A DNA stretch of 64,000 nt from the NCBI GenBank assembly GCA_000708835.1, contig DF236976.1:124001-188000 (forward strand), in the 5' to 3' direction. The position numbers and the translations under genes were made by a program. The notes under the pieces were generated by a model, which had not been told where the DNA came from, did not search any database, and worked only from the letters and a program-made list of their open reading frames with translations. Below are positions 1 to 64,000 of the stretch, in pieces (position 1 is the stretch's first letter; each line of letters opens with the position of its first letter). This DNA is from Klebsormidium nitens (lineage: Eukaryota; Plantae; Klebsormidiophyceae).

Positions 1-328
1 GTACCTGAAAGGGTGCCCCTTCCGCTTGTGCTAGCACTCTGTTGGCACGCAAACTCCTAAGCTGGCAGCTCGCATATTCGCGCATGTTTGCACTAAGTTA
101 AATACGACGAGATCGTCAAGCTGGCACCGTGCCTACTTCGGTTGAGTTTACGTCACCATTGCCCTTTCATGTCAGCAAAATCTGCAAGCTCAGTCGGTCC
201 ACATAGCTCGAGCTTTCTCCATGCTTGCCGGCTTACTTAGTGGAAGAACTTTAGCGCAACTCCGATACCTGGCTATCCGACAGCTCGTGCCCCCAAAGGA
301 CGCAATTCACGCTGACTTTCTTCCGCAG

Positions 329-3300
329 GGACGCCTTTCTACACCAAGATCTGGGACGACTTCAGCACAATACACGTGGCACTCGGCATCCTGTGGCAGA
401 CCATCATTGTGTCGGTCACTTTGGGCGTCATCGTGACGCTGTTCCGGCTGGCCGTCTACCGCCGGTACCAGTCGCTGTTGGGGACCGGCAGTACCGTCTT
501 CTGGGCAGTCACCGCTGTGCTTTCGTTTGTGGCGCTCACGATCAAGCGGGTCCAGGACAGGGTGAGGGAGACAAAATCCTCGTCTTTGAGTTTCGACGAA
601 CAGCTGGCAGACTGTCTTGGTTTGGAATGGGGAGCAAAAGAATGCTCTTTAGGTCTTTGATTACACAAGGATCTCCCCAAAGACGGAATTATATGCATGG
701 ATACTCCGACGGGTAGTTCACTATCTATGTTGGCAGTGGATCTGCACGCGTTGTTGCAGGTTTGGGGTCCTCCATCTTTTGCTAAAGCAACGCTACGACT
801 GCAGATGTGCAATAGTGTCTGGCTTGAAGTCCTTACAGCAGCAAGAACTGCAGTCGTGAAGGCGTGACAAAGTGCCGTTTCCGTGCAGGTGTTCTACAAT
901 GGGAACCTGTACCACGACCCGCGCAAACCGTGGTCTGACACGATGCGCGCCCTGGTGGTCAATGCGGGAAAGCTGGACGAAGCGGCGCTTGCGCTCTCGA
1001 CTGAGCCCGTGGTGAGCGCGCAACTGCACCTGTAGCGATTGCGATCGAGGTCATGCTTTGCTCGGGTGTCTTGTGACTTACTTCGCTTCTTTTTGGAGTG
1101 GAGTCTTGACGGCGCTGAAAGTCTTAGCTCAGCCAATACTGGGAAGAGGGAACGGAAAAGGAGGAATACAGTTGAGTGAATCAAACTTCGACGGAACCGG
1201 ATTATGTTCATGCCAAAGAGGCGCGCAGCTAATGAAAAGTAAGGCTGCGTCTCCAGAGAACTTTGGAGGAGCTCCTCAACAAGTCGCGCCCTTATCCGCT
1301 CACCCATTGAAGAAGGGCCGGCGTTTTGAGAGGCTTTGAGGTCAGGCTTCTGCAAACGAGGACCTCAAGGTCCCGGAGGTGGTTGCAAGGAAATTGTAGG
1401 TCTGTATCCTTCCGCCAGTTGTCTGAGCAGCAAATGGCCCCGCCCGCCACCCAACTGACCAGGCACCTACTCCCGTTCTCTTGATTTACCAAAGTCGTTC
1501 AAGCTCGGACACCTCGCCGGCTGCTTTAAGATTTCAGAGTCGCCTGAGAGTGACAAGTCAACGAGACAGCCTACCAAACACCTGCAGAGCCCTTGAGCCT
1601 GTCATCAGTCCGACCTCATAACTGCGCTCACAACCGCCCTCTGACATGCTCGGACTCCTCTCTTTCCTTCGCAGGTGCGCGCATACCTCCTCCCCCAGAT
1701 CCGCTTCTACCTGGACCCCGCCCCGTGGTCCACGTGGCAGTACCCCATTGGCCGCACGTGGTACAAGACGCTGGCCATCTGGTACGACGACGTGTGGCTC
1801 GTCGTGTGGAACACGCTCTTTTCGCTGCTGCTCCTGCTGCGCTGGATGGCCAACTTCCTGCTCGTGCCGCTGCTCTCTGAGTCCACGCTCAAGCTGCTCA
1901 TCACCATGTCCTTCGGCCTGCAAAACGTGAGGGATTCCTGCCAACCGGCCCTGCTCTTTGCGCCTGGTGCGGTCTCGCCTCTCAAGAGAGAAGCAGAAGC
2001 TCTATTGCACCCCCTTCTCGCTCCAGGTTACTCGTCACCATGTTCTTGGGATCGCAAGACATGAGCGCATTGGGAGATTCGCTCTTTCAGCGCGGTCTGC
2101 TGTTGCCGCCATGGCTCTCAGGATTCTCGTCCACACAATAGCTGCTGCTTCGACGCCCTCTTTTCCCAAGATTTGTCCTGCGGATCCAATCGCTTGTTGC
2201 CGCTACTTTTGGCTCGTAACATGGCCACTCTAGGCCGCTTTTTCAATGCTCTATGTAGTGCCTCTGCCGACTTTGTATCGTCAAGCAACAAAGACTATCA
2301 TCTTTCAGCTCGAGACAACGCTTACACGTGAGAGTGGAAAAGATTGATTGCTTGCCTCCGCTCTTCCACATCGCCCGTGGGGCGTCTTCCTGCCCTTCCT
2401 CATCTACAAGCGAGCAGGAGCGTGCATGTCCTTATTCGTGGCGAGGACAAATGCTTTCAAAACCTGTACCATCTCCAGATGTCAGCACCAAACGTACACC
2501 AGGCCCAATGTTTCCGCATGTTATTTCTCTTTCAGGGCGAGCTGGACAATGCGCACATCTATGCGGGGGAGCGCCTGGAGCTGCCCTCCAACACGCACAA
2601 GTACCAGCACTGGAACGTGCAGCAACTGTTTGCCGCCGAGGAATCCTTTGCGCCGTTCATCGAGGCCGTCGAGGAAGCCGCGGGCAGCGACGATCCCTCG
2701 GAACTAGAGGCCGCGGGCCACGCCGCGACCGTGATCGCCGAGGACGCCCCTGCGGCGGTCGACGGAATGTTGGCGGAACGGAACGGAATGGCGGCGGAAC
2801 GAGGAGAGGGCGGAACGGGGACGGAAGGTAGGACTGAGTTGTCGGAAGTGAAACAGGACAGTGCCGCACCCGATCCGACCGGGGACGTTGGAGAAGAGAG
2901 GGACGGGTCTGCGGGAGCAACGGCCGACTTCGGAGCGGATTCCGGGCGGAACGACATTCCGTTGCCCCCGGTTGTTGAGGCGCCCCCGACCGAGATGCGC
3001 GAGTCTTGGATGGAGAAGCACACGATGGAGGAGAAGCTCGGCAACGTTTTGCGGCATGGATCGGTCAGCGGGCTCATCATGGCTGAGGCCGACCGGAAGG
3101 AACAAGAAGAGAACGGAACAGCGGAACACACTGCTGTCTCAGAAAGCGGGGGCCAGAAGATCGTGGAAGACGCGTCGAACGGAAGCCTGGGCGCCGGCGC
3201 TTCGACCCTTTCTGAGCCGCAGAACAGCGCTAGCGGGCTGCGGCATCGGAGCGTGCACAAGAACGGCAGTGGTAACGCCAACGGCAACGGTAAAGGTGGG

Positions 3301-5171
3301 GTGGATACCGGCGAGTTGGAGGCTCATGCGGTGCAGTCGGCTGCAAAGGAGCCGGACAAGGGAAAGGAAACGAAGGAAGAGGAGGGCATGGATCTGGAGA
3401 GCCGCAACCGGCGGCGCGAGTATCTGCAGCGGTACCGTTTCCTGTGGGACGATCAAGTGCTCGAGGTAAGGTTGACTGTGACACTCTTTTGCCCAGCGTG
3501 AGTCCCTCTTACCCTCAAGGTTGCGCATCGGTCATGATTTCTTAAAACGACCCAGAAAGTGAAGGGAGGGAGGAATGAAATCAAAACATGAATTCGAAGG
3601 AAGACGGGAGCTGAGAATGGCGAAGAGCTTTCTCTGCGTTTGAAATAATTGATTTCTGAAAGGGTCCTCTCTCCGATCGACAATCCCCTCGACAACTGAG
3701 CAGCCTGGAGATCACGACCTTGACTTCGTTGTGCCCGTATGTGCCGTTCCGTGTCGAGGTCTTGTGCCTATCAACTTACATCTTAGTTGCCTCAAACAGT
3801 CCCTGTTTTCGATTTTTACCGTCTGATTTCTCACGCGGTTTCCCAAGCGGATAACTTGTTGCTTCCAAAGCGTAGCCCAATAGCGTGCACAATATTCGTG
3901 CCTTCACTTTCCTCCACCTCGCAGTCGCAATGTTGAAGACGATTGGATATCTCCTTGTCAAAGACAGCAGTGGGGCGAGCAAAGAACCCACCCGCTCAAT
4001 GAGCACTTTTTCTTGGCCCAGCGCTCCAAAGCAGCATCTCTGGGCAGTGATCCGTAGCCGCAGCATTACCGGCTGGTCGTCCTTGATTTTTTGCATCTCG
4101 TTCTAGTTGTCTCTTAAGTTGACTACGTGTCGCCCTGCAGGAGAAAGCGCGGAGGTCCGAGACGCTGAAGCGCCTGCGAGCGCAGCGCACCAAGATGAGC
4201 CGCCACCCGACGTCATCCGCCGACGCCTTTGACCGCGAGCTCAAGGTCACGTGCGTCATGCTGGAGGAGCGGATCAAGGTACGTGTCTCCCTCCTAACGA
4301 ACCAAAGATGCGAAGTTACTTGATTTTGACCATCATATGGGCGACTGTTCACTTGTCGCTCTTACAATGGAGCATCAGATTTGGTCCTTAGTCGAGGAGC
4401 TTCTTTTCGAGGGGAAAGGCCACGAGCATGTCTTCAGGCATAAAATAAGTGCTCGTGTCTTCTTAGAGACTTTTGATCATTGCACGAGTTTTTTTTTCCC
4501 GGGGTCTATCGGGTCGGCGAAAGAACGTACTTTTATCTGGAAATACTGCCCGTGGAGTTTGTAGGCGTGCCGCTCTCCTTCTGTCAAGAAATAATTGATA
4601 AGCGTTTCAAAAGTCGATGAGCGTCTCAAAGCGCGACAGATATGATCGACGAACGCAATCCCGGCGGAAGTGCATCGAACCAAAACGTTTGTAGAGAGTT
4701 GTGGGCGGTGGCCGACCTCATTTCTGGCGGTGTACATTCCGTCATTGTGACCAAGCTCAAATCTCTCTGCAGGAGATGACGGGACGTGTCGAACTGGCTC
4801 ATGGGTGCTACTTCAGGAATCCGGTGAGTCCGTGTCGACTTTCCGCAATCCATTCTTGCTCGATGCTGTGCCATTATTTTTCCCGAAGAGGAGGAGGATC
4901 TGTGCTTGCTCTGAAGTTGCGCTTCGCTTTTGAACGCCAACGCAGGACGAGCCCCCCAAAAAGTTGGTGAAGCATCTTACAGAGACGTGCTAGACATTTG
5001 GCTTAAATTGACGGCAGCGCTAAAGCCACATATCTGTCGACTTTGCTCCTCAATCGTCTTATTCCACGACCTTTTTCTTCTCTTGTGAAGGACGTTATCG
5101 AAGCGACTGCCAAGTTTTTGGCGACCGGAAAGCTCCCGAAGAAGGCGACCAGGCTCGGCCTGGTCAACTAA
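329..5171 (+). CDS. Multi-exon membrane protein, 5'-partial; possible alpha/beta-hydrolase with transmembrane insertions
   Basis: Frame-compatible GT-AG exons at about 329-561 (GTPFYTKIWDDF...hydrophobic ILWQTIIVSVTLGVIVTLF), 889-1010 (VFYNGNLYHDP...VVNAGKLDEAALAL), 1675-1927 (hydrophobic VWLVVWNTLFSLLLLLRWMANFLLVPLL), 2535-3465 (acidic low-complexity), 4140-4278, 4772-4823 (ELAHGCYFRNP) and 5091-5171 (DVIEATAKFLATG...LVN*). The start lies upstream of the window. The function is a guess. Confidence 0.7.
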
Positions 5172-6291
5172 GGAGTGGTCGCCATAGTGTTTGTGAGTCT
5201 TGTTGGAGGCATTACTAGACTGCCTTTACCGAAGCGCTTGCGGAGTTGCAAAAGTGCGCATGAGGTCGTGTTGCTACGTGGACTTTTAGCTCTCGAAGAT
5301 CAAGGTAATTAGCTCGCTATCAAGCACGCAGAGCTGGGCTACAAAGTAAGTATATATGTATGGGGTTAGGAGCCTGTCGGCTCTCGGTTACCGAGATCAT
5401 ATCGCTCGCACTACGCTACATAATATGTCTCGTTTGTGACCTTGGCCGCAGGACGGAAAGTCCTCGTTGTGTTTTAGAAAGTGAGTGCTAAAGTAGGACG
5501 TACGCTAGGTAGGTCTGCAACCACTTGCTTCGTCGGCAGAACGTTCGTTGCATTGTACGTTATCTAAACCTGAGAAAGACAATTGTTGGCACGTTTTGGA
5601 CCGGGTTGTTTGCGCCGATCGGACCTGACTGCCAGGCCACACCCACAGCTTTGCAGGGCCCGGCCGCGTGGCATCTTGGCTGCCACAGATCTTGTCTCCG
5701 AAAGCAACATAAGCAAAACAAAACGTGTATAGTGAAGCAGACCGAGGCATGAAACGGTTCGCACGGCTCTATACAGTTCTTATATACCATGTCCATCAAC
5801 AGTTGCAGTTCGTCGTGCGCACATGCGTCTAGCTGGGGACGTGCAGTCCGTATGTGTGCCTACAAGCTACAAGTGACACGTTTGGCATTATGATAGCGCT
5901 CAATACTATATTTGAAAAGCATGCATGCGGCTAATCATTGTGACGCGGCCCACACTGAATCGTCATAGTATGACAGTATATGTGCCGTGCAGACTACAGC
6001 ATATGCTCTCTTCAGCCTCTGCACATGATCTCCGTAACGATCTCCGTATCAAGCAGCTAACTTGCATGACGCGTGGAGTTACAAGCAGCGCGCAGCTCAC
6101 TGCTGGTTCCCAACCAAGAAAAAGGTGGTGTTTTCCGATGCAATAAGCACAGCAATCCTTGGATACCCTACTCCGTTGGAGGTCTGCAACGTAGGTAAAG
6201 TTTCGTTTGGAAGGGGGCTCTGATCTGCTATCCTCGTTCATTGTATCTTGCAGATCCCGTCTTTTTTGAGACGGAAGCTACTGCACGTATC

Positions 6292-8544
6292 CTACGTCTC
6301 TGAGCCAGGCGGCTTTAGATTGCATGCGGCGGGAACAACGATCACCGGCACGCTGAGATTGTGCACAAAGTATTCGCTTACGCTGCCCAGAAGAAGCCTG
6401 CAACGAGAAAGCTCGAAAGTAAAGCACGATCCAGGGCGCTCAGAGTATTCATGTTAGAGATCTTACGGTGTCAATGTCTCCGCTCCCTTTCACGGAATCT
6501 CAGGTTTCATTTGACAAGAAGCGCATTCCGACCCGCTCGACGCTGCGACTTTCAAATCAAAGCAGATGCGGGATGTTCAAGACCAAAGATTGCGGGGTGA
6601 TTAAAGCAAGTCCGGTGAGCTCGAACTCCTGGCGGGGTAACGTACAAAAGAGCGAGCTTTCGGACCTCGCTTAGGACGTGTTGATAAGATGGCAAGGTTG
6701 AGACGTCTACAAATTCTTCTCGCATACTCGGAAATTCTGAAAGTGCACCTCGCTCCCTGTAATGGCCTCGCTTGGAAGAATATTATCTATGCACGTTGCT
6801 GCGGTTCCATCAGGATGTCACGTACACGATTTGCCGAAGCCCGCCAAAAGCACGGAACTGTAGACAACGAGATTTCCCAGGTTCCTCTTCTCCAGACTGG
6901 ATTCCCGCCATTCTAGCTCCTCAGAAGTCAGCCTCTCCTCCGCTCGGCACCCGTCGCTGCTGTCGAGATACTTCCTCATCGTTGGCATGACGTGGCAATC
7001 ACGAAGGAGGTTCAACATTTTTGAGGTATTTGAGTACTCGACCACGCAAAACAGTTGCGAAACGCGGTTCCTACCTGTCCACTTTGCTCATTCCGCGGCT
7101 GCCCACAACCACAACGTCCACCGGCTGCTCGGCGATGAACTTGGGGATTGCCCACCCGGGGTCGCCCGAAAGTACCGTGGTTTGGCACGGAACCTGAGAT
7201 AAAAAGCGGTTTGTTGGGCGACCAGGCAAACACAGCTGGTCGAATCTCTGAAGGTGCAAGTGCAGCTTCCAGTCAACGCGTGCTGTTGCCAACCAGTAGC
7301 GTTATTCAAAGAAGCAAACAATGGACTTTGAATCTATTTTCGAAGTTGAGCAAAGATGAATCTCCGCCCCTTGACGTACTCCTGCTAGAGACTCTGCCAA
7401 GATTGACTAACAGACGGAGTCTCGGGCAATGACTGGGCTTAATTCACAAGCTCACCGGGACCTCCTTTGACAGCTCCCCCAGTTTCTGCATTCGGTCGCG
7501 CGACCTGCGCTCCTCCTCCTCGTGGATGACGTCGCCTTGCGACTCGAACAAAGGCACGAGCTCAGCTGCAGAATTGGAAATTGAGATACTCTTTGACGGC
7601 TGTATAGCGCAGCAGAAGGTGACGACGTGGCTGAATGCAAAGCTGTGTCTGCCGTAACTATCTTCGAGGCTGGCAGCCTCTTGCCGAGGTCCAGCGAAGA
7701 GTCTTCTGGTCTTGCAGAAAAGCTGATTGAGAGGGGGGTAAAAGTGCGATGTCGTTGCCCTTTCTACCTGGGTTACGGCCTGATCGTTTCCTAAGGAGCT
7801 CTCTCCCTTTGCTTTGCTTCAGAGGCGACACTGCGCCTGTTCACTTTCCAAACGTTTCGGCATAGTGCCGATGATGGCTCGACCTTATTGTATGTTGCTT
7901 CGAGGGATCGGACAAATCCTCATTGTGGAGTCCTCGACCTTTGAACGTACCGATGAGGGAAGCTCATCAGGTTGACACTGCAGCTTGAAACATAGCTCTG
8001 TTTTTTAGAACCAGCAGTCAGATCCACTTGGATCGAAGCAGCAAACTAAAGCATTCTGATAAGGTAGGATCTGCTAATGTGATGTCCTGTAAATGGTCGA
8101 CTGTAATGCCTGAAACTAAGCAGTATCTCGTGTGTATTGTGGGCACTTCTGCTACGTCTGAAAAATAAAAGACCGGACACTCCTAAATGCCTTCGCCATG
8201 AGGGCCCAAAACATAGTAGTTGCCAGAGGTTTTATCTACATAAGCTTGACGGAATGGAGCGGAAAGGAGCGGAATGGAACGGAAGTTAGCGCACGGTTGC
8301 ACGGCTTGCAAGCCGTGACGAGGACGACGCTGTCCCCGCGCTCCCGAACCACCAGCTTCTCGACAAGGAACTTGAGCCCATTCATTGACCCGTCAGAGCC
8401 GTCGATCGCGCACAGCAGCCGCACCCCGCGGCCGGCTTCCGCGGCCGGGGTTTCGAGAGGGTTGTGCGCCGGGGGTTGGGGATAGTCGTGCGCCGCTCCA
8501 AAGGGTGCTGCGCTGCTTTGCGTCCCCTCGGAGCTAGCGGCCAT
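6292..8544 (-). CDS. Universal stress protein A-like (USP), copy 1, 4 exons
   Basis: Exon 1 8544-8295 (MAASSEG...RLLCAIDGSDGSMNGLKFLVEKLVVRERGDSVVLVTAC). Exon 2 ~7565-7456 (PELVPLFESQGDVIHEEEERRSRDRMQKLGELSKEVP). Exon 3 ~7194-7073 (VPCQTTVLSGDPGWAIPKFIAEQPVDVVVVGSRGMSKVD). Exon 4 ~6397-6292 (LLLGSVSEYFVHNLSVPVIVVP...ET*). The ATP-binding USP motif G-2x-G-9x-GS is present. Confidence 0.92.
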
Positions 8545-9795
8545 GATGTGGAAAAGACCAAAAAAGATTGGGGCCACTTCCAAGGGGAAATCAGCTGGGG
8601 CAAGCTGACCGCCTTTTCTTTCACCGGGAGCGACGACAAAAGAGCTGCGTGCAATGAGATTCAAACTTATAGCGTGGCCTTCGGAGAGCCAGGCTCTCAA
8701 ATTGACGATTCCCTCACGATTAGTCGAAGTTCCTGCCTGATGAGGAGGAGAATTGGGAGGGGAATTATAAGCTTGTAGCTCGAAATTGCACAACCATTGC
8801 GCCCTATACTGTACCCCGCTGTGAGTTGTACGCGTTTCCTCGCCTTGCTGCGCCATAGCGTCGTAGTTTACGGGACCGCCCCTTCCCCTTTCGCGAATCT
8901 GAGCCAGATCCGGTTTGAGCGCGGCGCCACGTCAGCAGATCTATAGGAAACCGGGTAATACGCGCCTCGCTTCGAGCTGGTTTGCATTAGTTGGACTCCA
9001 AGATAGAGCACCATCGGACTCTCTGCGCTTCTCGTGCGAAGTCAAAGAGCGGTTACAGCGGGCGTTTCCGAAATCGGTGCATGCCGGTTATAAAAGCGGC
9101 ATTCCTCAGGCGGAGACGCTCATTAATCTCGGTCCAGCAGTGGGCGTGTCAGCCAGTAGCCTTTCGTAACCCACTGCTTCGCTGAAAACGGAGCCTCGTG
9201 CGCGCCAAATATGAAGGGATTTAAACCAGCAGGTACTACTCATCATATCTTATAATAAGCTATGTTTTTATCAACTCAGCTTCGTAATTTAGGCGAGCGC
9301 CGTCCTTTGGCATTCTAAAGCTGATCATGAGCACTACTCGGAGCAGCTGGTGTCACGTGCGCCGGGCTGCAATCGAATCAAGATGAATGCATGGGCCATG
9401 GATGCAGAACTGAACCTCGGGCTAAAATTCAAGGAGAAATCCATGAAAAACGCGACTGATCTTATTGATTTTAGTTACGTAGATCGCCAGACAGGATTTA
9501 TAGGACTCACTCCTCTTCACTTGACACGATTTGAAGCCACCTGTTCTATTCTGACATCAAAAACACCGAGACAGGCAGACCAATCTATGTACATCAGCCT
9601 TTCGCCTAGGCCGCAGCTATGTTTGTATTTCAAACATGGCTCGCAGGCTTGAGGTCGTCCTAGCCGTCATTGCCTTCCAATGTGAAGTCATCTCGAAACT
9701 TGGGACCCCCCTTTCCTGACAACACTTATTCAACCAAGGGCTCCTTTGTAATTCACACGTGACTCGTCGGGCTAAGCTCCCCCGCCAGACCAGAA

Positions 9796-12061
9796 TCACG
9801 GCTTCGCACGCGGAGGGGAGACCACCAGTACCGGCACGCTGAGATGGTGCACCAAATGGCTGCTCACGCTGCCGAGAAACAGCCTGCAAATGGGGGGCTG
9901 GTTATGCTAGAGACAGCGTCCCCCCACCTTTGAAATGATGCATCAGCAAGTTCATCTGGTTTTTCTGAACCCCTGGGACGAAGCTGAGTGGGACGTTCAA
10001 TGTTCAACCAAATACCGTGCAGAAAGGTCCGACGTAAGACAGGTGCGAGGCAGAGAGTCAAGCTGCAGCTACCTGTGACAAGCGCAGATACGAAAGGAGA
10101 AAGGAGTTGGAAGCAAAAGAGCAATCGAAGCCTCTGGAACGGCAAACAAGGGCTTCGAAGGTACCAGAGCATTGAGCAAGCTCTGCGAGAGTCTTGTCGT
10201 CATCACCGATTTCAAAAAAATGCACGTGAAACAGCAGATAGCAAAAAATGTGTGGTGGAAGGGCCTTGCTTGCGAGGATCTTCTGCGAAGATGACTGTTC
10301 CGAGATGTCTCGTCAGCTGAAAAAGATGCGGGGTTTGTTGGCAAAGCCTATTGAATCGAAGCGCGTTAAATACTGGGCAATCGACATTCTTCTTCCATAC
10401 TTCGATTTCTTCCGTGCATCATCCATAGTACCCTCTGAGCCTTCAAAAACATCGTCGATCGGATTGGCAGCATTGTCGTCGAAGAGCTGATAGAAGCGGG
10501 ATTAGTTCTAGATTTCCGCTCCGAAACAATCACCGAGATTTGTACCTTTGCATCGGGCCCAATCCGCGACTGCCAACTGCCACAATCTCCACCGGGTGCT
10601 CCGAGATGAACTTGGGGATAACCTCACGCGGGTCGCCCGTAGCAACCACAACTTCGCAGGGCACCTGCAGCAAGAAGCGCTCGGTTGGGTGACCACGTAC
10701 GTCCTCAGGAAATGGCCAGTATGAGGAGGCGTTTGAAGCCAAATTTCCAGCAAATCGGGGGACCCAGGTTCGACCCGTAAGGACGAAGAAAGTCTAGCAA
10801 CCGGAATCATTGCGTCGCGGCCAAAAGATGGTCACAACCAAGGGCGATAATGCAGCATCGAACAGACAAGTTGATTCCATGTTACAAAGCGAAGGAGCAC
10901 TGGCCAGCCTAAGACGTTCATCAGCTGAGAGTTGGTGTCTATGCTTCTAATCAAATGGATAGGTCGATGGACCTCGGAGTAAGCGCAGACGTCATCTACA
11001 AGGCTCACCATTACGATTGCGTCAGAATTCAGCTTCAGTGAGGCAAGTCTTCGAAGTAGCAAGGCCTCAAATCTACGGAAGTTCTAGTCGAGCAGAAGTA
11101 GCTCGCGGGGTGTTCACACCGTCGAGCTCACATTGATTGCACTCGCCAGCTCTCCCAATTTTTGCAGCTGCTGGCGGCTTCGGCGTTCCTCCTCTTCCTG
11201 GACCATCTTGCGTTGCAGGTCGTTGATGAAAATGAGGTCAGCTGCGGAGAAATTAAGAGGCACGATTTATTTTGCAGCATCGCCCACGTGGCTCAAAGAG
11301 TGAGTTCAAACTGTGTAGCCCTTTCAAAGCTGTAGCTGGTAGCATCTCTGATTCATGTAGGACGTACTTTTGTGAAAGTAAAAGTCAAAACCCGTTCTCT
11401 TGATTTCGTGTGGTTGAAGGTCAAAGCGTCGACTTGTTTCTCCAACGTTCGAATATCAAACCGGCTTTGATTGGAACCATCAACGTTTCTAGAAAAGAGG
11501 ACATTGAGCATAAAGTTTCAGAGTTCTGGATAGTACAATATGACCCATTTTTCCATGTTCCAAAGTGTGCTGGCCTCTTCAGTACTCAATGCTCAGAAAG
11601 GCTGCTCCTGTAAGCAGGCACGGACCCTCGTTCAGTGCTTCAACTCCTCGCTATTTTGCCAAAGGAATATAAAGGGCTGGATTTGAACCCCGCAAGAAAT
11701 TGTTTCTTTGTTTCTCCAACAGTTTCGAAGCACACTGAGGGCAAACATGTGCAAAGTGCACTCAAACACGATTGAAGAGATTCGGCGGCAAGAACGCACG
11801 ATAGAATCGGGATTCCGGTTCCATGGGCTCACGGCTGAGCTGCTTGCACGCCTCAAATAGGACGATGCTATCTCCCCGCTCCGCAACAACCATCTTCTCA
11901 AGAAGAAACTTGAAAGCAGCCTTGGAACCTTCAGAACCGTCAATCGCGCACAAGAATCGCTGCCCACTAGCCGGGTGCGGCTGCTCTGGGGTTTGGACAG
12001 GTGGCGACTTCGCCGCCTCCGGCTCTTGTTCTTTGTGGGCGCTGATACCAGCGTCAGCCAT
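9796..12061 (-). CDS. Universal stress protein A-like (USP), copy 2, 4 exons
   Basis: Exon 1 12061-11833 (MADAGISAH...RFLCAIDGSEGSKAAFKFLLEKMVVAERGDSIVLFEAC). Exon 2 ~11242-11133 (PDLIFINDLQRKMVQEEEERRSRQQLQKLGELASAIN). Exon 3 ~10664-10543 (VPCEVVVATGDPREVIPKFISEHPVEIVAVGSRGLGPMQ). Exon 4 ~9883-9796 (LFLGSVSSHLVHHLSVPVLVVSPPRAKP*). Intron positions match copy 1. Confidence 0.92.
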
Positions 12062-13332
12062 GATGGCTCCTGCAAGCAATATGTACTCCTCAATGGAGCC
12101 AGCTGGACGTGGCACCGGGAATCCGTATCAGTCGTCTCTAACCGTTGCTCTAGCTTCTTACCGGACAGCTACTGTGCAGCAAGCGGGGAACATTCAGCAC
12201 GTCCAGCATTCGAAGCTCAATGAAGAAACCTTTTGCGGTGCTCGAGATCCTCGAAGTGACAAAACCCGGGACGAGCAGAAACCATTGTTCCGGCCTGAGT
12301 AACAGACTCATTGTCTCAGAGCCTCAGAGTCTCAGAGCCACTGGTTCAGAACATGGAACCAGTAAACTGCATGATGATGCGGACTCGGGTGGTTGAAGCG
12401 TTCAGGCTGACCTGTGTGCTATGCTGCCACGTCGGACTGGACTCGGTCAATATGTCATGATCGAAAGGGACTTCACCGCAGCTGGTTTGCAGGTGCACCG
12501 TTGACCGGGTCGTCCGGATCGCGGTCGCGAAACCCCCCCCCTAGTCAATACGTCGAACGCCGATCTCCCAGCACCGGCGGGGTTTGCATGAAAATCCAGC
12601 TAAGTTAAGATACCTTTATGCATCCTGGTTTGCTCGCTCGTTTCGCGGCTGCATCGTTTTTCCTTAACACAGTGTTCAGCTCTCGAACGATCCTTCCAAC
12701 CCTGTTCTGTGCATGATGCTTATTGAGTTGACATGCCTATATCGGCGATGATCACGATCCGAATTTGGAATATTCAAAGCGGCTGTATGTGTTCATGAGA
12801 ACTCAACATCTCTTTGGCTTGTACGGAAAAGAAATTCTCCAAAACCCGACCAGCACCCCATGCTGCCAGGAGAAGTAACAACCAGTGTTGCAGCATCGGG
12901 CTGTCATCGGGGCTGGACATGGCATGAAAGAAGCAGCGTGTGTTTTTTCATTTTAGCTTACAGATTCCCGACGGCCACATGAGTGACATCATCTTGAAAG
13001 AATGGTTCTACTCAGTCGACTTTTCTCTGTATGGTGGGGCAAGAGTGCTGTGACTGCGTTGCAGGCAATGAAGAAAAACCTTCATCGGCAATCTGGCAGA
13101 CGTGCTCGGCAGCCACAACTTCAAATATGCACAGGCCAATGGTGAATTAGAACACATTATCGTACCGCAACGCAGATTCAGTATCAAATCGAGCTTGACA
13201 AGTTCAAGAACTTCTATGATTGCGCTATCAAAATCTGGCTTCACGTCGGCTCTTCGACCTGTAACACTACTTCCACAGCAACTGGTATAGTACATGTCAA
13301 CACGCTTTCAACCCAACTCGTCTGTTACAACT

Positions 13333-16300
13333 TTACAAGCTCACAAGCGCGGGCACCTCCTTGGGAAGGTCCTTCTCCGCGCGCGCGATGGTCTCCTTCA
13401 GATCCAACCCGAGAGACTCGGCCAGCCTCTCCCCTAGGCTCTTATCCACCCGGTAGTAGTGGTACAGGTTCAGCTGCTGGATCTTCTTGGGGACCGGGTC
13501 GGATTTACACCCGGCGCCCTTGCCCTTGGTCATGGTGTTAGTGATGCCGGTGATAACGCGCTCCTGCTCGTCCGGCTTCATTATGTGCCAAAGAGCGGTC
13601 GCCTGCGGGAAGCGAGTAAATGGTCAACCTTGAAGTGAGCAATTTCACAAAGACCTGCGTCTCTTTGGAGATTTCATATAAAGCTAAACACACATGATAA
13701 GCAGCGGAGGGCGCTCTTGTAGTGAGCGGCGAAGTTTTTGAAAAGCAGAATCCAGGGGACGCAGCAAAAAATCAACGACAATCCCGGCCTTCACTCGGCA
13801 CGCTGAATGACGGAAAGGAAGTAGGAACTACGTCGTCACATTGGGAGTGCTGTGTTGGATTGGAGCGCTTCAGTCGGATGACTCGAGAGGGACCAGTCCG
13901 CGTGGCGACCGAGCGAAGGATCCGGACAGACTCCAGCATCGCAACCAAGGTTCCTGCAACAAAAGCGGACGTCCGTACCTGCGAGTAGTCGTCCGAATCC
14001 GCCCGGTGGTTGTACCGCTTGCCCTCGCCGCTCATCTGCAGGGGCACGGCCGGGTCCACGTACCGGGCGTCCTCGGCGGGGCCGCCGAAGCTGTTGGGCT
14101 CGTACGGGGGGCCGGCCTGCAAAACAAAAACGGGGAAAATCAATGCCAGATCCAGGACAAGATACGCTGTCAACTCTGGTTTTTCGAAGGCCAATATCTA
14201 GTGATAGATTGGTGCTCCATCATGGTATGAGATATTTCGAGAAATATTTTAGGAAGTCGCCGCTTCGCCTGCAAAACCAATGGAGCTAGCGATCGTGTGA
14301 CTAACGAACGAACCTGTCGACCGAGAACCCAGCTCGGAGGATCTTCATTTGTTGAGAAAAGTAGGCGTGCAATGGGTGACTCGAATTGCTTTCCTGCCTT
14401 GCATAAGTCCCGCATGGCCGGTTGTGAGTGCGAGGTAACCGCACACGAACAGTTTTCCTCCTTACGCATTCCCTTAGTGAATAGCGGCAAGCAGAAACCG
14501 ACGGCGCAGAGCCACGTGGTAGATCCAAGCATGTCCGTTACTGATACGATTAGAGACAGCGGAGTCTTTCTCCAGTTGCAGAAAACCCGACTGCAAACTG
14601 CCAAGTGCTGAAGCCTGCTACTACAGGCCCGGTTTTGTTGCTTTGATCAACTCGGACCAGGAACAGAACATGTATGAATTCTTACCCCGTTTTGCGTCTG
14701 CATGAAGCCGTCTGAGTGGTAGTTGAACACCGGGCACCGGGGCTTGTTCACCGGCTGCAAGGAAAACCCTAAATACTCAGGAACTGTGAAGTCGTAGCTG
14801 GGGAAAATAATCTTGGGACACTTTGTCCTTCTACAAGTTTAAGAACCGGTCAGGATACCAAACGGAGCATTTTGAAGTAGGTAAGTGAGCGCAGACTCAC
14901 GTGGGATACGAAGAAGTTGGGCTTGTGTACATCACACGAACGACCGTTGTAAAAGCCGAGAAAGCGCCCGCAGAAAGATCATGGAACGCTGCTCCGAAGT
15001 ATGCCTTCAATGCGAGGAGACGCAGCTTTTCTCCAAAACGAGGTCCCAAAAAGGTCGAACAAACACTTAAACAGAGACTGAAAGGCGGAACGTGCGCACC
15101 AGTTGCTCGTGGTTGATGCCCAGCCTGTAGACTGCCGCGTCCTTGTACGAGAAAAGACGCGCCTGCACAAAGCGCGGTGGAAAAGAGTTGAGTAGGCTAG
15201 CTTTTTCTTCTCTTAGACGCGGTAAAGTTGTGGCGGTATCTCCCACGCAACTTGCTATAGAAGTCTTGGAAGAATTCTGAAACGCGAGACAGCATCCTGG
15301 TGAAATTTTTCTTGATGCTAGCTGGACTTCTTGTAAACGACGAAGCCAAGGTGCGAAACTAGCTTGCGGGAGCGTCTGCCCGACGCCTGTTTGTAGCCTT
15401 CCAATCAGATGATATACCATTGGCCCCTTCAAAACATATCGAAACCTCAATTTCAACCGCTAACCCGGTCCTGGAAGCCTGCTGCTGACCACGGCTCATT
15501 TCACAGAAATCGCATAAAGAAGGACGGCTCGATTTTGGCGAGCTTCAGATAACGAGGCAGACAACGATGAAGGAAACCGAGAAAGGACGAAACAGATAAA
15601 GAAGGAAACAAAGCCGTTTCTTCACCTGCAGCATGCGGTCGGGGGAGTAGCCGATGCCGGGCACGACGTTGGCGGGGGCGAACGAGGCCTGCTCCACGTC
15701 CTGGAAGTAGTTCACCGGGTTGCGGTCGAAGTGCAGCTCGCCCACCTGCAGTAGAAATATGTGAGTCTGATGTATTGTCTTGGCTGCGCATCAAGCCTTT
15801 CGTGTGCCTGGTAACTCGAACTGACGGGCTCCTTGCGTTACCACTCCGGGCCGACGGACACAGCGCGCGCGGATGAGCAGGGAAAGGCGCTAAAGGAGCG
15901 CTTTCAATCGCTGCAAGGAGGCTGATGAAGGCCACGAAGACGCTGTTTGAAGTTTGACGCTGTTCGACAGGTTTCCCACCATGCCAAAGTGCACACTTTT
16001 GGGCACATCCCGCAACGTCCAGCTATACGTCATATGAAATCTTGCTGGCGGCGGACTCTTTCCTGCGAGGTTAATCTTCTGTCGATGATAGTGCAATTGC
16101 CAACGCAGGTTCCTGACCTCCTGCTCAGCTTCCGTCACAAAGCTCAAACACGTCTCTCGAAGTAATGGGCCTCTTTCGAGCGTACCTCGTGCAGCGGGAA
16201 CTCCTTGTGTGGCCAAATCTTGGTAAGGTCAAACGGATCGTAGGGCACCTCGTCGGCCTGCTTGTCCGTCATCACCTGGATGAACATCTTCCACTTGGGC

Positions 16301-19300
16301 CCGTTGCCGTTCTGGATGTTCTGCAGCGCAAAGAAGACAAAGTCCGTCAACACGTCTGCGACCAATGATTGCGTGGGTACTTTACTTGCGCTTTCCAATC
16401 TCGCTCAGCATCGACCCTGATCGTGCGTCTTTCTCGTACCGTCCCCTAAAGCGCGTCTCTGCCGCGCTTTCACGCCTGGATGGCTTGGCGTTTCTAACTT
16501 GCATACATGTAACAGAGCTCCTCGTTGTGCCGCGCTACTGATCTGTAAATTGATAAAAGCCCTGCGCCCATGTGCCCTGTACCGCTTGCACGACTATCTT
16601 TTCGATGCATTTTCCAGTATCCCACAGCTGGACCCTTACGGGATAGCACTACTTGGCCGCCACCTCGACTATATCGTATCAATCGCTAGCACTCCCGAGG
16701 GCTACCTCAGATGTTCCGGACGTCCCCATGGTGTTACTGGCTAGCACTTGCGTGGACTACCTCACAATTTTCGGACGTCCTCACCGTGAACAAGTCCTCG
16801 TTGAACAGGTCCGGGTTCTCTCCGGACAGCGCAATCCCTTCCTCGTCAGTATACGACTCGTTGCCCTGCTCCGACTTCATATGGAACTTGCACCAAACCC
16901 GCTCGTTGTTATCGTTAACCAGTGAAAACGTGTGGCTGCCGTAGCCGTTCATGTGCCGGTACGACTTGGGCAGACCCCGATCGCCCATCAGCCATAGCAC
17001 CTGCAAACGAGCGCGGTTAAATGCTTAACCTTCGGATTTAGCGTTGACCCTGAATGTCACGCTACCCGTCAGGGCCCTCGTTCGATACTGATGCGTGTCC
17101 AGCGCTTTCCAGGCTCGTGGACGCTGACAGACGCCGAATCAGAGAAATATTTTCAAAATGGAGACCGTTTGTCCAGTCCTAGCGTCTACGCTGCTTTTCG
17201 ATCTGTAAATTAGCCTCCCGATCCACATTCTGATCACGGTCGAGAAAGCTACAATGTCCCACACGATGCTTGATATCAGCCGTGTACGGATCCGCGGAAG
17301 ACTACTGGTCGACCACCCGACCATTTTGAGCAGTCTGCCTCTATCTACGCAAGCCAACAACCCCGAGACGGGCAACTTCGGGCTCCGACCAGCATTGGCA
17401 GGAAGTGAGCAAGCGTCAGTCCTTCCGTAATCAGCTCTTTGGCAACTCCTTTCCTAATCGAATGGCTGAGAGCCGTCCTACTTCCCCTCGTCTAGTCACA
17501 CGATTTTACTAGTAGAGGCCGCCAAACTTCAGAAAGGTAGACAAACCAGAGCACTAGGGATCCGACAGTATTCCAACGGCTATGAAGACAGAAGTGAGGA
17601 GATAATCAACGATGGAGAAAACTGAGGAGCCGGAAAAAGAAGCTCGACCAGTACCTGGTGGGTGGCTTCGGGCGAGTGGCCCCAAAAATCCCAGCGCATG
17701 GTCCAGGAGCGCAGGCCGCGCACATCACGCTTCTGAGAGTGGATCAGGTCGGGGAACTTCAGGGGGTCCCTGTAGAAGTCGTGAGACTGTTAAGTGCTGC
17801 TAGGCAGACATGGCACCAATGATTGCTCACCTCAGAATTTCAAGCAGCTGGGGCTTACCGGAACAGCCGTTTACAGACTTTACTCGCATTACAGCGTTCC
17901 GTCCTTGAGATCTTGCACAGAAAAGGCACGTGGGTTCGATAGAAAAGACCGAATTGTCTCATTGGTTATCTCCGCACATGTGGTTTTGGTCCATGTCCCA
18001 ACAAGCGGCTAAACAAAAAGGGTCGAGTTACCATAGCCGTAAAGAAAAGCACAGATTCAATGCGTTGAAAGACGTCAAGAAGCATTCTACGAAAGTTTGT
18101 TCTCAGACCATTGTAAGGCTTGGAGATCATGAGCAAGCTCACCTGATGAAGAAGATGGGCGTGTTGTTGCCAACAAGATCCCAGTTACCCTCGTCCGTGT
18201 AGAACTTGACCGCAAACCCGCGAGGATCGCGCACCGAGTCTGCTGACCCATGCTCGCCCGCAACAACGCTCCACCGCGCAAAGATCTCGGTCTTCTTGCC
18301 AATCCTGTCGAACAGCTGTATAGAAACAGGATCCGGTTTAGAAATCGAATGAATGGGCGCAACTTTTCGCAGCAGATACCAAGACAGGCAAACGGGCCGC
18401 ATTCCACAGTTATCGTTTCCAGCTTCTCGAGGTGCAGGGGATAGTATAAGAGCGAACTATAGGACGTGGAGCAGTGCTTTCAAATCTTCCAATCATCAAG
18501 CCAATCAACACAGACGATGCAATATCAATTCAGAGATATACTTGCAATGAAATAAACTGCTTCGACTTCAAGCTTCCCTCACCTTTGCCTTTGTGTACTT
18601 CGAGATGTCCTTTGTGACGGTGAAGGTGCCGAAAGCACCGGCACCCTTCTCGTGCACTGACCGGGGCGGGATGCGCTCCCGGTTGAAATGGACCTGTTGG
18701 TTGCAAATCAGCCGTTTTGACCAGATGCCTTCACAGTAATAACAAAGAGGAATTGGCTGAAAGCATCCAACAGAGGACACAGCTAGACATGCATAACCAG
18801 TATAGGAAACAAGGGAGTCCCTAAAGAGTCTGATCGTACTTGTCATTTCAGGCCTTTCTGGACTAGAAACCGACCCAAGCAAAAACAGTCCCTCTAAAAG
18901 AACCCATATGAGACAAATTTGAAGAGCTGCATCGATCAACCTCCATATGTAAGGCCCCTCACATTCTTCTCATACAGATGGAAGTCCTCGGCCAAGAGCA
19001 GGGGTCCCCTCCTGCCCGCAGTGATGCTGTTTGTGTTGTCCCCAACAGGCTTGCCAGACGCAGTTGTGAGCGTCTCCTTTGGCTTGATATAGTGCTCTCC
19101 CGGCTTTCCATTCCCATTGAAGAGCCCTGCCCTCGGGGCCTGCTGGCGAGCCTCCCGCCTGAGCTGTGCGCAGCCTTGACACGCTGCTGACAAGAGGATG
19201 ATGTCAGCATAGAACTCCTGAGGATCAGGGCACCACTTACAAGGAAGGGAATTCCAGGAGGACGTGATTTGGTCTTCAAAGTGTCAGGATAGGATGCCAA

Positions 19301-19879
19301 AGCTCAGCCAGCAGATGAACAAGGGCCTTTAAGAGGTTATCTCGAACGATCCACTTTCACGTCAGAGCAGATGCCTGGTGACATAATCACTCTGACACTT
19401 TGGCATTGAACGGCGGTTTCTCCCATCAGTAAGGGGGTGCCCATATTTCATTGTTCAAAGATTAAGCATACTGTCTAGCAGAAAGTATCCTTTGACGCAA
19501 AGGACCAGAGGCCCCTTACATGCATTACAATCAAAGCAGATTGCTGGGGAGCTGCATGCATACATTGGCTTCAATTCACAGGAGATGGGAGCTCTTTGCC
19601 AGGATCCTTTGGATGGTGCCCCGGACCCCCCAAGAAAAGTGGCTGGTAGAACAGGGTAGCAAGTTGCTTAAGCTCTCTAATCAAGATGCAGCCATCGTTC
19701 CACGCAGTACTCATGGCCGCTCTGTGCAAGACAGAACCAATGGGAGAAAGAGACCCACCTGGCGGGGCTGCAAAAGCGGTGCCGGTCAGAAACTGCTTGT
19801 TATCCTGCACCCTTTGGAATATTGATTGTCCTTGAAGCCCCTTTTCTGCCACGCGAGACGCCATTGCTGAGGAGGCCAT
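13333..19879 (-). CDS. CAT: Monofunctional heme catalase, clade-3 (bacterial KatA-like), 12 exons, with N-terminal targeting extension
   Basis: Spliced motifs: [26 protein letters not shown]; [20 protein letters not shown] (distal His); [50 protein letters not shown]; [18 protein letters not shown]; [10 protein letters not shown]; [31 protein letters not shown] (proximal Tyr); [25 protein letters not shown]; YEPNSFGGP; ends ...ALVSL-TAA at 13333. Exon 1 (19879-19759) is inferred from a phase-1 donor that matches the phase-1 acceptor at 19187. The catalase core is certain; the 5' exon is less so. Confidence 0.95.
19128..19879 (-). other. Putative chloroplast transit peptide of the catalase (about 60 aa, split by intron 19758-19187)
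   Basis: Spliced N-terminus [60 protein letters not shown]|GLFNGNG. It starts MAS, is Ala/Ser/Gln/Arg rich with few acidic residues, and ends in an Arg-rich xRA cleavage-like site. Exon 2 has no in-frame ATG before the catalytic core, so an upstream exon is required. Confidence 0.65.
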
Positions 19880-20892
19880 ACAAATGTTTAGATCCGTTTG
19901 CTTCGCAAATCCACCTCCTTGCCTGGGACAATGCAGTTGCTAATAAGGTCCCTTCTCAAGTATTGAGCACGATTAGGCTTCCAATTCAAGAGCTCCTGCT
20001 TGGCGCTGCAGCCTGTGGAAAGTGGGACGATCGCTGATTTTTGTCACGACCTAATCAGGAATGAGAGTCTGGACTTTGCAAAGTGCAAACGGTACCTCTG
20101 GTATTCGGACTCCTCCTCGGCACGTCTCTTGCGCTGGCCAACTTGTTCAGCTTCTCGAGCTTCAGTAGGTCCTAGCTTTGCTACGTCTCTGCCATTATCG
20201 ACGTCGACTGCACTCGAGCTCGGGGAGGTTCAAACTGCCGGAACGTCGGGGGATCCCGCCGGAGGATTCACAAGGTGGTCGGAAGGAGCCACTTGGCAGC
20301 CCGGACGTTCGAACCCCATCCAGAATCTGTGCGATTTGGAACCGGGGTTCTGGGGTGCGTACCGAATCACTTGAGATAACTTGGCATCAGACTTGGACCA
20401 GTACGTACCTCGACCGCTCGGGCTTTTGCACTTTCCACGTGTATGAAGATCGGGCCTGCAGATACGAGTGCATGCAGTGGATCATAATATCATGTGAACC
20501 ATGTGGCAGTTATACCAATTCAAAGACGACAGGTGTTTCAAGAGGAGGCTTGCATGGCGGACAGTTGGCAGCCGATGAACTCCCGCTGACTCGGACAAAA
20601 CAGTACTGAAGTTTTTCACACGCTGTTGTGTGATGACAACAACCCTGCTATTTACTTTGAGTGTGAATAAGCTCGCAGATCAACCCACGGCACAGCTGGC
20701 AAATAGCGCGACTGCCGCCACAGTCATCACTGATCTGTGATATCACTTTACTGCGCAGCCACGGAAGATAAAAGGAGAGCAGATGCACGAACAAGACATT
20801 CATTTCAAGCAGCTTCCATTCAGCAAATTCAAGCTCTCTCACCGCTCAAAACAGCCACCTTTCTCTCCGTCACCAAACACCAACCAGCAATC
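19880..20892. promoter_or_regulatory. Divergent (bidirectional) intergenic region shared by catalase and the LEA-like gene; contains G-box CACGTG at 20436-20441
   Basis: Head-to-head ATGs at 19879 (-) and 20893 (+); the CACGTG is read directly from the sequence. Confidence 0.5.
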
Positions 20893-22119
20893 ATGCCTCT
20901 GGGTTCAGCTGAGCAGCAGGCCAAGGGTGAGTCCACCCAGAAGTCGGCCGAGGCCGAGAGGGGCACCAAGGACTTCAAGACCAACGTGCAGGAGACTGTG
21001 AGTTGCTAAGACTCAAGCACCGCACCGAAACTGTCTGACGTTTGCAAGTGTTCTGTGCAATTTGTAAGAGCTGCAGGTTAGCAAATGAGGGAGGGTTTGA
21101 AATGGAAGATAGCTGTGTCATTCCTTTGGAGTGAAGGGGAAAACTGGGAGTTAAGAGTATTGCCGGTCAGCTATCCTACCTGTATACTGACGTGTGACAA
21201 GATTGACATCTACTTTTGAAGTTGGATGTTCGGCTAGTTTCCTATCTCAGAAGTGCAGGCATTTTGCAAGCTAGATTGGGGGTAAAATGCCAGGGTGCCA
21301 ATTGTCAGATGGGATACTCAAAGCCGGGCTAAAATGTCTAGAGGCCTTTGCGTTGTGCTTTTGCAGTGTGGCATTGGCACGTCATGAGGCAGCCATTCCC
21401 TACGGAGTTCTCTTTTGCTTCTTGGAGAATCAGTAACGTTGTTGTCTTCTTATGATTGTACTCAATTCTACAAATGCAGTTTGAGAAGGCCAAGGCCAAC
21501 GTCCAGGCCGTCGGTGACAAGATCATGCACCCCTCCGACCAGGGCAGGGCAGCTGCTGATGCCGAGAAGGATGCCAAGAAGGCTCAGGTTGGGGCTCAGG
21601 CTGGGGTGAGGAATGAAACGGGTCCTCTTTCTATTCAGTTTGTCCAGCCCAATGCAGGGAATTGCAGAGTGCTCAGGACATAAATGGTAGAGTTGGGCAT
21701 CACTTTTTGGAATGGCGGAAACAAGAGCAGGTCATGAAACTGGCTAGTAATATTGAAACAAGTGCACTGCTTCCAAGTTTTCAAACACAGCAAATGGAAG
21801 TGGGTGAAATCTCTGCTGTAACAAATACAGCAACGAACGAGCGTCTTTTTGAACCCTAGAATGCGACAATGTGTCGTACCAGACAAAGCCTTTGATTGCA
21901 GTGTACTACTTTGCTTCCTACTAATCCTAGGTTTTGCCCTTGGCGATCTGCCGATAAGAAAGCTGAGGAAGCTGAGGAGTTTTTGGCATTCAAAAGATAG
22001 AATGTGCGTCTGACCAGTATACACTTGTGGATGTGCAGGCAGAGAGGACTGGACATCAAGCTGAGGAGACTGGCGAGAAGGCCAAGGGTTTCTTCCAGAA
22101 GAACAACCCCCTCGCATAA
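20893..22119 (+). CDS. Small LEA/hydrophilin-like protein (about 97 aa, 3 exons)
   Basis: Exons 20893-20997, 21480-21587 and 22039-22119 give MPLGSAEQQAKGESTQKSAEAERGTKDFKTNVQETFEKAKANVQAVGDKIMHPSDQGRAAADAEKDAKKAQAERTGHQAEETGEKAKGFFQKNNPLA*. It is rich in A/K/E/Q/G, has no Cys or Trp, and has AKEK/TAE-like helical repeats typical of group-3 LEA proteins. Confidence 0.75.
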
Positions 22120-22931
22120 GTGCAGAGCAAAAGTTTTGTGACAGTCAGTTCGTCACAGGTGCCTATTTTTGACAGTCTTTAGTGTCTAGCTAGGGTTCTG
22201 ACAGGTAAATTGGTGAAAGAGACATATCTTGTAAACAGTGTTTAAATTGTATTGTGAATGTGACTAAACAGTAATACAATCCTGTGTAACAATTGTGGAA
22301 GGATCTAATTCTTCAACTGATTGTGACCAAATCGTTTTCATCAATGGCATTGAAAGATCTTTTCAAATGTGGCAATAACATATTGCCGTCCCTTACATAC
22401 CTAAAACATTCACCTCCAAACACCACATATCGTTCAAAATGGTAATAGTCCTACCTTATATGTTGTCAAAAGTACCACATTTTTAATAATTTGTCCTGAA
22501 ACGACCATTCGCATAAATGACCAATTAAAGGAACGGTAGTTTCACCATCTTCATATCTAGTTACCTCATCCTAATTTTTGGTTTGCAATGTTGTCGATTT
22601 TTAATACTCAAAAAACACATTTATTTGGATGAATCTGCACAGGACATGTAAAACTCATTAATTAAACAAATCACATGAACATACATTCAGTCGTGTAAAC
22701 CGATGTAAACAGCATGAAAATTTTAAGGATGCATGATGGTACGCTTACATTTGCAATGGCAAATCAACCACACCCTGATAAATTCATTAAACATTTTCGC
22801 ATTTTCACATATTAAAATTGCAAAGCAACATAGCCAATTCGATCATATATCTGCAGACAAAATAATCATACCAACTGTCATTTAGAACGTTTTTACAACA
22901 TGTACATTCCCATCGAGAGTCCCGCAGTCGA

Positions 22932-25900
22932 TCAACAAAAACTGCCATCTTCATAATCTGCCTTTACGTCTCCATCCTCCTGATTTAGTAAGCACCACTG
23001 TTCATGCTTATGACGCAGCGCGTCCCACAGCGAAGTCACAGCAATCTCCTTAGGAACGTCTTTGAACGACGGGAAATAGTTCACGTCGACAACAATGTGA
23101 TCTCGACTGTCAAGTTGCACCTGCGCCACGGTTTCAGAGGCAATCAGTCAAGGAAATACTGAAACTAATCGTTTCCGAGCTCGTGAATACCGTAGCTGAC
23201 GAGTGACAATGTGCATAAGCCCTTCAGTACGAACGGTTTGTGCGTCATGATCCTGATGCCCATCGAGGTCTAAGATCGTCTCTGCACCACGGCCAGGCGC
23301 CTAAGCATAGAGTGCAAGATGGGGCTATGCGTGCACGCTATCTCCCCAATCGACTGATTTGTATGCTCTGATTGGCTTATCGAAAGACAACGGCATGCTA
23401 ACCCCACAAGCAATGGTCAAAACGTAGACTCGAAGGTCATTGCACCATCTTGCAACTCAAGCCACGCCAGGAACCATGATTCCCTCCAAAATCTCTTGAC
23501 CGGTAGAAAGGGAGATAGCAGCAGATTCAAGACAAAGCTGACATACCCTGCTCCTAGCCTTGTGACCGGTGGGGACGGCAGCGTCCACACTGAAGCTGAA
23601 GACGTGCCGGAGCAGGCCTTCCGAACCAACGCTTTGGCAGAGAGACCGAGAACTAGGGATAGTCAACAATCTTGTTCTTTCTAACGGGCTCATACCCCGA
23701 AAGACAGAGAGACACAAGTGTCCACCTTTGAGCGTCTCACCACAACGTCGAAGCCGAAAAGGCTGAGCCCCAGCTTCTCCCGCAGCCAGCTGGCAATCCC
23801 CTCCAACGCCGCTTCATCCACGCCGTTCGATTGGGTGGGCTCGCACGTGGCACCGTCGGAATCGGCCGTCGGATTCGCCGACCTGGTGAGCGGCGTCCGC
23901 AGGCTGCAAAACAAAGGTAGAGCAGGTTGGACCTTGGAATGCGTGCGAGTTCGAGCGAAGGAAAAGGACTGAAGCATGGTACCAAGAAGCTAAAAATTCT
24001 GAAGTTCCGGAGTGAGCCGCTGTCGCTGGAGCGAGTCAAAATACGGGGTTCTCGCAGCAGAAACACCATATTGACAAGAGGTTATATCAAGATCAAATAT
24101 GGGTGGCTGCCGTTCATCTCCGGTAGGCTCAGCGAAACGCATTTGCAGATTCTTCAGGGCAAGGAACCCTAAGGTCAGCCCTTCCTGGTGCTCGCTGAAC
24201 CACGACATGGATGCTTGGGACGAAAGGATGAAAAACCACGTGCGGATAACCAAGTATGAAAAACACTTCCCCTTCGCCCTCGCTGGGTAGAGATATCCTC
24301 CGTCAGACAAAGTCCGAATGCAAGGAGGCAACTGGGCCCCCACCTGTCGAAGGTCACGACGGCCGCCTCCCGATGCTCGTCAAGGATCTCCCGAGCGTCG
24401 GGCATCGAGACACGTGGCGTGTGGAAGAGCTTCGAGCCGAGGACATACACCTTGTGCTGGAGGCCGCCGTGGTCGACGTACTCCTGCACCGCCCAGGGTT
24501 ACTACTGGGGTTAGACTCGGGTTAGATGCGAGTCCTCAAAGGCGCCGGCGACGGGTTTTCAACAGGCTTTGCTTCACGTCAAACTCGTCGAAGCGGATTC
24601 CGAAGCGGTTTGGAAGGTTTGCGAACAGGATTCGGAGGATCTCGAGGTGATAAGAAAAGGGTTCGAGGAAGTATATTCGCGAGCCACGTGTGTCAACTGA
24701 CCTGAAGTGAGGCCGGGAGAGTCACCCTGGACTCGAGCAGGCCCTCGGGCCTCAAAAGCAGTGCCATCGCGTGCGACTCTGGGGTTCCACAGGCCACCCG
24801 CGGCTTCATAATGCACGGGAACGCCATACCCAGTTCTGCCATGCTCTCGCTCAGCTTCGCCACGTCATGTTCTAGAACCTGCGCGCCAAAGAGGGCTACT
24901 CGTCATCGAAGTGACGCTGATTGTGTAGGACGCATCAATCTGCTCCAAGCAGGTGTCAATTCGCAACAAGCAAGTCAAAATCACATGGCCGCTGGCCTCA
25001 GGGCAATTGTCCCAGGCAAGTTCTTGATTAATTTGAGCAAACAGGAAGGTATTGGAAGACTGTCCGTCTGTTCCCCCTCTTTACCTGAACAGGAATAAAA
25101 AAGGTTCGAACAGGAAACCTTTATCAATTCGAGACGAGATTGCCGGGCAGAGGAAGTTCGTTCCAGGATTCTCCATCGACTCATACTTGGATTAAGAGTA
25201 CGTGCTCGTCCAGCGTAAGGGGACAGCCGAGCATCATCCTGTTGAGATGACTAATTATCAGTCCCTACGAAATTATGCCTAGTCTTTTAACTCGTAACAC
25301 GGCAGCTAGTGATCGCAATCAGTCAGAGTTCGCCACCGGTTTGTATCTCACCAGCGCTTACCCGTATGGCTTTTGGCGCTCGTACGGTTACTGCTAATCC
25401 TGGCAGTGTAATGTTGCTGATGGCGTCGTGGATAGCGAATCTGTCCATCACGACACGAACGTCGTCGAAGGAGTCGACGACAAGCAGCTCTGGATGGGAA
25501 GCGCAGAACCTGCAGATTGTGTGGCGAGATAAGGATCAGGTGTCGGTAGGAAAACGACAAGACTAGGTGCCAGGGAACCTGGTTGCAACCTCGAAAATCG
25601 AGTAGCAACCCGACTGAGACGTGTCCATGTTCAATGACGAGCTTGCTCTTTCAAAACAGAGGTGCTTTCAGCAACGACCTTCTGGATTCAGAATACATGA
25701 AAGAGACTGCTAATCCGATCAAGTGTCCGAAATCCGTCTGGAATCTGTCTCCAGATCGTACAATAAAATCAACAACCCACTGGCTCTTCAGCGGCTTATT
25801 CAATGGTGGATGCTTCGTGAGGAACCTATTCCATGAAGAAAGTCCAAATCTGAAATTGACAGCCAGAATAGTCTCAAATGAAAGGCATATCTGTGGAACA

Positions 25901-27035
25901 ACAAGATGGAGTTGGACCAAGAACATTAGTCAGACATACTGGGCGACAGCTTCACTTCTTGATAAGATAAGTGGGAACCGATTAGATTGACAGGATGACA
26001 CTTCCTCCGCAGTAGTGTACCGCACCTCCCGAAGCGCCTTCATAAGCGGAGGAAACAACCACCAGGTGCATACCTTTCCAACTCAAGATGCCCCGCTGAC
26101 ATTTGGAAGCACCGTTTCGTCCGGTGCGTGCTTGCCACTCCATCGCTCCTCCCACTGACCCCCGGCCCAGACAAATTTCCCGCTTCGTGCGCTGGCCTTT
26201 CACTGCCTCGTTGTGAACAAGACACTTGTTCTGCAATGTTGGCCGTCTCACTCTGCTTCTTATAAGGGGCCCCATCTGTTTCTCGAGGCCCCAAGTCATG
26301 GACTGGCGCCAAATTGTTTGCAGGTGCAGCTTGTGGTTCAGCTTGCTTTTCTTCTTGATCCCAATCTACACTTTGTAGCTCATCCATCATTCTGTGGAGG
26401 ACAAGGTCGACCTCCGCAAGCTGTGGCCCGAGCGGAGCGCTCAGGTCAATCTTCTTGAAGCAGATGCCCTGGATTGGCTGGGCTGGAAGGGCATTTCTCT
26501 GCACAGGCAAAGGAACAGTCGCTCAACAACATGATCTTCTACCACGTCTTGCCCACCCACTCTCTTCTTGTGTGAATTGTATGTAGAAACTCTTTGAAAA
26601 GCAGCAAAAGCAGCCGTTCTTCATAACTCTTCCCTGACTTTTCTAAAGAGTGCTGTATCCTTCTACCTTGCATTGTGAAAGGGGCCAAACGATGTCTGAC
26701 ACAACTGCACCCTGTGGAAACTTGATGCTTGTGCCTCCATTTCTATCCCCACATCCGTACCATTATAATGATACAAGATGCTTCTAGTTGCACTTTCACA
26801 CATACCCACTGCAATCAATGTGGACACCCTACAGCAAGGCACCTCGTGGATTAGTGACGAGGCCAGTCTTCATTTGCAGAAGAGGCTTCTTATTGCTGTT
26901 CCCAGGTTTCCAGACCATCCTGAGCCTCTGTGGAGTCAATGAATCGGTCAGTGACATGCTCACCTTTAGAAACCCCTTCTCTCGCTCAGGTTTCATTGCA
27001 TAGCCCACAACAATGGGCTTCTGATCATCTGCCAT
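22932..27035 (-). CDS. ITPK4: Inositol-tetrakisphosphate 1-kinase, ITPK4-type (ATP-grasp)
   Basis: Spliced segments IVVGYAMKPERE; GICFKKIDLSAPLGPQLAEVDLVLHRMMDE; FCASHPELLVVDSFDDVRVVMDR; FPCIMKPRVACGTPESHAMALL; QEYVDHGGLQHKVYVLG; IASWLREKLGLSLFGFDVVV; DHIVVDVNYFPSFKDVP...LWDALR. These are collinear with Arabidopsis ITPK4 motifs as I recall them (VGYVMKP, KPQVACG, QEYVDH, WLRKKLDLTIFGFDVV, DLNYLPSFKEVP). Confidence 0.9.
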
Positions 27036-27288
27036 CCCGAGACGTCTCCAAAGAAGGCGGACAAGAAGGGCACACGGTGTTTTGTGAACTGACCATGAGA
27101 TTGTCCCCCTCAGGGCCTCAGAGTCACCGCACTGCCCCGCGGGCCAGAATCAGGCTGTCACTGTCAGTGTTGAACTTGAAGGCCGCCGCTGTTCCCTCTG
27201 ATGCTAGAAACTAGAGCGGGACATTTTCACATGCACGCAGCACAACCGAGGCTGAGCCAAAGTTTCTTTCCACACAGGCGTATGCACG

Positions 27289-27299
27289 TTTTAGGGTTT
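27289..27299. promoter_or_regulatory. Telo-box-like motif (TTTTAGGGTTT) in the divergent ITPK/G8 intergenic region
   Basis: The motif is read directly in a 653-bp head-to-head intergenic region. A single short motif is weak evidence. Confidence 0.3.
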
Positions 27300-27688
27300 C
27301 TGTGCGATTTCTAGGGTTCCGTCCTCCAAAGCTCGGACTTGGAAACGCCATGGCTTTTCCAGAGCGGAGCCCTGGGAAGAACAGAAGGGAAGAAGAGTGG
27401 CGGCCTTTTACAAAATCTCTGACATTCTGTTGGCTTTTGCAGCAAGCTAGTTTCTGATTAGCGGTACACAAGCTATCGGTGCCGTGCCCAGCTACGAAGC
27501 TACGTTCTCTCACTGGTAGTTCAACAGCACAGGGTGTTGACATTTCACTGATAAGTGGAGGACCGTCCCATTTCATGCGAAGGGGTGGTGGTTCATGCCC
27601 TCCGGAATCTGGTAAACAAAGCAACCAGGCACGGTAATCTGATGGACAGGAAGAATCACGTCAGCATTTGCCTTTAGGGGGCAGAGAC

Positions 27689-30600
27689 ATGGACCTTTCC
27701 TTGTCGGCCTGGTGGAGAACGACCCTGCTCTGTGCCTGCATACTTGCCACTTTCTTCCAAAATGCATTTGGAGGTCCCACAGACATCTTCCCACCAGCAT
27801 GCCCCTTCACTTATCCTGCAGACACAGGTGCCCCCTACCTCTCTTCTTGATTAGATCCAAGGTCATGTATTTCTATTTCCTGGGAAACCTGCTCAGTACA
27901 TCGGTATAGGCTTGCTCCTGCATAGGCAGTCAGGTTGTTATCTATGATCTTCTCCCTTCAGCAATGAATCAACTCGAGGATCTCAAAGTTCTCCCCACAA
28001 CTATGTCGACAGTCCAGTGTCCCAGGTCTCCCAATTTCAATCTAATTCCGCTATATTGCTATTCCCCTCCTAACTGCCCCCACTTGAGTTCCACTTTTTG
28101 AAGAGCCGAATTCCACTTCTTGTAGAGCCGATGCTTCTTTGACAGTCATTTTTTTGATGGAACACGTTAGCTTGAATTCACTTTGCTACAACAAAGTTTG
28201 TCTGCCCCCACTAAGCAATCAGGTGCCCCCAGTACGCAATCAGATGCTCCCACTATGCAATCAGGTCCAAAACTGCCTCTTCCTCCATGTGACAAAACCA
28301 GTGTGACACCCATGACTGAACTTGGAGAGTGGTGCTTGCCCCGCAGAGTGGGAGTTGTGGAGCAGTCCTCTGACATGGGGCAACACTGGCGTGATTCCTG
28401 GGGTCGGTGCGGGCGTCGGGCAGACAGTGGAGGTGCCTTGCGGCCGTTCCATCCTGCTGGACGTCCCCCGCATCCAGGTCTACTTTCTGAATGTGACGGG
28501 GCATCTCAAGTGAGTGGTGGACAAGCCCGTGTTTCGGCCTGTTTTGTCATACCCTTGTTGAGAGTTTGAGGGTCGCTTGCCTTGAAACAAAGGTTGACTT
28601 TCCTAACACAGGTCGCTTCTTGAGCCTGTACAAGAGAAAGAAGATGCGATGAAATTGTTCAACAATCGTCAAAGCACATCTCGGGTTTTTCATGGAAGAT
28701 CCCTTGCGGGTATCTAGCTGCGCACCACTTTGTATTTACCTCTGCCCCATATTACTCTAGATGACCAGTTCTTTCCATTCTCAGAAGTATATCAAGGTTA
28801 CCAAGTTTTCTAATCCTCAAAAGAATCATCAGCTTGGTTTTCTTTGTCCGGTCCTTCCCTTCCTAAGTACCAAACCGATGTAGTTGACCTTGCAGTTAAC
28901 CAGAGTCTAAACTTAATGCAGGTTTCTAGACAACGCCACTCTGGGCAACATCACGGTGGAGACTAACTACCTCCTGGTTCAGGGGCAGTTAACCATTGGC
29001 CTCCCTGACCAGCCTTACACCCAGTATGCCACCATAACGCTAACCCCTGAAGCCAACAGAACGGACCTGGTCAACAGAAGGGCGTTCGGGGGCTCGTTCC
29101 TGTCGCTCGACCTGGGACACAAAGTTTTTGCAGTGGTGAGGAACTGTGCCCAGCTTCTATGTGAGGCAGCTCGCGATTATGAGATATCGTCCAGATGACG
29201 AACCGTGATCCGATTCCGTGCTCGAGGTGCTCGAAAATCTTTGGCAAGAAGGTCCGAATTGACTAGTCTTTTTGTCAGAGTCCTGCGAGCCCGCTTACAC
29301 CGAAACAGATTATTCACTGGCTCCTTTGTTTGAAGAGGGCATCCTGTGACCGTAGCGCCTCGGCAACCAAAGACCGGGACATTCGCACATCGATTGCTGA
29401 GGCAAGTTTCCTTTATGCAACTTTGTTCCTTTGTTTCCCTTGGGAGTCAAATCCCAGAAGTGCGCTTTGAAATCCTGACGCCCTCTTACCTCAGGTCGGG
29501 GGCCAGCTTCACTTGCACGGAATGCCCGGCGGTTCGGACACCCCTGCCTGGGTCCACGTCACGAAGACAGCATATGCTGGAGACACGACGCTCTCGGTGT
29601 ATGGTGACGTGTCGTCCTGGCCGGTGGGGGGAGACATTGTGGTTGCGTCCACCGATTACGACTTCAACCAAGCGGAGAGGCTCAAGATCACCGGCGTGTC
29701 AAATGGTGAGGCGATCTGGTGCGAAGTTTGGACCCTCTGTTGATTGGGTCTTTTGAGTTCGGGGTTTTGGGTAGAAGACTTGTTGCGAGAATCAGCAAAC
29801 ATGGAACTTTAAGCAACCGGGTCATTCTTTTTTGTGCGAGTGCAAGAGCGTGCCCCTCACTCCATTCTCAACTTGCGAGCATACGCTGGTGCGACCAAAG
29901 ATCATCAAGGGACTAAGTCCCTCTTGATAGAACCTTTCCTATCTACCTCGACGTCAATTCTAGCTTCCTTTATTTCTGGATTTGAAACCGTTAGTGTGCT
30001 TCCGCTTGTGCAGGCTCTGCGGGAGGCTCGGTGATCCGCCTCGGCCGCCCCCTTACTTACATGCACTGGGGCGACCCCCTGGACGCGGGCATCGACGAAC
30101 GCATCATCTACCAGACGGCAGAAGTGGCACTTTTGACGCGCCACATTCTGATTCAGGGTGTGCGGGAAGCAGGCAACTATAGCCTGGAAGGTGAGCCGCA
30201 AGTCTTGCTCACTTCTCAACTTGCTCTTTTCTCGATCCTTTCGAGGCTCTCCCATCCCCTGCCGCTCAGAACTGAGGAAATTGGTACTTGTTTCTCTGTC
30301 CATTTTCCTTGTCTTCCGGTCTATCTTAAAAAAATCAGCGCTGTCACGTCAAGTAAGACTTGATCGGGACAAAAGAGGGCAACGAAAGAATTCCGCTACT
30401 ACCTAGACTGGAAACGTCAAAGGTCTGCAAGAGAACAACCTAAGGGAGCCTGTACCCAGCTTTTACCACATCAGAACGTTGTTTTGCAACGCCTTCCTCC
30501 TTGCTTTTTGATCCCGACAACACAGCCGAGGAACCCTTTCCAAATCGCGATTTCTTACTTTTACTTGTGGCGTTCCTTACAGGCGGCCACTTCATAATCT

Positions 30601-33600
30601 TCCAAACGCAGACGCCCCAGTACATCGAGGGCGTCGAGCTAACTAGCATGGGTCAGCAGGGCACGTTGGGGCGGTATCCCATGCATTTTCATCTGCTGCA
30701 AGACACCGCTTTCAGCTCGTATGCGCGCAAGCTCGCGATTCACGACACCAACCAGCGCTGCATCGTTGTGCACGGGACGCACCGAATGCTGGTGGAGGAT
30801 AACGTGGCGTTCAACACGAGCGGGCACTGCTTCATGGTGGAGGACGGGTGAGGGCGGGACGGGTTTGGGTGTGATTTCATGTTCCGCGGATGTAGGGGTT
30901 TGGCTTTGGACCCCATAAAGCACTGCGCCAAAGCCCATTCGATCGTCCGCTCCGCTGGCCAGCTTGTGATCAAGTGTGACGTATGCAATGGAGATAATCA
31001 GCAGCATATCCGGTCGTCCATTGTCTGAGTCCTGCTGGTCACCGGTTTGGGTTTGTTGCTGGAATCTTGAGTGCCCTGTCTCGAGAAATTCTTCCAACAA
31101 CTGACTTCGCTATGCTGCTGATTCCACTCTGATATACGAATATTGGCGCATTTTTGACCGCGACTTGCTGCTCGAGGACGTCTTTCTCCCCTCATTCTAC
31201 TCTGCCCGATCGTGCTTATATCGTGTCAATCCTTTTTGCAGCATTGAGACGGGCAACAACTTCACCCACAACCTGGGTATCCTCCAGCGGCCAGCTCTAA
31301 GACTGATTCCCCCCGACCTCGGCGAAGACAACAACACGGACAATTCTCCTGCAACCTTTTGGATCACCAACGCAAACAACTCCGTCACGCACAACGTCGG
31401 AGGCGGCGCTGCGGACTCGGGCTTTTGGTGCGTCCGCCAAATATTGGCTTGCCAAGTGGTGCTCTTGCAAGTGGTACATCAAGCAATTCGCACTGCAGAG
31501 GTTGCTTCGGATTCAAGGCTCTTCTGACCGATTTTCACTTACTAGGTGTGGATATCATGTTGCTCTTCGTTCGCAATGCCTCTTTCTTTAAGGAACTTCG
31601 AGGTTGAGGGCCTCACACGGAGTATATCAGTTCTCGATGACCTTCCTTACCCGGGCGCAAACCTAACCCTCTTGTCCTGACACCGTATCACTCCTCTCCA
31701 GGTACGAGCTGCGGCCCGCCGTGCGCGGTGTCAGCAAGTATCTGCCCGGCGGAAACACGACGATCCCCCGGTTCATGCTACTGGGCGAGTTCTTCAACAA
31801 CACGGCACACTCCAACGGGTTCGCCGGACTGCGGACTTACCCCCAGGGTTTTCACCCGGTCGCCGACGACCGCAATTACATTAATAAACGCCAGCTGACG
31901 TCACAGGTCGTCACGTTCCAGCGATTTATCTCGTACAAGAACCGGCTCTTCGGGTGAGCCTCCGGATTGGGGAAGATGCATAGCGGGCCTGCACGGTTTC
32001 CTTTGCTTCCTCTGCCGGGCAAAGACGGCTTTGCCTGCCGAGGTTTACGTTTACTGACTCTTCGGTTGGTAGGACCGTTCGATTCGACTGCTTGAGAATG
32101 GTCTTCCGTTTTCGCAGGGATTCTCACAAGTAGCAGCGCTCTGACTATCTGAAAGTCCTGCAAAGCTCGCCGTGTCGAAGGAAGTTTGTTGAGGAGAACG
32201 GCCACACATTCATTGACGAAAACTTGCTAACGTAAGCTGGGGCGTCAGTTGCTCCGAACGACCGAGCTTTTCAAAACGCGACCGAGCAGTTTGGGTCAGG
32301 AATGCGGGTCATGGCTTAACGAAGCGCCGTTCCCCGCAGGGTGTTCATGCACGAGAGCGACCACGTCCTCATCACGGACAGCATCCTTTCGGACAACGTC
32401 GTCTCCGTCGAGTTCAACGCGGACAACTACTGCGCCGTTTCGGACACGCTGATCGTAGGCCAGACCGCCAACTTCGGGCGTCCGACGGGGTGTGACGTCA
32501 GCAGCCTCACCAACTGCCAGCCGGCCAACTGCTCCCTCCCGATGCGGCAGTCAAGCCCGGCGGACGGCTCCGCGCGCAGCCTGCCGCGGCCGGGCATTGG
32601 GGACCCGATCGTCGGCGTGTCTTTTGGGCAGGTGGGTTCTCAGAATTCACGGGTTTTTCAATTTGTGGATCTCTAGGACTGGCAATCAAGAAGCGAAGGC
32701 TCGCTGAAGCTCTCCTGCCAGCGGAAAGCGCTTACCGCTTTGACTTGGTGACGAGCAACAGCCGCTGGGTCCACGAACAATCTCCGACGTACAAGCTGAA
32801 AATGTCCTTCCTAAGGTTTGCTTCCCGCATCACTTAGTAGCCCGCTAGCGGATTCTCTTTCGGCAGTCGGGAATTCCGTCATACTAGAAACCGAAGCTCG
32901 CTGACACGGAGGTTACATCAAAAGGAGGATCCTTAAGGATAAGTCAGCAATCCGTGCATTAAATCGATTGCTGAAGACTCTGCATCCGGGCTCCCACTGG
33001 CAGCTCTGCTTGCCGGTGAAAGGAAGACTCTTACGCATTTCAAAGTTGAGCCTGCCGATATAGACTCCCAGCGAAGGAGAGGAACTCGCTCAAACAAAGC
33101 TGCACGTGCTTATTGAACTCTTCGCCAATCCGAAGCACTCAAGATCCAATCCTCTGCCCCTGGCCACTAACCCTCGCAAGCGAACTAGCAGCCGCTCTCT
33201 GCGAAAGCGCTCATATGCAGTCCTTGTTGAGGGTGACTTGACGTCCCCTGTTCAATAGGATCTCATTCTGCATAACGAGCTAAAACACTGCCATCGCAGG
33301 CAAGGCTATCTCAACTTAGACCGCATAGTCTGATGGCAGCACGCGTTTTTGCACCAGCTCATTTCCGGGTGATCAGCAACGCCATCCATTCCCCCCCCTC
33401 TTGCAGGACATGTGGTTCCAAAAAGGCCCCAACGCTATCGCCAACGTCACCTTCTCGAACTTCATCCCGCAGTGCGGGCAACAAGCCGCGGCCGTCTCTG
33501 TAGTGGGCGAAGCAGAGAACTTCGCAAATGGTGGAGACAACGTGAGCACAAGCGCCAATGCTTTGTGTCTCTTCTTGCAATCTTGTTTGATTCGTTTTCC

Positions 33601-36600
33601 AAGCCTCTGACCCTTTTGGAGTGAGAGAAAACGTTTCCTTTTTGGATTGACGGGGGTAAGTTTCTTTCTGTTGATCATTGTCGTTCGAAAGAGGAAAGAG
33701 CAGGTTAAGGCGATCCACGCAGGGCTTTTCGTTTCTGGGAAGGCTTGTCGTTCTCGCTTTCTCGTGACGAATAACGTTCTTGTTGTTCCTGCGTTATGTT
33801 CAATTTTGTCTTCTGGAGACAGAGACGCACTCGCAAGTGGCAGTGTCGAGGACCGCTTCTGGTTCTTTGTACCCCTTTCCAGAGCATTCAGACCATGCTG
33901 CGTGACCACTACTTTTCTGAAGCTTGTTGCCGCTTCTTCCTTTGTCGCAAAAACGAAAAGCGGCAAGCAGTGAAGACCAACATCGACGCTGCACTCCGAT
34001 GTTGAGCTCTACTTACCCGCTAAGGAGAGTGAACCCAGTTTCGATTCTGACGCGACATTCTCGTTCCGTTGCAGTTCCAAGGCCTGCGTTTCTCCGCCAA
34101 CACTGTGCCCATCTGGTACAACCCGCGGTGGCAGTCCGTGCCCATGGGCTCGCTCAACTATACATACGAAATGGAGCAGGTGCGCCGTCGAATGACGTCA
34201 CTCTCAGCCCACAAAGCCTGGTAGACACGTCTGGTTGTCTTGTCCTTTGCTGTATCGAATGTCGTTTGTTAGGGTCGTCTGTCACAACTGGAAGTACCGT
34301 AGTTTGTCCTTGCAGTTTGAAAGGTCCTCCTTGCTTAAAACTAGATTCTGGGTTTTAGGGGTTTTGGACTTTCTGGCTTCGGGTTTTTTGTAAAAGGGCG
34401 GCTATCGACCTTTTCGTTTGCCAGAAGCTCACATTGGATTCGAGCCTTGCTCAACTGCCGGCAAAGCAGCTCTTCACGTGATCAAGCAATCTGTCCAGCC
34501 TTTAGCCTCCCTCCTTCCAGCAGCTTTGTCCATTCCTTTTGCCTCATATTGTCTCTCGTTTCTCGAGGAACTGGGGCCCTAATCTAAAACACCTTCCTTC
34601 ACAGGCCTGGGTGTATGCTCTGCGCGACGCGGACGGTTCCATTGTAGGGGGCAACGGCGGCTACGTCATCGCCAACAATCCGTGAGGCTTTGTTCCTTGA
34701 TCGGGCTGCCTAGATTGAGCTTAACGGTTCATTCGTGTCCTCATGTAGACCTACGGAGTAGGAGTGAAATCAAGATTCTATGGAACTGTTAAGTTGCGGT
34801 CGTCTTTGAACCAACGACTGCTGCGCGTTTGTCAAATCTTTGCGGAGGATTGGGTTGTCCATGCCCAAATGTGTTAAGCCATGCCCTTGTCACAGATCAC
34901 AATCCATGGCAAGGTCCAGTGCATGCTGTTCGGACTCTTTCCTTGACTAAGAAACTTTTGCCCAGATGAATGCTTAGATAACGGGAGATGCTCTCACTGG
35001 TTTTTAGTCAGCCTTGGTTGACAACCCAGAGTAATCCAGAATAATCTGCACCAGATTCTAACATCCATACGCATGTTCGTAACTGCTCACCGAAGAGTCG
35101 CCAAGAGTCCCATACGAACCTCGTCGGAAGTCCCTAACTCGTTGCCCATTTCCCCCGTCCCCAGCACAATGCTCCCGCCGAACACCAGCGCAGTCAAATG
35201 CACTTTTAACGAGGAGTGGAACGCGTATGCGTGCCCCGGCGCGTGCTACCGCCACATCCGGCTTAGCTTCCAGGAGCCCGGCTGGACCAACTATACCAGC
35301 AATCACGACGCAGGGGGGACGCAGCTAGAGATCACGCGAGTCGAGGTGAGGGGGGGGTGCGTATGGAACGGGAAGGCGGCAAGGATTCGAGAGTAATATA
35401 CGGGTGTCTGCTGTATCTTCGGCCTTACCGACCTAGTCTTTCCCAATTGCTTTTTCTTTCCCAGTCGGACGCGTTTCCTCCCTACCTGTTCATACCGTTC
35501 CATTCAAGGTTGCTAGAGGTTCTCGAAAGTTCTTGCTTCTTGTATCGCTTATCTCAATTAAGCCGATGATGGTTTGTCCGTCACTCGGTCTACACTCCTT
35601 TCGACTTGATTGTCCGTTGTCATGAAGCACGTAAGGACAGCCTTCATTATTATCGAAGTTCAAAGCACGCTGCGGTAGGAGTCGCCATACCTAGTTGATC
35701 CCTTTTCGTATCAACCAATCTCAAAACTTTTGTCTCTGCTCCTCAGGACGGTAGCCGGATGGTGTTCGACGGCAACCGGCTGGGCCTCTCGTTCAACAAC
35801 CAGACGTTCATCGGCAAAGTCACGGGGACTTGGGACCGCTACTTCTATGCCAACCTCTACGCGGGGCCTGAGGCGACCTACCGCTTAAGGCTGGTAAGCA
35901 CTCCTGCTCCTGCTATTACTTGCTGAGCCCCTTACTCATTCTCGGGCAAGTAACCATCTGGTCGTGTTTTGGTGTTGTTTTCACGTTGGCCCCTGTTCGT
36001 GCGTTTGCACAGAAGTCATTGAGGCCTGGTACCGAGATCAGGATCTGGCATCAGAGCCCTTCACCTGGTCACTTGGACATATCTCCTAGCCAGACTGGTT
36101 ATTAGCTCGTCCTTGATTGCGGCTTATTCTTTTCTATCTCACAACTTGCTTGCCTGAATCGTCTGGTGCAACGACTTCCCGTCTGGCCGTGCCTGCAGAC
36201 CGAACTCAAAAGCTAACCATGCTAAAGGAACACACTCCCTCCTGCATCGGTCTCAACCCACCTTGCTTGACCACGCAGATCGGCGGCCAGGGCGGCACCT
36301 TCCCGGCCACTGCTGAGCTCAGCCTGAACGATGACGTCAGCTGTGGGCAGAGCCTGCGGCTTCAGATAGTGTCGACCGAGCCCGCCGCCCAGTGGCAGGC
36401 CGTCGAGGAGACCGCGTCATCCGGGTTTCCCTTCGCTAGGTAAGTGACGTCAGCCATCGTGTCTTCTCACAATCGCACTTCGCTTCGCCCCTTTTTTTAC
36501 CGCTCGCTATGCGGCTTGACATTTTGCACCGTAGACACGCTTCTAGGAAACTTTTCAAGATTGTGTATGAGTTAGCGATCCTGGCGGGTTGCTCCGTCTT

Positions 36601-38750
36601 TTGCGCAGTTTCGAAATTGAAGCGGTTAAAAGGTACTGTTTACTCAACTACAAGAAACTTTCTCATCCTCTCTGCTTGCTTCTCATCATTGCCGCACGAG
36701 AAAGCGCCTCGCATAAAAGTAGGCCTTGTTTCTGCCGCCCCTCTTTTATCTGCACCGGCATCTTCATCTCATCATTCCCCCTCCCACCAATAAGGCCTTC
36801 TTTTCTTCACTTCTCCTGAAGCTACGGGCGTTTCCAGCTATCTCATTACCCCCCTCTCACCAGCAAGGTCTTGTTTCCACTGCCCTTTTCTCAAAGCCAC
36901 CGGCATCTCCAGCCATTGCGTTATCCCCCTCTCACCAGCAAGGCCTTGTTTTCCCCGCAGCTTCTGCCCCGGCAACGGCCCCTCCGGCCCCTCCCTCCCG
37001 GTCACCACTTCCTACCGGTACGTCTGCGGGCCGACCAATGCGTCCGCGACGCACCTAGAAATCGTGCTCGCCTCGCAAAGCCCCTTCGCGACCACCAACA
37101 AAGTCCAGCTGAACAAGGCCTCCGTTTCGCCGTCGTACTGCCCCCCCGCCCAGCCGTGCGGGCTCGTCGGCGTCGGGAGTGTGTGGGACTACCGGGACGA
37201 TGGGCTCGCGAGCGCGCCCGCGTTTTACGAGACGCCGGCCGTCGACAGGGCCTCGGGGAACACCACGAACGCGTGGGTCACGATTCCGGGCTCCGGTGAG
37301 GAGGCGCTTCTCCTGAAATCTTATATTCCGAGCTGACGCTTCTGAGGTTGTGAAATCTAGAAATCTTAAAGAAGTAGCGACTTGATGCATCTGAGGTTGT
37401 GGAAGTGACTATGATTGAAGAGTGCTTTTCGGTATTGTTGCTCGAAGGACTGGACGTGTGATTAATTTCACTCCGCAAGCACCATAAAATTGGGACGGTT
37501 CAAAACTGAGTGTGCCACGTCATGCTGGTGACCTGAGTCGGTGCGACATCTCTCAACGGCGTGGGTCTCGGGATTTAGTTCCAAAGTCGGTTTTGTGTCC
37601 GCTCGATGACGATTGGATAGTAGCAACGCTCTCTCAGGGTAACAGGTTTCCTCCGGTTTCTGAGATTTCGTGCGGCTCTTGCAGGAAACACTTTAGTTCT
37701 CGTGAGTTGGCGTCGTTCAGAAGTGGCTTTAAGCTTGTTTGCAGACCCTCTATGGCGGTCCGCCCTCGCTGAGAACTTTGGAGAGCGGATAGACATTTTC
37801 TTGACGTGCTTGGTTGTCGCAATCTGCAAATGTAGACGAGGAGCCTCGCGAACTTGACAACTTTGCAGGGCGGACGTAACCTCTGCGAAAATTGTTGGAG
37901 GTTATGCTATTTGGCTTACATTCCCTCTCTCATTTTGAACCCCGCTTTCGGCGTTGCAGGTTGGCAGACCGGGCGCGCCCCCTTCTCGGCGGGCTTCGCC
38001 AACGACGGATTAAACACTAACCTGGCCCAAACCAGCGGGTACACCATGAAGCGCGTGGTGACCTACTTCTTCCGCAAGCAGTTTTACCTAGATAACCCGG
38101 CCTGCGTTTCCCAGTTAAACATGGGCCTTAACTACCTGGACGGAGTCGTGGTTTACCTTAACGGGCAAGAAGTGGGCCGCAAGAACATGGGGTATCGGTA
38201 TAATGACTATGGGAGTGCGACTAACGTGGCGGTCAACAACGGGTCCTTTGTGAGTGGCGTTTTCATCCCCCTTTGGGTTACAGCACTTCTGCTTTGGTTG
38301 AGATTCACAACAACTTTGTGTTTGGCCGGTTCGCATGCAATTATGAGTTCGAGTCGCCTACAGTGTTAGCAGCAGCCTCGCTAGTTTGCTATTCATCAAC
38401 TGGATGCAGTGGCGCATCCGTCAATCTCCGAGCTGTCAGGTAGCATCTTTCTTGCTCCGCCTGTCTCAAACCAGTGCATAGAAGTAGCCCTTGATCAAAT
38501 TGTGAGCCTTCTCTCGTTCGGAGTGACCCCTCCGGCATACGTTATGATTCTCGTCCATTACTTATGTGTCTGACCACTTGTTTTGAGCACGCAGGCTGCC
38601 CAGCAGCGGGGCGGGGCGTGGTGGGACTCGTTGACGATAGGTGGCGGCTGGCAAGCGGGTACTAACTTTCTGGCGGTGGAGGTACATACCGCCCAGTACC
38701 GGGGCCTAGGCATGACGTTCGACTCCTGGCTATCCGCACAAACCACGTAA
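27689..38750 (+). CDS. Large secreted G8-domain + TMEM2/CEMIP/fibrocystin-type parallel beta-helix protein with C-terminal jelly-roll (carbohydrate-binding-like) module; about 18 exons
   Basis: Signal peptide MDLSLSAWWRTTLLCACILATFFQNAFG. G8 motifs WSSPLTWG...VEVPCGRSILLD...GHLKFLD...TNYLLVQGQLTIG..DQPY...ATITL, VGGQLHLHG. CEMIP/PKHD1L1-type motifs DIVVASTDY, AEVALLTRHILIQG, GGHF, GQQGTLGRYPMHFH, RCIVVHGT, FNTSGHCFMVEDG, PATFWITNANN, GFWYE, FFNNTAHSN. C-terminal WDYRDDG...WQTGRAPFSAG...TYFFRKQF...DGVVVYLNGQEVGR.N...GTNFLAVEVH...FDSWL*. Junctions from 28.5 kb onward are frame-consistent; the 5'-most junctions are uncertain. Confidence 0.9.
28204..28266 (+). repeat. Imperfect 21-bp tandem repeat x3
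   Basis: gcccccactaagcaatcaggt / gcccccagtacgcaatcagat / gctcccactatgcaatcaggt. Confidence 0.85.
36721..36960 (+). repeat. Degenerate ~72-75 bp tandem repeat (about 3.3 units) ending at an intron acceptor of the G8 gene
   Basis: Units start with AGG(C/T)CTT at 36721, 36793, 36866 and 36941. The first three end in cccct(c)(c)cacca(a/g)(t/c)a; the last runs into the AG at 36959-36960. Confidence 0.75.
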
Positions 38751-39883
38751 GGCAACTTCCTGTGTAGAACCTTTGTTTTGTATCGAAGTCTCCTGTCTTT
38801 GAAGGTCGCTTGCGCTCCGATATAACCCCTCATGGATCGCTTGATGCGATACAGTCTCTGAGAAAGAGATTGCAATGAGTGTTTAATGCGCTCAATGGTT
38901 GACAAAATTCTCTGAGATGGCGGTTGCTTGCCTTGTGCTGCATTCCGGCAGTATGATACTCATTTTTTGCTTTGCCGTATCCTTCCTGTTGCAGATGTTC
39001 AACAACGTCCAACGTTTAGTTCTGGAATTTCCTGTATTATATATATACTCCCAATTCATAAATCCAATGACATTTTGGTATGGACAAGGTAACCTATGGT
39101 ACAGACGAGTCGGCTCGTAGCGCGCAGCTTCTATTTCACCATTTTAGCTTAGCAAGTGGCTAGCTCCGAGCATGGAGGTTAAACACGTCCTGATGCCAGC
39201 TGCACGATCCGGCTGGTTTGTTGTTCAGCAACTCAACGCAATTGCACTTGACTTGATAATATTGAAAGATCTATCCTGAGGTGACTACATATGGTGCTGG
39301 CATCTGTATCAAGCACACTGAAGACCGCATGCAAGGGGTGTTGGTGACTGGCGCTTATCATTGCAATCAGCGCCACATGATTGTTAATCTCAACCCAATG
39401 TGCATGTTGCTACGTTTCGTGATACCCGGGCATGCAGGATGGTTTGCATGCACGTACGTCCAGGTGATTTCTCTTCACTAAGTTGGTAGTTTTAGCAAGT
39501 GCAATTGACTGCGCGGCTCTGAGACATACACGAGTGGAAGGTGCTCAGTTCCAGTCCTGATCTGTTCAACACGTTCGTGGCCGCCAGACTGTTGGACTTT
39601 GATATATACACAGCGCGCATATACTGCGCGGCATAAGAAAGCATCCAGGTATGAAGTCAACGCTCTTTTCGCAACATGCTCAAACAATTGCCTTCCCTAG
39701 CACACAGTATGGACGGTGGGTAGCGTGCATCATCCAGTTTGATAATCGAGCGGTCTGTCTCTGATTCTGCTTTCAAGCTATGTACATCGCCGAAGTTTTG
39801 CCGTCGATCTTGTGACTCGCTATAGAAAAAGGCCGACGACGATCAAACACAGTAACGGTAGTCTATACACGCAAGCGGGTCTA

Positions 39884-42296
39884 TCAAAGCGAGCCGGTGG
39901 TGGCTCTTCTGGTGATCTGTCGTCGTCTGCCGTCTCCTTGAGTGATCACGCTCTGCGACCGTTGCGGTTGAAGGTGTGGGTTGCTTATCCAAAACGGATC
40001 GGGGGGCCGTCGACAGGCCGCATGGCCGACTACCACTGCAAACAGGCAAGAATCCAGAGCTTCAGAATGCTCGACAAAAGCACAACGTGCTTTTTGAAGC
40101 GACGTTGCTTTAAAAATATGGACGTATGGATATAGATGGTCCGAAACGGGATACGCCCGGGGTTTCTTTCCACAGGACCGATATCCAAAACACTGCAGAC
40201 GTGCATCCCGCCAAGGCCTCGTTTTCGCCTCTGTTTTGAGTTTGTACACAGCGCTTTGCAATCTCCGCTCCCCTCACGAGTGACAATGTAAGGGGCGTGA
40301 CTCAGCACCCTCAGCAGCAGATTGTCGGGCAAAAGGAGGCGCCATCCAGAAGCGCAATTGCAGAACCAACTGAAAGATTCCCGCGAAGATACAAGGAAAT
40401 ATGTGTGCACTCACCCGCACCCCCCAACAGTGCCGCAACGACCAGCGCCAGGAGCACCTGAGAGAGTATCACCACGAGCGCCGAAACTGCACAACAGCAG
40501 GATGGGGAGCTAAGAGAGGGCAGCTTGAGTGACTGGCATAAGGCTGCTCAACAAGATCGCTCTGAGTAGGGTGCTGATATGTTAGAGCTCGAAGAGAACC
40601 AGTTAGGCTTCAGCTACGAAGAAATAGAAGACAAAGCAGTAGCCCCTGTGCACAACAATCTAAGCAGACGGTCTTCTTCCTGAGGGGGAGAGCTGTATGG
40701 TCGACCCCAGCACACAAACGCCAGTAATCTCCGGTTGTACCTTTTCAGAAAATCTTGGCTTGGGTTTCGAATGGCAGCAAGTTTGCCTGTGCTTACGCAT
40801 TTGGAATCCCCAGCTCATATACTGGAATGTTGTACTGTACACGTTCACGTCTGGCCGCCGGCGGTACTTCAGAAACAGGTCCCAACATTTGACCAGCGCC
40901 ACCATCGCCAGCAGAGCAAAGGGCCTTTTGAACCTGCGGACAAACCCTTTTGAGTTTTGACAGGAGCTTGGGTACCTCGGCCTTTTGAGGAGGCCACGGT
41001 TGAATGTTTGATTGGCAGTCGGTATTGCCAAAATAGAGCCCGTGGAGGGCCTTCGTTGCCCAGACATGGTTTTCCTTCAATCAGCAAAAAAACAGAATCC
41101 CTTTTGCAAGAGAAATCTAGAGGTCACTCAGGATGAACGATGGCAACTTCATTGCTGGAACAGAGCGCGGAGGTGAGTTAGGTTTCGCTTCAAAACACTA
41201 TACACGAATCTCACACAAATGTCCAAGCTGGGACTGAAAGTCAACTCAAAAGCCCGATGGCTCTCGATTCCAATCGACTCTCGACCTCTCGAATGGAAGA
41301 TCGATTCGACACTCACATGACACACACGAACGCGACGCACATGATGGCCACATAGTTGCCCAGGTACACGCCTAGATTGCCCTGTAATCTGCTCTCCAGC
41401 TCCATCTCAGTCCCGGGCAAAGCATACGACTCCCAGAAGCCCTGCATCAGGAGTCAAGTCAGTACGACATTCGGCACAGCCAAAACTCGTCCTAGCGCTG
41501 ACTTCAATCTACTTGGCAGACAGTTTCGGGGGCACTTTTGCAAGGTGCTTGCCTGTAGCAAGTCAAAGTCATACTGATTGAGTGAGCGAAGCGATAAGCA
41601 GTATCTGATTGTGCAGGCCCCTGCAGCCACTTTCAAAAGAGTTGCGGAATAGCCTATGAATCTGAGCTGGGTTCAATCATTTAAGTATGCTTTTCAGAAG
41701 GGAGGGTCGATTGAGGATGCAGGCATTGGTTCAAGAAGATTTCAGGTTGAGTTTCTTCCAATCACAGGTTTCGAAAGGAGCCTTTAGTAGTCGCCACAGC
41801 TTCAACAAGCACACTCCCTCAAGGAATACAATCCATAGATCTTCTAAAAAACTCTCATGCGAAAGTCGCTGCGTTTCTATATTTTTCCAGCTGCTTCTCA
41901 CGCTGCATGTCAACTTCCCCGCTAATGTGACACGTGCACCACCCTCATATACATTCTAAACAACAACCATAGCAGCATTGCTTACAAGCTCCAGGAACAC
42001 CGAGATCAAGCCCAAACAACATGAGAAAACAAGGCAAGTAAAAGCAGACTCCTCAGGCATCTCACCAGCCCTGCGCTATTCACGAAGTCCCCCCGCCACG
42101 GGCGCGCCGGCGTCCTGAGGTCCTCCAATGTCAGGCCCATCACTAAATTTGCTAGGCCGCTCCGGGCCACCCCTTCCGATGTGGACGGGTCTGAATCATC
42201 GCCCCTGAGGCCCGCCCATCCCTTGGTCAGCCAGCGGTGGAAGTCACGGTCCGACACCGTGAGACCAATCGGGTTTATTAAGTAGTCGTGCGACAT
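39884..42296 (-). CDS. PRA1H: Prenylated Rab acceptor PRA1 family protein, PRA1.H-like
   Basis: MSHDYLINPIGLTVSDRDFHRWL resembles the PRA1.H N-terminus (NPLSLSVPDPAFESWL). Then RPWRGDF...SYALP...ESRLQGNLGVYLGNYVAIMCVAFVCVMFKRPFALLAMVALVKCWDLF, further hydrophobic exons (VSALVVILSQVLLALVVAALLGGA), and VVVGHAACRR...GSL*. Confidence 0.85.
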
Positions 42297-43001
42297 CGTG
42301 CTTAGCTCGTCTGTCAGTTCAAGTTCAGAATGTTGTATTTCAACTTTGAGAGTCCCTTTTTTCAGACCCCTGGTTTGATGAGTGCCATTTGTTGTATGCG
42401 CCTCAGGGAATCAAATGACCAACTTGAAAGCTCGGGAGTTATGGGGTGCACTTGCTATATGTGGTTCTTATGCTGCTGAAAGCTGTCCCAAAAGCATGTC
42501 ATAGAGGAGCCCTTCCAACCGGTTTCATACAGTACATCGACCTTCAGTTACTCGTAATATGACACCCGCATTCTCCAAAAAAGTGGTGTATTGCTCAACT
42601 GCAAGAGCAATCTGAATGTTCATGCACAAACAGTTACACCGAGCATCCTGCTCAATTGAAGCTGCAGAATGGCCACCAGAACAGCTCCAAAAGTTAGGAG
42701 ACGCCCCGCCCTTGATGCAGTGCTCCGCTTCTAGTCTTGCAATGGCATTCGACGTTCTTCTCGATCATCGCAAATCTACGGGCGTCTCCTTGTTTTGTAG
42801 CTGAGTAGCCTGGCCGTCCGATCCCAGCCTGGCCGTCCGATCGCACGCACATGAGAGACGCATTAACACTTGTGATTTCTATGAGAACGCGGCTCAAAGA
42901 GTGTTATATTACGCGCCCTGAGCTACAAGGCGGCTCAGGCCCGATTCTTCACAGCCTACCCCACTCAGAGTCACAGTCTGTCCCTACTCAATCAGGGATT
43001 T

Positions 43002-43011
43002 GCCACGTGGC
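43002..43011. promoter_or_regulatory. Perfect palindromic G-box GCCACGTGGC in the PRA1.H/thioesterase divergent region
   Basis: Read directly from the sequence; function inferred only. Confidence 0.35.
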
Positions 43012-43479
43012 TCTCCTTCGTGACCGGTGAACTCATCGTGTGCCAGCTGGCATGGTGGGTTTGCAGATTGCTGCATGGTCGGAGAAGTTGCTCCGGAGCT
43101 CATGACGAGAAAGGAATGCTGCACATGACGCATGCCAGGTGAGCGCCTGCACCTGAAATGCTACAGCCTCAGGAGACTTTCTTGAAACTTGGCAGCAGTC
43201 GCAGCAAACCGTGCCACCGATTCATGGTTAAGGGCTCCTTCCTCTTGCAGCTGGATTGCCAGCTCTCCTAGGAGCTAGCTGAATGAGCCAATCAAGTAAA
43301 GGCAGCAAATTCTAGTTTATCCACCTTCCTTGCTTGCTCACACAGGACCAGGCAATATCAGAGCACTCCTCCACTTGTCAAGGTCCGCAAAGCTAGTGGA
43401 GGTAGTAAGGGGGAAAACGCAGTTGCGGCACTCTCAATCAAAGCGACATCAGTCAATCCTTGTCCTTCTCTAATTCAGC

Positions 43480-46282
43480 ATGGCACTTGCTGGCATGTCT
43501 GAAGAGTTCAAGCAGAAGCAGGCCCTGTTCTTCAATCAGCAGCACTCAGGGCTGCTGGACGTGACCGATGAGGTGGCGGCCTGGACGGAAGAGCTGGTTA
43601 AGCAGGAGAATTTTGTAATCACTTCGAAACCGGCGGAGTACCTGGAGGTAGGTCTGCTTAACATTGCAGTTTTCATTGTACTGAGGCTTGAATCTGATTG
43701 GTGATTGGCACAAATTCTCAATCAATGATTCAGCAATCAGAGATAACATGATTGGAGGCTTTGAAAGTGACCACCGCTTATCATAATGCTGCAGCATTTT
43801 GCATCCTGAGACAATGTAACAATCTGCGTGGAGTTCAGCTCGAGTCACCATGTTGTCATGCGTATCCATGGTGGCATCCACAACCTCCAAAGGAAAGCAT
43901 GGCCAATTTCCAAGAAGGGCGTGCACTTGAGACTGCAAATGGATCAACGTCCAGTCATTTCTTTGGTCGTCCTGCCCCTGAGCTGGTCTTTGGTTACGGC
44001 CCCCTCAGTCGCAAAGTTGAGCTTCTATGCGCCAGTCTTTTTCACATATCAATAACTCAGTCTACGCCAGAGTCTGTTCTTCTACCTATCCATGGCGCAA
44101 GAAGTGAAGTGTCCCATCTTGCTCTCTTGCAGACAGTCCGAACTAACCTCAAGTGGGATCATATGAACATGGTAAGCTTCTTTTACTGTGATCTCTCCTG
44201 TCTAAGCCTGGTATTGCAGCGGCCCTTCCGAGCGGACTCTCTAGGATTTACCAGGGGCATAATCGTTGTCCTTGAAAGCCACATTGTCACATTTTGTCAG
44301 AGGTCGGATTGTCGTTGACATCTCTCTGCTCTTGAATGGTGAAGCTGAACGTCTTAGTTCACTATGCTTATTGTACTGTTACAAATACTATTATAGGCTG
44401 GACAGATCAGTCTACTACTCAGGAGCGGTAGGAGCTTCTTTCGAATGTGAAGTGTAAAGTACTTCACCATTGCATTGACCTCTGTCTCTCAAAGTCGAAT
44501 GCAGCGCGTACGTGCTGTCAGAACATATATCCTTTCTCAAGCTTGAGAGAATCTGCGATCCTTCTCCTGTTAAAGTGAGCAAATGGTCTCTTGAGTTCCA
44601 CGCAAGTATGGGTTCGTAAAATCTGGTCGTAGTCTAGTCAAGCGTACCAGCGATACTCCCTGGCTTTCTCAGCTCCAGCCTCAAAGACAGTCGACGGCTT
44701 GGCGAAGACTGCAGGAGTTAAGTCGCAAAACGTCACTCCTTTCTGGTCCTGCAGAAGAAGGCACTGGTGCGCTTGCAGTTGATGGACAGCACGCTCTGGT
44801 TCTTGCCCGCCCTTCAACGGGATGGCGAGCGAAACCAGCTGTGCGGGATCTGGAGGTATGCAGCATTTCCAACAATAAGCTCTGTGCGACCTACTCAAGA
44901 ACTTTATAATTCAATATCTCCAGTATTCAAATGTTCACCTGTTCGAAGTCGTCAGGCTGTCATCGACAGAGGACTCTCTGTGAGATCAAGTCTATCCTAG
45001 AGGTTTCACATAGTCATTCGTTTCAATCTTCTTGCGGCAAGTAGAGCAGCTGTTGTCTTTGATGCGGACACTTCTCTCTCGATGTATTCGGAAATACAAA
45101 AGTAACACACAGTGCACTCAGATCTGTTCTTAGAATGATTATCCATGTGGGCGGATCTGCACAATCGGTGCGGCCGACCAGTCCTTTCAAATCTCTTTCC
45201 TGCATCGAAAATCTCGAGAAAGTATTCGGGCGGTCACCAAACGACCCGTGATATCGAGGTTCAGATTCGTTCGAGCGACTGCGAGCCGAGCGTGCAGCTA
45301 TGTATGGTACCACTAGCGAAGAGCTTGATTCTCTTGGTCGACGAACGTTGATACAGAAAGAGCTCGAAAGTGCTGTTCACGCCACAGCTGTGAACGGTCG
45401 AACGATTGGTTGAGAAGATAATCCGCTGAAAAGTCCGAGCCGCCAAGTGTGCAGACGCGTGGCGACTCCTAAACGCTAACAAGAACTTTTTACCCCTCCA
45501 GGTTTGGTGATTCCATGGTTGGTCACCCGCACGTGACGCACGGGGGCGCCATCTCCTTTGCTTTTGACGAGAGCTTTGGGGTGCTCTTTGCGTCGGCCTT
45601 TGCATACCAGGGAGTGCTCGGCATGACTGCGAACTTGTCCGTCGACTACAAGAAGCCGTACCCCGCCAATAAGCACGCGTTGCTCAGGGCGCATGTTGAG
45701 AACGTGGAGAGGCGAAAGGTAAAACGACGATCTTCGACTTGGAAGGCTCTAGAATTGGCGCCTTGCAGTTCCGGGTTACGTTGACCGTGCGTTAGTTTAT
45801 GGGGGACAGCGTTGTGGTCGACAGCAGAATTTGAACTGCTTTCGCTCGACTGCTGGTTTATTCCGGGGTCACCCGGACGCCTACGCTTCTTGAAGAGCTT
45901 TTGCTGCGCCACTTCATGTTATGTACAGCCTATCCTATTCAGAAAGTATGCAGATTAGCGTCTGCTCAGGCACTTCTATGTTGCCCAAGAGTTGCGAAGT
46001 TGCCGCTCTCGGTGGGCCCTATTCCTAACGCCAAGGCATTGTCGCCGCTGTCCATCTTGTTCTTGTTCTTGCGCTGCTCTTCTGTTGGCTGTAAATTCAC
46101 TTCAGCGAGTCTCATGAAGGGCTGCCAGTACGTATGGTGCTCACCTTAATTGCGTGTGACAGGTGTTTATGAAGGCGACCCTTCAGGACGGGCCCAACGG
46201 CGCCATCTATGCCGAGGCAAAAGCCCTCTTCATTATCCTCAAGGATCCGCCTCCGCAGTCGGCAAAAAGGCCTGAGTCCTGA
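43480..46282 (+). CDS. Hotdog-fold acyl-CoA thioesterase, THEM4/PaaI-like
   Basis: Exons at about 43480-43647, 44132-44170, 44755-44856, 45501-45718 (FGDSMVGHPHVTHGGAISFAFDESFG...GMTANLSVDYKKP...LLRAHVENVERRK) and 46163-46282 (VFMKATLQDGPNGAIYAEAKALFI...*). The HGG-x6-DE catalytic motif is present. Confidence 0.88.
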
Positions 46283-47142
46283 CTTGCAGTGGGGTTGGAG
46301 CGCTTGATTGAGACTCGTCGACTACACGGACGGAGGACAGTTAATATTATATGTTTGCCACAGATCATGTGTTGCTCGCTTTCGTCAAATTACCAGGTTT
46401 TGGAGCATGGCTCTTCGAAGCGTTGTAGCATACACAAAGATAGGTTTTGTAGTATTGAATGCGAAGTTTCGTAATTTGCAAAAATGAGTACCAACTAAAA
46501 CAATCACTGCCAGACGGTGATGACCCACTCTAATCCATGTATCGTTGTCTTTCAGCCCTTCTAGAAATGGACAACGTGACGACTGCTTTCTCATAGCTGT
46601 AAATTTGACACTCGCTAGCATTGATCTGCATAAGTATGTACGAAGCCGGCCGGCCGCGACTTCATGCCCGTATATTGAGCATATGTTGCAGATTGCTTGA
46701 ACAGCCTAGAAGGGATATTGAAGGGTTCAATGTGTATGCATGCAGCGCCCACGTGCTGGCTTACCATGGATGAAGCCGGGATTACGTGAATCCACGCAAC
46801 GATATATGCGTGTACATGCGCATATATATACGCTCGCGCTCTGCCAGAAGCAAGGTACATAAAATCTTGGATCTCAAGTGCAGTGTTTAACTGTGGTAAG
46901 TCGGAATGGCGCCGTTCACGTCGGCGAGGACGCCAAGTCATGCATCCTGTTTATATTGAAGTACACGCAGACGCACTGGGTTTGATTGTGGCCAGTTACC
47001 ATTTTCGCTAACCTCTTATTTCAGCAAATCCTCAGGCGCAGCGGCACTGTCCTTACATAAAAGCAGAGTAAGTACTAGTGTCTTCGTGGATTCATGCTGG
47101 GGTAGCTCTCGATTGTCGATCAAGGGGCGGCGGCGGCCGGAT

Positions 47143-47162
47143 NNNNNNNNNNNNNNNNNNNN
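47143..47162. other. Assembly gap (20 N) in a very GC-rich, self-complementary stretch
   Basis: Ns flanked by ggggcggcggcggccggat and ggcggccggccgcgccggcgcggc. Confidence 0.99.
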
Positions 47163-47580
47163 GGCGGCCGGCCGCGCCGGCGCGGCACGGCGGAACCAAC
47201 GACCCGGGGGTTTTGCACGGGTTTTGCCGCGATGAGGAGTGCGCGGGATGGCGCACCGGTTGAGGTCCAATTCTTCAGATTGACCGGACAGCGGCATGTT
47301 CGTCATTATTGTTGTTCCGTGCATGGTGGTTCTCCTCGCCGCAGCATTGAGCGGAAGTTTCTGAGTTGATGGACGTTTGTGTCCTTTTGTGAAAAGATCG
47401 TTTCTAGGAGGAACAATTTGTCCACTCTACACTTTGATGAGCAGAGAACTCGGTACCCTCGCGCAAAGGACATGGTTCTCTCGCAGATGCTCAAGCCGGG
47501 TATTTCTTGCAGATACACGGCCAAGTCAACTTTGATTAGCCCTCGCGAAGAAGACGAAGGTAGCTAGGACACACTATCTG

Positions 47581-49019
47581 ATGGGGAGCAGCGGAGGGAG
47601 CCGCATGTCTCGGAACCTGTTTGAAACCCTGCCTGAGCCCTTGATTCTCGAAGTATTCTCTCGTATCCCGTTGGTAGAGCAACAAGCAGCTGTCTCGCAG
47701 TGCTGTAGACAATTTAGAGATCTGGTGCAGCAGACCCCTGTCCTGCACATCATTGATGAAGATGCCACGGGCAACGTATTCAAAAGAGCCATCTCGAAGG
47801 TGATTCTAGGCAGAGAACGGAAAAGTCTGAAAGAATTGAGAGTGCTAGCCGATGAGGTGCTTTTCGAAAGTTCCGCCATCAGAGATTGGATCCGCAGCTG
47901 CTCACTCTCCCTCAAAGTTCTGTACATATTTGACGATTGGAACGACAGGACTCAGGCTGCAGACCTGAGCGCGCGCCTTCGGTGCGCCTTAACGTGTCCA
48001 TCACTGGAGAGGCTCTTTTTGAGCGGCAGCTGCAGCGTTCCTCTGGATCCTGCTGTGATCAACCTGCACGCTCTAGGGTTCAGATATCTGAGAGAAATCA
48101 CTCTGCTAAGGTTGAGTGTTTCAACAACCGAGACCCTCCAAATTCTCGTAAATGCGGCTCCCTTTCTGACCAAGCTTCACCTGCCTTCGCTCACAGGCCT
48201 TCGAGAGATATCAATCCAAAGTCAGGTTTTGCAAGACTTCTTGGTCACTAGGGTTCATGCTTGGGACTCAGCACACCACCAGATTCCCATGGAGAAGTTC
48301 GACTCCGTCATTTTGTCGACGCCCAACTTGAGCTACGCTGCTGTTGGTGACGTCAACCAAATGATTGACATCCGGTCTGCAAATCTAGAACAATTGGTCC
48401 TTACCACGCAGCAAGTTGCAACTTCCAATGCACAGATCTCTCTAAGCTTGTGTACTTGGAGATTGATGCCTCTGGTGGACCTGCCTACGATCAGTTTGAA
48501 GGCTACGAGGCCTTTCGAGGAAATTGGGCAATTGGCAAGATTCTGAGTCTGGTTACTCAGCAAAGAGGAACGCTCAAAGGATTAGACATACTCAATTCTG
48601 GCGACGCTTCTTGTGGGCACAGAAAGGAGTCGCTGGTGGAGCTTTTCCAGAAAATTGCATCGGTACAAGAATTTCATGTCTCATTCGACTTCCTTGAGAA
48701 CAACGGATTGGAGAAGCTGTGGGAAGAGCAGGAAGGGAAGTGGCAAGATCTCGTGAGGTCACCGGTTGGCATTTTAAGTGTGCTCGAAGATGTTTTCTTT
48801 CATTGCTACAACAAGGCCAGGGAAAATCCTCATGCCATGTACATCGACCTCTTTCTTCAGACGTGTCCGAAGCTCCGGTACGTGTCAATACAGCACCACA
48901 GTGGCTGGCCAATCTGGGAAGCAGGATTCATCCGTGCAGTCTTTGCTTTGCAACGGAGTTTTCCAGCAGTAGAGATAGACCTTCAGCTGCCTGACACTGA
49001 TATAGGTGTACATTCTTGA
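47581..49019 (+). pseudogene. Intronless F-box/LRR gene interrupted by one frameshift near 48421-48426 (pseudogene or consensus error)
   Basis: F-box motif FETLPEPLILEVFSRIP...VSQCCRQFRDLV followed by LRR-like repeats (LERLFLSG, LREITLLRL, LTKLHLPSL, LSYAAVG, LEQLVLT). It continues in the -1 frame as FQCTDLSKLVYLEIDAS...TCPKLRYVSI...VEIDLQLP*. There is no GT-AG intron at the junction. Confidence 0.75.
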
Positions 49020-50855
49020 TTGCAACACATGCTGGAGACAGGACACGGCAGCTCGAAACCATGAGCTCTTCAGCAGAAACCTGACAAGAGAGTAAAGCTT
49101 ATGTGAGCCGCCACATTTGGCAAGTGTCGAGGACTTTTCATTTCGATTAGATGCTAAGGAAGTCTTGCAGTCAACACAATCGTGGGTGCTAACGCATGGA
49201 CGAGTCAGGTGTTTTTACAACCCTGTGACGACCCTGATTTGCATGCGATTGTTGAGAGCAGAGTCTTGATAACAGGCAATGCCTTGTTCTACCGGTATCC
49301 TGTTCAAGAGTGTGTCGATGGAACTGATGTATGTACGGAGAGCTCCGAGTCCTTGCAAGACATTGAATCCAATTGGCAATTCGATAGCCCTTCTGATATT
49401 GTGGTTGTTCATTACGGAAGTACAAGCGGGGTGTAAGTTGAGTTAAAACCGGCTCAAATCATGCGTAAGTCGCGCAGGACAAGATACTCCTCACATGCTC
49501 CAAGACGTCGATGCTCGAGGCACCTGGACGGGTCATTGCCGGAGTTCAATTGGAGCATGCACGCAAGATGCTGCTCTCATTTTCAAAATGCGTACGAAGT
49601 ACGCCATGCTCTTCTCTTCAGTATGATAGGGAGGCTTGATTTGAAAGGCCATGCGGTTTGGCCTAAAGCGGACAGCTTGGCAAATATATCAGGCGACTAT
49701 TAGCTGAAGAGCGAAAATTTTGACAGTTGCTAGCTTTAAATTCGCAATCACTGGCATACGCGCGGCTGCGGACAGCCATGGCGGATCGTGCAATTGAATA
49801 TCTGACAGCAAATTTGCGCACATTCCGAGCTGTTACTTTTGGGCCAATGCACCGGAGCTTTGCATCTAGCAGTGATCCGCCGCCCCGCTGGCTCGTTCCA
49901 AACACCTACGTCCAGGCTCTAATTACGTCGTATATGGACGACGTAAAACCTCCTATGGCATCAGTGAGCAGCTTAGATTAGCAACCCTCACCAATATTCG
50001 TTACTTTGGACTCTGCAAATGTGCGACCCTCGTTTCCCTCAACCCGCTTTCGAGCTCCAACACAATCTCCTTCCTTGCGGGAGTCGTCACGCTCCGTCCA
50101 CTGTATCTTCGTGTCTCCCGCTTCGACGCTGCATTACCCTTTGCTATTTCCGGTTTCTCACTCACGGGTTCCTTGAACAAACTTACTCAGCTCTGTGAAG
50201 AGGTTTGACATGGCTGTGACCTGCCAAATTTCAAAGCGAAGGATTAGCAGATGAAAGGACGCAGGATGGGTTGGACCTGCGCAGCAAAGAAGAGTTTTGC
50301 ACTCAACCGTATTAAAGTACTTTGGGCTCTCGGTACTTGATCAGACCAAGATCGTACAGGTAAACTAGCGGCAGCGCGACCCGGGACAACACTCTGCTCT
50401 CTACGGCGGAGACGTTTCTATAAAGTAATCTGGATTCATGCCCCTACTCACGAGGTCTTGTACAACGAAGGGGAAGGAACGGGCGACTCTGATGCCGTAA
50501 CCGCTCTTGTATCCTCAACCTCGTGGTCCGAACCGAGTGATTTGCAAACAACGATGGATCGTGAAGAATCGGTTGGAGACGCCGTTTCTCCCAGAAGTAT
50601 CAAAGCAGCAAAAGCGCAGTGCGTTCCATCTCGACCGGACAAGCTGACATGTCTCCCAAAGTCCTCACCGGCACAAGCGCTTGACCTTTCTTGTCGGCAG
50701 AACGCCTGGGTGGGCACGTCCAAGTAGATTGCTTCTCGAATTCAGCGTCCGGCGTCCGAGGAAGATTTCGGACTGCGCCCACTGCCAACTGGTGGGAAGG
50801 AGAGCGCACCGAGGGATTACGGACGTCCGTTCATGGATGACGGATCCTGGGGACT

Positions 50856-53800
50856 CTAGTTGATGCCGACGAGGAAGCCGTTGGAGAAGGACGGGAGGGC
50901 GTTATCCCGCGCGCGGATGCGCCATGGCTGACGGAACGGGTTCGGTTGTACCTACCAGAGAAAGGCGGGAAATGGTCCGACAAGCAGCTGGACGGTTGGC
51001 ATCACCAGGGGGGCCTGGACACGCAAACTAAGCGTTGGGGAGGGCTGAAACGAGATGCATCCGACAAAATTGTCCAAGTCATTTTCTGCTGCTATTGAAG
51101 AACAACTGTTTCAGCCCCTTTAGCCGCATGTTTGATGCCCAGTCCCAGCAAGTCGCAACCCCTACTTGCCGATGCTTCCATCACATGAGACCACCCAGCG
51201 TTGCAGCAATTGTCATACAGGGTGATCAGTTCTGCCTATAGTCCCGTTCCTCAGGAGGTAGTAAGTGCTCATACGAAGTGCCTGCATCTTCGTAAAGATA
51301 GCCCAGAAGCGTCCAAGGAGACAACCAGGCGATGTACACGAAACATCCGTTCTGATCCCATCTATCTGGCTCCGTCAGAATGTTCTTATACATGCATGCC
51401 GGCGCACACTAGTGACCGCGTAGCAATTCCCCGTGGCGAGGACGATCAGATACACACCTCGTGCGTCAGTCGTGCTCCGCATGACGTCAGGACCTGAGCA
51501 GCAAGACACGTGGCTTCCTCGCAGTAGTCCGTGAAGAACGCTGGTGGAGACCCGGGGCTGTTCAGCAAAGCCTGCAGAATGCGGAATCAGGTCTCACGAG
51601 GAGTTCTGACAAGGCTCGGAGAGCACTCCCTGGCTGGTGCTGGTTCTGCAGACACCGACTCGATAATTCCGTGGGCGATTTTCGTGCTAGCGGATCGTAC
51701 TTCTTCTCTACAATTAAGTGCGATTTATGGTGCTCGGCACTTCAAGTGGGCCGAAAGCACCGAATCTTACGATGGTTGGCTGCCACGTCGTGTAGGCCGC
51801 AAGGCCAGCGTTGGGAGCGATAACCAGGTCCGCCGGTCCTACCTACATGCCAGGCCGTCATAGATGAGGTGGAGACCTAGTTTTGGCGTCACAAGGGATT
51901 TTGGAAACACTACAGGTTCCTTCTCCGGGGGCACACGTGCTTTCAAGTGAGCCCTCGAGGCTCGAACGTACAAGCGAAAGAGTCCATTACGTTGTCGATA
52001 GGTGTCTGACGCAGTGTCACACGATGCAACAAACATAAGCGAAGCGTTTTGTGGTTGATTGGACGGACTACAAAAGCTGACACCTCTATGGGGCCGATAT
52101 TTTACCTGCTGTGCTCGTTCGGACACGACCTCGTGGTACAGCCCCTTGAAGAATTTCACGCGGACGCCCGCGTGACGTGGCGAGCTCGTCACGTCTAACC
52201 CTTCATCTGCGTTCCGGATGCTAAGCTCTACAGACCCGCCATCCCTGCGGTAATACAGAGCATGCTCTAGACAATGGAAGCCTCCGTAGCCGCAAAAGCA
52301 GGATGCACAACGAGCTCAAGACAAACCGGTAGAATAATAGCACAAAGCTGGCCGCAGGACAGCCGTTCGGAAGGGGGGCAATTTAGACAACCATCCCATC
52401 AAGTCGATGCACGAACTTCATTCACGAGCTTGCTGCTGGATGAGAAGGTCCTTTCGCTTAGAAGGAGACAAAACTTTTCAGCCTCGACAGCCACCTTACG
52501 TACGGGCAGGGCGACACGTCAGCAGAAAGCTCCCAGAGCTTGGAGTCTCCAGCACGGGTAGAGCTCCAATTCGCGGCTTCTTGGAAGAGAGGATAAGAAG
52601 ACTAGGCGATCGCAGCCACTTTCTGCCATCAGCTCAGTCAAAGAAGGGAAACGGCAAAGAGTGACGCACTTGCTGACCTGGTGGCTGGAACCCTGGGGCC
52701 AATGAAGCAGACCTCAATCTGTGGGACTGGCAGCAACCATGCCAGCTCAGCAAAGACGGCGACTTGGTCTAGTTCTCTCTCAGGGCCTGCAACAAAAGAA
52801 TACAAAAATGCAGCTTTGTGAGCTTTGTGTGCTACTTCGGGACTCGGCCGACTGAAGAGTGCAAGCAGATGATGAACAGCAAGAAGGATTTACAAGAAGG
52901 ATATTGATAAGCCAGAAAGCCCTCTTCAAATGTGATGAGCACGCAAACCCGTTCCAAAACAATTGAGTGTGGAAACGACAAGGCAACTCAGAAACAGATT
53001 CCTCGAATGAACACACAAAGCGCAGATTGACAAATTCAAGTGTACACGTTGAGATAGTCGTGGGACGGGGACCTACCTAGGTAGTGGATTCTCAGCGGAG
53101 AGCCTTCCATTATTGATTTGCGAAGCGGCCCACTACTGGTGGCAAGCTGGTAAGCTTGGTAAATCGTCAAGACCTGCACGTCGAAAGAGTAAGCTGTGAC
53201 TGCTTCGCCAGCTCTCTTCATCAAGGCTACAGCGATACTCGACATACTTTGGCATGCTTTCTGCTTGAGGTCCTCCGATGATTAAGTTTTCCAGTGCAGA
53301 GCATGCGCTGATCAACTGCGAATGGAAAAAAGGATTGGACACAGACGAGTCGGCAACCAAGATGACTGGAAGCATCGAATCGGTTGTTCTTAACGGAGAT
53401 CAATGGCATGTCAATTTTGATCAAACGGGCTCTGGAACTCTTCGCTTTTTCCTGCAGCCTGTGCAGGTGCACAGAATGGGAGATGTAAGAAGTGGGACCC
53501 TCACCCAGTGAAGAACCAAGAGATCAGGGTGGGAGACAGGCAGGCTTCGCCATGTGCAATACTCTTGCCAACTCCGGAGGCTTGAGCCTGCGGAAACCAG
53601 AAAAGAATACGCGTAAGGCTACTTCAAGAGAGAGCCCGGTAAATCTAAGTCAGAGCATCTTCTTCTTTGACCTGCGTAGCATCTGTCAGAAACGATTTCA
53701 ATAGAATGTTGTAGAGGTCAATGTCAAAGCGCCAGGCCCGCTTTTGCCATGGTTCGAGCTACTGCTCCAATTCTGAATTTTGTCTCATGGAATACTGAGC

Positions 53801-55274
53801 CCGATGGATGCCTAGAAGTAATCGAGAGGAATGATTAGATTTAGCAGGGCTACGATTCGATCTTTACGGCAAAGCACAAGAGCGAGCAAGACCAGCAACC
53901 ATCAAGCTCAAGGGGGTTTTTGGAAAGGCGCAGAGGTGTACCTTGCAGAGGTGCACCTGCTGTAGGAGGCAGCCACTTCGCAGACTCTGCACAAGGAGAC
54001 CTTTTTTGAGTTCGTCCCCTAAAACCTTTGATTCAAGGTGCTCTTGGCTAAGGCCGCAGAGCATCCTCTTGTCGGAAATAAAGGTTTTGAACAAGCGTCC
54101 AAGTCAAATCCGTTTGATGGCGACTGCTTGTCAGCCAGCTCTCAAGCTTAGACGACATACATATCTTCTTATTTGAAGGTAACAGCAGGCTATGATTTGC
54201 TAGGAACCATGAGAGACACTTTTCTAGGATCATATGGAAACATCTTGACTAAGATCGGGATAGAGAAAGGCGCACCGACTCACCTAGGGTCCCCATCGTA
54301 CCCCCATCGTTGTAAGAACAATCACACACTGCCTTGTAGATGCCTTGGTTGTGGATCTCTTTGGTCTGTAGGAGTGAACATATGGGGACTAGCCCAGAGG
54401 ATATCTGCAGTAAGCAAGGGAGAGGCGGGGTAATCAACATCAGAGTATTGAAAGCGACTGTAGTCAAGGAATGTCGACTTCAAAGGCAGGCGGTTGTATC
54501 CTGTATGCCCAGGCCTAGAACAGGAGGGACCAATCTCCATGAGTTGGTACCTGGAGGTCAGTGCAGCGCGCCTTGGTGCATGTATTCTCTCACCTGCCTT
54601 GGGCCTGATCAGAAGCATATCATGTACAATGGATAGAAGCTTAATCAGCGCCCTAAGTGAACTTTGCCTGCATTTCTCTTAGAAGTAGTTGCTGGCAGTG
54701 ATGGAGGTCTCTAAGTACCTCAATGGGGATTGCACAGAAGAAGGGCAGCTCCATTGCCAATGCCAGCCCCCTCGCCATTTGCTGAGCCATTCGACTGCAC
54801 TCATTGGAGTGGTCCCCTCTCCAATGGAGCTTCTGGAAAAGGCAGAGAGGCCACAGCATTTCAGAGGGATTGGAGAAAGTTGAAGCAGAAGGTTTCAGCT
54901 TGCGCTGTCAAAACTCTCTCCAGCAACAGCATTGTAATACAACTAAGACTTAGTGGGGCATTACTCAACTTTGGAGAGGACCCGAACCGGGGCTGCAGAA
55001 AGTTATGCACTAAGCCTGAGCTTGCCCAAACGCTAAAAGCAGAGCACAAGAATCATAGAAACTTCACACCACCCCTGCATCAAGCAACTGAACCAACTGC
55101 CGTGCACAATGCTGCATCCGCTGATCTGCAGCAACGACTCACCTTATGCTTTGCCCCACAGTAGAAGAATGCTCTGCAGCCATTGCAGGTCACCTTCCCG
55201 TTACAAGGGCCCCCACAAACTTGACACTCGAACAGGTTCTCTAGCCCACCATGAGCTCCGCCATTTGCCTCCAT
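50856..55274 (-). CDS. ZMYND15: Zinc finger MYND domain-containing protein 15-like (MSS51-type C-terminal domain)
   Basis: Spliced: CQVCGGPCNGKVTCNGCRAFFYCGAKHKKLHWRGDHSNECSRMAQQM (MYND finger); CSLLQTKEIHNQG; SWQEYCTWRSLP...LVLHWVLTIYQA; IHYLGPERELDQVAVFAEL...IGPRVP; KGLYHE; DLVIAPNAGLAAYTTWQPTI; FTDYCEEA; NPFRQP...LPSFSNGFLVGIN*. Confidence 0.88.
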
Positions 55275-55404
55275 GTATCCATGATCTTCAATTGCTGATT
55301 TGAAACATTTGCCCCGGATGTGCAAGACCAAGGCTGAATTGAAGCGTCTTAAAACTACATACACTTTACGACGCCCGAAATTGACGTCGCGCCTCGCGTC
55401 GATC

Positions 55405-55486
55405 GTTGCTTTGCCCGAGTGGTTAAGGGGTGTGCCTGCTAAGTACATGGGGTTTCCCCGCGAGAGTTCGAATCTCTCAGGCAACG
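55405..55486 (+). tRNA. tRNA-Ser(GCT): tRNA-Ser (anticodon GCT), intronless, long variable arm
   Basis: Acceptor stem GTTGCTT/AGGCAAC, D-stem CCC/GGG, anticodon arm TGTGC-CTGCTAA-GTACA, variable arm GGGG-TTT-CCCC, T arm GAGAG-TTCGAAT-CTCTC, discriminator G. A T6 run follows at 55536-55541. Confidence 0.97.
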
Positions 55487-55535
55487 GCTCAAGCCGTTCA
55501 CGTTGAAGACAACAAAGCTGTCGATCGAGGCATCC

Positions 55536-55541
55536 TTTTTT
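55536..55541 (+). terminator. Probable RNA polymerase III terminator (T6) for tRNA-Ser
   Basis: First run of four or more T after the tRNA 3' end, 49 nt downstream. Confidence 0.6.
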
Positions 55542-56462
55542 GCCATTACTTTCCCCCATTTTTTGAATGCGTCAGTACGGTGATACCTTGAACTATCATT
55601 CGTGTTCCTCTCATTGTGGTGGAGCCTGCTTCGTCCGAGAAACTTCACGAAGTGCAAACAGAGAGGTAAAGAGGAGTCAACAAATCAACCTGACTGGCGT
55701 TCAGCTAACCTACAAGTTAGCAGCCTCGAATCGGTTACCAGCGGCAATTAAGCCCACATGAACGGTTCAAGCCATGCCCGGGCGTACGTCACGATCCATG
55801 TTGTAAAGGGTTTCGGTGATTGAAGGTCTCTTGCATGCATGTGCCAAAATTCATTAATATTTAGGTACCGAGAACAGAAGCATGCACGACATGCAACATG
55901 GGCCACTGCCTAATCTGGGCTTTAAGCTTTTCATGCCATGACACAATCCTTGGCATGGTAGTAGCCTTCTTGAACCACGTATATTGAGACCACGGTACGT
56001 CGATCATTGTCATGTGCAACCAGATCATGCAACACCATGTGATCAGTTTTTGCCAAAGTTGGGGGCTGTATGCGATATTTCAACACCAAACGCGTTCCTC
56101 TTGCAACACGCCTTGTGTATTGAACTTGTGTTGTGTTGAGTATATTCGACGATCACAGATTCTCCAATGCGCTGCAATGATGATAATCAGCAAGTCAATG
56201 CTCGAGGCGTCAGCACCTGCTTGACAAAGTGCAACATAATGCTAGACAGCGGGAAGCGTGTTTGCACCTAACATGCATTGTCGGCAGAGCTATTCCGCCA
56301 ATGTAGCTAGCGCAACAGCTCGATTGTTGCACATACCAAACAGCGCATGCACAAGGTCGTAGGCTTGTCAAAATTGTGGGGGAGAAGCACCCGCAACTTT
56401 GCCTTACAGAGCCCTCCTTCCATAGTCTGTAGGGCACTTTAGGTGAGCCGATCGATTCAACA

Positions 56463-59400
56463 CTAAACAGCCGCATCCACCATCATATTGTCCTCTCCTG
56501 ATTCACCTTCCGGCTTTCTATCATGCCCAGCCGCCTCGGTCTCCACCGAGGCGGCCAGTGCTTGGTCAAGCGGGTTACCCCCGCCTCCTAGCATGGATTC
56601 GCTTTCCCCAACCGTACTGGGCTGCGGATCGTCTTTCGGATGAGCCCCCTGTTCGTCGTCGTTGGACCTTCTCCGCTTCGTCGGCTTCCGCGCACCGTCT
56701 ACAGCGGATTCCTGGCCCTGCCGCTTGGGCGCCTTGCCAGGGTCCGGACGGTGGTCCGCTTCGGACGCCGGCAACGTCTTCTTCTGATGCTGCACGATCC
56801 ACGGACGCGCGATCATGTAACATCTTCGTTATGGAAAAGCGTGGGACTGCTAAGGATGGAAAACAATTTGAAGAATGTTTATTTGCGCAGTTGGATAGGC
56901 AGCCATGTTATGCAAAGAGTCGAAAAATAGACCATCTAGTCACTAGACACAACCGGCTGGAGCCGAAAGCGTTGACAAACCTCGTACTATCGTCCTCGCT
57001 GTTGATCACCGCTGTTTAGGTTCCAAGATGGCAGAAAGCTCCGACAGGAATGATCAAAGACTTGCATCAGGATCTTTCCTTGGCCTATGCACACCCCGCA
57101 GGGGCACAAGCGACACAAAACAATACCTATCCATCAATGGAGTCTCTGTTGCGTTCTTTGGATAGAAAGACTGCAGTTACCTACCCTTGCTACGCTGCGC
57201 TTCAGGATCTGCGTATTGTACTTGAGCCGCCGCAGCAGCACCTTGCTCCCCGGAAACGCCCACCCCCCTCCGGGTGGCTCCGCACTCCCCTCCTTGTGTC
57301 CCCCCACATTGTCGCCGGCCGTCCCCTCCTCCTCCCCCCCGCCCTCCTCGCCTGCCCCTGACGTCACCCTGACGTCATCCCCCTTTTCCGCAGGAGCGCT
57401 CTCCGCTCCGCCCTCGGGCGCCGCCCCTTCATCTTGCTCGTCCTCGTTCTTGAAGTCCTCCGGCTGCGGGAAGGCCAGCGAGGGATCCCCCCCAATTGCG
57501 GCCCAGTTGCCGATGCCGTGCTTGATGACCCCCAGGGAAAACTCCCGGTCGTGCAGCCCGGCCTGCCACCACCGGGGCAGGTCCGCCGTGCGGTAGAAGC
57601 CCAGCTCCTGCAGGCGCACAGCAAATGGATATCTGAGGATGTCACTCGGGCACCTTACTCTCGCACCCAAGATGTTGCACGGCCAATCTGCAATTGATTA
57701 GGTGCGAGGTTTTTGGGTTTCGACAATATACTATAATCTCCGCCTTTGTCGCAACTAACGAACGCTCCGTCGCAACTCCCCCTCTCGGGGAGCGAGTTTA
57801 AGGGGCCCGAGTCAAGCTTTGCTTGATTGAGACTTTCGCAAGCCGTCTTTCATTGCAGACTCGAGAGGAGCATGTACTGGGAGACGGACAGACACTTCCT
57901 CGCGTGCAATGACATGGATTGGTTTGCAATGGCTTGGAATGCAGAGGAGCGTACAAAGAAAACTGCCTGATACAGGAGATAGTGGCGACGGCTGTGGCAC
58001 TCGAAAGTCAGGCTCGCCTTTGACCTTTGTTGGCCCCCTTAGACTGGCCTTATTTGACTGTGCGTCTCTAGCCAATCTCGGGCTTTCAGTAGGTCTGCTC
58101 TCATCGTCCGTGCAACAACCGGACTTCCTCAAAATCTCACTGCGAATGCTTGGCTGACCTGACCCTCAACTTCACCCAAGTGCGATGCCAAGTATCCAAG
58201 CATGGAAGATAGACAAAAGCACATATCCGCACCTTGCTGGTCCAGTCCCCTGGGATGAGCGCGAGCGCCTTGCGCAGGATCTCAAGCGTCTCCAGGCGGT
58301 CCAACAGCTTCTTGGCGGCAATCACGTTGATCAAAACAGGAGGCCCCAGCTGCAGCAAAAAGACAGTGTGTTCGTCGCTAGATTGACGCTTTGTTTTTGT
58401 CGCCAGCCTGATTCAGATAAACACAATAGATGGATCCCCAAGCGACCCCAGGCGAAGGCAGCATCAGTCTTTCGGTAAAGCACGAATGCGCATGGAAGCA
58501 CCAGGTCAAACTTTGTAGACACTACTAGCAGGTCTGCAACCGTCCTTCGCACAGCCTCAACTTTTCTGAATTCTGTCAACTTGGCCTTTTGTGTGACGCG
58601 CAGGTCTCCGTTCAGATGGAAATATTTTTTCGATTTTCAAATCCCTTTTGAAGTCGGTTCAGAATCGATCGGGCAGGCCACGCACCTCCCCGCCGTGCTC
58701 GTCCTTCCTCCGCGCCTTCTGCTGCGGACCAGGTAACGACTCGAGGCGCTTCTGCTTGCAGTGGGAGCACTGCAAATGAAAGTCAAGAATCCTCGAATCT
58801 GCAGATCATCGAACACGGCTCAGTCTCTGATTGCAATTCAACACGGTTGAGTCTCTTTGAATCTAAGCAGCAGTGCATATTATTGCGACCATTCTTGGCA
58901 AAATGACACACATATGTGAATTTGTCAGACCCTGATCGCCATCAGGCAAAGACCATGGGAAGAAACTAGTGCCAAAAGACAAAGACCGCGGAGCTTCTAT
59001 GTTGTTTGCAAAGCATACGTGAACGTCGCATAAGCTAAAGCCAAGGGGCCTCACCGTGCATGTGCACATGTGCTTGATGGGCTTCCGCTGCCGCTTCCGC
59101 ATTGCCTTGTTGTCTGCAGCAAGGCAAAAGAAGCGTTCTTTGGCACGAAAAGTTGAACAGATGACAGCTTTTGAAAGCAAGCAGCCCTCAGAACAGGTGC
59201 CATCTTAACGGGTGGACCTCGAAACGAAGCCGTTCTGAGGAGACACGTCTAGGCTGCACATTCCCCATACTTCGTCACAGACACATGGACTCCACCGCCG
59301 TGCATTTCAGCTGTTTCAAAGCGACAAATTGCTCTGAAACAAACAGCGGTCCATAAGGAATCTGAATTTTCGTAAGGAACCGGGCTTTCAGTCGTCTCCC

Positions 59401-62400
59401 GGTACAGTCAGACCGGTCGGGCGACCTGCGGGCCTTACCCCTGAGGACCGAGGTCGCCTCTGCCAGCAGCTCCTCGAAGCACGCGAGCGCACTGCTCTCC
59501 GCCTTCTTGGGCAGGCCCGCTGACTGCAGCAGCTGCGCCCAGTCCGGCTGGCCGTCTGGAAATTGGAAACGGAGTAAAAATGGGTTGGCTTTCGCGTCGA
59601 CTGACAGGTCGGAAGATTTTCTAAGGAATCCCCCTCCACTATAGCCCCTCGAATCGATGGTTGGATTGGTAAAAACGACCAACCTGACCGTCGATCCTTG
59701 GGGTGTATATTCTAGGAGGATTCGTTTACGTTGGCTCGGGAGTCCACGTTCTCCCTCCTTCCTTCCTGACGATTGCTCCACTTTGAGTCCTCGCACCTTT
59801 ATCTTAAGTACACGAAGGTATCGCCCTTCTTAAACTGCGAATCAAATCTAAGCGCCCAAACTTCTCACGCTCATTCTTCGATGCGAAGACTCAAACAGCA
59901 GCACAAGCTACGAAGTAATTGGTCCTGGCCGTCTTGTCTTATTAAAAGTGGTACCCATAAAGAGTTCAAGTTCAGTACGAGCGTCCGTCCTGCACTGAGG
60001 TAACGCTTACTCTCCAAGAAGCCACGGTGTCCTCATACCTGGTGTTTCCGGGAGCCCAAAGGCGGTCAGCGCCCGCACCAGATCCTGCTTCTCCTTCTTG
60101 GACCAGGCCGGCCGCTTGCCCGCCTTGCCAGCCGCCGGCGCGGCGGGGCCCTCCTCCTGCTCCAAAAAAGCGTTGACTTTTGACAGTGTAACCACGGCTA
60201 GCTTGAACTGGAACAGAAGACTGAATGGTACCGGCTCATGTTGCCCATGTGAGAGTGGAACAGACAGGTCCTCAAAAGTCGACGTCATTTCTCGACGGTA
60301 CTGCTGACTACTTTGTTTTCTTGGCGCACCCCTATTTCTGTTTCAGAATGATGCAGCTCTACCGTTCTTCCTCAAACCCTTCCAGATTAAAGTTGCTAGC
60401 GAGATAGGAGCGGCTTCTGAAAAACCTCCCGTTGGCTCCAACTCGATTTGCTAGGACTTGCAAACGACAAGCCGGGCTGTGAGAATGCCTTAACACCCCC
60501 ATCGTGGCCCGCCCTAGATCCCATACAGCGAAGGGGGCCATCAGAGCAACTCCTCAAGCCATGTTCCTTGGAACGTGTTGCAGGACAATATTAGCACGAA
60601 AAAAGCTGCTTGAGATGACCTCAGTTAAATTACGGTTGCATGATCCTAGACGCAACTCCTGGCCCGAAACGCTCACCTTTTGCAGGTGAATCCCGACCGG
60701 CTTCTTCAACCCCCGCGCCAGATGCGTGATCAATCTCTTCAACCGCAGAGTCAGCGGGACCGATGCGGGCCATCCCCCCACGCCCTCTTTCTCGTCCCCA
60801 TCTTCTTCCCCCTCCTCCTCTCCACTCTTTCTCCTCTTCTTCCCGGCTTTCTTCTTCGCGCCCCCTTCTCCATCCTCCCCCGGCCCACTCTTCTCCGGCG
60901 GGGATCCCTTCTCCGACTTTTCCGCCGACCCCCCTCCTGACACCCCCGCACCGTCACCCCCCCGGGGGGACACGTCCTCTGCTGGGGCGTTAAGGTCCAG
61001 ATCAATCAGTGGGCGCTTTTCCCCACTCCCCCCGCTTCCGACCAACTTCACCTCCAATCCGGGGGCCAGCCTACTGGGCTCAACTACCCCCCCTATCGGA
61101 ATTTCTACCTCCGCTGAGCCCCCTGCCGCAAGGTCCCCCTCCACGAGGCTCTCGATGAAACTCTCGGCGACGACTCCCTCCCCGTCTGCGTCCTCTTGGT
61201 CGCCCTCCTCTCCTTCGCCCTCCGCTTGCTTCTTCCGCCGCCGCTTCCGACGGACGGGCTCCGCGGCGCCCTCTGCCTCGAGCGCTGGCGCAAATGCTTC
61301 TGCAAACTGCAAAAGAGAACCGCAACAGCACTGAGCTTGCTTTTAGCGCTTTGGTTGGTTCAGCATAATCCAACTCGAGAAAGAAGCAACTGAACTTAAG
61401 CTAATCCAACCGACCGAGAATGCGGGAATCTCGGCGTTTCCCAGATCGTCGACCAACAAACCACCCAACCTTCTGCCCACCCATCCACATAATCGTGACG
61501 AGCAGATTGTGCATGTAGACACCTCAAAAGTGTACACCTGACCGCCATACAGGTATAAGAAACAAATCCCTTAACCCACCTCCGGATCCACCCTGACTGC
61601 GTCGTAGTTTGCATAACCGTGCCGGTAGACGCCCACCATCAGCGCAATGTCAGCATTGCGTGTCCACCACGTGGCAGGCTTTGTGCCGTCCTCTGCTATC
61701 AGCAAGATGATTTTGAACGCGTCCTTCTGCGTGGCTTTGCTGCCGCACACGTGCAGCGCGTGGTCCAAACCGTCCAGAAGTTGCAGGCGACGCACCCACG
61801 ACTTGGCGTTGGTTGGCAGCTTGGCAAACACGCCGACGCGCGCAGCCACCTGGGAAGAAGTAAGATAGGCGCGGGAAGAAGTAAGATAGGCGCTTTTCGG
61901 TTTAAATGCATGAGCTGCACAATAAGACTGGAGGATATTTTTGGTGCGGCGTTGACATCGAACACCTGTGAAGAGGGTCGTCGAGCGTTTGGACAAAGAT
62001 TTCAGCGAGGGACATAAATTCTGTGCGCGAACAAGTAGTGGAGTTGTTTGTTCTTCTAGTAAGGAAGACAGTTTACATGAGAGGAAGAGCCAGCGTCCTT
62101 CTCAGCAGAGTTGCAATGGCAGGAATGCTTGGTGCCTTCACAGGAGGCTTGGCTACCCTCAACTTTTAGTCGTCATGCACAGTGAAAAGCCCCTGCCGAA
62201 ACTGAGAACGAACCAATGGACGTAATCGACCTTCAGGATTGGAGCGAATAAATCGACATATATGTGAATTTTAGGTCAGACCCGCCTGCTCTTGCTTCAT
62301 TCAGGACCTTCAGGCGACTCGTGAAACAGATAGGAACCCTCAGCATAACCTCCAATAATTGATCAATCTCCCGGCTCATTGGTGCGAAGGAAACATTCTA

Positions 62401-64000
62401 CTTATAGCCTGTCCCCAACACTGCGAACTCCCAAACCTTCAGACCCCAAAGCTAAAAAAGCTGGAAAAGCATAACCTCAAAAGCTGATTCTTCGCTCGAG
62501 GAGGCAGTAGTACCTCGGGCCCGGTTTCCACGTCGTCCCCATGCGCTCTCCGTTTCAGCAGGTCCTGCATCCGCTTCTGCGTGAGCGTCGCGTCGGAGCC
62601 CTCGATGTGCGCCAGGCACTGCTCCAACAGCTGGTATGCTGCGTCGGTCACATCGCCCAGCAGCTGGCGCGACTTCTTGTGGCACTGCCGCATGTGGCTG
62701 GGTGAGGGAACGAGGAGAGAAGACTTAGAAGCTTTGTGAGATTCAGTCCACTTATGCTAGGCTGCTCCTGCGACTTCTTGTGGCGCTGCCGCATGTGGCT
62801 GGGGAGAAGAAGCAGAAACAGGGATGAGTCATCATCAAGTATTATTGCTGAAGGGGCCTAAGGCAATTATCGATATGGAAAGCTAGCTCCAGCAAAGAAA
62901 TGCAACCCTCCTCACAGAGCGAAAGGCAAAGTACATCTCAGAGCCTCTTGACACAAGCAGCCAGAGCAGGCTTCTAGCTAGTCGGGGGGAAACTGAAAGC
63001 AAGCCTCTTGAAACAAGCAGCCACAGCAGCCTCCTAGCTAGTTGGCGAAGTAACGAGCCGCACCTCTGCACCTTTTCTAAGCGTCCTAGACCAAAGAGGA
63101 AGAGGGACCGCTTGAACGCCTCCCGTTCCGGATCCGTCCACGGGGCTTGGCTTCGTGGGGCATCGATCGGCCCAGTCTCGACCGAGGCCGCCAGCTCGTT
63201 CTGGATCATGCGCCGCATCTTGGCGAGGTCCTGACGTCAGCAAAGGCTGGGTTAAGTGAGGCACTAGTAGGCCGGAATCCCAATCTCAGATCCTTTCTCC
63301 GAGTGAGTGACCGGTGATCCACGCAACTCTATGGAACGCCCGAAGATGATTTGGTGACAGCTGGATTATTTAAGTTCGTAAGGAAGAGGCGACCTTTGAC
63401 AGTTTGCACAGCTGCCGTTGCGTCTTCAAGGCAGGCAGAATTGCTCACAATTACCAGATTACGTAAGCTGATCGTCTTCGACTGAGATAAGTTCTCTCGC
63501 ACACAACAAGTATCAAACACTCTATTGCCCTTGGATGCCCTCCCGACTCAAAGCCGTCAACAGAGCATGTCGGATGGCAGGCAACAAGATTCTGGCTGGC
63601 CACAAGCTACCGACCACTTTGAATTTGAAGCAGACGGGCCAATGGAAAGGCCATTGGTGAGAAGAATTGCTTCACGAGCAATTGTGTCGCAGCCCCAAGT
63701 ATGCTCACCTCCTCTTCAGGCGTTAAGAAAAGCACGGTCTGTCCTTCTTGCCCCTCGTCCCCTGGCTTCACGTACTTGCCGTGCGTTTTGGCCACCCCCT
63801 TATCTTTCCTCGTCTTCCGTCGCCGCACCAGCACTCCCTCCGCATTTTCCGTCACATCCTCTTCCCCCTCAGACGATTGCCTCCGCCTTTTCTCCTTGAG
63901 CTTCTTCCGTCGTATGACGATGTTTCCGGACTGCCCCCTCATGAACAGATTGCCGTCCTCGGACTTCTGCCACAGGCGCTTGGGACCTGAGGAAAGCTTG
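56463..64000 (-). CDS. CHD chromatin remodeller, subfamily III (CHD6-9/Kismet-like), C-terminal half; 5'-partial
   Basis: SANT-like PWTDPEREAFKRSLFLFGLGR; KPATWWTRNADIALMVGVYRHGYANYDAVRVDPEV; second copy DLPRWWQAGLHDREFSLGVIKHGIGNWAAIGGDPSLAF; WPASVPLTLRLKRLI; WSKKEKQDLVRALTAFGLP; acidic and basic low-complexity linkers; stop at 56463. The chromodomains and ATPase would lie beyond the window end. Confidence 0.85.
61852..61893. repeat. Perfect 21-bp tandem duplication at an intron acceptor of the CHD gene
   Basis: gggaagaagtaagataggcgc x2; on the - strand this is the polypyrimidine tract directly before CAG|. Confidence 0.9.
62670..62800 (-). repeat. Duplicated splice acceptor plus about 28 nt of exon start, 101 nt apart
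   Basis: - strand cccag|ccacatgcggcagcgccacaagaagtcgc (exon start 62798) versus cccag|ccacatgcggcagtgccacaagaagtcgc (exon start 62697). Confidence 0.85.
62941..63050. repeat. Imperfect 60-bp tandem duplication in a CHD intron
   Basis: gagcctcttgacacaagcagccagagcaggcttctagctagt at 62941 versus aagcctcttgaaacaagcagccacagcagcctcctagctagt at 63001. Confidence 0.85.

Follow-up and report, generated by a model that had tools for sequence, protein, structure and literature searches.

A transcribed clade-3 haem catalase of Klebsormidium nitens with a fast-evolving N-terminal extension and a likely organellar destination

A window of 64,000 nucleotides from Klebsormidium nitens (contig DF236976.1, positions 124,001 to 188,000; coordinates below are counted from its first letter) holds an expressed gene of 12 exons on the minus strand (19879..13333). 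It codes for a haem catalase of 583 amino acids with an N-terminal extension that is real and evolves rapidly in the part contributed by exon 1. The sequence points to an organelle as the likely destination. The reading that we favor, with a probability of about 0.4, is that of a clade-3 catalase of bacterial descent, furnished by exon 1 with a presequence and most likely destined for the plastid stroma. To our knowledge, the textbook view has chloroplasts without catalase and dependent on ascorbate peroxidase and peroxiredoxins.

The open reading frame runs from an ATG at 19879 to a stop at 13335-13333, and every intron is bounded by GT and AG (Table 1). Spliced RNA contigs (4 runs from 4 studies) contain each of the nine joints that link exons 1 to 10; at 14685 a loose contig end continues with the first letters of exon 11, and the joins of exons 10, 11 and 12 are given by colinearity with an intronless orthologue (L002). 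An earlier note on this DNA had the ATG, the stop, the strand and the exons right but set the acceptor of exon 2 three nucleotides too early: the RNA skips 19184-19758, so that exon 2 starts at 19183 and not 19186, and intron 1 measures 575 nt rather than 572. As splicing takes place at the second of the two AGs in CAGCAG, the protein has one Ala fewer, reads ...AAPPACQGC... and is 583 residues long. The splice itself, from 19759 to 19183, is seen in RNA contigs from all four runs, and exon 2 indeed lacks an in-frame ATG, the open frame 19283-18939 containing no Met at all. The transcript extends to at least 20208, and we take 19879 as the start because an in-frame TAA precedes it and there is no other sizeable upstream ORF. 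No Met was found between residues 6 and 233, and there is therefore no shorter AUG-initiated isoform, at the resolution of contigs, beyond whose reach rare isoforms or minor first exons would lie.

Table 1. Features of the catalase gene, in window coordinates.
Feature	Position	Strand	Description and evidence
5' UTR	19880..20208	-	329 nt or longer, continuous with exon 1; RNA contigs in four runs reach 20124-20208
5' UTR uORF	ATG at 20195	-	4 codons, the single one in a scan of upstream ATGs
5' UTR in-frame stop TAA	19891-19889	-	upstream translation
Exon 1, coding part	19759..19879	-	Met1 to first base of codon 41; presequence-like, fast-evolving residues 1-40
Intron 1	19184..19758	-	575 nt, GT..AG, phase 1, CAGCAG tandem acceptor; joint in 4/4 runs
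Exon 2	18963..19183	-	conserved A-C-x-G-C and a 13-residue stretch, 10-residue linker, start of the catalase N-terminal arm (12 residues)
CxGC motif (Cys42-Gln-Gly-Cys45)	19170..19181	-	CQGC in the window, CYGC in L001, CHGC in L002
Exon 3	18583..18693	-	distal His in RSVHEKG
Exon 4	18143..18315	-	RWSVV; distal Asn in VGNNTP
Exon 5	17655..17769	-	ends with THQ, NADPH-site His
Exon 6	16785..17000	-	NADPH-site Arg, Asn, His, Lys; aligned to human catalase 1f4j
Exon 7	16186..16320	-	W-P-H
Exon 8	15626..15745	-	Pfam match and RNA joint
Exon 9	15100..15162	-	proximal Tyr in RLFSY
Exon 10	14686..14754	-	joint 14754/15100; loose end 14685 reads into exon 11
Exon 11	13979..14116	-	loose-end letters at 14685; colinear with cDNA L002
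Exon 12, coding part and stop	13333..13602	-	Catalase-rel PF06628; C-terminal tail ending VSL; colinear with L002

The gene corresponds to kfl00027_0240 (kfl00027_0240_v1.1), or Kf_CatX3, of Klebsormidium flaccidum (nitens), which has the same length of 583 residues and the same N-terminus; our RNA-supported model is identical to it across the approximately 400 residues of Table S1 in PMC9158360 (BMC Genomics 2022;23:411). That study assigns Kf_CatX3 to an alpha group that corresponds to clade 3, puts all five K. flaccidum catalases in this single group and discusses lateral transfer. Both the gene model and the clade-3 placement are thus already published, and the earlier note overstated the novelty. 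For Kf_CatX3, PMC9158360 mentions neither targeting nor the N-terminal extension nor the absence of a PTS1; since the enzyme and its clade are published, the remaining value lies in the subcellular localisation only.

By its sequence, the gene encodes a small-subunit haem catalase of clade 3. The Pfam Catalase domain (PF00199) matches colinearly on exons 2-8 over positions 1-325 of the 383 in its profile, and Catalase-rel (PF06628) is matched by exon 12. The motifs of the catalytic His, the Asn and the proximal Tyr are all present: R.VHEKG, VGNNTP and RLFSY start at residues 125, 199 and 406 and match invariant columns of the bacterial homologues. In database searches the spliced 583-residue protein was represented by the intronless orthologue (L002:380-2122, 87% identical). 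The bacterial-type identity claimed at the outset is borne out among solved structures, the catalase of Proteus mirabilis coming first with 574 bits, ahead of the human enzyme (516), CatF of clade 1 (366) and HPII of clade 2 (359); along with P. mirabilis (PDB 1m85/2cag), KatA of Pseudomonas aeruginosa (4e37) is the best solved relative, the two covering the whole core at 565-576 bits. Arabidopsis CAT2 and Chlamydomonas CAT1 share the family and the reaction but belong to clade 1, the clade of the CatF-type structures. The NADPH site, previously described as retained, is kept at seven of eight positions relative to human catalase (His194, Arg203, Asn213, His235, Lys237 and Trp303/His305), the exception being Ser201, which is a Gly. 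The product would be an active small-subunit clade 3 enzyme with predicted NADPH binding. Bacterial clade-3 catalases share the catalytic and NADPH-site residues of the algal enzyme, and bacterial relatives reach 56-61% identity; the alga differs from them in its approximately 73 extra N-terminal residues, a 10-residue lineage-specific insert in the C-terminal Catalase-rel domain encoded by exon 12, a 20-residue C-terminal tail, 11 introns and unusual substitutions in a ten-residue stretch near the haem, where the bacteria have IPERVVHAKG.

The phylogenetic evidence places this catalase, on present trees, inside the bacterial clade-3 radiation, with no single donor singled out. The top matches among 5.8 billion proteins are bacterial (56-61% identity), and a search of genome contigs with an alignment as query returned 80 named bacterial loci, as against none with a single-protein query. 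Sister groups were unstable in quick trees, one of which, with two long animal-like rows, did not reject an animal grouping (AU p 0.69). They gave way to a careful tree, which includes 13 animal catalases: in it the alga falls in a clade with four bacterial rows (support 98/85), itself within a bacterial clade with 100/99 support, and AU tests reject a clade with the animal catalases (p 0.006) as well as a grouping with cyanobacteria (p 0.018). The horizontal acquisition proposed earlier is supported in part: the nesting within bacteria and the rejection of both alternatives speak for it, whereas the trees set bacterial transfer against animals and cyanobacteria only and are without fungal, protist or plant alpha-type clade-3 sequences. 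The description of the gene as intronised stands, with 11 introns and RNA contigs that attest to its expression. On this basis the catalase core would have been inherited from a bacterial gene that then gained 11 spliceosomal introns.

In the alignment the bacterial homologues start about 70 residues after the algal protein, which gives the latter an extension of about 73 residues. That this extension is genuine, as the earlier note held, is confirmed by an exon 1 that is joined in RNA and has no bacterial counterpart; a protein database search returned no homologue of residues 1-76. Its two parts evolve under different constraints. Exon 1 (residues 1-40) changes at about 8 times the rate of the core, with 50% amino acid identity to the orthologue against 91% and a dN of 0.44 against 0.055, in a sample of two effective taxa (K. 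nitens and one relative, the orthologous sequences L001 and L002 being 95% alike in DNA). The genomic orthologue L001 was reached through a protein search with exon 6 (match P0001; the other matches were mostly frameshifted bacterial fragments). The ATG, frame and intron phase of exon 1 are kept in L001 and L002, in the genomic L001 intron 1 agrees in position and phase, the Met-Ala-Ser-Ser start is retained and the length is within two codons of the orthologue. The break in conservation falls at residue 40/41, the boundary of exons 1 and 2. Residues 41-76, including the CxGC motif, are as constrained as the enzyme core; exon 2 is 86-92% identical to the orthologue, and the Pfam Catalase match begins at its residue 40. 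A mature start near GLFNG, as once suggested, is not supported by this pattern, in which the shift lies at residue 40/41 and not at residue 60. The AlphaFold2 model (13-row alignment, mean pLDDT 49.8) is too poor to describe the extension.

We infer cleavage, import and a compartment for the catalase along the following lines. Every copy of the protein would start at Met1 and carry the approximately 73 residues absent from the bacterial homologues; residues 1 to about 40, encoded by the separate exon 1, would act as a cleavable organellar presequence, while residues 41-76 would probably persist after maturation and lengthen the N-terminal arm of the enzyme. The protein would most likely go to the stroma of the plastid, perhaps as one of two destinations (dual targeting), and in the plastid the enzyme would clear H2O2 without spending ascorbate or thioredoxin-derived reductant. 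An N-terminus that is uncharged, rich in Ser/Thr and of low hydrophobic moment resembles a chloroplast transit peptide. Residues 1-20 of the orthologue have zero charge and 35-40% Ser/Thr, and hydrophobic moments are low, at 0.3-0.47. The window protein is less transit-peptide-like than the orthologue, with Arg9, Glu12, Lys13 and 20% Ser/Thr in residues 1-20, and with two acidic residues, the Arg at 9 and 15% Ser/Thr in residues 1-40. Taken together, the composition of these N-termini speaks mildly for a transit peptide of the plastid type rather than for a mitochondrial presequence. We discarded a signal peptide for want of a hydrophobic core. Haem catalase is sensitive to light, and the general view, as far as we know, is that chloroplasts lack it; literature searches found no report of a plastid or mitochondrial localisation of catalase in Klebsormidium, moss or liverwort.

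A purely mitochondrial destination, to which the presequence would take the catalase for the removal of respiratory H2O2, is rather unlikely; such a role is reported for some other catalases. The net charge of +2 over residues 1-40 and of +5 over residues 1-62, together with a 12-residue Arg-rich stretch and the peak hydrophobic moment of 0.47 at window residues 6-24, would suit such an import route; the paralogue Kf_CatX5, moreover, has a distinct presequence-like N-terminus, and two paralogues could serve two organelles. However, residues 1-20 of the orthologue carry no positive charge and have a moment of 0.30-0.42, which is unusual for a mitochondrial presequence, and the Arg-rich stretch sits in the conserved residues 41-62, outside the fast-evolving part.

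We consider it similarly improbable that the enzyme is cytosolic, its extension being a disordered or regulatory tail that plays no role in targeting. Residues 41-76, which contain the CxGC motif, are constrained like the core, so that half of the extension or more is no disposable presequence; the two acidic residues in exon 1 of the window agree with such a tail, and Kf_CatX1 too has a low-complexity N-terminal tail. Against this, exon 1 keeps its start, frame and length while changing 8 times faster than the core, as targeting peptides usually do, and its segment is without any homologue in the protein database.

With regard to peroxisomes, the earlier note was right that a canonical PTS1 is missing. 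The protein ends in ...EVPALVSL, the C-terminal tripeptides of the window and orthologous proteins (VSL, VNV and VNA) do not match a PTS1, and QKL is absent from the last 40 residues. This absence is weak evidence because plant catalases enter peroxisomes without a canonical PTS1, as stated in a preprint (bioRxiv 10.64898/2026.10.10.758186). Land-plant and chlorophyte clade-1 catalases, of 492 residues and without an N-terminal extension, reach peroxisomes by means of a non-canonical signal that is C-terminal or internal. Plant PTS2 presequences are cleaved next to a Cys, which the conserved Cys of the alga loosely recalls. Import by a non-canonical signal, internal or C-terminal, by piggy-back with another catalase subunit or through a degenerate PTS2 cleaved at this Cys is nevertheless the least probable of these routes: although [RK]-V-x4-Q-F-L occurs at residues 22-31 in both orthologues, together with a conserved Cys close to residue 40-42, the last three residues vary per orthologue with none PTS1-like, a permissive PTS2 pattern ([RK][LVIQTMA]x5[HQ][LAIF]) gave zero matches in the first 80 residues of the three sequences, and Kf_CatX1/2, of the eukaryote-type clade-3, are better candidates for the peroxisomal enzyme. 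A PTS2 reading of the conserved [RK]-V-x4-Q-F-L with the Cys near residue 42 was rejected, its spacing being one residue short.

Relatives with comparable architectures are found in Table S1 of PMC9158360. Kf_CatX5 shares the core signature of Kf_CatX3 and has a longer, Ser-rich and acid-free N-terminus; these two have the bacterial signature FG[TK]FTVT, as against HGYFEVT in CatX1/2/4 and the bryophyte members. Pp_CatX4 (Pp3c19_6540), Pp_CatX5 and Mp_CatX1 are clade-3 enzymes from early-diverging streptophytes which, like Kf_CatX3, have N-terminal extensions, in their case of 80-110 Ser/Thr-rich residues; unlike Kf_CatX3, they are of the eukaryote-like HGYFEVT subtype, and no alignment can be made between their extensions and that of the alga. 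In the literature found, these moss and liverwort catalases are peroxisomal or cytosolic by assumption. Pp3c19_6540 responds to ABA and dehydration with strong induction, and the catalase gene of the window is likewise among stress genes.

Beyond a stromal destination for this one protein, we tentatively consider, as a possibility less probable than that destination, that Kf_CatX3 is a natural haem catalase of the plastid, brought into the stroma by the exon 1 presequence and kept by early-diverging streptophytes as a reductant-independent H2O2 sink in desiccation or high light, with Kf_CatX5 and the long-N-terminus bryophyte enzymes likewise organellar and lost before seed plants. Far more speculative is the idea that the CxGC at the mature N-terminus might be a thiol switch linking activity to the redox state of the plastid. 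Designs that place catalase in the chloroplast are used in the engineering of photorespiratory bypasses, and the algal enzyme, if indeed stromal, would be a natural template for them. Should this streptophyte catalase prove to be plastid-targeted or mitochondrial, the handling of organellar H2O2 in the ancestors of land plants would need a new picture, with presequence-bearing relatives in moss and liverwort.

The window's catalase gene, kfl00027_0240, is listed as kfl00027_0240_v1.1 or Kf_CatX3 of Klebsormidium flaccidum (583 aa) in Table S1 of PMC9158360 (BMC Genomics 2022;23:411), and the tabulated protein is identical to our RNA-supported model over the approximately 400 residues compared. 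That study places all five K. flaccidum catalase genes in the alpha group, i.e. clade 3, and discusses lateral transfer; targeting, PTS1 and transit peptides do not come up in it. With gene, annotation and clade thus already on record, the sole new element is the targeting question. What the earlier note described holds up apart from a 3-nt shift, and its reading of the gene is supported in part.

The introns are uniformly of the GT..AG type and the exon pieces translate as one continuous open frame, with exons 2-8 colinear on the Pfam Catalase profile (positions 1-325 of 383) and exon 12 matching Catalase-rel. RNA evidence came from contigs of four public runs, representing four studies and two organism labels, mapped on 14600-20500; those over the gene are transcript-derived because they are spliced. 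All junctions from exon 1 to exon 10 show clean joints in each of the four runs, and a loose contig end at 14685 continues into exon 11 sequence. The splicing of exon 1 in phase onto exon 2, predicted in the earlier note, is thus present in all four. Of the 19759/19186 junction it had proposed, the exon 1 side held and the exon 2 edge was off by 3 nt, the sole departure from its model: the acceptor is a tandem CAGCAG (NAGNAG), of which the distal (second) AG was chosen in four of four transcript assemblies. This gives a protein of 583 residues with the sequence ...AAPPACQGC...; the proximal AG, as in the earlier model, would insert one Ala in frame.

Further 5', contigs of the four runs extend to 20124-20208 with no further joint, making the presequence-like exon the first one in these assemblies, as anticipated, with the proviso that contig assemblies may miss rare alternative first exons. 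An in-frame TAA and a lone 4-codon uORF leave the ATG of exon 1 as the start. Only the longest contigs reach the uORF (MAET), which sits at their 5' extremity. A protein scan found no Met between residues 6 and 233, so that no shorter AUG-initiated isoform is possible. Separately, contigs from a second catalase transcript cross-map at 16930-16959 and 17728-17759 over 30 nt and then diverge, giving rise to a spurious 768-nt 'joint' bounded by TA..CA; the diverging ends encode ...FKWVNKEGQ and ...TPVFFIRDPS, matching Kf_CatX1/CatX4 (PMC9158360 Table S1).

Coordinates of the catalase gene and its neighbors in the window
Feature	Position	Strand	Remark
Kf_CatX3 gene	19879..13333	minus	12 exons; ATG 19879, stop 13335-13333
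Intron 1 by RNA	19184-19758	minus	575 nt
Exon 2 acceptor	19183-19189	minus	tandem CAGCAG
In-frame TAA	19891-19889	minus	5' of ATG
uORF	20181-20195	minus	single, starts at 20195
Two universal-stress-protein genes	~7070-8860, 10530-12115	minus	downstream of catalase; weak Pfam Usp matches of exon pieces, E 2e-4 to 8e-3
LEA-like ORFs, Lys/Ala/Glu-rich	~20740-21680	plus	divergent from catalase, ~0.5 kb from transcript start 20208; no Pfam match

Two orthologues allow the N-terminal extension to be judged. L001, a 66-kb JGI metagenome contig reached via a fragment match (P0001), carries the gene with matching exon structure, including a GT..AG intron 1 that agrees in position and phase. L002, a 2.4-kb intronless contig found by a pattern scan of JGI contigs that used the exon 2 alignment, has an ORF (380-2122, 581 aa) whose product shares 87% identity with the window protein from end to end; it is colinear with the gene model across all junctions, exons 10-11-12 included. 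As the two are 95% alike in DNA, the comparison is effectively of two taxa. Against twelve bacterial homologues, the algal protein begins about 70 residues earlier, and its C-terminal domain carries an insert of 10 residues and a tail of 20; nothing resembling residues 1-76 was found in the protein database. Between the window and L002, exon 1 (residues 1-40) retains 50% identity (dN 0.44), residues 41-62 retain 86%, residues 63-76 92%, and the catalase core 91% (dN 0.055). This step places the conservation boundary at the exon 1/2 junction, directly followed by a CxGC motif (CQGC, CYGC or CHGC), rather than near GLFNG, where the earlier note had expected processing. Between orthologues, exon 1 keeps its ATG, opens with MASS..MA and stays in frame, and the phase of the following intron is unchanged. 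Exon 1 stands as real and presequence-like.

Uncharged, Ser/Thr-rich starts of low hydrophobic moment are more in keeping with chloroplast transit peptides than with presequences for mitochondria. Residues 1-20 of the orthologue are of this kind (no charge, 35-40% Ser/Thr, low moment); those of the window are less typical (Arg9, Glu12, Lys13; 20% Ser/Thr). Our best single guess is that Kf_CatX3 is predicted to be plastid-targeted, dual targeting included, with a probability of about 0.4. A mitochondrial destination comes next and is unlikely, and we give the same low weight to a cytosolic enzyme. The N-terminus has no hydrophobic core and hence no signal peptide. Peroxisomal location would need non-canonical import and is the least probable. 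As the earlier note had seen for the window protein, there is no PTS1, this protein and its two orthologues ending in VSL, VNV and VNA, and no QKL; nor is there a PTS2 nonapeptide, the conserved [RK]-V-x4-Q-F-L being one residue short.

For ancestry, L002 served as proxy for the window protein in structure and protein-database comparisons. Its best solved structures are all of clade 3 (P. mirabilis 574 bits, P. aeruginosa and Vibrio ~565, H. pylori 529, human 516), as against 366 for CatF (clade 1) and 359 for HPII. Setting aside its contig's own partial protein (the K. nitens proteome is seemingly not in the collection), its best matches among 5.8 billion proteins are bacterial catalases of many phyla at 56-61% identity. 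A higher-scoring 863-aa sturgeon-assembly entry with a vertebrate-type N-terminus was set aside. Two quick trees placed the algal pair within the bacterial radiation on a long stem (0.8-1.0) with unstable sisters; on one quick tree, with only two long animal-like rows, an alga+animal clade was not rejected (AU p 0.69). A careful tree of 59 rows, including metazoan catalases and comprising no fungal, protist or plant alpha-type clade-3 sequences, united the alga with an Aquisalimonadaceae sequence, an Ignavibacteriales MAG, Ca. Thiodiazotropha and one more row (98 ultrafast bootstrap/85 SH-aLRT), nested in a bacterial clade supported at 100/99; grouping with 13 animals (AU p 0.006) or with cyanobacteria (p 0.018) was rejected. 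The earlier 'bacterial-type' label therefore holds. Bacterial ancestry, tested against animals and cyanobacteria, stands as the probable origin, and one from the plastid ancestor is not favored; no particular donor is singled out by the careful or the quick trees. In Table S1 (PMC9158360), the bacterial signature FG[TK]FTVT occurs in Kf_CatX3 and Kf_CatX5, as against HGYFEVT in Kf_CatX1/2/4 and the moss and liverwort clade-3 proteins, which suggests, as a lead, two lineages inside the published alpha group.

The distal His, distal Asn and proximal Tyr motifs are present. Retention of the NADPH site, also noticed earlier, is upheld by alignment with human catalase for seven contacts (His194, Arg203, Asn213, His235, Lys237, Trp303 and His305), Ser201 being the exception, replaced by Gly.

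The catalase is flanked by two universal-stress-protein genes on one side, whose mutual similarity suggests a tandem duplicate, and a LEA-like ORF on the other, with which it possibly shares a stress-responsive promoter region. In L001, DegT/DnrJ/EryC1 aminotransferase fragments (15668-18528) lie 3' of the catalase in place of the universal-stress-protein genes, and local synteny thus differs. Among the paralogues, Kf_CatX4 (kfl00012_0090, 651 aa; PMC9158360 Table S1) has about 150 extra residues ahead of the core and a hydrophobic start (...AVGALAALVGLLLVASIV...); its product could be anchored in a membrane or secreted, and a fused gene model is another possibility. In Kf_CatX5 the core signature is that of Kf_CatX3, and the N-terminus is longer, Ser-rich and devoid of acidic residues over some 50 positions (Table S1). 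Moss Pp_CatX4/5 and liverwort Mp_CatX1 have Ser/Thr-rich N-termini 80-110 residues long (Table S1). ABA induces the moss gene Pp3c19_6540 more than 1000-fold; where its product resides is assumed in the literature. The targeting question for Kf_CatX3 thereby extends to one paralogue and to bryophyte relatives.
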